Below are positions 1 through 64,000 of a stretch of DNA of 64,000 nucleotides, one piece after another. The notes beneath the pieces were generated by a model. It saw only the letters and a program-made list of their open reading frames with translations, ran no database searches and was not told the DNA's origin. The stretch lies in assembly GCA_977030845.1 (NCBI GenBank), contig OZ365114.1, positions 23,188,001-23,252,000 of the forward strand. Reading direction: 5' to 3'. The number at the start of each line of letters is the position of its first letter. Position 1 is the first letter of the stretch. This DNA comes from Fimbriosthenelais zetlandica. Taxonomy: Eukaryota. The translations under genes and the position numbers were made by a program.

Positions 1-1417
1 TTTAGCATAGAGCATTATTTTCAACCATGATCTCAGTACATTTACCCCATTTATTTCGGATAAAAACTATTTTATTTTTATCTAATTAAATGTTCCTTGT
101 AGATTCTTAGATGCAGATGTAAATGAACATGGTCTTGAATATAAATGTTTTTGGAAATGACATGACATGTCATGAATTAAGAAGCTAGTGTGTATATATA
201 GAGCATGAACGGCAAGGGTAGTCTATGTGTGTAATCGATCGTTATCTATGTTGACATACATTAATATTTCACCAGAGTATCGCTCATGGGTTACTTAGAA
301 ATAATTAGGGTTCCTTAGGAAAATTAATAACCAAAAGAAAAGACATTTTGGTTTTGGGAGGAGATGGAAGAGATATATGGAGGGCTTAGTTTTTTTCCGG
401 GTAATTTTTTTAAGTACGTTTTTGTATGAGAAAATTACGATTAGTTCATCCAGGATTTTCTACTGGGAGATGTGCGAGTGTATATATAGAGTCAAAGTTG
501 TAAGTGAGCTACTGATCGGGTCATTCCATGTTATTTGTACAAATATTGAGATATTGGTGTGGTCATATTATTTTGATATTCGTGTTTCTATTTGTGAATG
601 AAAATTATATACCAGCATCACATAGTATGATCCAGTATTAATTTATTTGAAAACGAATGAAAGCCGTATTTGAATAGGAGTGAAGGCATGTGGATCAGTG
701 AACATCCTATGAAATAATGAGGTTCCGTTTGAATATTTCATGTATTGACGAGAACTTACAGCACATTTTAAATGCAACTACTGTTAGTTCTGCTTCCACA
801 TCAGGTCAGAAATCTCAGGTATAATTCACATGTTGGGACTGGTTTCCAAGATTTAAAACATCTATACTCCTTTTATATCAGTGATACCACTGAGGCTCAA
901 AGGTGAAAACAATATAATTATACAAAATAAATCTCTTTACCATTCAGATAAACTGGCTCTTTTTTATTTTTAGTTTTTTTCTGTCATTTTGCGGGCAATT
1001 TTGTGACGGTATGTCACAACGCTGACATGCCCAATCATCCGTTGGTAAATACTCAGTTACTCAATGTGCTCACTAGGGTGATTCTAGTAAACATGAATAT
1101 TGCTTCATCTGCCATAAACCAGGTGGCAGAGAAGTTTTGGGGCACAACCGGGTGTCTTTCTGTGCCCATGTAATTTTCTATTTGACCATGATTTTATGCT
1201 AAAAAAAACTAAAAACTCACTGGATTTACTTCTTCATGTAGTTTCACCTATCAATTCATTGTTTCAGTTCTTGCATTGGTCATAAGGGACACTAACGTAT
1301 ATATTTCTTTCCAGGTACATATATCTTTCTTTCAAACCTTGTTTTTGCAGAGGTACGATCAAGTGGTTCATATTTTCAAATCTGCATGGACAAAATGTGG
1401 GAGAAAACATTGACATT

Positions 1418-1638
1418 GACGACGATGCCTTTTAGGGCATGAGGAATGCGGCACTAAGCCTATGTGGATGGTGGGCAATAGACCAAGGCACGACCAAGTC
1501 GGTCGGATGGAGTCTGTACACTGTAAGTTTAGAGAAAACTTTGATGATGCTGATGCGTTTTGGGGCATAGGGATGGCACTATGTGGATGGTGGGCAATGA
1601 GCTAAGGCACGACCAAGTCTCTTGGAAAGAGTCTGTAC
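1418..1638 (+). repeat. Pair of diverged ~90-bp direct repeats
   Basis: ctatgtggatggtgggcaat...aaggcacgaccaagtc...gagtctgtac occurs with its core at 1460 and again at 1579 (offset 119 bp). Confidence 0.85.
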
Positions 1639-4600
1639 TTGGAGAAATATGTATAACTCGAGAGCTACCGTACCTAAAGTGACCGAGGGCCCATCTGAGT
1701 TTATTGACTGATATAACGTAACAAGTGATATGACTGATATTGTTACTGAGCTAATAGCCTGAAATGTTATCACATGTGGTCACCATTCCCCAGGAATGTG
1801 CTAGAATGACACAAAAATAATAACTTTGATGTCGAGCATAAAAAATCCATGAGGAAAAAAAATGATAGAAAAGATTGAAGAATGGGAAAGCGTCTCATTG
1901 AGAGTTTATGTGGCGCTACCTAGTGAGAAGGTCAGGTGTTGACGACCTCTGGGTAACCTTGAGGTCGTTGGTCACCTGTAACACATCACAGTAACTATGA
2001 CGAAAACCATACACATCATGGGTTGCCATGGTAACCCGAGTATACCCAGAACAAGTGCCCTTCGTCTGTTGTAAGGGTAGAGTTACATTTTTAGAGGATC
2101 CAGGCTTTTGAAAAAGAAATGGGACCAGAATGCCTTGCCCGAAGTTGATAAAAGTAGGCCTAGGCAAATGAAGAGGGTAGAGGGACGTGGAAGTGGAAAG
2201 GGCATTTTCTTGAGCATATCTGTGTCTTAGAATTCTAAGCCGAAGAGCCTGATGTTGAAAAAAGAAAAACCTTTCCCTTTTACTATCAATTTTTCGCTTT
2301 CTGCTGACTCAAGTTTTAGGGCTCCGTTCCTTACATCCAATCTATATAACCCGCCCTCTGTGTGGGATGGGGAAAGATGATCCTCTTGGATGGTTGTTCA
2401 TTCCTCCCTACCCATCAACTTGGTGTCTGTCACCATGGCAATATAGCCTCTACCAAAACAATACCATCAGGCGCTAGCGCCTTTCTCGCCGCTTGTTATG
2501 GCGTCAGGTGCTGAGAGATGTCAAGTCATATCTGTGTCATTTCTGATTCTCTAAAAATCTGGATAGCCACGTTTTCTGATATAATAATAATGTATAACTT
2601 TAAAGGATTTTGGTGAATATCTGTGTATTTTCTTAAAGACGTTTTGTCCGAAAAAAACAAGGGTTAGATTGAAAAAAGTAGAAGGGTAAAGTCCCATTGT
2701 CATTATAGAACTTTGACCAAGGAGTATTCTTCTTGCTTTGACTGATTCCAGATGGCTCCATAGAGTATTTAGTATCACTTTTTCCACTGGGAGATGTGTC
2801 ACGGTGCCTAGTCTCACGAGTGAGAGACAACAGATTGAGGTTGCGATAGACCGCCACTATTTTCTTGCCAACCCCAAAACGTGACCACACCCCCTACGAC
2901 CCCCAGTCAGCCTGGACAGACTCTCGTACATGTTTCTCTTTAATATTGCACGCTGCAAACAATATGAGACGAGTGCCAGACTCTAACGATAAGTGGTGTT
3001 GATGTCCCTGATAACAGTCTGAAGTAAGAAGCTTAAAAAACTTTTATTTTTTCTTCCAAGCTTCATGACGGTGCTATATGGTTCTCTGGCACACTTCTGG
3101 CTTATAGTACTTGTGGATGGTTATGATGAATTCTGCTCACTTGTTTTCCTCTATTTTAGAGCAGGGGAATCATTATGTATTTCATCTTCTGTAGCTATAA
3201 TAGCTGATCGATTCCACTGTTTTGGGAGTTCTGTAAAACTCTGTATTTGAATGGGTTATTTAGCAGTGTGGCTCCTCCCCTCTGTTTATTCACCTCTGAC
3301 GGTGGTCCAGGGCCACTAATGGTGGGTCTGGTCGAGTCATGTTTATCCCCAAGCAGACATTTTGTTAGAAAACAATGGTTTTACAAAACACAATTACTCC
3401 CACTGAGACCCCATCAACCCGCCTCATGTCTGGGTGGTGGCTGTTTTCCTGACCTCTCCCTGACTCCCAGCCAGGTCTAAACCCTTACTAAAATCCTCAC
3501 AATACAAAAGACACTAGCATCCTTTAGAAGGCATGCAATAATGAAAGAGGGCAAATGCATTCCCTCAGTGAGAGGCGCATTAGGGCTTAGACCAGAGGGA
3601 TATGGGCATGAGAGGCTCATAAGAGGCAATGGCCGCATGTTAACCATGACAGCCTGGTGGTGTATTATAGTAGCCCTCAGGGGGTTCCCCTGTCTGGCCT
3701 CCTTAACCCTCTCTCTCACCATCAGAAGTAAACGATAATCGGGCATCCACTCCTCAGAGGCCAGACGATAATCCAAGGGTTAAGCCAAGAGGTGAAGGAA
3801 CTTGGTCATTTCTGATCAAGTTGCCCCGTGTGAAACCCAAGACAGGCTTCATATGGTGCAAGAATTTCTGAAGTTCATCTAGGCCCTACTAAGAAATGAT
3901 TCCAGGTCCCTGAATACCACAAAGAATGAATGCCATATTGATGATTGCTTTCTCTCATAATGTTTCATTGCTCGTAGTATCTGGATCCAGCTAGGTCCAG
4001 CTGGCAGGTTTATCACATGATCCTTACATGTTATCAAAGGATCGAGGGATGAAACTTTAGCCCATGCCATCCGGCCTCCTTGCTGATTTGCTGATTTCTG
4101 ACCCCGGACTTATCTTCATGTCTCTTGCCCAGTTCTGATTTGCTTGCCTTGCTCCTAAGAGGCTGTTTACTCTTTGCAACCAAAGCAGCATTGGGTGACC
4201 TCTAAATATATGTTAGGGGCCATGTGTCCAACAGAGAAGTGTGCATGCATTATTTACTTACATGGCTTAAATGACGGTTTGACTCATGGCAGATGTTTCT
4301 ACCTGTCACTGCGATGGCCAACTCAAGTTGATGTGGATCCACACGGCAGTTACCTGTCATAAATGCAGTAAATTGCATGAGATAATTACACATCATTCTC
4401 CTACATCATTTTATAACGCGTTTCCTCCCTGGGTGTTGCATAAATTCATAAATCCTTTGTTCAACGAAGGACATCAGATTCTCGTTTGTCCAAACATTGC
4501 TCGAGCAAAATTATGCCATCTCAAGTGCTATTTCCCATTAGATGTGATACCAATTGAAGTCCACTGGTCTCAATTGCATTGGCCTACAAGTCAGACCTCT

Positions 4601-7158
4601 TAAGATCCTGGAATTATTTTGAAGGAAACCACAAAGAAACAGACACAGTTTTCATTGCAAGTGCCCTCGTTCTTGTGTTCCTTCAGAAGCCTGTCCTGGC
4701 AGGTCAAGCTGGGAGGAGGTTAGGGTCAAGCATGTCGATGAAGGAGAGTGCTCTTCTTATCTCTACCAGCAGCATCTGCTATCTGACTACATGGCTCTGG
4801 GTTATATCGTAACCCATATAATCACCTTAACCCAAATGACTAACCCTGCATCAGGTCAAGAAAAACCTACCAACCCATTATGCCTCATTTACATGGGAAG
4901 AGGGTCATGTCAAGCAAATGAGGTCTGAGGAAGACATCTTAGGTCAGGATGCTTGATTATCCCGACCTATATCCGTGAGATGTGACAGATACGCTATCCC
5001 ACTTACACTAAGTCACTTAAATTAAAAACCTGTCTTCTGTCTATAATAACCAGAAAATAATGTATAAATCAGCACAAGTCTTTATCTAGTTACTGTGACC
5101 ATTGCTTATAAGCAGTTCAATATCATTTTGATTTAGATATTGACCCAATACCCCTCACTAAGAAATAATGTACATATGCATATGGTGGGATTTTAACCTA
5201 TTATTTCAATACTTGACATTCTTTATGACAACACCTTTCTTTGTTAACAACATTATGCGAAGAATGCTTTTACCATCTGAAGTTCATACTGAGCCCAAGG
5301 AAAATCCCGAGGGCTAACCCTTTCAACATATTTAAAGCAATCAGTGCTTTCAGAAGAAAGCCCATGGTTAAAGGATTAGCTTATGTTTTATTCATGAATT
5401 GTGGATTTGGTGTTGGACGAGATGTTCCTAGTGAGCATGGGTTATTGTTGAGGAACAAAACAAGTAACTACATCTGCTGGGGTCCACTTTTCATCTCAGC
5501 TTGGTCGTTGCCTTTGGCTCCGCCCTCCCTCAGGCTACAAGGTGAGACATGGTCGATTTGTAACGATAACATGGCCAGGTGGGAAAGAAGGAGGTGCAAA
5601 GTTTGCTTTCATTAAGCATCTCATTTACATGACACATACTTCCTTAATGCCCGGCGTTATCAATCCATGATCTCTATTATATTAAAAGCTTTATTTGAAC
5701 CACACTTTTCTTAAAAGGTATGTGTATGAAATATCATCTGCATAGATCCTTTCATTTTACTCTAAGATAGAACATAATCCAGACTTTTAAATTAGTCACT
5801 GAAAGCTTTGTTCAATTTTAGCTTGACACTGAGGGGAATTCTAATGATCAAAATTAATTTTAAATGGGTCAGGATATGATGTCTCGGGTGACATTTTATG
5901 ATCCTAATGAATCATTTAAATTTAAATGTCATCCACATGTGAAAGACTCGAGTTGGAATTTCATATTTATTATGCATCAACTGACATTTAATTATGTTCT
6001 AATGGATTTAATGGGATGAAGTGTGAAATCGGATCTGAATCATAGTGAATTGATATTGTCGATTGACTGTTTGGAGGATGTTAGCTGAGTTCATATATTG
6101 TTACAGAGACACACATCCCATGTTTGTCCTTAGGGGGTGAGAGGGAATGATAGAGCGGACATTGAGCTGTCCCAGGCTAAAACAAAGCAGCCTTTATGTC
6201 TTTTTAATCCTCGTTTACACACTCATTTGTCATCGGTTTTGTTTATTAGGAAGGTACGACAAATTCCTTATTTATGGGCAGAGCTTATATGCTCTCATGA
6301 TTATCCACTTTTTAGAATATTAGTGAAAGATTTTCAGTGCTTCGTTTCATTCCATTACCGACATAGATGTAGGAACAAAATTGTACAGAAATCCATTAAT
6401 GTTTTAACTACCAGCTTGAAAGGAGTATTATCACCTTAGGGCAAGACATAGGTTTGTGTTGCCATGACAACCTCGCCCAGTCTCTGCTCTGCACATCCGA
6501 GCATCACGTCCAATGATTGGCCAGGTCTGATGGATGCTGGAGAGCAGGCGCGAGGTGAAGGGATTCTAGGCCAGTGACTGGCTCATGGTATAGTGTACTC
6601 GTACACGGTCCTAACACGCTGGAGGAAGCGCTGGCTGTATGTACCCTCCCCATCTGCCCACTACATATGTCAGGGTTGGTAGCCTACTGGAGGTTTATAT
6701 ACGTGCTCATACCACACACACATTCCCACTCCTCAGCAGCAGCTGAACCCCAAGCCCTACATCTCAGGCACCCCTCTCTGTACTGAAGAGGAAAACGGAC
6801 GCCTGGTATTGGGAAATCACGATTCAGCATTAAACTTTGAAGTGTTGTCTGCCCCTGGACCTTCTTATCCCACTTGGATATCCCCCAGATACTGGTCAGT
6901 GCATTAATGAGAGACCTGTGCCATTGTTGCCTCTGGTTTTACCGTTAGCATCCAAGACAGTTTACACTGGTTAAGATCTTGGAAAAGTGGGCGTCTATCC
7001 TGCAGCTGTCTTGGAAATTTTGGTGCCAAATCCGTATTCCTTCTGGAGCACTCTTCAGATTTCTCTCTAAAATTCAAAGGTAGGTTATGATTTATATACT
7101 TATATCTGTACATGTAGATGAACTAAACATACATAGGTTTGTAGAGACCTAGAATGTT

Positions 7159-7191
7159 GGTCGTTTCTGTGATGTCTATATGGATGATATA
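7159..7191 (+). mobile_element. Possible relic of an LTR-retrotransposon reverse-transcriptase YxDD motif
   Basis: Translates GRFCDVYMDDI, resembling the Ty3/gypsy RT motif (F-x-x-V-Y-x-D-D-I). The flanks do not give other RT motifs in frame. Confidence 0.25.
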
Positions 7192-8550
7192 CATACTTAT
7201 TTTTGCACCCATGCTGAGTGGGATACATGTGTAATGAAGGCATGTCTGCTAACATGTCCCTGAGCCTGCATGGGGTCAGACTTCAATCTTTGCCACACAT
7301 TGGTGCTAATTGATTTATTTGTATGTCCTTTGGTAGGTGGAATATCTAACGTTTGCATGAAAATTGTTATTCTGTGAGAAAATGCAGCCTTTTCAATTTC
7401 AAACTCAAACCTTAGAGTTCATTTTACTCTAAGCTCAAACCCGGTTTATCAATTCTCCATTTGGATTTGTTGTGTTATGCCTCAAAGGCAGAAATGTCAA
7501 TTTCCAGGCGCACTAGTATAAATTTAAACTGTGCCCAATTTTCTACTGGCCTTATGCAATCCCGGGTAAGCAATAGAGGACCAATTGTTCTTTCATTGCA
7601 ATTAATTTTAATTTGACTGGCTGTTAGGTTTACCTCATCCAGGGGCAGTGATATATCATTACCCAAAATGTATAAATAACATGACAAAGGCCTCCAGGCT
7701 GTGGGATGTTCTTTGTGGTGGAGGTCTCAAGTTTTCCCCAGGCATTTTACCTCGAGCATCATTATGACATCATCGCCATCTGTACATGTTACGATAAAAA
7801 GAGCCAGTGTTTTATTCTGCATAATCAGTGGAAGGTACCAGTTGGCTTTATTTCTCTCTATTTTTAATTACAATCACCGGTCATTTGCTTATGTTTGGCC
7901 ACCATTCCAATGGGAAGGCTGTATCCTGAATTCAATTGAGATATTTGCTCTTCTGTTTCCTTATATTTTGCATGGCCTAATGTTCGCCTATATTTATCTT
8001 CCATTCTGGTATAAAAGGCTATAAACATTGTTAATTTTTGGTCATTTTCAGACTAATTTTCAATGGGATTGTCCATTTTATAATGCCTTTGAAGTGTTCA
8101 TATAAATGCAGAGATAGTTTGAACACACATGTATATACACAGATGAATAAGCAGGAAAACACGTTCATCATTCTTACTATAGGCACTCAGACCAGATATA
8201 TAGGCTGGGTGAAGCGGGCTCATGTTGAAGTAATGAAGTAGTAATGAGGCATAATATGGCTGGCCTGTTCCCGTCAATCTAAATGTTGCTGGAGTCCGGG
8301 TACAGGGTTATACACTTTGGAGTTTTGTTGGCCCCTTCTTGTCACCTCGGGCTTACACAAGGCTCGTTTGTCTCTGCCGGGCTGGGGTGAGAAAATGACA
8401 GAACGCCCAATCAGGTGACCCCTGTCTTAATGACTAGCTTTTGGAAGGAAAAAATCAGATACTATTTCCTAGTAGTTTATGTGAGAATAAAAGTTTGGCA
8501 TAGAAGAAACATTTTAATGAATGCATTGTATAGCCTTCTGTCTGATGGGG

Positions 8551-8574
8551 TTGATTGATTGATTGATTGATTGA
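8551..8574. repeat. (TTGA)6 microsatellite
   Basis: ttgattgattgattgattgattga read directly. Confidence 0.9.
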
Positions 8575-11500
8575 TAAGTTACCCCTGGTCACAGTAGTTG
8601 TACACTCAAATGAGCTTCGCCTGCTTTGATCTGCCACTGGAATCACACTAGGCATAACTCAGATTCCAAGATGCTGTATTTAGTCACTGAGAACCTGGCA
8701 ACATAATGAATGGTCACTTCTGGCCTTAATTCCTCTCACTGAAATCATAAAATCGATATAAGTGGAGTAATTGCTTTTAGATTAAGTGGGAATTGCATAA
8801 GGAGGAAAGGACCTCATTGAGTTGCATTTCCATTATCCTCCCTCCCTGTGAAAGTGAAGGTTCATGTTCAGAATTGAAACATCCAGGTGTGAATTTAAAT
8901 TCATTCGGATGATCAGGTTTGGGTATTGGATAGCCTATCCGGGACTGTAATATCATCTCCTTGGATTCATGAACTAATGAATATTCATAAAACGTGATGT
9001 AGGAGCTCATTACCCATTGTTCCCCTTTTACAGTTACTTTTAGTAATTTCCACTGTCTAGAAGCCTCTCTAGAACTAATGACGAGTATACATATATTGTT
9101 AATAAATCATTGGTTCTATATAAGGTTAACTACCAAGCCAGACATGGTCACAATATTAATCAATCATCCCCAAATCTGTTGTAATTAGGCCATCAATACT
9201 GCCATATTCCAGCCATAATAAATCCCCTATAGATGATGGTGGGACCTGCAGATGACCATTGACCATGTCTATATACAATTGATCATCAACACTGTTACCA
9301 CACCCAGTATTACGTTAATTTAGTGTTTATCGCCAAATAACGAGGGACGATATGTCAGGCCTAATTTCATAGTATGTCATTATTCGGGAAATAATTGGAA
9401 CAAGTACCTGGAGGAATGTGTACCCTGGTACAGACAAGGTTCAGTGAAGATCCCTCGGTAGTCTCTGTTGTGTCTGGCTTGTCTTAGAGACCCGCGACTC
9501 CTCCCCCTGCCACTGTTTACAGACATTATGTAAGACTACTGATGGACATTTCAACACAAACAAATTCTGTCACTCGAGCTGCTCACTAATCGAGCTGATG
9601 GAGGTGAGAGAGCGGGTACATATGGAAATTTGGCAGGTTATCTCTATGGGGTGAAGTGTAGGGGTGATAAGGGGGTGGGATTAAGGCTGTGATATAGAGG
9701 ATGATCTTATATACACAGACCAATCCCACCCAGGGATGTTAAAGGGACTACATTAGTGAGATACCTGACTAATCCTCCTACCCCTGACTCCTACCACAGG
9801 AGTAGCTCCCCGGGGCTAGAATAGACAAGGTTATACCTCACTAGCCTGCTCTCACACATCACTGTCTAAACTTGAAGAGAGTATCACAAATCCTCTAACA
9901 CGAGGATATATAGGACTTTATTGGCCGGAACTATGGCTACAAAAACATTATAGAGCCATTATATTGGTGTAAGCTTACTCATTTTTACTCTAAGGTGGTT
10001 ATATCTAAATATATGCTTGATCATTATGTGGCCTTGGTTATGACTGTGATTGCTATATTTTAACTGACTCTTCCCCTCATCTGGTGGAGTATGCCCCACG
10101 TTCTTGGTCTTGAAAAATTGAAAATTGAAAACACGAGCCCCCTCTTTAGGAGGAGGGGTCAGCCCTCGCGTGTGGTTTTAATTAGTTTTTATTGGCGTCA
10201 CCCGTTGCCATATGATGTGGAGAGACGAGCTTCTCTGAGCCGCCAAGCAGGGACCTGCTTCTATTCAAGCATCATTATATTTTATTGCCCACCATGCGTT
10301 TCATATCCTGAGAAAACGTGTTCATGAAACCTTAGATTCTGGAAATTCTATATGGTCATGAATCGGAACATTTTTTCTAACCTAAAGAAGGTCTTGGAAA
10401 AGCTTCACTTAAGACTCATTCGTTCTCTATGTTGAACAATGTTGTTTTGGAGGCATGTTCCTCACAATGGTGGTCACACCCATATGACCATGGTGTACCA
10501 AATGGCTCGCCCGTTTGATTGATGGACACCATGGGTTCAAATTCAGCCCTTATCTCTCCTCCAAGATAAGACCTTTTCCAGCCTGTTTTTCTCCTCCATT
10601 TAAAGGTTAAAAGTGAACTATTTAAAGGTTAAGAAACAAGCTATAGGAAGGTTAAGGGGTGGGTAATCTAGTCTGATGACAATTGTAAGGTCAAGGAGCG
10701 GACTTTAGTAAAGTGGGTGTGTGTATATTCCAGTTGGATGGACTCTGTCCAGTCTTATCTTTCGCGCCAAGTTCCTGTCATAGCGACGATTGACTAGAGT
10801 AATCCTAGAAATGGTCAGCGTGCCTGAGCGGAGGTTTAGGAGGTCAAGAGGTGGAGTGGTCATCTCTCACTAACCTCTCTTCTTACTGAAATATAGAAAT
10901 ACCAGGCCACCAACACTGTCAATCTCCCTCCTCCACTCATCACATTCTCTCATTGTCTGCACGAGTGTGACCACATGAGCTGCTCCAACTTTTATAGTCG
11001 GAGCTGCTCATCGAATACAAGAATCAACCCATAGATACAAATCATACTACATGCTGACTTGTTACCAGTTTGTTAACCAGTTTGTGAACTATATAGGGGT
11101 TAATTTGTCAATTCTGACCTATTAACTATGGTATAAGTGAACATAGTCTTTATTGGGGTACTATTATATTCCCCTCTCAGGAAGTTCCCCTCGACCCCCA
11201 GCTGGGTGTTGTACTGACCATGTGTTGGGGGTGTATGGGTGCGTGGAGCAGACGCTGGCCCCCCACCCCCTCCTCCAGGCATGGTCACTCACCCATACTT
11301 GAACTACACACCATCACAGCAGTTGGCTTACTACCGTACCTTCCCATATAAACACCCAAATCATCCATAACCTGAGATTATACCACACTTGGCCCTTAGT
11401 TCAGACAGGTTTCTATTTCAATATGAAAAGAAATTGATATCATCATTGAATATGGTAATTGTTCATACCGCTGGTTATTTTAGGGAGTACGGTATTTGAC

Positions 11501-14500
11501 CTGAATACTGTGGTGACCAAACCTGGAGCTGACCCCGTCTTCCCCTCTGTACTACTCTCTAGGGAGCAGGAATCACACCCCTGCCCACCCCCGCCCCTGA
11601 TGTCTAATACCTCCAGTATCTTTATGTATACAAGCATCGTCCAGTCCTGACCCTCAATATTTATAGTTATACACCCAGGGTAACCGATTCTACCTTATGA
11701 ACAAGACCTCAAAATTTCAAAGAATGTTGAGAATTTCGTAAACGTTTATGGATGAGGATTTGATGTATTTGAAGGGGCAAGGAGTATAGATTAGTTCTAT
11801 ACTCGATTGGTTATACTGTTGAGGGAAGAAAGGAAGTCCACTAAATCTTTCCCCAGTGCCCTGTATGGCTGTTATCCTGTTTCAGAAGGGCCTTGTAAAA
11901 AGCTTTGCTAGGTTATAATTTCAAAAGATATTCCTTGTATTAAACCGTGTACGTGGATATCAGGTCCCTAATCTTATCTTTATGTTGGCTAAATGATCAA
12001 AGCCTCTTGGAATCTGACCCCCGCCATCGTCTGAAGTTTTGACTCCGGGTCTAGGGGGAGCTGTCATGGAGTGGCTCATATCGCTGAGGAGTGGCTCATG
12101 TCACTCACTTGTTAGCCTTTATCACCCGTCTGCTTCAAACAATCATGGTCATTAGTCGACTAAAAATGTGCTGATGGATTTTAATTAGTGTGCCATATGT
12201 GTGCTCTAAGCCACGTGTGTGCTGAGAAATGTTTTAGAAATGAATGTTCTGATACAAAAGCTATTATGAACAATATCGGGCTGCAATTGTCAATGAGGCA
12301 TAAATTACATGGCAAATCGAGGGACCTATGCTCTTCCCTCGGATCAAATCAGCCGCTGCAGTTTAATTCCATGAGTGGATGGAAATGTAGACCCGAGAAT
12401 ATACAGAACCGTCTTCACCTAATATTTCTGCTTTTTGCATTAAGAGGGTCAGAATGACCTTGTGAATTGGACTCTCAATGTCTTTCATCACATTGTGAGG
12501 GGAATATTGGCGTTCACTTCCAAACATGACCTATTATATATAACTTCAATCCCATCGCCCCCCCCCCCCTCCCCCTCCCCAGTACCACCGATCTTAGAGT
12601 TACTCTAAGCACCGATCTACCCCGTCCTTTCATATCATCATATATCCATGCCTTACCCCCGAGCCACAAACCCCACCCCCTAGTCCCTACCCCGACCATA
12701 CTCCAGGTGTCAACACATAAAGATAGCATCCAATAATAACAACCATAACAATATCACTAACACTTATATTTCCTATGCAGCAGGGTGCCAAAATATTCAC
12801 GATTTGGAGGGGAGGAAGATGACCAGAAAAACAAGCTGGGTGACGAAAGATTCTGGCCACGTTTGCCTTGCGATAATGGTCAGAGAACAATGGTGCCCTT
12901 TCTCCGCTCCCCACATAGAGACACTCTACTCCTGTTTTTATAACGTTTTCTTGGGGGAGAAAGCTGCCATGATAATATACTGGATTTCCGAAAGTAGACC
13001 TTGGCAAGGGTGCCTCAGGGTACAGACAACGGTATTTGGTGAAGCTTAAATTTTGAACATTCAAAATTATGGCCGAATCCATGGGGCTGCACCCCCACCC
13101 CCGAAAACACAATAACAAAGGGAAAGCGGGGAAAGGAAAAGGAAATTCCTGAACCCGACCTTGAATTGGAATTCCCTAATAAAAGAATGTCCAAACTTTG
13201 AGTAATATAAAGGCAAATGTACATGTAGAACTCATCCTAACATTCTTCTAGGATGCGGTGAAGTTTCTCTGGTACTTTTACAAAGCTTTTCATCCAAGAT
13301 AGCACGCGGTGTTACGCGCGGGTTGGGCCCCTATTTATTCACGTTTTTCTGGCTATTCACTGCCCTCATTTTCCCGCCAATTCCACAATGTGTGTGGTTC
13401 CATAGAGAAAGGTCCTGTTGAGCATGGAATTCAGGCCCCGCTTCAGTAAAATCTGAGCCCTCTGATAGCATCAACAGCTCTCAAGTCTGGGAAAGAGGTT
13501 GGCAAGGGTTGTAAACCAGTCCCAGAAAGAGGGGATTATTTTTACACCTCCTCCATACAGTACCATTATAAACCTCGTCCAGATGCGACTCACACAGGGG
13601 GAATGAGCATGCCAGTCAACTGTCCACAGTCTGTCGTTTTTGTCATATTGAAAATCCATAAATGTCTTCGGTGGAAATGGAAAAGATGGGATGTCATTGT
13701 CCATGTGGTTGTATTTGTTTGAAACGAGAGAATAGCAATTGAAAAGATAATATTGCCAAAGCCACACTCTGAATTTTCTGGCAGACAGGAGTGATTTCTT
13801 GTGTAGACAAAGCCGAGACAAAGTAAAATGAGCTGAAGAATTAAATACCTATTGAGTTTCCTTAGAAGCTATAACCACTCACTCATTTCCAATTATTAAT
13901 GAAATATTAGCATGTATTGAGATGATCTGAACTGTGCAGGGAATGTGGCCCGCCTCACAGGCGGTGGGCATGTCTAGATGGGGATAGAAGCAGAGCAGTA
14001 GAGAAGATTGAGTGGGTAGATAGGTAGATCAGATGGTGGATAACTTTACATGCCTGCCTGCCTCAATGCTTTACTCCTGCCTTGCCCACATCTCCCTAGT
14101 GTATAGGCAAGGCTGAACGGTCTGACACTATTTAGACACACTGTTGAATGCTTCAATAGATACAGTGAACTTTGCCCCACGGTCAGTCACTCAGATATCT
14201 GGAGGCATGGCTGGATGGGCAAGGTGATGGTCAGAGAGAGTGACCAGTTCATTATGGACCAGTATAGTGGGATGGATGACATTGCACCCTTAGGCCTACT
14301 TCAGAAACAATTAGACTTCAAAGGATTCCAAAATCTAGAAGTCAAAGTTGATTTATGGGGAACCAAAGTGAGCCTACAATGTATGACAGGTACATTTTAA
14401 GGGTGAGGTTTACCTATATAATTGGATTACTATCATTCAATACATCATAATCTTTAGTAGAAGGAAAATAGAGACCATGCTACACCCGTTCATCATTGGA

Positions 14501-16862
14501 CATCGGCAGATGGTTCCTGTATCCAAAAAGTAGATTTTAAAAATAATTTGCGATCACAATGCAGGTTTTTAAGCCAGAATCGAAAACATGTTAACCATCA
14601 ACTGCTGAGAACTTCATCAGACAGACTTGGAATGCCTCTCTTCTGACATTTGTATCCGACCAAGCGTGGTCAGGGAGCAATAGACCTTTATCTTGGTATG
14701 AATTCACCCTCAGGCTTCTTCCAAATTACCAATAAGACGTTTGCTTACTCATGAAGAACATGTGTGTAATATACACTATGTTTTTAAATGGAATTATACC
14801 TATGCATTCCTGTTTTGAATTCCTCTTGTGTAGATGTTCCAAGGTTCATGTGAAAATTTTGAAGACATATTTAGGTCAAAATTCACTGAAACTATTTTGA
14901 TGTTTACTAATGACCTTATTCCCATACAATTCACTTCAACATCCGCCCCCAAAGCATGCCTGAATGACACAGATACAACATAGGGTTTCCATGGTAACCC
15001 TATCTGGGTCAATACGTTGGATGAGTGACTGGAGAAAGGGAAAGGATGGGTGTGTCCTTGGCCACCCTTCATCTTAGTCTCGTGAACACGGGTTCAGAAG
15101 AGCTCATAACTAATTTCACACCTTTTTCATCTATAGGTGTAGTGAGTGTAGTGTACATGTGGCAAGGCGACATGTTGGCGTTACCTTCCGTCTTGCCTGC
15201 CTATACATAATGCCTTCACCGCGTTAGAAACCTGTTTTTCTTCCCCTGTTTTGAGGTGGAACTCTCCAATTTCCTCCTGCTCAGGAATTTCAGGTCAGGG
15301 GAATACATGTGCAACCATCACACTCTCACACTGAAAAGATTAAGCATACATACGTATGTAGAGGTTGCACATTTTTATCTTTGAAGCTCAGATATAATTG
15401 GAAGAATGGATGCTCAAATCTAATCATACTGAAATTAACTGTCGGGCCACTACAGCTTCTCTAATGTTACTTTAGTAGTCCAGTATGCTGACACTGGCTG
15501 TATCTATGACAACAAGTTCCACCTTGCCTGTAAGATAAGATTTTAGAAGCCCTCCATTTGCGCTCATATCTTTACATCTATCTCAGTAGGGGGCTCTTCA
15601 GGCTTCCTATCGTTTGACCTCGTACCTAGTGAAGGGATATCAGAATCCAAGACGGTAACAAACAGTCCCCGCTTCTTCCCCTCCCATATAGGTGATTTCT
15701 AAGTCACCCCCTCCCCACAATGTCATCAGGTCAAGTGGTCAGTTTATTCTCAACTGACTGTAAAGTGTCATCAGTTTCAGATGGCTCTCTTTCAAAGAAC
15801 TTTCCAAACTGTCATCAAACTGACTTGGTCGATGCCTCTGATGCTGTAACTTATGTATCCGATCTCATAACATTGTCAAGGAAGTTATTGTTATACAATT
15901 AGCCAAATATCCATCAGAATATTTGCTTATTTTACGATTTTTTAAATCCGTGTACATAGTTATCCGTGAAGATATTATCCCACCCATCAGCAACAAGCAC
16001 TCTAAGCTATGAGGAGTTCCTGTTTGGGGTCAGATATCCAAGTAAACCTCCCCCACCACTGATATGCTGCTGCTCTTTTTATCACGCATTGTTGGAGAAT
16101 ATGTATGGTGCAGTAGCTGATAAAAAAGCAATTTGGGGAAAAACACCGTCATAAAAACATCTTCATGGGGCTACATGCACCTCCAGGCCTGACATGAACT
16201 CCTTGAAAAAAGGAACACCCGCTGGCCATGCAGCATATACATGCTGGTTAAAGGATGGGAAAATATCTCCCTCTTCAAAATTTATAGTGCAAGATATCAT
16301 TCTATCGTAGCTTTTCAGAAATGTGTGAGATAAATCTGAGAAAAAAATTTACTTGAGCAAAAACCCTGAGTTATACGCTTTCTTAGTTTCTAGAATCTGC
16401 TCTCTTTCAATGTATCGCTAAAAATATTATTTTGCTATCATTGCCCTCCCTATTTCCAATTGGAAAATCGTTCTGACGATATTTTGTTTAGAATTACACA
16501 GGCATGGTTGTGTAAAAATAGACATGTTGGGGTTTGATGTGGTTTAAGTTAGAGAGAATTTAAAAGGGAGTTTATATAGATCAAGGTGATGGGGAGTGAC
16601 TTGCTTACTCGCGAGCTGACCAGGCAGAAAGCACCGCTGTAGATAGGGCACCAGTGGCATTTACTTCCTCATGCTAGTTTTCACACCAATCAGTCAACTG
16701 GAAGATCTCTATATTTATACATGTCACATTAACTCACCTTATCATTGTGTAAACGGACCTCAAACGATTCTATCAAGATCGTGACCAAGTCATCCATGTA
16801 TTCTTGATGGAATAAGTCATATTCATGAATCATGAATAGTAATAGGATCGAGATATTTTCAC

Positions 16863-16888
16863 AGTAATAGTAATAGTAATAGTAATAG
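16863..16888. repeat. (AGTAAT)4 microsatellite
   Basis: agtaat x4 plus ag; it produces the poly-Tyr run in ORF 16729-17028. Confidence 0.9.
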
Positions 16889-17473
16889 GTACAGAGTAAT
16901 AGATTAACAACCCTGTTCATGATACAATTGATCGTGATAACGTGACCGATTAGGTCCATCATTAGCCTGAACATACTTGCCAGTGCTATCTCAAAGCTAT
17001 GCGACTCACAAAATATATTAAAAAACAAGTCTGGATTGAGTGATTTGCATTCTTTGACAGGGAGAGCCCCCTTGGTAGATAATACGTTCTGGCTGATTCA
17101 TCAAGGAGCAAGACTGTTAGAAAGTGGTGTCTCAGAGGGCCCCATTCATCACAGAACTATTGTTCTCAAGACAGGCGTCCATTTATCAGTTGAGAGTGGA
17201 TCTGAGTCACTCATTCATCATGAAGTGAGTGTGGGAGCTGGTGGATCCCCGTAGCTGAATCTCCTCCAGCTGTACCATCTCCCACCCACTCACCCGTCCC
17301 TGCCCCATAACCTCCTCCAGATATGGTGGCGGTATAACTGGGAGATGCCATTGGAGTTCTGATGTAAAGTAATAGGGGAAAGATTGTAAGCTACAGCGGC
17401 TTTCGTACTGACACATACAGCTATGAACTGCCAATCTGGGACTTGGTTGTTGCCGTGACGGACGCCCTCTTCG

Positions 17474-18154
17474 AGCATTGAGCCATATTATAGAACCATT
17501 GGTCGTTTCTGTGGTGGCCGCCCTCCTCAAACATTGAGCCATATTATAGAACCATTGGTCGTTTCTGTGCTGGCCGCCCTCCTCAAGCATTGAGCCATAT
17601 TATAGAACCATTGGTCGTTTCTGTGGTGGCCGCCCTCCTCAAGCATTGAGCCATATTATAGAATCATTGGTCGTTTCTGTGGTGGCCGCCCTCCCTCAAG
17701 CATTGAGCCATATTATAGAACCATTGGTCGTTTCTGTGCTGGCCGCCCTCCCTCAAGCATTGAGCCATATTATAGAACCATTGGTCGTTTCTGTGGTGGC
17801 CGCCCTCCTCAAGCATTGAGTCATATTATAGAACCATTGGTCGTTTCTGTGGTGGCCGCCCTCCTCAAGCATTGAGTCATATTATAGAACCATTGGTCGT
17901 TTCTGTGGTGGCCGCCCTCCTCAAGCATTGAGTCATATTATAGAACTATTGGTCGTTTATGTGGTGGCCGCCCTCCTCAAGCATTGAGTCATATTATAGA
18001 ACCATTGGTCGTTTATGTGGTGGCACACTCCTCAAGCATTGAGCCATCTTATAGAATTTTTGGTCGTTTCTGTGGTGGCCGCCCTCCTCAAGCATTGAGC
18101 CATCGAATCATTGGTCGTTTCTGTAGAGGCCGCCCTCCTCAAGCATTGAGCCAT
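17474..18154. repeat. 56-bp minisatellite array 1 (12 full units plus a partial unit)
   Basis: Unit agcattgagccatattatagaaccattggtcgtttctgtggtggccgccctcctca. The cattgag anchor occurs at 17476, 17532, 17588, 17644, 17701, 17758, 17814, 17870, 17926, 17982, 18037, 18093 and 18144. Confidence 0.97.
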
Positions 18155-18161
18155 CTTACTA

Positions 18162-18241
18162 CAGTCTGTTCACTCTAAGTTGATCCGAAACCACCATACA
18201 TATGTACTGTAGTTTCGGATCAACTTAGAGTAAACAGACTG
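18162..18241. mobile_element. 80-bp hairpin MITE, Tc1/mariner-type ends
   Basis: TA|CAGTCTGTT...AACAGACTG|TA. The 30-bp terminal inverted repeats have one mismatch and enclose a 20-nt loop. CAGT termini with TA duplication are typical of Tc1/mariner. Confidence 0.75.
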
Positions 18242-18383
18242 TATATATCCATTGATGCCATTGGAGTTCTGATGTAAAGTAATAGGGGAAAGATTGTAAG
18301 CTACAGCGGCTTTCGTACTGACACATACAGCTATGAACTGCCAATCTGGGACTTGGTTGTTGCCGTGACGGACGCCCTCTTCG

Positions 18384-18847
18384 AGCATTGAGCCATACTA
18401 TTATAGAACCATTGGTCGTTTCTGTGGTGGCCGCCCTCCTCAAACATTGAGCCATATTATAGAACCATTGGTCGTTTCTGTGCTGGCCGCCCTCCTCAAG
18501 CATTGAGCCATATTATAGAACCATTGGTCGTTTCTGTGGTGGCCGCCCTCCTCAAGCATTGAGCCATATTATAGAATCATTGGTCGTTTCTGTGGTGGCC
18601 GCCCTCCCTCAAGCATTGAGCCATATTATAGAACCATTGGTCGTTTCTGTGGTGGCCGCCCTCCTCAAGCATTGAGTCATATTATAGAACTATTGGTCGT
18701 TTATGTGGTGGCCGCCCTCCTCAAGCATTGAGTCATATTATAGAACCATTGGTCGTTTATGTGGTGGCACACTCCTCAAGCATTGAGCCATCTTATAGAA
18801 TTTTTGGTCGTTTCTGTGGTGGCCGCCCTCCTCAAGCATTGAGCCAT
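18384..18847. repeat. 56-bp minisatellite array 2 (8 full units plus a partial unit)
   Basis: Same unit; the cattgag anchor occurs at 18386, 18445, 18501, 18557, 18614, 18670, 18726, 18781 and 18837. Confidence 0.97.
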
Positions 18848-18854
18848 CTTACTA

Positions 18855-18934
18855 CAGTCTGTTCACTCTAAGTTGATCCGAAACCACCATACATATGTAC
18901 TGTAGTTTCGGATCAACGTAGAGTAAACAGACTG
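18855..18934. mobile_element. Second copy of the 80-bp MITE
   Basis: Identical to 18162-18241 except one T/G difference (caacttag vs caacgtag); flanked by TA. Confidence 0.75.
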
Positions 18935-21900
18935 TATATATCCATTGGTCATTTCTGTGATTACCACTCCATGTCTTGATCAAGGCCATCGTAGAGCCCA
19001 TGTACTTGAGCCCACCATAATTAATGTAGTAGTAGGAAAGATACTTCACAGAAAGAATACAAAATGACGTTATTGACGACTTGATTATACATCCTGAACT
19101 ATGTATATGTCTGCGTGCTTGTATACATAGTGTTTGTTTCTCTATGTGTATGGGCGTGTTGTAGCTGTTCGTGAGTACACTGACTGGGTGCATCATTTTC
19201 ACCTGTTGGTGAGTGTATATGTATGTATTATACGGTACATGTACTCTGCTATCCCCTACCTTTCTCTTTCTGGAGGCGAAGTCTGGTTATATGATGCTGG
19301 CGTACCCAGCCTATGTTTTGGCCACTCAGTGAGAGTGATAAACACACCATCCCCTGGATGGACTTTTCTTTTCTCTACTCTATACTTCCACTATACCTAC
19401 CCACATGTCTACACCTTCCTCTAGTCTTTTACCTTCCTATAAAAAGCTACCGGGTGTACACAAGCTCTAATGGTCCATTTTTGTCATAAAAAGAAGTAAA
19501 CTGAACCATCTTCTCCATACCAATGAACATAGAGCGTGAGAATCACTGATGGGCACGCTAACAGAATATTACATTTAAAATTATTTATGACTCCAAGTCA
19601 GGAATCACCTTTCAGAACCCTTGTTCTCGTACCTTAAAAAATGAATATATAAAAGTTTTATTTATGAGACCAATGCCTGCGAATGTGGGCAACATCTGAA
19701 GTATCTGAACATGAAATCTGGTTTGACTATTGGGGAAAGTGTAAAAATAACCTTACTGGCATCAGGGATTTATTGTAGGAAATCTGTATTTGATATCATT
19801 AGAATAACAGTGATATAACAACTTGGATGCCAACTTGGATGGAGTTCTTTTTCTTCCTCATTTGGCAGCTGTCCATTGTTATAATCTGACCAAGATGGGT
19901 TTATTTTTGTCCCTGTTATCATGACACATCATAAACAGGTTTATATTTACCTGCCATCTTTGTTCCATTAATATTGTACCTTCAAGTTTACACCTTGAGG
20001 TCATATCTGCAGCACGCATGTGCATGTTATACCTTTATTTTCACAACCAGGCCCATAAGGTTCCGGCTCATGGATCCCTCCAGCAGAGAAACATTATTTG
20101 GACAGATTTCCTCCTCCAAACTTTACTCCCTGATGATCTGGTCTCTCCAGATCAGTCCTGGATCTGCTTGAAGCCACGTTATGCTTGTTGATAGTGGAAA
20201 CTGTACAAACTAGCAGGGCATGATGAATGTAGGTCATGGTATTCATCTGCTGAGTTTGACCTCATTCAGGTGAGCAGGTGCTTGAGCTACTCCAATTCCC
20301 TGATCAATTTCTAGTGACCGTTTTGAAAGTCTGCCACTTAACATACATGTGCATTTCACCAGACCATAACACCAGGAAAAACTACAGATGCCCTTGAAAC
20401 CAGTCTTAACTTGCAGAACATAGCAGAACTTTGAGAAATTGAAAAAAAGAGCTTGGTGCTATGTAGACATCCCTTCTCATGCTCTCTGCACCTTGTTTTT
20501 CTGCACATGGATGATGTCTGATAGCTCATCCCTCTCATCATCCCCTTCTGTAGATTGCCTGTCATTTATTTCCCCCTGAGCAACTACCTGTTAAACCCTG
20601 TCAGTCAGCAGCTGTCCTGGGGACGGCCGCCATTCCGGCTGCGCCAGGGAGACAAGCATCCTTACAGCCTGTCACTTGAGCCTACTTTTTGTGATAAATA
20701 CTTCTTCGCTGGGGTTTTTTCTCCTTCCCTTCTGACCTATATTATGATGTATAAGGTGGAGAGGTATAGATGGTGAGGGAGTCGGAAAACAAGAGGAAAG
20801 CGAGAGAAGTTGTTGACATAAGCTGAAATGCCAGGGCCAGGTGCTGTGTTTTACAACTTTCTGGGGTCCTCTTGCAGGTGACCGTACAAGTCCTGTGCAT
20901 TAATGTCATTTGTTCTCTGGCTGTAGGAAAGAGGAACCATGTAAATTACATATTTATGTCAGATAACAGAGTACAGTGTTTCAGTCTGCAGGGGTAAATA
21001 CATAGTTCCCTATATCGAGTCTGATATGGAGTGAATGGAGGACTACGTTTCCCAATGCTTCCCAACATGATACCAATGATGGAGTCAAAAACATAACATC
21101 CATTGTAAACATACCAAAAAATAGACACCTGTCCCTGATCAGGATGGGAATACGGAGTGAGTGTCCCTCCACTTGGTGGGGGTTTTTTGTGTCACCATCT
21201 CTGTCAGTGTTATTCCTCCTCCCTCACCTCCACCAGATGCCATCTTGGTGGACCCCCCTGCTTGATTTCTCCCAGCTTCTCCCCATCTGTTCAGATTCGG
21301 ATCATACCCCGTTGTTTTCTCCAGAACGTACTGCCTCACCTCGTAAATCTATAAACGAACATAACGTTGTCTTTGAATTGTGTACATAATCTTCATGTAA
21401 GAACACAGTTTTCTTCCTTAGTCTATACTGGGTTGGATGGTAGTGTGACAAGACTACTTTTGGAATTTTAGCTCCGGGGGTTTGTATACCATTATAAAGA
21501 TTTTCTACACTATTACCCGAGGAAGGAGACCAAATTGGTAATGAATTTCCTCCCAGTAAACTCTTAAATCTACAGCTCCTTATCTGGCATCCAAATCTCG
21601 TGCCTCCTTGAGAAAACACGAGATCATGCAGATTAGATAGAACGTCGGTGCATGGGCGATATAGTAACTGTTTGGTCTTTCAGCAGAATATCGGCCTCCA
21701 GTGATAATATCTCTGGGTACATTAACTCACTGGGATCTTGTAAGAAAAATATATTGTAAGAAAGGGAGAAAAGAAGTAATAGATTCCTCTGGGATTAGAA
21801 TAACGACATTGGAGGAGACAAGGGCTATAGGGTGCGGCTGGTATACCGTCTGTGACGTCAGGATTTTTCTCCCGGCGGCCAGTATTTTTTGAGGTTTGGC

Positions 21901-24900
21901 CATGTCATCTAAGGTCTGCTATTCAGGCTATCACCAGTATCAGTGGCCAGGATGTGGTGTGAGAATTTGAGTAATAAGTGGGTTACCTATGCTCCACCCT
22001 GGTCTAGTTATCTCTAAATCACTGGACTCTATTTCCGCTGAACGTGCTCAGTGTATTTTGAAGTGAAACGACCGTGCCTTGCAACCAGGCCCTAACTTAT
22101 TTTCTGCAGGCATTCAGACTTCATTTTCTGCTTTTGAAATCGGGATCTCTCACTGGTGTGGAGGTGGGATGAAAAACGACCTGGGGCTATTGAAAAACTA
22201 TTGAGTTCACGTGTTCTCCTTTTGATGTGTCTATATGAACGCTGGGCACAATATCTGTACTTGGACGCTGTACATTTATCATGGGTGCCATCTATTTGAG
22301 ATTTCGATATATTAACAGTGTACAATTCTGATAATTATGTTTTCTTCTGAGTATATTCGTTTTTGAGTATATTATTAGTGGCAGATCTGCCTTGGCCTAT
22401 TTACTTCTGCCCTCCTTCCCTTTGTGTTATGATCTCGGCCTTTGTGTTTGAGATCATGTTTAGGCATGGCTCATGCTGGCTGGGAGGGGTTCTGTATAGG
22501 TTTACGATCATTCCAGCTAACTTGACTTCACCTTTTTTACCCTTGCTTCATCAGCATCAGGCTCAGTCCTATATACATGCCACCAACCTCCAAACAACCA
22601 TCTAACTCCCTGACAGCATTTTCCCTATCTGAACCTACTCCCGCTATCCATTCCCCGAGCTACTTGATTGCTTGATGCTCGCTCATTAAAAATTGACCAA
22701 CTTCAGAGCATTATACCAATACCACAGAATAAGTCAGCTTTTTGTTTGCACAGAAATTAGTAACTGTCATGGCAATTTTAAGCATGTATATTTATATACA
22801 TGTATGTTAACTGCATACAGTTTATTTTCCAGTTTTTTCTCCACATAAGCTTTTCCTGATGGACAATGTTTTGATTTGGTTATAAATGTTGTGTGGTGAC
22901 ACCCAACATTCTGGCCATATTTCCTCACTTTCTGCCCTTCCACTCAGACAGCAAGCTAATTGAGGGGACAATTTACGATCACAGGATCTGATCCCAGTGG
23001 TATTTAATGGCCAGGGCTGGGGCAGAAAGCCATGTAGCTCGGTGTTCACATAGCTCTAATCGCCCCTGGCCCTGTATTTGTTTGTGTTTAGCAATATGAT
23101 TGATTCTTTTAAACACGACCAGGACAGAGAACCAGAACCCATCAAACTATTTATAATGAGTGCATTATACACGGGTGAGGAGTATTGACATGACTTAGAG
23201 TACATCATGTGAAATTAGCCTCTAAGGCAGAACATGCAATGCTTGTAAGTCCATAAGTTCTGAATGGACTCTTCCAAGAACAGCTCTATCATTAGTTTCA
23301 TAATAAGAATCGATAATTATGATAGACTCTGGAACTGATGAATGAAAGATTCTAGATGCAAAAATCGTGGAATGTGTAAATAAACAGAGTAGCCTAACTT
23401 GACACGTTCGATTCATGTAGCATGTAAACCACTTCAGTGCCTTCACCCTTGTAACTAATGTCTTTACAGGGTTGGGGTCCTTCAAAGGTTGTAACCTTCT
23501 CTCTTGGCTGCATATTACATACTGTAGCGCCTATTGGAAACTTGGCAAAGCTCGCTTTCCCCCCTTCTATGAAAACAAAAGCACCACTGACTCTCGGGGT
23601 CTGCGGGTGAAAATACGAGTAACAAATGTGCTGAGTCGCTCATGAATAACAAAAAGCATATGGCGGATCGGTCACACAGAGCTTTCATCATGACTTTTTG
23701 AGGCGGTCTCATGCCAGCACTGCTTACAATATTTAGCCATTTTGTTGGAAATGTTTTATATTTGTGACAGTTTTGTTAAGGGGGAGGCGCTTGTGGTATA
23801 CCATGGTGTATGCCGAGACATAAACGCTAAGTGCAGAGTTTTGTCACATATGGCAGCCTTTAACAAAGCATTTAAGACTTCAATAAACAAGAGGTGGTAT
23901 GGTTTATGGCATTGTCCTCCGCCATGAGTACATTAAGAACTTCTGTTTGTTCTTTTTGTTTATTGAACTAATAGTTGTCAGGGGGGCGTGTTACTTCCTA
24001 TACCACAGATATATTATGTTTTTTTTGCCAGAGAGAAAATCGTGCACGTCTTTAAGGAAGTTATTATTATTAAGTATTTATTAAGGAAGTTACTTGACTA
24101 TTAAAATAGTAGTACTGGTAACAGACTCAACAATTCCCTACGCTCAGAACGACCAGATACTTGGACAGGCATATTTAGATAGAATGATCTTCCACTCGTC
24201 TTCAATAATCTTTGTTCCCTCGTCCCTCTTCCTGTCTATTCCCCTTTGTACCTCCTCCCCTCCCCTGTTTTTCCCTCTGATCCCCACCCCTGTGGGTATC
24301 GCCCTCCTCCTGGATCCAGCCCTCTGTGATATATGCCCCTGCCCCTGGAGGAGCATCGCTTTACACTGTTTCCTGGTGTAGGATAAGCATGCCCGGCATG
24401 CCTACACTCCTAAACATGCTTGGTTAGGCATCGACTGAACGCCGACTAACCAAAACCTGCCTGATAACCTCAGGTTAGGAAAAGCAAATGGCATCAATCC
24501 TCTCCCTTCTTTCCTTGATTTTATCAGATTTTGAACTTGAGAATCCCTCTCTTTCATGTATTTCCTCTCTGAAGAGATGGGTATGGCGGAAATAGCCTCT
24601 AAAAACATAAAAAAAAATATCTGTTCAGACCAATGTATGTTTGCTTAGCAGATGGATTGACTTGGATCTTCCACATATCATTTCTACAGATCTAGTTTTA
24701 CAACCTCCATAACTATAAAAGATAAGAGGCGAAAGAGGTTCTTCAAATGATAAGCAAGATAGGATGGAAGGCTCTTAAGGTAAATTGGGCATAATTTACC
24801 ATACTATAGCAGAGAATTCTTAGAAATCAAATAATAAGTCATTAAACTATGAATTTGTATTGGAGTAATAAATTATATATGATCTATCATTAAAATATTA

Positions 24901-27866
24901 TTAGCCTACTGATATCTTCAGCAGTATATTCTGATATCATTAGCAACATTTTCTGATTTCTCGTGGCCATAAGCCCTGCCCTATCTCAACCTCTGTTACC
25001 TGCCCGGCTTAGATTCACACGTGATCGGAAACGAGGCTTCAGTCTCGCAGTTTCCCGCAGTTTGAACACGTGGTTCTCGTTTTCGCGAGGTTCCAAGCCC
25101 TGAACTAAACCAGGTGTCACTCTGGGGTCCCTCGACTCTAACCTGTACACGGGTAACAAACTGGTATATTTTAATACATATTTTACCTTATATACTCACC
25201 ATCGAGCTTAGATCTCTTTACGAAAAAAAAACAGAAAAAGGAAAAAGCTGCTTGAAGGCGAGTGTACATGTATAGACCTATACCTGCCTGCCAGTGCATT
25301 TTACTCATGGTTGGAGTTGCTTTTTCTAAATATCAGATCTTTACTTGAGTCAGATAGTGCACCCTACTTTTCAGTGATTCAACTAGGGATATTTTTAGAC
25401 TCTGGTTGAGGTGGCAGTCTACCAGAAAATGGCAGATGATTCCCACACCTAAGTCAGCTTAGTGTATTTTAGTGTGACTTTTATGGACTTTTTCCCAATG
25501 AAATGTAATGTGAAGGATTCAATTTCCCAACTCTTCTGCTGAGGGTTGAGGTTTCCTTCAAACATATCTTCCTCACTACGAAATATGAATTATTTGAACC
25601 AAGGAGTATACTCGTTGGTTGAACTGAGTTCATTCTTGAGGATATAGTTCAGAGATACATTTTCAGCTTTGAGGGGAATATCTCAAGTTGATGCTTGACG
25701 TTTTGACTTGCTTTTCAGCATTCAGATAATATTTTCAGCAACTGAGTCGCCCTTATCCCCTTCAGATGAGTGTGACGTGATGGCCATGACAGACTATGAC
25801 ACCCTATCCTCTCCACACTCAGGATTCCTGAGTGTCAAGAACTCAGGAGACCCCAGTAGCTGTCCACGCCCAGACCCAGACTTACACTGAGGCAGGAGGT
25901 CCATACATGAGAAAATGAAATAATAGAGGAACGAAGGGAGAATGGTGGATCTGATAGATTTAGAGGCAGAAGAGGAAGAGTTAGAGAAGGTGGAAGGAGT
26001 GAAGGAAGATTGGTAGTGTTGAGACTTCACTGGGATCTCTCAAGCTTAGACAAATGCCAGATATTCTTTCCTTCACCAACCATTCCTTCTGTCCTAACCC
26101 ATTTCTGCCCTACACATAGTTGAGGTGAAAAGGAAGCAGGTTCTGTGGTTACGAAGTGGAACCCATCTCTCACCGAATTCCACAGTTCTATTTTCACATA
26201 TATTTCACATGCCTTTGGTATTATTCTTCTCTGATAACATGTGAGTATGAAGAAAGTGGAGATCCGGAATTGTTGTTAAGAACTGAGAGATAATTGGACT
26301 TCTAAGTCTAAGAAAAAAGTCAGTTGACTTTGTTTTCAAGATTCCCTTGTGCTGACTCATATTGAAGTCCAAGTGACGAGTGATAGATTCCCCCTGGAAC
26401 AAAAGCACAGTACAAGTGTTAGCCAATTGCTTGATAAGCGTTTTGTATTAGAAATATAGGGAAAAATGTGCATCTGCATTGCATTGTGGCCAGTTGCCTT
26501 GTAGTTCATGGGTACAAATATCAGGAGAAGGAAAGACACTTCTCATTAAAATAATATATACAAAATCCAAACGATGCCCTGATGACAGGTGCCAAGAGGA
26601 TATATTGATCATGTCAGCACATGAGCCTTATTGTGAAAGATATTGACATTTCCAACCCAAATAATGATGCATGGTACTAACAGGATATTGAAGATATTTA
26701 TAAACTTACAATTGGCTACAGTTCACCTATATCCATCATCCCCACCCCCTCCCCTGCACCATTACAAAGCTAGCACACATTAGACCCCATTAACCACCAG
26801 CCAGTGATTCATACACTCACTCCATAAGAGATAAGATAATAAGTGTGAGTTAAGTGAGCTGCTCTCTAACTCTGTTTATAGGCCAAACAACTTTTAATGT
26901 TTGTTTTGGTTCCTCTTACAACTGCAAAAATGTTGACTACTTCCCTACTGGACCTGTAGGTCAGCAGTAGCGAATAACTCCCTCTGAACTGCCTTTGACA
27001 AATATATATCTTTATCCTACTTTTTTTGTTCCCCAGTGTGAATGTTAAGAAACTTCGGATAGAACAAAGGTTGAGTTGTGGACATGGGCTCCTTTGTAAA
27101 ACCTGGGTTTGTCAGTTGACACGAGCTAAGGCTTTCTTGTTTATATCAATGTCTTGTTTTAAAGCTAACTAAGACTGTGCCCTTGGGCTTATTTAAAGCT
27201 CTGTTACATTAGCTCTCAGTGGATAAAGATGTTACCGAGTCTGGGGGTGGATACGGCACTAAATAGACTTGAGAATGTTGTTTTGCATACATGTGCCCTT
27301 GGGATCCAATTTTTTTTGTGTTGGCCTTGCCTGAAATGCCTGTCAGTGACTGAGCAACTCGCTGTGGGTGCCGTAGTCTGTGAGTGACCACATTGTGAGG
27401 TACCGCTCAGAGAGCTACTCGCCCTATATAATAAGCTCCTGGACACATGTGGGTGACTTATTGGAGTATGTAAGCTGGTGTAGGCTGGATGGTTAAATCA
27501 CATAACCCACACATTATATACACACGGGGATTACATCTCCTAACACACACATGATCCTTATCAACCCATAACGCATCATCATTGGTAAGTTAGTTTGTCT
27601 TGTTGATCTCTGTATCTCTGTAACATAAACACGAGTCAGTGTTGATTTGTACAAGTAGTGGTCATATGGTCACATCACACACTTATATACATGCCTTCAG
27701 CCATGTTGTGTGTACCCAATTCTGTCTTGCCCCTGGCGATTGAGACTCTCCTTGGGCTCTCTCACATGTGGAGTCTTACACTGACCAAATTACCTATATA
27801 CACCGCTATGTGTCCTGCAGATATCCTAAAGTACTTCGCCTGTATTTTCGTTTGTTATCAATCACA

Positions 27867-28114
27867 GTGCATTATCAATCTTACTGACAAACATGGTGCA
27901 TTATCAATCTTATTGTCAATCATGGTGCATTATCAATCTTATTGTCAATCATGGTGCATTATCAATCTTGTTGTCAAAAGGGAGCATTATCAATCCTGCT
28001 GTCAATCATGGTGCATTATCAATCTTGTTGTCAATAAGGGTGCATTATCAATCTTGTTGTCAATAAGGGTGCATTATCAATCTTGTTGTCAATAAGGGTG
28101 CATTATAATCTTGT
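27867..28114. repeat. 29-bp minisatellite, ~8.5 units
   Basis: Unit gtgcattatcaatcttgttgtcaataagg. It accounts for the repetitive part of ORF 27658-28095. Confidence 0.95.
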
Positions 28115-31100
28115 ACATTTGACTATGACTCTCTAGATCCCTTCTCACCTTAAGTGAAGCATCTTCGGTTGCAGTCAATGCTACTAACCAGATCCATAGA
28201 CTCCATACCTTGAGTCAATGCATTACCAGGTAAAATTCACTGTTTAGCCTGGGTTTCAAGTATCATTTAAAGTGATTGGGCACCGGGTATACAGGCTGGA
28301 ATGTGTATTTAAAGAGAAGCAGAACACCCCAGTAGTAAAACCAGCACGTTCTGGCCATAGGTCATCATTACAGGGCTTAACCCAGCATAAATGTGCTGCT
28401 CGGTAGAAAGTAGCGTGATCTGGAAAAGATGGTTCTGTTTCTAGGGATGATTTGTGGAGTTGAAATATATTCAATGATTATAGGAGCAAACAGGGATGAA
28501 GAGTGAGACTGGGAGAGGATGAAGAATGAACCCTGGACTGGGTTCATGGCAGGTTACAGCACAGAGGGGAAGGAGAGGAGATGGCGAGTTAAACACTTAG
28601 GCAATGGACCCCCAGAGGTGTAGAGGGTTAAAGGGCTAAAGTTCCCTTGCCAAGAATGATCGGGATCTATGCTGATATCCCATTCTCATGTTTTATTGTT
28701 AATGATGACCTGTTAATGTGGATACCCACTACGATAATGACCAAGCCTGTTGTCAGAAAAGAACATTCTGTGTGAACAGAATCGAAATGTTTAGTAACTA
28801 TACGGTTATCCGGTATTTGAAAATGAGGGAAAGTTCTCACGAAAGCATTTGTAACAATCTGTCTTTGGACTAGTCAGTTATTCAGGAGTTATGACCAGAA
28901 AAACCATTTTGGTCTCTGAAAGAGCTCTGGGTCAGTAGAAGGAGGGGTCAGGGCAGAGAGGTATAAGAAGTGGGCAGCTACTGGGATAACCACTCCATCT
29001 AACATCACCCACTAATGAGTGTGTACATTCTCTGATCTACTACAGACCTTTACCTGTCAAGGTGAAATGCATCTCTTCCTGGAGAAATCTAGGATGAAAA
29101 ATAGGGAACAGACAGATTTATCAATAACAGATTATGATAAATGAGGCCGGATACAATCAAAGGGACATTTTACAACTCCTGAATTTTCGTTCTGCTCAAT
29201 CTGCTTAGAATGATATCGCAACAAAGTTTTCTTGATAAGATCTGGATAAAAGGAAAGTAGCTCTGTGGCTAAATAAGTCCCAATTGGTATGCTCGACTGG
29301 TAAACCAGTGTGTAACAATAGTACATGATAAGGTCTATCAGGGTCTGGATTGAGGATTCATGTTCATTGTTCCGGATTCCGATGTCGCCTGTGAAGACCG
29401 ACTTAGATCCTAGGAAGATGGGTGACTAGGTGATGAGGGAGAGATTGTATAAGGGATTAGGGAGATTGGGGAATCTCTGATGTAGATGTAAGGTTACTCA
29501 CTTGTCTGGTATGGAATGGTTAAGACACTATAATAGAGAGATCCAAACCATGAGTCATCCATTCTCTCTTACTCCTCCTATCCTCGATCATCGGCCTATA
29601 AAACAATAGGTTCAAACCACTATACTACTCCAGCACACTTAAAGAAACAATTCACACCAGATAGTGCCTTCAATTCTTCATATTTGGTTACCCTTCTTCC
29701 AAACCTGGCTACAGTTGCTGCTCTAGGACCTTCGAACTTTGCTGAAGACCCCACTTCAGATCCTCTCCAGCTCAGCCAGATCAGCAAGAATCAGCTTCAA
29801 TATTCAAGCTCGGGTCTCCCAGGACTATTGAACTTCATTCTTGCTGATTTGGTAGACTCACTCTCCAAAATTATGTCCAGAATAGGGCCCCAGTCTGGTG
29901 GTGCCCTGTGCCATTCAGAAGAGTTGCTGGGGAGAGGTACGGGCTTCAGATTGTCTAATAGTAGCCTTTTACAACATATGGTTCTTGCTCGATGTGGTGA
30001 CTTTCTTTGATTTATGAGTTTGCCTCTCAGATTTAAAGCGTGTGTGACGCTTGGGTTTGATCCTAACACATTGTCAGAAGACAAACAACACAAACATTGC
30101 CCTCTCCCACTCTGCCCATGTTATGTGTTTTATGTTGAGGTAATATGAGACAAATGCTTCCCAACACAATGCTAATTCATGTCTATTAACTGGCCAACGC
30201 CGACTGACACAAAAACAACTCGTTTATGTATGTATCTAATCGTGACCCAAGGGACACGAGTTCATACATAAATTGGTTCCATTTGTCTTTCCCCGTGCTC
30301 CATATCGTCATGGATCGATCGACATCCATGGAGGTATTTTCCATTTCTACTCACACATGGCAAAGTCTTAAATCCCGTGTGACCCCTTCTAAAGAAAATG
30401 GGAAACATCCACATGTATATTGAAACATAATTGCTTCATGAAAGTGTTTTTCTCATGATCAATTAAGTGGATCCCTTTAGAACTGGTTTGCCATTTTCTA
30501 TGAAACTTTCCCCAGACTAAAATCTACTTTAAGCAATGTGAAAATGCTGATTCACGATCTGGCTGTTTGCACACAGACTTGCTATTTTATCCCAGTCTGT
30601 CTGTGCCTATCAGTGGTAAAGGGTCATTTATAAGATCTCGCCTGCCCCGACATAAAGTTTCCCATATGGACGGCATATCTCCCAGCTTTCCTCGCCTGCA
30701 ACTGGTCTATGTCGGAGATCAGACCACTGGGAATGGGTTGTGACAACGCCTGGCTCTCTTATTTTATTGCACAGAAATTTGGGATGTTTCCAATATTCAT
30801 ATCTTGATCTCAGATGTTTTCTTATTTGTATACTTTCACATCATTTCCTTGGAATACCATAGAGACCTATACATGAATCTTTTCCTAGGCTGATTAGGAA
30901 GTACACTGTAGAAAGAAACTATGTACTTCTCTCGATCCTCAGCCAAATCCAGCTGCTTCAATCTTATCTTACTTCTAAGTTTTTTTAAACTATCATATTC
31001 CTCTTTTTATCATTCCTTTCCTTGTAACATTGCTTAATATGGAATAGTCTTGTATATATGGCTTTGTACATGCTGAGCATACATAGTATAGTCACATGAC

Positions 31101-34100
31101 TGTCACATGGTAAGTCACATGACAAGGATTCCTCGCTGACATACCAGAGCGACATCTTGTGAGACACCCCACTATTGACAATGATAGAGTACGTTCACAA
31201 GAGAAACCCAGTCATTGTATCTAACATATTGAAACTTGACCATGCTATAAATAAATAGTAATACTCTGACACCCCATAGAGAAAGGACATTTATAAATAT
31301 CAACACACAATATGTGTTCTCCTTAACGTATATATTCCTTGGTTTTCCTTGTTAGTATTCAGAAGCAGCATGTGGAAAATGAAGAAGGTTTATAGGGTGA
31401 GAGAAGGAAAGTGGATGTTGAAGTTCATGTTCCTACATCTCGGGGATGCTTTAGATCAGTGGGTGCAGACATGTGGTTGACTGGTAAAAGAGAACTAGAT
31501 CCCTAAATATGCAACCCTGCCTAACCTTCATCTTCTTCAGCTTATGTGACTCGGCAGGTTGATGTAAGAAACTTCAGGAAGGACTTGATATAACCTAGTC
31601 AGTTCGTAATAGTCCTGAGGGGGCAGTCAGTAATATTTGTAAAATTTGTAAAAATTAATATACTCATATTTTATTATTTTGTATTAATGAACCAAAGAAT
31701 GAGTCTAACTGTGTTGGCAAATTTCAGAGCCTTCAAGTGAAAAGACTTTGGTAAGCATGTAGGCCTAAGCCTATGTACTGCAGTGTACTGCAAAGCCTAT
31801 TCGAAAGCTCTTGTTAGTTAAAAATATACATGTATTATACCCTCTCTATCTTGCTGTTGGTGGTAGAATATATGTACAATACCTTCTGTTAAAGTGAGAA
31901 TAATAGCGACAGACAGATCTATGCTCATTCTACTCGACTCTTCCGTGAAGGATTATTTCCGTGGAATGAAGGGCTCTGGGAAAAATGTTGGTGAGATATG
32001 GTAATGAGGAAGTCAGCTGTAAACATACGATCCATCCCCTATCTCCAGCCTTGCCATGTTTTTGTTACCTCTCATTCTTTAGTGTGGTATATGGCATAAA
32101 AATAGGAGGGTATGTTTTCTTCTTGATTTCTGGGGTTTAAAGAGGTAGGCGTTGCTCTGCAATAGTGTCTGAAATGCCTGGCTTACTTTGGTATATATGT
32201 GGTGGACATATTGGTTGAGCCATGAAGGTGAGAAGGCTAGTCTAAATGAAGATTCATATTGCATGTTTAGATGAGAGATTTATGGTTACTTTATTAGAGG
32301 CCGCGCCGTGGTCACGAGCCAGCAGAGAGAGTGAAGGAGGTGCTGGTGACTGCCTCAGATCTCCAGGTGTAAAGCTTCCTCCATCCCTCCTGGGTCTGGC
32401 TCTTATAGCTCTGACTGGTCATGTGATGAGGAGAGATCATTATGTACAATCTAGACCTCCTCTTGTCAGCTTTATCATAGGGATCAGGGCTAATTCTTGC
32501 CCTTACATTCGATATAGACCTTTTAAATTTCTTTCAGGACTTTATACAAACCAAAATCAGCATTTTAAAACCATTTATTATAAATTGTCTTCTGATGAGA
32601 TAACAATTGCAATATTGTTTTGGTTGGACCTGTAATATTCTTAATTTAGTGGACATTAAGTGAACAAATGACCTGAACTGCTACAATGATACCATTTCCC
32701 CCATGTCCCTATCCTGAAGCTTCCCCTAGTACCAACCAAGACCACCAGGAAGCACTCATACTTTATGTCGATCATCATCCGTCAAAATATAACCAAAAAC
32801 ATTCACCCGCCCTAGATCAGACCCATCAGCTGCTAATCCCCCACGACTCGCATCGACCAATAGTCGTGATGCACACATGTACTGACAATCATATATCATA
32901 CACAGCCAAGCAGAGACTGACTATCTGCTCCAGGCTCAGCCAACGTCCCTCATGTTTAGAACCGTGTTAATCACTCATAGATTAACCCTTGTTTTGGGCC
33001 AAGACCCAATGGGGTTAGCTTAGTACAGTTTACCTATCTCACCACCCACCACCTTACCTCTAGTTGAACAAGTTTAAGTATCAAATGTCAATATTTGTAT
33101 ACAAAATGTTTTCGGATCAACATTGGGGTTTTAAGGGAAAAGATTGTGATTATTTTATCAAAGGCAATAATTGCCTGGATATGTTTGGAGTGATAACACA
33201 GATGTTCTCTATAGTGTTTGTTTTTTGTGCTTTATTCTCGTTAAAAGTGTTGAATGTGAGTCAAACATGCTAACATTTGTCTGTCAGGTCTTTGTGAGCT
33301 CCCCAGTGTTCGTACCACCCCTGGTTTTGAGCATCTACATGTGGCAGGTCCATGTGTGGTTGTAGGGATTCCTGGCGATTGAGGAGCTAGGTGTGCAATC
33401 AGGATGGCTGGTAGGTGGTAAAAGGTGGGTGTGAGTGGCGGCATCTGGTCCTCCTGAACACCTTGTTCCTCTACCTACCTCTATAGCTTCACATCCTCCA
33501 GATAATGTGACAATATAAAGACTGATGAAAACTGTCCACATATGAAGTTATTTTATTATCTCTACCAATATGATCAACATAAGTCTGACTTTACTTAAAA
33601 CTCGTCTTGGGAGTTTCGCGGTGCTTTCTGATTAGCTTGTCGACATTGCAAGCATTCCCGTCCAATTGTACAAGACAAACATAGGATTCCAGCAATGATG
33701 CTCACTAAATGTGAAGTGGCACTAGAAGAGAGCCTCTTATGAAAATCCCAGTTTTACCTCATATTGAAATGATTAGCTGCATTTTCAAGAGGTCATGTCC
33801 ATGGAATTTCTCTGACGAACCCTGATGTTGAGTTCAATATCAATAGAAAGTTGTTCTGAGATAACCTCACTAAAAGTATCATGGTATTTAGTTGAAATGT
33901 CATTTGAAAGAATGTGGATGGTTTAGATGTTGATTCTGGCACACCCATAGAGTTGGTAGGCCCTTTGACCCTGGAACTCTATCGCTCTTGCATACAGGTC
34001 TATAAGCTTCATAAACTCCTGCCTCACTCCCAGGCGTTTGGACTTTATAGCACTTTTTACGTGCGTTTATGGCACGTTTAAACTGAAATGGTTTCATAAA

Positions 34101-36344
34101 CATTACATATTCGGGAACAAATGAGGAACAGTCTGTAGACTTGGTATGGACTATTTGATTTCCTTTGATCAAGGCACAAATCACGGAGAAAGTATACCTT
34201 ATCCTGCTGTGAAAGCTGCCACTTAGGGAATAGTTGCTGGGGCAAAGATGGGCAGAGGGGACCACCAACATGGTTCTTATATACAGGTGAATCCCCAATA
34301 CCCTTCAACTTGAAAAGAGGGAGATAGAAATATACAGAAATTTAGAAGGAAACAGAATAAAGACCATGCAGGAGGACCAGCCGCAACAGATGTAGCTCTT
34401 GCCACAACCAATATGGTTCAATATGTCAAGAGAACCTTGAGGCGTTTCTAAAATAAGTTTGAACAATCTCACTAGTCTGAAATCAATATGATAAGCATCC
34501 CAGCCGCCTGGGAGATTGACTTCCCTCAATGTCAGTGTACCCAGGCTGCTAATTTCACTGGCTTCCTGCCTCTCAATACCCTGTATTGGTAAGAGGATTC
34601 CTATCACCGGTTCCTTCCACAATTAATTGCTTCCGCTTTGCACTGAGTACCCCACTATATGATACAGGCTTATTTTACACACCATTTCACTAACGTGACC
34701 CTGCATCTCTTATATACTTGTATTCATGCATCGAAAAATACTGGGTCATTGGCACTAATGCATAATGCCCCAGTGTACCAAAACCAAACAATCATCATCT
34801 GTTAAAGATGCATGGATGCTGTTTTTGGAAAGCCTCTATTGGTATCTCTGAACGATTTAACATACAATTGAATGGTGTAAAAATAACTGTCTACAAAATA
34901 CATTTCCATGATTTCTTTTCCGCGTCAGTAGAGTAATTTTACGGAATTTGTTATATGAAAGGGATCGTCTAAAATAACGGAAAGTAATACTAAAATTATA
35001 CAAATTCCTACCTGGACGTTTGCTGGACAAGCGCAACAGGTATGGAATACTCCCGGTGCTGGATTATGGAATTTTAGAGGATACAGTATTGTTTACTGTT
35101 TATCTCATTATCTCATATCTTACTATGTGGGCATGGTAAGCTGCCAGCCCACTTAATGAAGTTCTGACCCTCTGCTGGCCTCGGCTTTCAAGCTTGGCTT
35201 TTGACCAACTCCAGTTCACCCAGCTTTTCCCACCTACACGAGACCAACAAACTGAGTGTCAATTTCTGGGGTCAAGTGAGGATCAGACCCTGATGTCATT
35301 ATAAAGGCTATTGAAATCTTAATTTAAAAAAAATTAAATATTCTCTCAAATCCAATTTTACAGTTTTATCATATGAAATGATTCTGTGTCCGTTTTACGA
35401 ATGTACTTTGTTAAATAAGTATTTGCAGGACGCAATGTAGAGAGCGACACCAAATCCAAAGCTAAAGTTTACCCTTTCCCGACCCTGGATCCAAGATGTA
35501 TCTTTATTCTTTCCTAATTGAAATCCAATACAGCGCACTCGCGGTATGGTACTGGTTTAACCAAGTATCAGTCCCTTTATTTAAAAAGTCCTAAAAAAAC
35601 AAGCGCTTTTAGTTACATTATCAAATTCTCAAATTTAAAGCATCAATAACCGTGACTAATATCTGTAAGTGGTCTCTTGAGTTCTATATCACGTGATTTT
35701 TTATACTTCACACTGATCCTGTACTTAATGCATGAACAGGGAAGCTTTTTCCTAGAAATTTTATGATTTCAGGAAATAATGGTGTCAGTCGTGACCACAT
35801 AAGTGTACAGATGCTGTAGGGTGATTTAATGCCCATTATATGCCAATTGCTACATAATATTAACCATAAAAATGAGCCCAGTCCCCATGAGAGGCATATG
35901 TACATCACGACTTTACACCCTATACTGATTGCCCTATGATATCAGCAACAAAGATGTGCTACAACATTATACCTCACCCAGTCGCTTAGACTTACTAACG
36001 TAGACATGCCGACATTATAATGTATACAATAGCTAAAGCATTATTGAGCAACGGGGATTGTCAACCTGAAAAGAGAAGCTATCAGCTGGGTATCCACTGA
36101 AACAATTTGTCTACTCCCTGAATAGCTTTTTAACTTAAAATGCCTCGACAGTTGGTCTCAAGGAAAGTGGAGATAATAAAAGAGTTGACTAATTCCTATG
36201 CGCGACTAAAAGTATCAGGAGGCGTGTCTGGGCTGTAGCTCTAAGCTTTTGTCAGATAGTAATGGCAGTTTCAGTTTGGCAGGAGCCGTAAAGATGCAGT
36301 GTAAACAGCTTTGTATGGCTTTACGAGCCGGCCTTGGCCCACTG

Positions 36345-36581
36345 TATATATAGTCTGTGCCGTAGTGCTTTAGGGCAGACTACCACCAGCTCTCGATAGG
36401 TAAGCTTAACTTGTACTGTTTAGAGGAGAGGTTGACGCAGACTATACCCTTGTACCTGCTGGAAGATCCTTTGAGGAGGATATGTTTATAAGATAAGGAG
36501 AGTTAATCCCTTCCTGAGGGGTTGGGTCAGAAGCGAGCCTTGTAATCTTGTAACCCAGTTTTCTCTCCTATTTTCTCTAGG
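36345..36581 (+). promoter_or_regulatory. Candidate TATA box plus short non-coding exon and intron
   Basis: tatatata at 36345, a donor ag|gtaagc at 36399/36400, and a polypyrimidine tract with ctag acceptor ending at 36580. A link to the gene at 37457 is not shown. Confidence 0.3.
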
Positions 36582-37456
36582 TTACATGTGTTATTTGGCA
36601 TAGCCAGAGAAAATCTGACTCTCTACAGTCCTGTATAAGATGGTCAAGAATCAGTGTATCTCGGCCTAATTGGGCCCTGCTTAATATTCATTCAAATCCA
36701 TCTTTTATATACGGCACCTGTCTATTATTATGTAATCCTGACTAGTTATATACAAGTTCTTCCGAGCATTTGAGAATCTTTGAAAAATTTGAAACATTTT
36801 TGAAAAATCAGATTTAGTTTCTCAAGCTCCAGCACCCCGCAGGAATGATTCTTCCTCCTCAATCATCACATCACTTCCTTTCATCTTTTAAATTTTTTTC
36901 GATCTCTTCCAATTTATCATCACCGAGGAATAATAATTGAAAGAATATGCCAGAGGACAATTGGGCTTTGCGATACAAATACCAAGGGTATTCAGTTAAA
37001 CCTCAACCGGTTCAAAGGGCCAGGGTCAGGGCTGACTTAATAGGAAGGTCGGCCATGTGACGGGTATTGGTATTTGGGGCCAGGATTTGAGACGGGTGAG
37101 GTGTACAAGAACCTCCTGGATGACATAAATCCTCCCACCGAAAACAATCCCCATACACACACCCCCCTGTCATCAGAACTGGGTCATCTATCTGGGTCTC
37201 AGCCTCCTTCCAAAAACTTCCATGGAGGTCTTTTCCTATAAGCCTCAGGGGTCATTTTTTTTGTATATGGTTGACTTTTTTAAATGTGTTTGTTTGGTGA
37301 ATGGCATGCATCATATTGATGGTGTTTGCATGTTGTACTCATTTAGGAGCAGTTTCTCCAGTACGTTTATCTTTTGACATACCTTTCTACATCGACTATT
37401 TTCTCTTTTCAGGTATAATCAAAAGAAGTGGATATCAGGAAAGCTAAGTGATCATC

Positions 37457-39062
37457 ATGGGCGTCATAATCAACTTACTACAATTGACTCTAGTTGCTTT
37501 AACTTGTTGTCTTCACTGTGGAGCTAATGCTGCCTTATTTGGTGTACATCAAACAGGGACGTACTGGGGAGCTCTTATTGATGCCTCTGGTTCAACATCA
37601 AATGTCAAATTTGATTTATATCCATCCTTTTCTCAAGCTACTGGCGCAGTATCTTATGACCCAGTCACTGGTCAGAGCCTGTTCGAGCTCTACAAGCCTC
37701 ACGCCATTGCATTTGGCCCAATGTGCAAAAACTCCAACGGATTCCAACCACAGGTGCTCTTCAACATGTCTGATATCATGGTGAATCAGCCAGATATTGG
37801 TGACGCTATTGCAGGCAAGATCTCGGCATTTGCCATGTATGATTCCCAGATATATTTCCTACATTACGGTACTTATTTCACGGACGAAGGACATGTCATC
37901 CACATCTTCCAAATACGGAAGTTCATCACTTGTAGTGCTTGTGGAAAGGATCCTTACCGTGCTGTGGCAAGCAACTCTCCCTTCAGTCTATCCTTCACGG
38001 TCAATTGTTCAGTCTTAGTCACTGAAGCAGTACGATTCTCCTCAGAAGAAGATGACGATGTCCTCAACCTTGAGTTTGAAGGAAGCAAGTCTCTGAAGGT
38101 GGCCAAGCAGGCTGGTAGTGAAGAGCTTAGCTTTTACTTCCAGATTGGTAAGATGGAACTCTCTGACACAGGCCCAGGTTCATTGGAAATGATTCTCTAC
38201 AAAGCCAGCAGTACCTCACAGACTCAGGAGATCCACCGAGAGCCGGTCAACCCTAAGTTCTTTGAGTGGAATATGTACGCCATTGGTTCAGTGGACTATA
38301 AAAACGGACTACTGTGTTGGACAACCGGCGAGAAAGTGATGTGTCGGGAAAATGAAGGTGAAGCCATGGAGGTTGTTGGAGCCACTGATGTCATCTCTCA
38401 TGGAGTTTGTGTTGGTTCGTAATCTTTTTATATTTTCAAAACATTCTGAATAAATTCATCTGAAATAATATGTGTAGATCCTGATCCCATTTTATATTGT
38501 TGCATACTTTGAATGTCATTTTTTAAAATAATTTATAATAATTTTCCTATTTCTGATTTCAGGAAATGATGTCACACACTTGATGGATATTTCTGGCGTC
38601 TCTATTGTTCAGAACCATGGCAACAAGCAAGTCATTGCCTTCGGATGCAACCCCAGCTCTAAGAAAATCACTGGTGCCGGTCTGGTTGTCATTGACAGTG
38701 ACAATTCCAAGACCATTCAACCTCTGATGGCTGGCGAGGAGGCCCTCAGTGCTGGAAGCGTCGTCTCCGTCCAGGCTCTCCAACAAGTCTGTTCATACGA
38801 ACCCCGACCAGATGTCTGTGTCCGTCTTGAGCGAACAACTCTCCCACCACCGACAACAAGCCAGGAGGTCCAACCAGAGGCTGAAGTCACCAAGAAACCC
38901 GAGGGTGGAGAACCAGAGGTTGGACCCGAGACTGGAAACGAGGTGAATGGAGAGGCAGTGAGTGGGACGGATGATGGATCCGGATCTGGTCACATGGAGC
39001 ATTGCTGGTGGTTAATTCTCAACACACTCCTACTTACAGCCATAGCTTCTACTTTAAGTTGA
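37457..39062 (+). CDS. Secreted, probably GPI-anchored protein of unknown family (485 aa, possible beta-propeller); coding exons 37457-38414 and 38563-39062
   Basis: N-terminal signal peptide MGVIINLLQLTLVALTCCLHCGANA. A phase-1 intron (g|gttcgt ... tttcag|ga) joins ORFs 37448-38422 and 38580-39062 in frame (1458 nt). A Thr/Pro/Glu-rich stalk is followed by GSGSG and the hydrophobic tail HCWWLILNTLLLTAIASTLS with no cytoplasmic tail. A 5' UTR splice acceptor lies at 37412/37413. Confidence 0.88.
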
Positions 39063-41332
39063 GCAACAATATCTGACAATTCTAAGTAATTAACATGATG
39101 GTAAATTCTACGCGGAAGATTGTGGCGTTATGTGGCAATAACCTCCCTCCTGCCACATGTGTCGAGGCCAGTGGCCAGGGTCCAATGGTGACTTTCCAAT
39201 TTGGAGGTTTGATATTATTGCCATTGGGAGAACATTTTGTTTTTGTGGACATTTGTGGACAGATGTTAAGATCTTATTATTGGGGGTTATTATATTTTTT
39301 TCTAAATCGATTTTTTGAAAGTTTGATCATCTCCTTTTCGTTGGTAAATAGATTTAGACGTAATTATATGGAAGTATACTTAGGATTTTTCGTATTGCTT
39401 TAATTGTGCATTCCTCCTATCAAAATTGATGTTGTGGGCATATGGTGCTTCAGAATATTTCATATGGCTTTCTTTTATCAAGTTCCTAAGCAATCGATGA
39501 TAATTGTTCTAGTTCAGTTAGTTACTGTCATACAGTAAATGAATGTTTTCTCTAGTTTTTTTTACGAACCAAATATTCTGTATTGTCTGTCATTGGAAAT
39601 CAAGAGGTTACAGATTCTATACTAAAGTTCTGAGAGAACATTGTTATGAGAAAGTATGCTGCGGGTGTTGAAGACCACAACAGCAGTTGTTGCTACAAAG
39701 AATCTTATAATATTTTATCTATATGTGTGTGTTGAATGGTGAAGTTGACCATAATTCAACGGTGAATGAGTTTTGTAGTGAATGAGTGTCAGGATGTTTC
39801 TATTTCTTGGATGTGTATGAAGTGTGTATGACTGTCAGATATTATATAGATATGTATTAGTTGATATAGTTTGGCTTATCTTTTTACATAGCTTGCTTTT
39901 GTAACATTTTTTTTTTATTATTCTCACAATATCTACAAGAATTGTAGGTTTTCATCTCATCAGATTTATTCACTGTAATTCATAAGACTATAAGAAAGAA
40001 CAAACACACAAAGAAGTAGAAACATGGTGCAGAAGATTTCTCACGCAGTGAAAAGCCTGTCAAGTGTCATTGATCATTGTCCTTGCATATCTGCTCAATC
40101 ATTTTCTCGTCTACAAATACAATACGTCATCTGGCGTGCTCATCTCTTATATTGTCTTTATTCATTGCTCCTTATCACAACACGGCCAAAAAGATAAGTG
40201 TTTGATAGCTCGGTGACGGGTGTCAACCTTTCATGAAAGCTATGCTGCTGCAGTTGCCATTGCAAAACCAGCCATTGTCATGAACACCGCTAGATGTCGA
40301 CACCAGTTATACTCGTGAAACATGCATTCATAAATCAGTGTATGTTTATTTAACAACAAATACGTCAAAGCAGTTTTACAGTTGCAGTAGAAGCTGTAAA
40401 GACTATTCTTGCCACCAGGGTCCTGGTAACTGGTAATCATTGGCTATACTTGGCTTTCTTTGCTGTATTATTATGCTTTAGTAAACGAATTGCTGTATTT
40501 AGGGCATACCATTCTTGACATAATTATAACGTCTATTTTGCTTTTGAAGTATTTCCATGAAGACCTCCTTTTTCATGCGCCTGACCAAGGTGTATGATAG
40601 CTCCCGAAATGCGCTTTATGAAACAAGTTTATTTCAAACAGGTTCTTTAAAAATGCTCCTCACAGTTTTTTTTTCTTTTTTACATGAATTTGTGATCTTG
40701 ATTTTGATTCGGTGCATGTGTACATTTGCTATACTTACAGGGGAAGCTCAGTGCCTTCATGTCTAATGCCTTTCTTGTACATAATTTCCCATGCCACTGA
40801 CTTGAATGCGAGAATCCTGCTTGAATGCAAGACCTTGTAGCATCTCTTTCATCACGTCCCTTTAAGACACTGTGTAATAAAGTGTATGTCACTTGTATGA
40901 TACTTTGAAATAATCTATTGGTACAGAAATTCCCTCTCACACTACAATTATTGTGAGAGGGAATAATAAATATAAAATGAGTAATTGGATCTCATGACGA
41001 AACTTATGAGATTTCTGTTCATTATAGTGTTTTCGTGAGATTGTTATGATGGCAAGTATCTGTCGGGAATGACTGATACTAACGCCCCCTTGTAAGTGGT
41101 GGCTGTACTACTGTGACGATCACTCATAAGGGGGCGAGTGCAGGTCATTATGGTGATTGAGGTATCTATGGGTTTGTCGTTTTTTTTTGTTTTTTTTTAC
41201 ATGAGATTAGAGCTTAAAATATCCTCTTGTGCTTACAATATTCCTGGATGTATGGGTCAGTGTAGAAATATTTTAGTACATCGTGGCAACCAGAGTCGTA
41301 ACAATAAAAATATATCGAATTTTCAATAGTCT

Positions 41333-41338
41333 TTTATT
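41333..41338 (-). promoter_or_regulatory. Candidate AATAAA polyadenylation signal of the carboxypeptidase gene
   Basis: tttatt on the + strand, ~280 nt past the stop codon, in AT-rich sequence. Confidence 0.3.
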
Positions 41339-41617
41339 TTATCCTTATTTATTTCATTTAATACACATCAAGTTGATTGTAATTTAGCGTTTTCACCTTG
41401 AAAGCATCAAGGACTCGTTGAATATATACATATTATATATATTTAAAAATATACTAGTATCTATAATTATCTATATTTGGTTTGTATTTCCCTACTTTTG
41501 ATGAATAGTCATTACTAAAAGCTGGGCATATCTCATTAGGTTAATTCAGAGACCATATAAGAACCTTATATATGCTCTCTGGTTAATTGGAGAGATTCTA
41601 GGGATTTAACTTCTTGA

Positions 41618-44600
41618 CTATAGATGATTGTTATCTATTTCTATTTTAACAAGAGATGCTGTTTTGAGGACCCCAGCAAGTATTTCCTCTCCTGTTGGTT
41701 TGATTTCCGTTGGTGGTAACTGGAATGAAGATTTGAAATATAAATAATCAATCATTAAATTCCTCTCAGATTGACAGTAAATAGAAACAAAGAGATGTAA
41801 AACTGCTTATTGTGTACCTGGAATGATATTGCCATGTGGGGTTTGACTTTATTTGGTCTCAGTTCCAGGGTGTATGCATATTTGACGCCAGCGGTGGCCT
41901 TGGCCCAATCCATGGATGACCCGGAAGCAAGGTCTGAGGAGAAATGGAAACATTCAATCAAAGCAAATCAGCTGATTGTTCTTATCATTCCTTTTAAACG
42001 GAACTTTGAGCAATACATGAACTTCCATAGTACCTTGGAGGTAAAAATTCACTTACAGTGTCTTTCTGGGAAATTCAGTACTTCATAGGTTTCTCCATGA
42101 ACATTGTAAATAGCAGCAGCTGATAAGTTGGCCACACGTTCCTGGAAATATAGGATAATACTGGATTGTGTTACAATATACGTCAGGTGTATAAATAGTC
42201 ATGGGTGAAGAAAAGAGACTACAAACTCATAGACTGTCAGTTGATTGTTTGGATCAAAATAGATCGGTTGATTGGGAGGAAGGATTAGGGACTCAATGTC
42301 CCAGTATAGGCTGTGGCAATGCTTGCTGTAGACTTCAGGAGGACTTGGCAGGAACACGCCTGCATGTGTCCTGTCATAATGATGCTGAGAACTGTCTTTA
42401 ATCGAAACTTTATGGACTATGGAACTGCCAAGCAGCCAAATGGATTCTCCTACAAGAGAACATAAGGCGTCTGTGGATTATGATGGACCTACCAAGTCAG
42501 GATAGTCAGGTGCACGGTAGTGCTCCCCAACCCATGGTAGCACAAAGTACTGGAGATATGCGTGCAGAGAGAAGTAAATGTGCATGTCTTCCTTCTCTGC
42601 AAACAGGAAGTCTCGAATGTTGCGAGACTCGGGTTCAGAGAAAGGTGCCCTGCCATGGAAGTTCAGTGAGCAAGGATTATCACCAGAGAATCCTGGAATG
42701 GAACAGAGGACGAAACTGTATGATGATTATCACAATCCGTCCCTGATGAAAGAAAGACGATACCTACCAGTTCTGGGAAATCAGGAGCTCTTCTCTTCAC
42801 ACCCACCCACGGCAGGACCCAGAGCTGCATGAAGCAGTGAAGAGAAAAGTAAATGACCATTTTCTGCTTGTTGGCCAGGATGAAGTCTCGGATGTTGCGA
42901 GACTCATGTTCAGAGAAGGCTTGGGTTCCTTGGTAGGTGAAGGAGCAGGGGTTACGCTGGGAGTATCCTGGTTAGGGATTATACAGATATAGGTATGCAG
43001 GGTATTAAGTATGCCAGGGTCCAAGAAGGGTTATCAGTCTGATATTATTGAAAGTCAAGGATAAAGCATGGTTTGTAAGACAGGGATGTTATCTGAGGTT
43101 GCTATTAAAATCCATGTAAGGAGAAATGAGGTATAGAAGATGTTGTAGAACCTGTAATATCGAGCTTTGGAATGAGATAAATGGAGATCAATTGTTAAAA
43201 AATAAGGTGTAGCAAAGCAAAACACATACTTCCCCAGTTGAAGTCGAAGTTCCTATTCAGATCAACACCGAAGCCTCTCTTACATCTGTCAGGGCAAGGA
43301 TCATTTGGACTTCGGTTCTTTCTCCACAGTCGATTCTGAAATCAATCAATTTATATATTATAAATTCACTGACTCAGAGGAGTTCTCCATGCCAAAATGA
43401 ACCAAATGTAATGTGCTTTCTGACCTCTGTCCATGTCCAGTAGTAGCCATCTGGGTTGACCATTGGTAAAATGAACCATTGATAGGCGTCAGCAATGGAG
43501 CGGATGCTCTCTGATTCATTGAACACAATCTGGTAACAATAGAGAAAACTATTATTGATTACTTCAATTTACCTTTCCATCAATATCGTTGCAAGATATT
43601 ATAAAATGTCATAGCAACCTGATGTATGATATGAAGGGCTGTTGCTGGGGCTATCCACTCTCTTGCATGGATTCCGGCATCGATCCAAATCTTGGGTTTC
43701 CCGTTTCCCTCATTTAGCTGCAAGATAGGACGGATCTTATGAAGTTAAACCGTATGTATCGGCTACATAAATTCCTGGTAAAGTTAATGTTAGAAAGAGA
43801 TAGTTGTGGAGGTACATGTGTTCAGTCTACCTTTATACCGTACATGCTCCTGTTCTGATATGACTTGCCGATATTGATGAGTTTGGCTCGTCCCTCAGAT
43901 GCATTGACAACTCGCTTTAGGTAGTCATTGATCTAAACATTAATATGAATTGATGGTTTTATAAATTGTTGAATGATTCTGGATAAAATGAGTATAAGTA
44001 ACAGTGTAGTTATGTTCATAGACGCTACCTCTCCATACAGCATGTAGTAGTGAGGGGCTTCCACCTGGTGGCGATTCAGGGACCTACGCTTCCTCTTTGA
44101 TTTCTGAGCTTCCACCAGGTTTTCATGCATCTCTTCATCCAAGATTCTGAGGGGTGAATTAAGGGAAGGAGTCAATGGTTTCTAGCTATGGCATGGAATA
44201 CCAACTTGGTATATTATATTAATTGAGTAATTCTTTCTGTGAGTTAGCATAGCTCACCTCTGTAAGTTGTTCGTTGTCTGGGTATATGAGAGACCCGTGG
44301 TTGCTAGGTAACTGATCACATGATCCTGTTCATAAGGCGAGACAGCAACCTCAACCGGAAGGTCTCGATTGATGACGTCACACAAAATATATACCTTTAA
44401 AGGAATTGTTAATGCAATTCTAATAATATATAGCTGATAATTAAGCATTGGGGATTGCATAGGTAAAGAATTGGGTATATTTATGTTGATTTTCCATTGG
44501 GAGAGAATTATCATAAATGGCTCCACAAAAGAAGCTCTTGTTTGGGGCACAAACTTTAGACAGTGTACTTACATAGTCACTGTCATCATAGTCCTCTAGA

Positions 44601-45873
44601 AAGCTCTGGATAGCTTCAGTTTGCTCTTGATTCTTTGCTGGCCCTATGGTGAATACTGACCAACTGAAGAAGAGATTGAATGAGGAATATGTTTAGTGGT
44701 ATAACTTGAAAGGAATAAGGTCAAAGAGGAAATTAAAATAAATAGTTCTTGCTCCCTTTCGTTTGACATAAACAGGGGTAGACATTTAATGATACATTTT
44801 GTTTGTGATTTGGTCAGGTCCTTGACTGCTCCTGTTTATATTGGCGTTATAAACAAGCACATGGGGGTGCTACAATCTGGGTCGCTTATCTCGTTTTGTA
44901 TTGAGGGCCATGTGTTACGATCTTAGCTTACTATAACAAATGCCATAGACGTAAATGAAAGATCCAAATCACAGCTTAGCCATAGTCTGCGATGGGGGTC
45001 TGTTGGATTCTTCTGAATATCAATTATAACTTAGGAATTGATCGATAATTCATGCCTTGTTTCTGCATGACCCAGGCAGAAATAATGCCTCAAAAGTAGG
45101 CCTAACTCTTTATGTAACTTAAATGATGTCTCATGATAATCTACCCCACATAAAACTTGTCCTAAATGTAATTCTGAGAAGGACATGTCATTCTTGGAAG
45201 ACAAACTCCAGAAAGTAAACTTTTTGTCGTTTCTTATAACTTTGTCAGTGATCTAAATCAGGGTCTAAACTGCCAAATGATGATGTGACACCGCGGGGCA
45301 TATTTCCGCTTCCGTCTGATTAGCCTCGTTTGGAGACTTGTGGGCAGGCTGCCAATTGGTCAGTGCCGAGTGTAACCTCAGACAAGGACGACGTCTGGCC
45401 GTAGAGATTAGTATTCATATCAGCGAGGCACCCAGAAATAAATGAGTGCAACATTGCCCCGCAACAAGGCCTATAGACCAATGTTGCCCCCAATATCTGG
45501 GTCCTGCTTCAGTAAAAAAAAATCCACTACACGAGCCCAGGGACTCATGTAGCAAATTCTTGTCGTCGTTACCTTATTAGAAATATTGGGATCCAAGTAT
45601 TACTAGTTTTTTGATGAAACAATATATTAACATTACTTGTATTCCCAAATCTTAGAGTCTCTGACTTTTATTTGTAACCATAAGGATTATCATATTGGTT
45701 CACAGATCTATAGAGCTATTAGTATACGATTAGAAATTACGAACATATTAAGTTCCAAAAAGTTATTCAAAAAGTTCTACTCACTGTCTGAAGCGTTGCA
45801 CTTTAGCTAATAGTAGGGTGGGAACCAATGCCAAAAGGCATATAGTGGTGAAAGTTGATAGTTGATGGAACAT
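41618..45873 (-). CDS. M14A zinc metallocarboxypeptidase (CPA/CPB family), 449 aa preproenzyme. Exons: 45785-45873, 44573-44663, 44258-44394, 44029-44146, 43831-43932, 43619-43717, 43425-43529, 43230-43335, [42768-42967 or 42493-42692], 42057-42141, 41818-41933, 41618-41719
   Basis: All introns are GT-AG with consistent phases (1350 nt with one cassette). Signal peptide [23 protein letters not shown], then a prodomain and KRKRR. Family motifs: DAGIHAREW (H69/E72), NPDGY, RLWRKNR (R127), GVDLNRNF (N144/R145), SLH (H196), Y248, GSSMDW, YTLELR (E270). Confidence 0.96.
42493..42692 (-). CDS. Carboxypeptidase cassette exon 9b (200 nt)
   Basis: cattccag|ga ... ttg|gtaggt. Encodes [66 protein letters not shown]. 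Confidence 0.93.
42768..42967 (-). CDS. Carboxypeptidase cassette exon 9a (200 nt)
   Basis: ctaaccag|ga ... ctg|gtaggt. Encodes [66 protein letters not shown]. Confidence 0.93.
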
Positions 45874-45961
45874 TTTGTGGTATAGAGACAGTCTCGATCT
45901 CTCCCTCCCCTTCTCCCTGTCTGATCTCTTCTATACCACTCTCACATCCTACCACAGTGCC

Positions 45962-45967
45962 TTTATA
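45962..45967 (-). promoter_or_regulatory. TATA box of the carboxypeptidase gene
   Basis: TATAAA on the - strand, ~90 nt upstream of the ATG, which has a cacaaaATG context. Confidence 0.55.
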
Positions 45968-47830
45968 CTGATCTAGCTCCCTGTACCAGCCGGCTAGACG
46001 TGCCTAGATCTTCAGGCTAGAATAATATTGTAACATCGTAAACCTTCACACCCCCTTTTTCTTTTTAGTGTGTACAGATTTGTTATGTATGCATCTACAT
46101 GCAAACCATGGTCACACCCCAATTTCATATCAGTAGTATTCTGTGAGCACTGTTCCCACATTTAAGATATGGTAAGAAGCATCATCTCGTTACCCAAAAT
46201 TGGAAACAGAGTTCTTAAGTAACATATGGGGTTTAGGGGCTTTAAGCTAGGGGTCGTCTTCCTGTTCCTCTTTTGGTTTAACATTAACTCTCAGTGTTGC
46301 CTAGTTCCTATTCGTTCCACCAGGTGGCACCACAAGTCTTTCTTAACCGCTTTTTCCATTTATCAAAAAAAGTTAGAGAAGTATCAAATTCACAATTGGA
46401 CCTGACATCTTTCGTCCTCATTGATCTATTATAAATCAGTAATATATCGTTAGGATCAGTACGATCTATTTTTATTCAGATTTGATTTAGTCCGAGGTAG
46501 GTTCGTATAATGGATGCCCTCCATTGATACAGCTGCCAGCTCATTATCTTCAGACCTATTTTTAAAACAGGGCAAGTTTCCAAGATGATCCCAACATGGC
46601 CGGGTAGAAAGGATCATATAGGGTGTGGCTCCAAATATAGGGCTACCTTATAGGTCATACTTATATAATCAACTCAAAATGAATGTTAAAATCATAAGTT
46701 TGTTACATTACTCCATTATACATTTATCACATTATACTGGCCTATATTCATGCATCATTCTATACTTTCCAAGCTGATATCATTCGAGTTATGACAAGTT
46801 CTTACTTGGAATTCCCAGTTATGGGAATATTTTGGGAAACTCATGAGAGCTTATGACTAAATATTATGGAATGTTTTTGTCATAATTCCCATATTAACAG
46901 AATAACGGCTGTTTAACTTGCACTGATCGTTTTACGCAACTATTAAATACCCTGGAGTTTGAATTGTAAAAGCAAGTTCCACGTACAACTAGTTGTAGCA
47001 TTGAAAAGCTTACAGGAGCAGTTCAGATTGCACTCGTTCAATGCATAGATTCAGCTCGGAATGATTCCAGCGATCTTTCTTGGTAAATGTTGAATATCAA
47101 ATGCGCTCAGATGGGCTTTTATTCCGCATCTAGATCTACCTCGTATACTGAAATTTTATTACATGGCTTTAATTGAGCACACAGCACGAGGTTTGAAGGT
47201 GAATGTGTAAAGTACCTCTCTAGTGCTGTCACAGCCCACCAGGTGTCAGAGACATGGCTCTCATTCCCATGGACATAAATCCCCGTCATCTCACATTATT
47301 ATTATGTATGATCAGTACTCGTGGAATTCCACGTCTTTGTTCCGATCCCAAACTGGGCAGATATTACTATTACTTTCCTTGTACACTGCCTAGCATTTAG
47401 ATATATGTCCACACAGCATACATGACATTTATCCTGATGATAAAGCGGATTATGCTAATGGATATATAGGTCATAAAACCTTTAGTAAGACCTTAGGATT
47501 ATATGGGGTTGGCGTTAGAAATTTCAAGATCAGTTTGTTCGAGAACAAAATAATGTGAAAAGGATGAATGGTTGGACAGACTGAAGTGCTCTAATAGACA
47601 GATATAGATTGGTTCATCACTGCATTTCCGTGTTTGAATTTTGGCTGGCAACGTGGAAAGGGACTAAAAAATGGCTTGGGGAAAGTTTTGGAGTTGGTAT
47701 TTTTGTTTGAGGAGAGAAGAGGGCAATAGGCAGTGGTGACCTGGTCGTGTTGATGAACAAGTGTGTTGTGTGGTAGGTAGGTAAAACAGTTGGCAATTGT
47801 ATCAGTCATGGACTGACCGCCTGGAGGCAA

Positions 47831-47890
47831 AGAGACCGAGAGAGAGAATGAGAGAGAGTCCAGAGAGAGAGAGAGGAGAGGGAGAATGGG
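47831..47890. repeat. Imperfect (GA)n tract
   Basis: gagagagaga runs read directly. Confidence 0.7.
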
Positions 47891-48370
47891 AATTGGTGAG
47901 AGAGAAGTGTATAGATATAGAGGATAGGAGTGGTGGTAGGCCAAATCAATGGTTTCCATGTTTTATTCTCAAAAATAGATTAAATATGTACATCTATACC
48001 CTTTTATACAAATTTAAATATCATGTATTCTTTTGCACCTTTTAAGTTTGCATTTGTCCGAAACTTCTAAGAATACTTTGTAATGTGTAATGTGAGTTTG
48101 CCTGATATGATAGTTTTTCTTTTATTTCATAATCATTCAATAATGATTATCAACTTTCATATTAAGAAGCTACCTGATAGGATGATGAGAGGGGATAAGT
48201 AGGAAGTGATTTGTCATGATTGTTCTGCTTTGTGTAGGAAACAGAGAATGTGAGAAGTGTGTCCTCACATTGGTATAGAGGTGGACGGGTCCAGCTCTCG
48301 CTAATAATGCCATTCTCTGGTGGGCTAGAGTGGAGAATACACCTGGCCATCTCTCGATCTATACCACCAC

Positions 48371-48405
48371 ACACCACCACTACCACCACTACCTCCACCA
48401 CCACT
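48371..48405. repeat. Imperfect (CAC)n tract
   Basis: caccaccactaccaccactacctccaccaccac; it generates the His-, Thr- and Val-rich spurious ORFs here. Confidence 0.7.
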
Positions 48406-49624
48406 GCTCCAGTCAGTGGTCACTCACACCTCTGCCATCATCCACGCTTCATCACCATATACAAATATCATATAATCACTTTTCTTCATTTCTTCATTCA
48501 ATCACCAACACTTACAGCTAAGCCTGACATTGCCATCTCCTGATCACTAAGGATATCATCTTCCTACTTCCACATACTGATATCTGAACATCTGATTTCA
48601 GCGGTGGAGGTTGGGTTGATGAATAAGAACGGTAGATAGAAGTCAGTCTTAGTGTTGGGCGATATCATGGAGCCTGAGGATATGGTTTTTATGGACTTTG
48701 TATAATGAGGACCACTTTATATAGCCTTGATGTCCAAGAATATCCTGATTCATGAACGCATTTATTAACCAGTGAAAACAGCAAAACAAGAGATCGCTGA
48801 TCAGGATAATCGATCAACACATCCCCTAAACAGGTCTATGATTGACCATGCTCTAAAGTTGTTTGCTGAGCGCAATCCGTATTTTAAAGACTTCAATAAC
48901 GACGGTCACACCTGGTGAAGTTTATAAACTTCATCCCTTTGTTTTCAAGTCGGAGGGGAGCAGCGAAGCAGATTGTCTGATGATCATTTCGGATCTTCTG
49001 ATCAATCAAAGGACTTTCTGCTTTGCACACTGGGCATTTTACTCAGATGATATTCTGATTTATCACCTGCTAAATCTATTCAGTGTATTCCTTGATAAAT
49101 TAAAGTCATGGATTGAGGAGAACATGACGTCACAAGTCGGCCGGATCTGCTGTGTCGTCACTGAGCACATTCTCTCACATAGCCAAAGGCTTCATACAGG
49201 GATGATCTGAATTATGTGACAGCACCGCGTGTCATGTTAAATTATATACCATGATTTACCATCAACACATGGACTTTATCCACACAGTATTGAGAGAGAA
49301 CCTAAAATATATTTCATGTATTGAATGAAATATCTCTTAGCAGACATTGACAAAAAGCCCACGGATGGATCCCTTAAAGACTACACAACAATGGGCCAAT
49401 GGGGAAATATTTGACTTAATATAATTTTAATTTCTATATATTATAAATGATAAGGGTCCTCTGATTTGCTTACACCAAAGTGAGAGAATGAAGGTTCAAT
49501 ATCAAAGACAGACTGAGGCCTCACACTGATAGCAGACTATTAATTGTATCTTGAGAGTGAAGTTTCAAGGCGCTATTTGGAGTGGACGGGAGTATGCCCG
49601 CGTGTACTTGGCCGGTCACCCAGA

Positions 49625-49999
49625 ATGCTAAGCCCAACCCAGCCGGCCACCGTCAGTTGTTTCCTGGCCCTGCTGGCTTTTATGACTGGTTCTTACCATT
49701 GCCCTCATGGACAGCACCAGCAGCAATGTTCAGGCATCTTGATCGTTTCTGCTGCTCCCTACCTCTCTCACAGGAGGCCCTCCCAATGGAGGAAGCGGAT
49801 AGCAGTGGGCAGCTGGTACCCCCAACCTCTCCCACCTTACGCCAGCTCAACCCCTCCTCTTCCCACTCTTCCCTCCACCCTTCCCCCAATTTCCACAAGC
49901 AAAGACTTGAACAAAGCAAGAATCCAAGACGGGAGTGGCCATCCTGATAAAAGCACCTCCAAGAAATCCAACAAGAAACTAAAAGTTTTATCCAATAAG
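49625..49999 (+). CDS. Probable first coding exon of the astacin gene (signal peptide plus Pro/Thr-rich and basic pro-region)
   Basis: 125 codons from ATG (MLSPTQPATVSCFLALLAFMTGS...) to aag|gtaaga. The phase-0 donor matches the phase-0 acceptor at 58664. The link crosses an 8.66-kb intron and is inferred. Confidence 0.65.
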
Positions 50000-52832
50000 G
50001 TAAGAAAAATAGTTTTACTGGATAATAAACGAGTCTTTTAGCTCATGTATTGGTGGCAAAGTACATCACGACCGAGCGACAGCGATCGAGGGTAGGACTC
50101 TCGATAGTGAGTGATATGGCACCAATAATAGCTTTCTTAGTTCGATAAAATACTGTGTAAATGATGTCCAAATGCTTTGTTTTTACACATAATACTTTGA
50201 GTAGTGTATTAGCATGATGTAGGAACGTGACTGAGGATATTTCCTTTCGCCTGTAGCTATGAGATATATGCATAGATCACGTAATTATATTTACATTCAT
50301 TTGATTGATGATAAAGACGGCCTTTGGTCAGATTCTTTCATAGCATTAGGAGAAAAACAACCCTCACATGTCACATGGATTAACTCATGAAGTATCACTT
50401 CTTATTTTTAGAAAAGAGCAAGAAATGAAATATTTTAGGTTCAGAAGTGTCAGGATAATTATATTCATTCTGTTGGTTCTGAGTTACAAATGAAGGTTTT
50501 ATTCGTGCAATTGAAGAACGATATCATGAGACAATGAATGTTATGGGAGTATTGCTGGGCGGACAGGTCTGTCAGCTGGCACGTGATTAGCAGAGGAACC
50601 ATGTACCGGGTATAATTGGACGAGCATTAACTTAAGTGATCAATGCTTCATCTCTTGCTATAGATCGGTCTTTATAGGACAACGCCCACAAGCAGGTGTC
50701 CAAGAAAAGAGGGATAGGTCAATGTTGCCCAGAATATTATAGGACATTCAGTATTAACATGATATACTACACTGCAAAAATGAATTACATGAGGGTCAAT
50801 ATCTACATGACTGTATGGGTTTAAATTATTCAGTTATGTAAAATATGATTAGGTTATGAATTACATGACCCTCATGGAAAATCAACTTAGGAACTAATCC
50901 CACTCAATTCCTTTTTACAGAACGGTTCTACTACAGTTGTGTAACTTGCACGTTCTGTGAATATATTCTAAAAGCACGAAAGCAGCACTCACTCCCCTTT
51001 GACACTTTTTCTTGTATCCTCGAATCTTTTATTGGTGCCTTTTTAAGTAGGCATTTTGTCATATTAATTACTAATAACTGGTAATCAGTAATAGTAAAAA
51101 CAAGACCCTGATTGTCTTAATATCCACTGTAAGTAGGGCAATTTTCACATCAATTAGGGATCAAATTGGAGGATGTTATAAAATCACTGCCTTGACATTG
51201 AATTAGACGCACTAACTGTACTTGATTATGTCATCAATATACATATGCATAATGTCCTGGTCTTTAGACCACTCACCGTTGAACTCCATATGATGTCGTT
51301 CTGATTCACAGTCATGATGTCATACTGATGTCACATTTTACATGTCTTTTCCTTAAACCTTTCTGGCGATGAAATATTATACATCTTCACCATAAATTCT
51401 GACTGACTGGAAATAATTATGATATTAAGTGCTCAAATAGTTGTTTAGAGTTTAGATACTGCTTGCTGAAGGGTGCTAAATGATTATATCCACATATAGA
51501 TGTTTCTATGGAAAGATCTTGGCAAATAGTGTCCTCAAATGTTAAATATGGAAGAAGTGAGAGACGTTCATCTGAGGGAATAATTATCTGGAAGTTAATT
51601 ATATTGTGGTTGAGGATAATAAGGAGATGAGAGTGGTTATAGAGTGAATGACCAGGGTACCAACTGCTGCCGACTGACACAGCTGATCTCAACTACTTAA
51701 TCCGCACCATACAGACAGGCTTTTTATACAGGTGCTGCTTCAATTAGCCATTCATTGGTAATTCCTGATGTAGCATGTGACTCTGACACTGCAATACCTA
51801 CAAGGCAATCACAGACCCCAGCAACGCGCTCACCAACTCTGCTACATAATGATAGTGTGTTAATTAAAATTATAAATCCCAACCTCCATCCATAATGTCT
51901 AGGAGATCCTTCATTTTTTTCTTGGTCATGACTGTATGTTTTTGGATCTATAAGCTAATTTGACTTGTCTGTTTACGCTGCTTATCTGTACAGCTTATCC
52001 TTTTATCTTATTACCTGCCTCAATTAGCCCCTGAATGACTTTATTATCATAACTCTTTCTCTCTATTATTCATCATTAATTTATATATTCGTGTTGGGAT
52101 TAATTGACTTTTTAGTATATTCAAACTTCAAAGAAGTCATAGCCATGTATCGTGGAAGCACATATCAAAATGCTTGCCTTTCGTGACGGTTGGTGTGGAC
52201 TTATGGCAGCTTGTGGCCCTCCGTGATTATTAATGAGAAAATTAGAGATTGTCATCATTGAAAATGGTTAGCTTAACGAGCATGGACGTTCATGACAGCA
52301 GAGGTATGGTTTATGATCTGGATTTAGTAAGGTTATTTCCAAGAAAACATATATGTAATGTTACTAGTATGCTTCATTGGTAATATCGAATTTGTAATAT
52401 ATTTCATATGTTGTGAATCATATAGGGTTAATATTATTTATTCTCTTTAAGCTGATATACACTAATCCCTGATAAAGGCGTAGAACTTAGGATATATGAA
52501 AACATTGTCCCTGCCTTCCAATGTTTGTATTGATCTTGACCATATTGACAAATGATCTTAAAACGCTAATTTACAGCTGGCAAAACATCCACATATCTGA
52601 CATATATCATCAGTCTTATCTATGATGGTTTTAGTCTTAAATGACCTCAACTGAATGTCTCGTGAATGGAGCTATTCATATATTGTTAAAGAGGTATACA
52701 TGTACACACAAGCAGATGCTTGATATTAATTCTGCCACACTGCCATAGGCAAAACTCTGACCTCTCGGCCCTCAGCACAATATCAGTATTAAACTGAAAT
52801 TATGAGAGTATGCTGATATTGATAAATTACTC

Positions 52833-52870
52833 TTGTTATTCTTGATGGATTCATCCATCAAGAATAACAA
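52833..52870. repeat. Perfect 18-bp inverted repeat with 2-nt spacer
   Basis: ttgttattcttgatggat-tc-atccatcaagaataacaa. Confidence 0.95.
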
Positions 52871-54990
52871 ATTTTTGGAATAGTATGGTCATTATTTCCA
52901 TTGATTATCGGAGCAATTAAGTCTTTGAAGGCAGCTCCAGCCAATGTGAATCGTGAACAAATATGAACCGACCCATTTGGGGAAAACCATGTTGCTGGTC
53001 AGTGTCATAGTGGTCATTGAGAATTGGTGACCACCAGGCCTGAGCATGATCTCAGTTGTTGATTCTCGAGGGTCTGGTGAAGCTGAGTGACCGGTGAACT
53101 GATGGATGGTCAGGCTGGGTTTAGTCTGGTGTAGGAAGAGGTATTTACAGGCAAACAGTGCCGTGATCCAGCCAATTAAAGGCTGTCAGTCAGCCCTGTC
53201 TGGATCTCTCATCATCACAGACACTGTAGTGACAGGCCAGCTTCACGAATGGCTACAGGGGTTACTCTGGATGGAAATGAAATTTGTACAACAAAATGTT
53301 TGCTAAAACTGTGAAATGCCTACAAAGGTTTGTGAAAAGATACATGTATAGACGTATCTTCACTCACTATTATAATACATTGGCTCAGGTATCAATGTGG
53401 TTAATTTAAGACGATACCTCATGTGTTAAATGAATTAGCTATACGGCTTACAATACAATGCTAATTGACCCTAACAAGATTGAAAGGGTCCCTCATGCTC
53501 AAACCACCCATTTCAACGTTAGAACCAAAGGAGGTGGGACTCTTGATCTGTCCCATAGAGGGCACTTTGTACTCCCGCCAAAGTGCCCCAGGCAAGTCAC
53601 ACGCCCCCTCGCGGATAATACCGACACTGTGATATACACCACCTCTCTTAGCCACCAGTGAGTGCCCTCTCAGCCCCGGGCCATTCTTCCGCCCCTCGAG
53701 GAAAAAGCTGCCTGTAATTTTTGGTAATTTTTGTGGTTGGGGAATATATTTTGTGTTAGCTTGAGGCTAATATGTGGCGAAGGTCTTGGTGTGGGGTGAA
53801 TTGGAGAGATAAGATGAGAAAGACATCTTGAAACTGTAGTTTGTACCTGTGGGAAGACTATACCCACAGTAATGTCTAGCCTATTGGGTGGTAGTAAATG
53901 ATTAACAGAAAGACAATGTGCATAACTGAGAATGAAGAACTAGCTGTTTTAGTCAGTTAGTAAGTTTGGTAAGGCCCTCTCGTAGTGAAGATATCAATCA
54001 AATCTCTGGCATCTACACGCCAAAGTAAGCAGACCTAATAGGCAAGATGGGGTCGATTCTTGTCTTGTCTGTCAGATAGAAAGGTCCACAGTGCCCTGGT
54101 CCAATCAAGCACAGAGCTGGCTAGGTGCTCCTCCAGAGTGTCCAGTGTGGCACGTGTCTGGACTGTATAAACACCTCTCCTACTGTCCTCCCATATCACT
54201 TTGGTATAAAGAAGGTCTGAACAGTCCACTCTGCACACATGGTCAAATACTTGGCTCTTTGGCGTCCTATAGTGGCCTTTGTTTATGTGTATGAGAAGCA
54301 TCGAAACAGATCTTTTACTAGCCCTTTTACTTCACCTTTATTTAGCTTATCATATTTTCCCATTCCCTGCTCTTTTATCTTCGTTTTGCCATTTGGGAGG
54401 TACCTAAATAAGCCATTCCCTTCTTGCCTTATCCGATCATCAGACAGCTAAAGCCATTTAAGGTTGAAAGTTAATTATTTTGCTGTTCTTTTTTCTCTGG
54501 GGTGAAACAGAAATGGTTTGTCTATCTCTGGTCGACCCTGCTTCCTGGGCGGAAGTACTCCTTTCCCCATTGCCCGTGAAGCATGTCGGGAGACTTGTAA
54601 TTAGTTCTTATTTTTACCGACAGATGGACGATCATCCCGGGAGATAATGAGAGTATTCACCCCAATATATCACGGCCAGGTATAAAGAAGCCCTCTCTGA
54701 ACTAACGGTATACTGACGAGAGGGCCTGCAGGGGCTTCTTTGCCAGCCTGAGGGCCTTTCAGAGGGGCAGGGAAAGGGCATTGTTTTATCTGTGGGTCAG
54801 ATCATCAGAGGAATGGCTGGTCAGCCTGCTGTTAGAGCTTCATTGTTTGACTGTGATAATTAAAATAGATAAGATTCACCCGCTGATTTTTAAACTATCT
54901 CAGCCTGAGGAAACGTTTGAAAGAGGAAAAAGATCGAGAAAATTCCCAGCGACGATCTGGGCACGGAACACGGAAAATGTCGGAATATGA

Positions 54991-55076
54991 CGCTCATCGG
55001 GCGTCATCAAACACAGCCCTCATTGGGCGTCATATAACACTCATTGTACGTCATATAACGCTCATTGGGCGTCATA
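54991..55076. repeat. Four ~21-bp tandem units
   Basis: Consensus cgctcattgggcgtcatataa, at 54991, 55017, 55038 and 55059. Confidence 0.85.
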
Positions 55077-58000
55077 CTCGTTGTTAACCATGCTTATAAA
55101 CTTACTCCCTCAATTTGTTGGAGGAAAAGCACCCATTGACTCCACAGGCCGTGTCAGTCAATTGGTGGCAGAATGTTCTTACCTCAAAACCACATGAAAA
55201 TATGTTACACCATGCAAATTGCAAGACCTCTATTTTCCTTTTCGGTGGGCTAAAAGAAAAGAGAGACCGCAAATTTAGCCAGAGGGTGACAGGCCTACCC
55301 TTCCCTTCGCTTTCTTTTCATATTCTTCACCCACACCCATATACCATTAGACCTCGTGTGACTGATTGAAAATCACCTAGAGGCCATCGTGACTTCCCGC
55401 TGTCCGCCTACCTGAGAGCCGCCGCATAGGTGGCGAGGCAATGGGTGAAAATCACATCATTATGATTATTAGAATAGTTGAGTTTCAAACAATATATATG
55501 ACTTTAACTCCCCGTATTGACAACTGCTTGGGTGGTTGAGGATGTCAAGGGTGCCATTTGAAAAACTAAACACTTCTAGCATCAGTAAAGTGTTAAATAA
55601 AAAGAAGTCTAGTCTCAATAATTGCAGGGAGTCTTTTCTCTATCTTATGTTTTTCCTTTGACTCTTTTCACATTATTTCAATTTGTTGCATTTTAAAGAC
55701 AACTTCAATTGTACGCCATGCACCCAAATTGGTTTTGAACTTCATGTTCATAAATAATGTCTTGAGACAAAGTGGATATATTTCTTTAAAAGTTAAAAGT
55801 ATACGATTATTTGGCACGCAACTGAGTATATTTGTAGTGAAGGGTTACAAACGTCATACATTTAGGGTTTGTCGGGCATTCTTGTGGATGATTGTATGCT
55901 TCTTGTAAATTCCGGAGCCTCAGGGATCGGCATTGTATACTAGACTCGTAGATGCACTCCGGATTCCAGGTGCATCCTACAGTCATTTGTCCAATATATT
56001 GCACCATGTTAAAGCTTAGCCCCCCCCCCTACCCCCCAAATAATAACCAAAAATTTGTTAAAATGATCCATGTCTTCCGAAATCTTGCGACGCAATTCAG
56101 TGATGTAGGCCTATATTTTGTTTCAGGGCATATATTCTTTCGGTTTTAGCAGGGGCTTTCAGGGGGATGATTATGAAGAGTGGATAGAAATCCCTGATGT
56201 GTATGTGACCTTATCAGACATTAATAATACTAATATGGTGACTGAGGTGGACTATAGGCTGTATAGAGTTTTGTATGCTTGAAGGCCACCTGTCCTCTTG
56301 ACCCTCGAGGACTGCACGACCAGGGGCCTCTCTCAACCAGCTGTATAATGAGCCGGCGTTCTTCATACATGGGCTGGTCCATCTATGGCAAAATCTGCCT
56401 TCAAATTATCCTTAAACATTTTTATTCCATACAGCAGGACCCCTATCAAGGCCCCCTTTCGAACATGATTCTGTTATTACTCAAATGTTTTTGGCCATAG
56501 GTCTAGACCCAACCCAGCCACTTTCTTTGTTTTTTTACCCTGACATCCCAAACTCCTCCTCTGGATCCTTGTGGAGAATATATATCCCTAAATATATCTT
56601 GTATATCTTTCTCTTTTGATCAGCATCGTTTCTTGATTGCCTTGTGGGGCTTAATTGAGCTTACCAATATTTCAACGATCTCTTTGCCTCATTCCAATTC
56701 AAGGCGACTCTGCCAAAGATATCTCTATTGCGTGTAATAGAGATCTATTGAACAAGTTTTCCGCATCCATAAGAAGTAGTATTTGCTTCAACTGAACATT
56801 AGGATCCATATATCCAATGTTATGGGAGAGAGCCTGCATTGGAACGAGGCTTTTAAGCTTATCTATATGAAGAGAAAACAAGAAAAGAAATACTCTCAGA
56901 TTGAATGTTACTAATAGTAGAGGACATACCTGCATACACAAGGAAAAAGATGTCAAAAAATGAGATCTGTTTTGACACCTTACCAAGCATGTGAAGCTAT
57001 AGGAGCACTGATTTATATTGAAGTAGATGTAATAAATTGATGTCTGGGGAATATCTTCTTGGGATAAGCTAATTAATACAGGTCACACATAGAGTGACGT
57101 TTATATTGCTACATGATTATTTTGTCACAGTGAACAGTGTCCTTACATAGACACGTGTATGGTTGATGGTCATATATACATTATACATAACACCCACCAA
57201 TCGTAAACGTCACCTGACCCACTTGTACACTTCCTCTAATTTCTAATAATCTCCGATCCTAGATGCCTTTAGAAATGCTTACACTAATCCCTGAAGATCA
57301 CTCCAATCGAGCAAAGAGAGAATGTTTAACAAGTTTCTCTATGTTAGATACGTAGATCTAGCTGTAGAGACATAGCTCATAGATCAGGATGTTTGTCAAC
57401 ATTGTGTGAACTCCAATTATATATAGGATGGTTGTCCATCTGCCAGGCATCCTTCCAAGTAGAGCTGGGTGTGTTGGCATTATTGGGTAAGCATAAATCT
57501 GAATTTAATTGTAAGTGTGACTGTTTACAGGATGAAACCATTCCTCCATGTATCACCAAGGTGTATCTAATTACTGGGATCTCATATAGTCCATGGATGG
57601 ATCTCAGAACTTTTTTTCAAACTTTTCAGTGAATAGCAATGAAAATGCAGTTTAGATGAAGATAAATTTCACCTTAAAGTAAAATATTGTCACCCACACT
57701 TTATTGATTATTATGTAAAGACACCTTGCGTTCTCTTTTAGAAACTTCAATAAACTAATATTACATCAAAGTTTTGAAGTAGAAAGAAGAGTTAGCTAAT
57801 TCTATGGGTGTGTACTAATGGGTTGGCTGAGGTTTACACAAGGTCGACCCTTCTCAGTACCTCCCATACACATGGGAAGCCCTCGGGCTGGAACAATATG
57901 TTCTGCAATCTTCCTGAAATATGGATAGAATATAACATGGAAAGGTTACAGCAGATCGGCATCTCTGGGCTATGATCAGATAATTCCCCCCAAAAGTTCA

Positions 58001-58663
58001 GTTATACCTGAATAAAAAAAACATTAAATTCCAAAATCAGAGCTCGATTAAACAATGGTTCGAAGCAGTAATATAGATGGGCCCAAATGTTGCTGGTACT
58101 TGGTTGAGCAAAAATGTGTTGAGCAGAGTAAATAATATAGGATTCCAGAACAGCTGAGCAGCTGGGCGGCACCTGAGGCGACATCAGGTGGCCTGGAGTG
58201 GTATTAGATTGTGTGCCTTCTCTCACTAATTGTACATAATTAGATAAAGGTTATTGAGGAGAAAATTGACTAGAGACGAAAATGATCCTAGTGGCATGAA
58301 AAACATGTTGGACACATGGAGATAATATTTCTAGTTAAATTGATTAATGTCTGATCTTTTTTCCTCTGGGAATTACCACTGACGTAGTCCTTTGGTCTCA
58401 GATTCTTATAGGATATCCTAGAAAATAAAAAAAACACATTGTCTTTTGCAGATATATCCATTTGGTGATAGCAGTACACCTAAATCCGAAATTACAGAAA
58501 AGAAAGTCCTCATCCATTTATTCATAGAAATGCAAAAACGCACAGAAGAACGTATAGGTCAAACCCATGTAGGTATACGTGAATTTCATCCTGAATAAAT
58601 TGAATTAAACATCTTTTTAAAGGTATTTATTAGAAGCTATAACACACTTCTTCTTTATCACAG

Positions 58664-61600
58664 ACTATAGAGGAAGAAGATATTGTAGACGAGTTGTTTG
58701 AAGACGATATACGTCTAACATTAAACCAAGCAGAAGAATTATTACAAGACTTATCGAAACGCCCCAAGCGAAAGCTAGCTGAACCTATAGCAAAAAGATG
58801 GCCACTCCCTATCTTATACGCCTTCGATGGAACCCACAGTAAGTATTCATTGCCATAGAACGCTGGTTAAATCTGTAATAAATGGTTATGAAGTTCTGAC
58901 TATTTCCATTATCTATCCATTACCCTTTCCGGAATTTGTATCATATTCAATTAAGAGATTCCATTAAACTTTTCAGGCGAGGTGGAGATGGATAAAATCC
59001 GCATGGCCTTGGCTTATTGGCAAGAGCTGACATGCATCACGTTCGGAGAATCTCAACATGCTTCGAATAAACTTCTCTTCGTCAAAGGCAGAGGGTGAGT
59101 GGCTTCTATAATTTATAACCACATCACAAATTATGAAACACTTATTTGGTCGTGCCTGTGGTATTATATTCCAAGTTGGCTTTCGGGTAATCGCATCGTA
59201 TAATGTGCGAGGATAGATCTATGAAGGTTTAATCATTGATGCCATGGTGAATATATTCTCATGAAGATGTTCATGTTTTTACCTTTCAGATGTTGGTCGT
59301 ACGTTGGTTACACCCATCAAGTAAATCAAACGATATCCATAGGAGAAGGATGTCAATCTGTAAGTTATATTTATACTGGATAATATTTATGATACTAGTT
59401 ACCATGGGGAGATTATATGGAATCCGACGCGTCTACGATAGGGAATCAGACGCGTCTACCATAGGGAATCTATAGAGAATCAGACGCGTCTACCATAGGG
59501 AAACTATAGGGAATCTGACGCGTCTACCATAGGGAATCTATAGAGAATCAGACGCGTCTACCATAGGGAAACTATAGGGAATAAGACGCGTCTACCATAG
59601 GGAAACTATAGGGAATAAGACGCGTCTACCATAGGGAATAAGACGCGTCTACCATAGGGAATCTATAGGGAATAAGACGCGTCTACCATAGGGAAACTAT
59701 AGGGAATAAGACGCGTCTACCATAGGGAATCTAGGTTGATAACTGGCAATATTTAGCCATGTACCCTCTCTGTTGCAGAACGGAACCATTGCTCATGAAG
59801 TGGGCCATGCCATTGGTTTCTGGCATGAGCAGTCCCGGCCGGACAGGGACGAGTACATCCTCATACACCGCCATAATGTCACCGACGGCAAGCTCTACAA
59901 CTTTGCTAAGAGGACATGGGGAGAAATCATTACACTCAATGTGCCCTATGACCTGGGCTCCGACATGCATTATGGCTCCAAGGTGAATATTAAAAGATTT
60001 TTTCTATACTAAGAACAGTGGAATATTTTTTTAATACTTGAGAGGCGATGATTGCTATTTTTAAAATGGCTGTTGCGGATTTAGGGTTCTTTATGTATAT
60101 AAAAAGTTCATGAATTGAATCACATTGTTTCATCCTCATTGAATGACCGTTCATTTCTAGACAATAGATGGTTAAAGAGATGATTTAAATTCTTTACTTG
60201 ACATGCCTTATGAAAACACATTCTGTTGGCACCATACTGTTCCTCATATTCTTGGCAAGGAAGTGTCTACCATACAGACAAGGAAAAACTGTCTGATCTG
60301 GAGCATTACGTGGGCAGATAATATACCTTTTGCTAACAGTTTCTTATTTGTTTCATTTTTCATGTACTGAAAATATTTGTCATTCTTCAGCAGCCAGACA
60401 CAGCTTGATGCAGAAGCACTCAAGGTGTTCCCACTAGTGCTGTCATAATTTTATTTCCACTAACAACATTATGATTTCCTCAAGACAGTTTTTTCATTAG
60501 CAGGCTTTGAAGTATGTAATTGAGGCGTCGGTAGTTCTTGCCAAAGCCTCCAGGGTTTTGTCTGATCCGGGCACAGATTCAGACGTGGGCTAGGGCTAAC
60601 CTAAATAGATCCATGTCTCACATTTTTGTTCATATTTATGTGGGCTATTTCTTTCAGAACCTCCTTTGGCATTTTTTTGGTTAAAACTCTCAGAATAAAA
60701 CATTCATTTCATGCATCGAAACCAGGGAAATTGATTAAATTGAGCAACATAATTATAACAAAGAAAGAATAGCATAACAAATTAAAAAGTCGTAATAGCC
60801 TACTTGTTATAATAATAAATATTTGTTTTTTTTGTCTGTAGTTTTATGCCAAGGACGTTAACAGCACTCTGACGACCGTGGAGACACGTGATCCCCTTAT
60901 GAAGCGTGTGGTTGGTCAAAGGCAGGAGCTTTCCTTCTATGATGTTAAATTAGCCAATATGGCTTATTGCGATGGTAAGTGTTAACAAAACCTAAAAGTT
61001 GAAGAAAAAATGGCTCCATTTCGATCTTATGTGTATGGAGAATATTTGAAGAGCCAAAGCAATGGGCGCGCTATAATTATAATCGTTCCTATTATAATTA
61101 TTATAATGATCACGGCACCATATGCCAAAATTCATGACACCTGGTTTAAATGGGTGTGTTTTTTCTCTTTTTTTCCTCCCAGGTCTTTGTACTTCTCAAG
61201 GTCTGAGACTTCCTCAGCCTTGTCAGCGGGATGGCTATCAGGATCCCAAGGCCTGCAACCGTTGTCGTTGTCCAGACGGCTTTGGTGGGACGTATTGTGA
61301 AACGGTGGCTTCAGGCCGCAGCGGTAAGCTTACATGTCCTGCACATTAGCATATAGACCTATTCATAACTATTATTCGTTATTTAAGTTCCCTTATCTTA
61401 AACACTCACCTTCATGTCAAAATTTGTTTCAGCCTACTGTGGTGGGGTGCTGTATGCCCAGAACAATGGGACCATCTCCTCGCCAGGCTACCCTATGAGC
61501 GAGTACCGAGCTAAACAGGGCTGCTCCTGGCTCATAAAGGTCAGTGATTCCTTACTTCCTCAAATGCCTTACAAAGTCTGCAAATCAATAACATTCAATG

Positions 61601-63683
61601 CCAGAAAGTTTTACTCTTGCATTTGAATGTAAAAACATGTAATTCGACCAATTGTCTATTCATTTCAGGCTCCCACCGGAAGCCATGTTTATCTAGAGTT
61701 TATGGGCACCTTTGGGGTCGCGGGCCACACCGACGTATGTAAAGATTATGTTGAAGTGCGCTATAACAGCAGCCTGGCCCTCACAGGTGCAAGGTCAGTA
61801 CCTTCAAGAAATATCACAAATGAAAAAGGTAATAGAATGTGACAAATTGTATGAATTAATATCATGGGAAGCTTTACTTAAGTTTAAATTGTTCTTCATA
61901 TAGATTCTGTCTGGGAAAAACTCCCACAGAGGTTATCAAGTCTGATTCGAACGAGATGCTGGTTCTGTTTCGTTCGTTCACGGAGAGTAGAGTGTGCGAT
62001 GATTTAAAATATCCCTGGAAGTGTAAGCTGGTTTTCACGGGCTTCAGGGCCAAATATTACACACGTGAGTTTTCTCTTACAAGAAATATATATTTTGAGA
62101 TAATGGAATGAATTAGTATAATTAATCTTTGTCCACATAAAAGGTCATGACATTGCTGAAGCAAACTGCATCTTGATTTTACAGAATCCTGCGGCGGATG
62201 TGGAAATTATCACGGCAGTGAGCAGCCGGCCTGTGTGCGCCGTATATCATATCCCTGCGCACACAGCTGGCAGGAGAAGGTAAAGGGACCATGTGCCCCC
62301 TCCTGGTGGTACCCCGACAACTGTGGACCCAGGTATGTCTACAGTCCTTATCTCAAATTGGGTCCAATATTCCAACCCCTTGTGTACCAATACTAATTGT
62401 TCTAAAGTAAAACAGGTCATATCCTATCCATTTCCATGTATAAACATGCAACCGTTGGTGATCATCTAAAAAGTATAATTATTGTTGATGCAATATAATT
62501 ACTTTCATTAAATGAAGATTGCCTCTGGGCCTGGGGTATCAGCTGCTATAATAGCACCTAGTGTTAATTGGTAGCAGCTTGAGAGAGTACCAGCTGATGG
62601 GAAATTAAAATAAGAAATTAGAAAAGTTTTCTCCTTTCCGTAATTTTCAAATTTGGTACTTTGCAGATTGGTCACGAGGGTACGATATGCTACATGCTTC
62701 AGAGATGAATATTATTGCTGTGATCATTTCTTATTAAGCGACAAAACATGCAAAAGTAAGCCTTCCATTAATTTGATGTGACAATTATCTCCCAAAATTA
62801 CTAATACCTATTTTGATCCTTTATCTTTAAGCAGAATGATTATAATGATTTCTTCTCTTCGCCCACAGGTTCCAGCGCCCAAAAGCGATCGTCGAATAAC
62901 GAAGCTTCCGTTTCCGGTGACCAACTGGTGGTGGTGCCCCCACCCGTCACCATCATGAACGACAACAACCTGACGCATGCGTGGTTGACGTGGTCAGACT
63001 GGGGGCGCTGCAGTCGTTCATGTGGCGGTGGCGTGCGAGCGCGCACGCGCAGATGTAGGGAGCATGGCGCATGCGGGTTAGAGTTAATTTTGATCAGATT
63101 TTGGCGTGACCTTATCCAATGAAAATAAAACTGGATCAAAAGACTGAATAAATAATGTAATTAAAAATCTACTGGGAGTTACGATGGCCCTTGTGTTAGA
63201 GGGGCATCAGTCGAGTTATCAAGTAAAATATTAACGCCCTATATAGTTTACCCCTTGCATTAACTATGTTCAAAAGCACTTCTATCAGATGAATAACATG
63301 AAATTTGGGGATGGCATTTCAATATTTTAAAGCTTATCCTGGAATCTATCTATAGCACCATTGTTTTCTTTTTGTTAGTGACCGTGATCTGGAGATCGAC
63401 CGTGAGCCATGTGGACAATCTGTATGTTACCGAGTTTGTCAGTCGACACGGGAGGAGCTCTGTGACTTTTGGTATTCATGTAAAAAGTATGTTACAGTCT
63501 TTCAACTTGATGATAATTTTGGCTTAATATATGCCGATATCAATAATATTTTAAATATTCAACTTATATAATTCATTTTGTATTATCTCATTTGCTTCCA
63601 GAACGTTTTACCATATATGTGAAGTTTATTGTGCTGCTGGATTCCGTCAAATGGGAGACCGTTGCCAATCCATTGCTGCATAA
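58664..63683 (+). CDS. Astacin (M12A) zinc metalloprotease, BP10/SpAN/nematode-NAS-like: prodomain-astacin-EGF-CUB-Cys module-TSP1-Cys module. Exons: 58664-58838, 58977-59094, 59290-59359, 59779-59982, 60842-60974, 61183-61323, 61433-61539, 61669-61793, 61904-62064, 62185-62332, 62667-62755, 62869-63076, 63379-63486, 63602-63683
   Basis: All junctions are GT-AG and in phase (2244 nt, 747 aa with exon 1). Motifs: FEDDI prodomain, RPKR cleavage site, [30 protein letters not shown] Met-turn, EGF-like [32 protein letters not shown]...ISSPGYP...CSWLIK, TSP1 [21 protein letters not shown]. Confidence 0.95.
59426..59733. repeat. 34/23-bp intronic minisatellite with ten GACGCGTC palindromes
   Basis: gacgcgtc at 59426, 59449, 59483, 59517, 59551, 59585, 59619, 59642, 59676 and 59710. 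Unit gacgcgtctaccatagggaa(actatagggaa)taa. Confidence 0.96.
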
Positions 63684-64000
63684 AAAGTGAATCAAAAAAG
63701 TTTGTCTTATTGATTGGTAGACATACATGCAAGTGGAGCATATTGGTATTGGTGGAAGGAAAATTAGTGATGCTCTTTACAAGACTGTACCACTCATGTG
63801 ATAACATAAAGAATTTCACAAATTGGAACCCCTTCAGAACCATGGAACAGCATCAGATGAGAATTAGGCTAACCTCTTCCCCTCAGATGCTTTGAACAGT
63901 ATACATGTAGGCCCTAATACAATTCAAATCAAAAAGCCATATGTAGCTCAAATGTGTAGCCTTTCGTGGCAGAATGATTCATTCCCCTTCCAGAATATAT

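What the first reader, a model, noticed from the sequence alone, without database searches (positions are those of the whole stretch)
42493..42967. Duplicated, mutually exclusive active-site exons in an M14A carboxypeptidase
Seen: two tandem exons of exactly 200 nt, each with phase-1 entry, phase-0 exit, a good acceptor, the same GTAGGT donor and no stops. They share 39 of 66 residues (59%). Each carries C161 and zinc ligand H196 (bovine CPA numbering, known). Because 200 is not a multiple of 3, including both or neither shifts the frame, so exactly one must be used. Inference: one gene makes two enzymes with alternative active-site cores. I do not know of this arrangement in a CPA/CPB-type gene, but could not search.
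Basis: partly seen in the sequence, partly recalled or inferred. Interest (0 to 1): 0.9.

Follow-up and report, generated by a model that had tools for sequence, protein, structure and literature searches.

The report
Alternative exon pair in a carboxypeptidase
A secreted zinc carboxypeptidase gene of a probable annelid carries two side-by-side, diverged copies of the exon holding one zinc-binding residue; both copies are kept intact by selection in a second species, so the gene very probably makes two enzyme versions, though no RNA could be checked.

Summary
A 13-exon M14A procarboxypeptidase gene lies on the minus strand (45873-41618). It holds two tandem 200-nt exons, A (42967-42768) and B (42692-42493). 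Both have AG acceptors, GTAGGT donors and the same phases, with 39/66 residues and 129/200 bases identical. Each fills Pfam Peptidase_M14 positions about 142-203 once. Using both or neither gives an early stop.

An orthologous contig from a related species (L001) keeps both exons at 200 nt with the same splice sites. The intron between them has changed beyond alignment there (52 vs 75 nt). Both exons are under purifying selection (pN/pS 0.16 and 0.04). A is as constrained as the neighbouring constitutive exons.

The duplication is lineage-specific: five other lophotrochozoan M14A loci have one copy. The cassettes share the zinc ligand, the disulfide cysteine and the pocket residues 203 and 207. 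They differ at peptide-contact positions 163, 164 and 197-199 and by about 8 charge units.

No RNA run was listed and no transcript or close protein was found, so mutually exclusive use is inferred, not shown. I found no precedent in M14A. The mechanism is a well-known kind, and this scan has noted many such pairs in the same genome, including this same stretch (s1-231888).

The parts
45785..45873 (-). Exon 1: ATG (45873-45871) and a signal-peptide-like N-terminus, [23 protein letters not shown]. The donor is ACA|gtgagt. A TATAAA lies at 45967-45962.
   Evidence: The CDS reads through from this ATG to the stop with either cassette, giving 449 aa.
44573..44663 (-). Exon 2, start of the pro-segment
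44258..44394 (-). Exon 3, activation peptide. It gives a weak Propep_M14 match (E 0.0014, 19.1 bits for the exon alone).
44029..44146 (-). Exon 4, end of the pro-segment, with the polybasic KSKRKRRS (44103-44080). This is a likely activation cleavage site.
   Evidence: Cleavage there is inference.
43831..43932 (-). Exon 5, Peptidase_M14 profile positions 1-34
43619..43717 (-). Exon 6, with the zinc motif HAREW (H69, E72)
   Evidence: profile 43-72, E 2.4e-10
43425..43529 (-). Exon 7, constitutive. The orthologue in L001 is at 298-402, with 28/35 aa identical.
43230..43335 (-). Exon 8, constitutive, with LWRKNR (R127) and GVDLNRNF (N144, R145). It ends one base into an Arg codon that either cassette completes.
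42968..43229 (-). Intron between exon 8 and cassette A, 262 nt
   Evidence: It shares no conserved element with L001.
42768..42967 (-). Cassette A, 200 nt: [13 protein letters not shown]...[15 protein letters not shown]...PEL. It is basic (net +2.9). Position 198 is Phe.
42693..42767 (-). Intron between A and B, 75 nt. It is the shortest intron in the gene, and is 52 nt in the relative.
42493..42692 (-). Cassette B, 200 nt: [13 protein letters not shown]...[15 protein letters not shown]...PDL. It is acidic (net -4.9). Position 198 is Tyr.
42142..42492 (-). Intron between cassette B and exon 10, 351 nt
42057..42141 (-). Exon 10, constitutive. It ends with the T of the split TAC codon for Y248.
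41818..41933 (-). Exon 11: (Y)LASGSSMDW (Y248, M255) and YTLELR (E270)
41618..41719 (-). Exon 12, C-terminus, with the TAG stop at 41620-41618
42883..42905 (-). Predicted hairpin inside cassette A: GAGUCUCG, a 7-nt loop, then CGAGACUU, over the codons for ESRNIRDF
   Evidence: Its function is unknown.
42608..42630 (-). The same predicted hairpin inside cassette B
   Evidence: Its function is unknown.

Best explanation
This is a lineage-specific tandem duplication of one coding exon of a secreted M14A (CPA/CPB-type) procarboxypeptidase gene. The duplication has become a pair of mutually exclusive exons. Each mRNA takes cassette A or cassette B, and either one completes the catalytic domain over bovine CPA residues about 155-219. 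That segment includes C161, the zinc ligand H196 and the strand that lines the active-site cleft. Exclusivity is enforced at least by the reading frame. At 200 nt each (3n+2), double inclusion or double skipping runs into an early stop, giving either a nonsense-mediated-decay target or a truncated protein that lacks Y248 and E270. The very short A-B intron (75 nt here, 52 nt in the relative) may add steric hindrance to splicing A onto B. The two products are 449-aa zymogens that share all catalytic residues and the S1' residues. They differ at 27 of 66 cassette positions, among them peptide and inhibitor contact positions 163, 164 and 197-199, and they differ by about 8 charge units (mature pI about 9.1 vs 6.9). 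Shown here: the anatomy, the frame logic, conservation and purifying selection on both cassettes, and the lineage-specific origin. Inferred: that both are spliced in, that use is exclusive, the role of steric hindrance, and any functional difference.
For: Pfam profile positions run collinearly across the exons, and positions 142-203 are supplied once by either cassette. The orthologous contigs L001 and L002, from a relative, carry both cassettes at 200 nt with AG acceptors and GTAGGT donors. The intervening intron there is 52 nt and largely unalignable, and the other introns do not align at all. Nei-Gojobori counts, window vs L001, are 17 synonymous and 10 non-synonymous changes for A (pN/pS 0.16, binomial p 4e-6 against neutrality) and 14 and 2 for B (pN/pS 0.04, p 5e-8). 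The flanking constitutive exons e7+e8 give pN/pS 0.11. The split Arg codon at the e8/cassette junction stays Arg with both cassettes in both species: AGA/AGA here, CGA/CGG in L001. A vs B synonymous divergence is near saturation (pS 0.64-0.68), so recent gene conversion does not explain the intactness. In the tree, A pairs with its orthologue (98/85), B with its orthologue (100/94), and all four form one clade (100/98). Synonymous divergence in the cassettes is about half that of e7+e8 (Fisher p 6e-5), as is often seen for regulated alternative exons. Both known ways of enforcing exclusivity are documented. In C. elegans, non-3n MXEs rely on NMD. In human, 60% of clusters are non-3n and 9% have a donor-to-branch-point distance under 50 nt (PMC4165533, PMC5740500).
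Against: There is no RNA evidence at all. No run was listed, and no transcript-derived or close full-length protein exists in the searched collections. Selection rests on one species pair and few substitutions. Cassette A has the weaker polypyrimidine tract (0.60 vs 0.85), so it could be a minor form. No conserved intronic docking or selector sequences were found. A 75-nt intron is not clearly too short to splice.
Confidence: 0.72

Rival explanations
1. Only one cassette (most likely B, which has the stronger acceptor and tighter constraint) is ever spliced in. The other is a leftover of the duplication and is not translated.
For: No transcript evidence exists for either cassette. A has the weaker polypyrimidine tract in both species. 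A carries unusual residues next to the zinc ligand, H-C/S-F instead of the usual H-S-Y.
Against: A keeps its 200-nt length, open frame, AG acceptor and GTAGGT donor across a divergence with pS 0.40, while the introns became unalignable. Its substitutions are biased against amino-acid change (10 non-synonymous vs 17 synonymous, p 4e-6), to the same degree as the constitutive exons e7+e8 (Fisher p 0.62). A and B are too diverged for gene conversion to be refreshing A.
Confidence: 0.1
2. Both cassettes are spliced, but the pair serves mainly to tune expression. Double inclusion or skipping yields frame-shifted, degraded mRNA (regulated unproductive splicing), and only one protein form matters.
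For: Both-in and both-out products carry early stops. MXE-joining reads are common for non-3n clusters in human and worm (PMC5740500, PMC4165533).
Against: Dosage tuning does not need a second coding-quality copy. Protein-level purifying selection on both cassettes and preservation of the Arg split codon for both junctions point to translation of both.
Confidence: 0.1
3. The duplication is an assembly artefact or a collapsed haplotype or paralogue.
For: Database proteins from other animals do show exact in-frame repeats of this region that look like assembly artefacts (P0004, P0006, P0029).
Against: The two copies differ at 71 of 200 bases. The same diverged pair, in the same order, is present in two independently assembled contigs of another species.
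Confidence: 0.01

Closest known systems
Mutually exclusive exon pairs that arose by tandem exon duplication and are kept exclusive by frame incompatibility and NMD (for example the 19 non-3n clusters in C. elegans, PMC4165533, and 60% of human MXE clusters, PMC5740500)
   Same: The exons are adjacent and homologous, with equal length and identical phases. Their length is not divisible by three, the intervening intron is short, and the region they encode sits inside a folded domain, so exactly one copy is needed.
   Different: The host gene is an M14A carboxypeptidase, which I did not find in the human atlas (main text and 11 supplementary files) or in the C. elegans list. Use in RNA is not shown here.
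Steric-hindrance MXEs (alpha-tropomyosin exons 2/3 type; donor-to-branch-point distance under about 50 nt, PMC5740500; introns under 40 nt in C. elegans, PMC4165533)
   Same: The A-B intron is the shortest in the gene (75 nt, and 52 nt in the relative). Candidate branch points lie roughly 38-50 nt from the donor.
   Different: The minimum spliceable intron length in this genome is unknown, and 75 nt may well be spliceable. This part is inference only.
Docking/selector competing RNA structures (Dscam exon 6, srp; the model of Ivanov and Pervouchine, PMC6071210)
   Same: Duplication has copied a stem-loop, so each cassette carries identical arms that could in principle pair across cassettes.
   Different: The arms are exonic, not intronic. 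No conserved intronic complement was found. The local hairpins are what the minimum-energy fold predicts. There is no covariation to test.
Drosophila silver (svr, carboxypeptidase D, M14B), with alternative 1A/1B forms of its first carboxypeptidase domain (recalled from memory, Sidyelyeva and Fricker; not retrieved here)
   Same: It is an M14 family gene that makes alternative versions of a catalytic domain from one locus.
   Different: It belongs to a different subfamily (M14B, multi-domain, membrane-bound). As I recall, it uses alternative 5' exons or promoters rather than an internal tandem pair swapping the H196 segment. This comparison is not tested here.
Insect digestive carboxypeptidase resistant to plant inhibitors (PDB 2c1c, a match), and peptide-interface hotspots of A/B carboxypeptidases (PMC13388685)
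   Same: Residues 161, 163, 164 and 196-199 are listed as persistent contacts with protein inhibitors. The cassettes differ at 163, 164 and 197-199.
   Different: There, different genes carry the variation. Here a single gene could switch it. Any effect on inhibitors or substrates is untested.

Membership tests
M14A (CPA/CPB-type) metallocarboxypeptidase | Peptidase_M14 catalytic domain | tested here: met
   Exon translations hit PF00246 collinearly at profile positions 1-34, 43-72, 77-108, 110-138, 142-203 (A or B) and 239-270. PDB sequence matches are to CPA1, CPA2, CPA4, CPB, CPB2 and CPO.
M14A (CPA/CPB-type) metallocarboxypeptidase | Zinc ligands H69, E72 (HxxE) and H196 | tested here: met
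   HAREW lies in exon 6. SLH lies in both cassettes, aligned to the His of SLHSY/SIHSY in homologues and in a PDB carboxypeptidase B.
M14A (CPA/CPB-type) metallocarboxypeptidase | Catalytic and substrate-anchoring residues R127, N144, R145, Y248, E270 | tested here: met
   The motifs are LWRKNR, VDLNRNF, the split codon T|AC for Tyr before LASGSS, and YTLELR. Assignment is by motif alignment, and the numbering is from established knowledge of bovine CPA.
M14A (CPA/CPB-type) metallocarboxypeptidase | N-terminal activation segment (Propep_M14) and secretion signal | tested here: inconclusive
   Exon 3 alone gives PF02244 at E 0.0014 and 19.1 bits, below the 22.1 cut-off. Full-length homologues that align from about residue 14 of the e2-onward model carry PF02244. 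The hydrophobic N-terminus was read by eye and not run through a predictor.
Mutually exclusive exon pair from tandem exon duplication | Adjacent homologous exons of the same length and phases, each with usable splice sites | tested here: met
Mutually exclusive exon pair from tandem exon duplication | Both copies maintained by selection in related species | tested here: met
   This rests on one relative (L001/L002): pN/pS is 0.16 for A and 0.04 for B, with length and splice sites kept.
Mutually exclusive exon pair from tandem exon duplication | Joint inclusion or joint skipping is non-productive | tested here: met
   Early stops arise in both cases.
Mutually exclusive exon pair from tandem exon duplication | Transcripts contain one and only one of the exons, and both single-inclusion forms exist | not testable with these tools
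   No sequencing run was listed in either allowed search. No transcript-derived protein was found.
Docking/selector RNA-structure MXE | A conserved intronic docking site complementary to selector sequences next to each exon | tested here: not met
   Orthologous introns of the two species share no k-mer of 11 nt or longer. Only exonic hairpins are conserved.

The most novel reading that the evidence does not exclude
The identical 8-bp hairpin inside each cassette has stems invariant at synonymous sites in both paralogues and both species, while loop third positions vary. It could be a duplicated exonic RNA element that takes part in choosing or excluding a cassette. That would be a competing-structure mechanism carried in the exons themselves rather than in introns, and it would control a switch between a basic and a near-neutral carboxypeptidase with different extended-substrate or inhibitor contacts.
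Probability: 0.1. Interest if true: 0.7.

Novelty: new member of a known kind. Interest (0 to 1): 0.45.

Why it matters
If both forms are made, one gene supplies two secreted zinc carboxypeptidases. They would share catalytic machinery and primary (S1') pocket residues, but differ in the cleft wall that contacts upstream substrate residues and protein inhibitors, and differ strongly in charge. Protease families usually reach this kind of diversification by gene duplication. It would give enzymologists a natural cassette swap for asking what residues 155-219 contribute to specificity and inhibitor sensitivity. It also adds to the picture that this annelid lineage uses tandem exon duplication widely. 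The splicing mechanism itself is well known.

Tried and rejected
- **Exhaustive search with cassette B** against 1.8 billion representatives. It gave only one close hit, P0001, an ORF that reads through the A-B intron of a relative.
- **Word-indexed searches** with the A ORF and the B ORF. They found only P0001.
- **Profile search** using a full-length homologue plus window exons. Its best 120 hits are at most 45% identical to either isoform, so no orthologous transcript or annotated isoform was found.
- **Metagenome scan.** It returned only distant M14 sequences, at most 45% identical over the exon.
- **A third, decayed copy in the flanking introns.** The best hit (HFSLHGF in the e8-A intron) is reached by 31 of 200 shuffles, so I rejected it.
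- **Multi-match database proteins as evidence of the same duplication elsewhere.** They are fused tandem genes or exact repeats.
- **NCBI X1/X2 isoform pairs of arthropod homologues.** They differ by small indels or termini, not cassette swaps.
- **Literature.** I found no M14A case. Only 15 of the 24 papers were listed.
Full report
**Observation**

On the minus strand the stretch holds two tandem exons of exactly 200 nt. Cassette A is at 42967-42768 and cassette B at 42692-42493. Each follows an AG acceptor and precedes the same GTAGGT donor. Each is stop-free only in the frame that begins at its third base. They share 39 of 66 residues and 129 of 200 bases. Each alone hits Pfam Peptidase_M14 at E 3.9e-09, over profile positions 142-196 and 143-203.

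**Gene model**

I rebuilt the whole gene on the minus strand.

| Exon | Coordinates | Content |
|---|---|---|
| 1 | 45873-45785 | ATG and a hydrophobic signal-like N-terminus |
| 2 | 44663-44573 | pro-segment |
| 3 | 44394-44258 | pro-segment |
| 4 | 44146-44029 | pro-segment, ending in KSKRKRRS |
| 5 | 43932-43831 | catalytic domain |
| 6 | 43717-43619 | HAREW (zinc ligands H69, E72) |
| 7 | 43529-43425 | catalytic domain |
| 8 | 43335-43230 | LWRKNR and GVDLNRNF (R127, N144, R145) |
| A | 42967-42768 | cassette A |
| B | 42692-42493 | cassette B |
| 10 | 42141-42057 | catalytic domain |
| 11 | 41933-41818 | Y248 from a split T\|AC codon, M255, E270 in YTLELR |
| 12 | 41719-41618 | C-terminus and TAG |

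- All introns are GT-AG.
- With either cassette the CDS is 1350 nt and encodes 449 aa.
- With both cassettes the frame runs into ...[12 protein letters not shown]. With neither it runs into ...WGRTCGQ...RNL*.
- The exon translations cover the Pfam profile collinearly. Positions 142-203 are supplied exactly once by either cassette.
- This is the only M14 gene in the window.

**Relatives**

An exhaustive HMMER search with cassette B found one close sequence, P0001. It is a 118-aa ORF that reads from the second half of an A-type exon, through a short intron, into a B-type exon. Its contigs are L001 and L002, from Logan assemblies of two runs. They are 99.2% identical to each other, and they still contain introns, so they are presumably genomic. 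They are the orthologous locus of a related species. Only exons 7, 8, A and B align to the window; the introns do not.

There, both cassettes are again exactly 200 nt, with AG acceptors and GTAGGT donors. The A-B intron is 52 nt instead of 75 and aligns only at its ends. The last base of exon 8 differs (A here, C there). The split codon nevertheless stays Arg with both cassettes in both species: AGA/AGA here and CGA/CGG there.

**Selection** (Nei-Gojobori counts, window vs L001)

| Segment | Synonymous changes | Non-synonymous changes | pS | pN | pN/pS | Binomial p vs neutrality | aa identical |
|---|---|---|---|---|---|---|---|
| Cassette A | 17 | 10 | 0.40 | 0.064 | 0.16 | 4e-6 | 57/66 |
| Cassette B | 14 | 2 | 0.32 | 0.013 | 0.04 | 5e-8 | 64/66 |
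| Exons 7+8 | 31 | 14 | 0.74 | 0.083 | 0.11 | 1.4e-12 | 59/70 |

- A is therefore as constrained as the constitutive exons next to it (Fisher p 0.62), and B is more so.
- A vs B synonymous divergence is near saturation (pS 0.64-0.68). Recent gene conversion from a working copy therefore cannot explain why the other copy is intact.
- Synonymous divergence in the cassettes is about half that of exons 7+8 (Fisher p 6e-5). This is a pattern often seen in regulated alternative exons. With so few sites I treat it as suggestive only.

**Origin**

- In a maximum-likelihood tree of the cassette region with 45 homologues, A groups with its orthologue (98/85) and B with its orthologue (100/94). The four form one clade (100/98), and B sits on the longer stem.
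- The duplication therefore happened in this lineage, before the two species split.
- The closest full-length homologues are only 40-45% identical. They include proteins of the annelids Owenia fusiformis and Capitella teleta.
- Five lophotrochozoan M14A loci (two Owenia, two Capitella, one Lingula) each carry a single copy of this exon.
- Earlier notes of this scan call the genome probably annelid and list many candidate exon pairs of this kind in it. My homologue ranking is consistent with that.

**What differs between the two products**

Two anchors give bovine CPA numbering near each end of the cassette: C7 = C161 and H43 = H196, with P52 = P205. The PDB matches place cassette residues 3-63 on CPA1 residues 156-215.

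- **Same in both:** C161, H196, Q200, V203, L204, P205, W206, V207. The zinc ligand and the S1' pocket positions inside the cassette therefore do not change.
- **Residue 255**, outside the cassette, is Met. That suggests a CPA-like hydrophobic preference for both forms. This is inference from established knowledge of CPA/CPB specificity.
- **Differing positions**:

| CPA position | Cassette A | Cassette B |
|---|---|---|
| 163 | F | L |
| 164 | T | N |
| 197 | C here, S in the relative | A |
| 198 | F | Y |
| 199 | M | L |
| 201-202 | LW | YF |

- There are also many surface differences.
- A molecular-dynamics survey of A/B carboxypeptidase complexes with protein inhibitors lists C161, E/D163, T164, H196, S197, Y198 and S/G199 among persistent contact residues (PMC13388685). 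The swap therefore plausibly changes recognition of upstream substrate residues or of inhibitors. This is untested.
- Charge changes strongly. The cassettes carry +2.9 and -4.9. The predicted mature enzymes have pI 9.1 and 6.9.

**How exclusivity could be enforced**

- **Frame.** The frame rule is shown by the sequence. It matches what is documented for other non-3n pairs. In C. elegans, NMD removes joined or skipped forms for 14 of 19 such clusters (PMC4165533). In human, 60% of clusters are non-3n (PMC5740500).
- **Steric hindrance.** The A-B intron is the shortest in the gene, and the two flanking introns (262 and 351 nt) are the longest internal ones. At 52-75 nt, the distance from donor to a likely branch point would be near or below the roughly 50 nt limit cited for human. 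The limit for this animal is unknown.
- **Docking and selector elements.** I found none conserved in the introns. Orthologous introns share no k-mer of 11 nt or more.
- **Splice-site strength.** The acceptor of B is richer in pyrimidines than that of A in both species (0.85 vs 0.60). Both values lie within the range of the constitutive exons. B may be the default form; this is inference.

**An unexplained detail**

The codons for ESRNIRDF form an 8-bp hairpin, GAGUCUCG, a 7-nt loop, then CGAGACUU, at about -9 to -10 kcal/mol. It is present in both cassettes and both species. The synonymous positions of the stems are invariant in all four sequences, while the third-position base in the loop varies. 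Only 6% of synonymous encodings of that peptide fold this well. The local hairpins persist in the minimum-energy fold of the whole A-intron-B stretch in both species. The stems never vary, so there is no covariation to test. The four sequences are also not independent. I report it as a lead, in the spirit of the duplication model for competing structures (PMC6071210), not as a finding.

**Comparison with what is known**

The arrangement is a textbook mutually exclusive exon pair born by tandem exon duplication.

- I found no M14A example in full-text searches.
- I found none in the human MXE atlas, including its 11 supplementary files.
- I found none in the C. elegans survey.
- Annotated isoform pairs of arthropod homologues differ by small indels or termini, not by a cassette swap.
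- The nearest family precedent I can recall is Drosophila silver (carboxypeptidase D, M14B), with alternative forms of its first domain. That is from memory and was not checked here.

**Verdict**

The reading that one gene makes two enzymes is well supported by selection but unshown at the RNA level. 'Alternative active-site cores' should be softened to alternative cleft-wall and surface segments around an unchanged zinc ligand. It is a new member of a known kind. The scan has already noted this same stretch (s1-231888) and many similar pairs elsewhere in this genome.

Noticed in passing
window 42883-42905 and 42608-42630 (minus strand); L001 1449-1471 and 1701-1723: The same predicted 8-bp hairpin (GAGUCUCG, 7-nt loop, CGAGACUU) lies inside both cassettes in both species. 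Its stem synonymous sites are invariant and its loop third positions vary. Only 6% of synonymous encodings of ESRNIRDF fold as well.
   Followed up: partly
window 42493-42967 compared with 43230-43529; L001 298-1838: Synonymous divergence between the two species is about half as high in the two cassettes (pS 0.32-0.40) as in the adjacent constitutive exons 7+8 (pS 0.74). Fisher p is 6e-5.
   Followed up: partly
L001 1387-1838: In the relative, A + the 52-nt intron + B is 452 nt. That has the same remainder mod 3 as 200, and it is stop-free, so retaining the intron would stay in frame (this is how ORF P0001 arose). In the window the 75-nt intron breaks the frame and gives a stop, so the property is not conserved and is probably chance.
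   Followed up: yes
window 44080-44103 (minus strand): A polybasic stretch, KSKRKRRS, lies at the end of the pro-segment. It looks like a convertase- or trypsin-type activation site rather than the single Arg of pancreatic procarboxypeptidases.
   Followed up: no
window 42493-42692; L001 1639-1838: The RNA of exon B folds more stably than mononucleotide shuffles in both species (z -3.3 and -2.6). Exon A does not clearly do so (z -0.8 and -1.7).
   Followed up: no
window 43108-43158 (minus strand, intron between exon 8 and cassette A): A short HFSLHGF-like stretch resembles the zinc-ligand motif of the cassettes and could have been a relic third copy. Hits this good occur in 31 of 200 shuffles, and nothing similar is seen in the relative.
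   Followed up: yes
window 45962-45967 (minus strand): A TATAAA lies about 90 nt upstream of the proposed start codon.
   Followed up: no
proteins P0004, P0006, P0029 (other animals): These database carboxypeptidase models contain exact in-frame repeats of this same region. They are probably assembly or annotation artefacts rather than alternative exons.
   Followed up: partly
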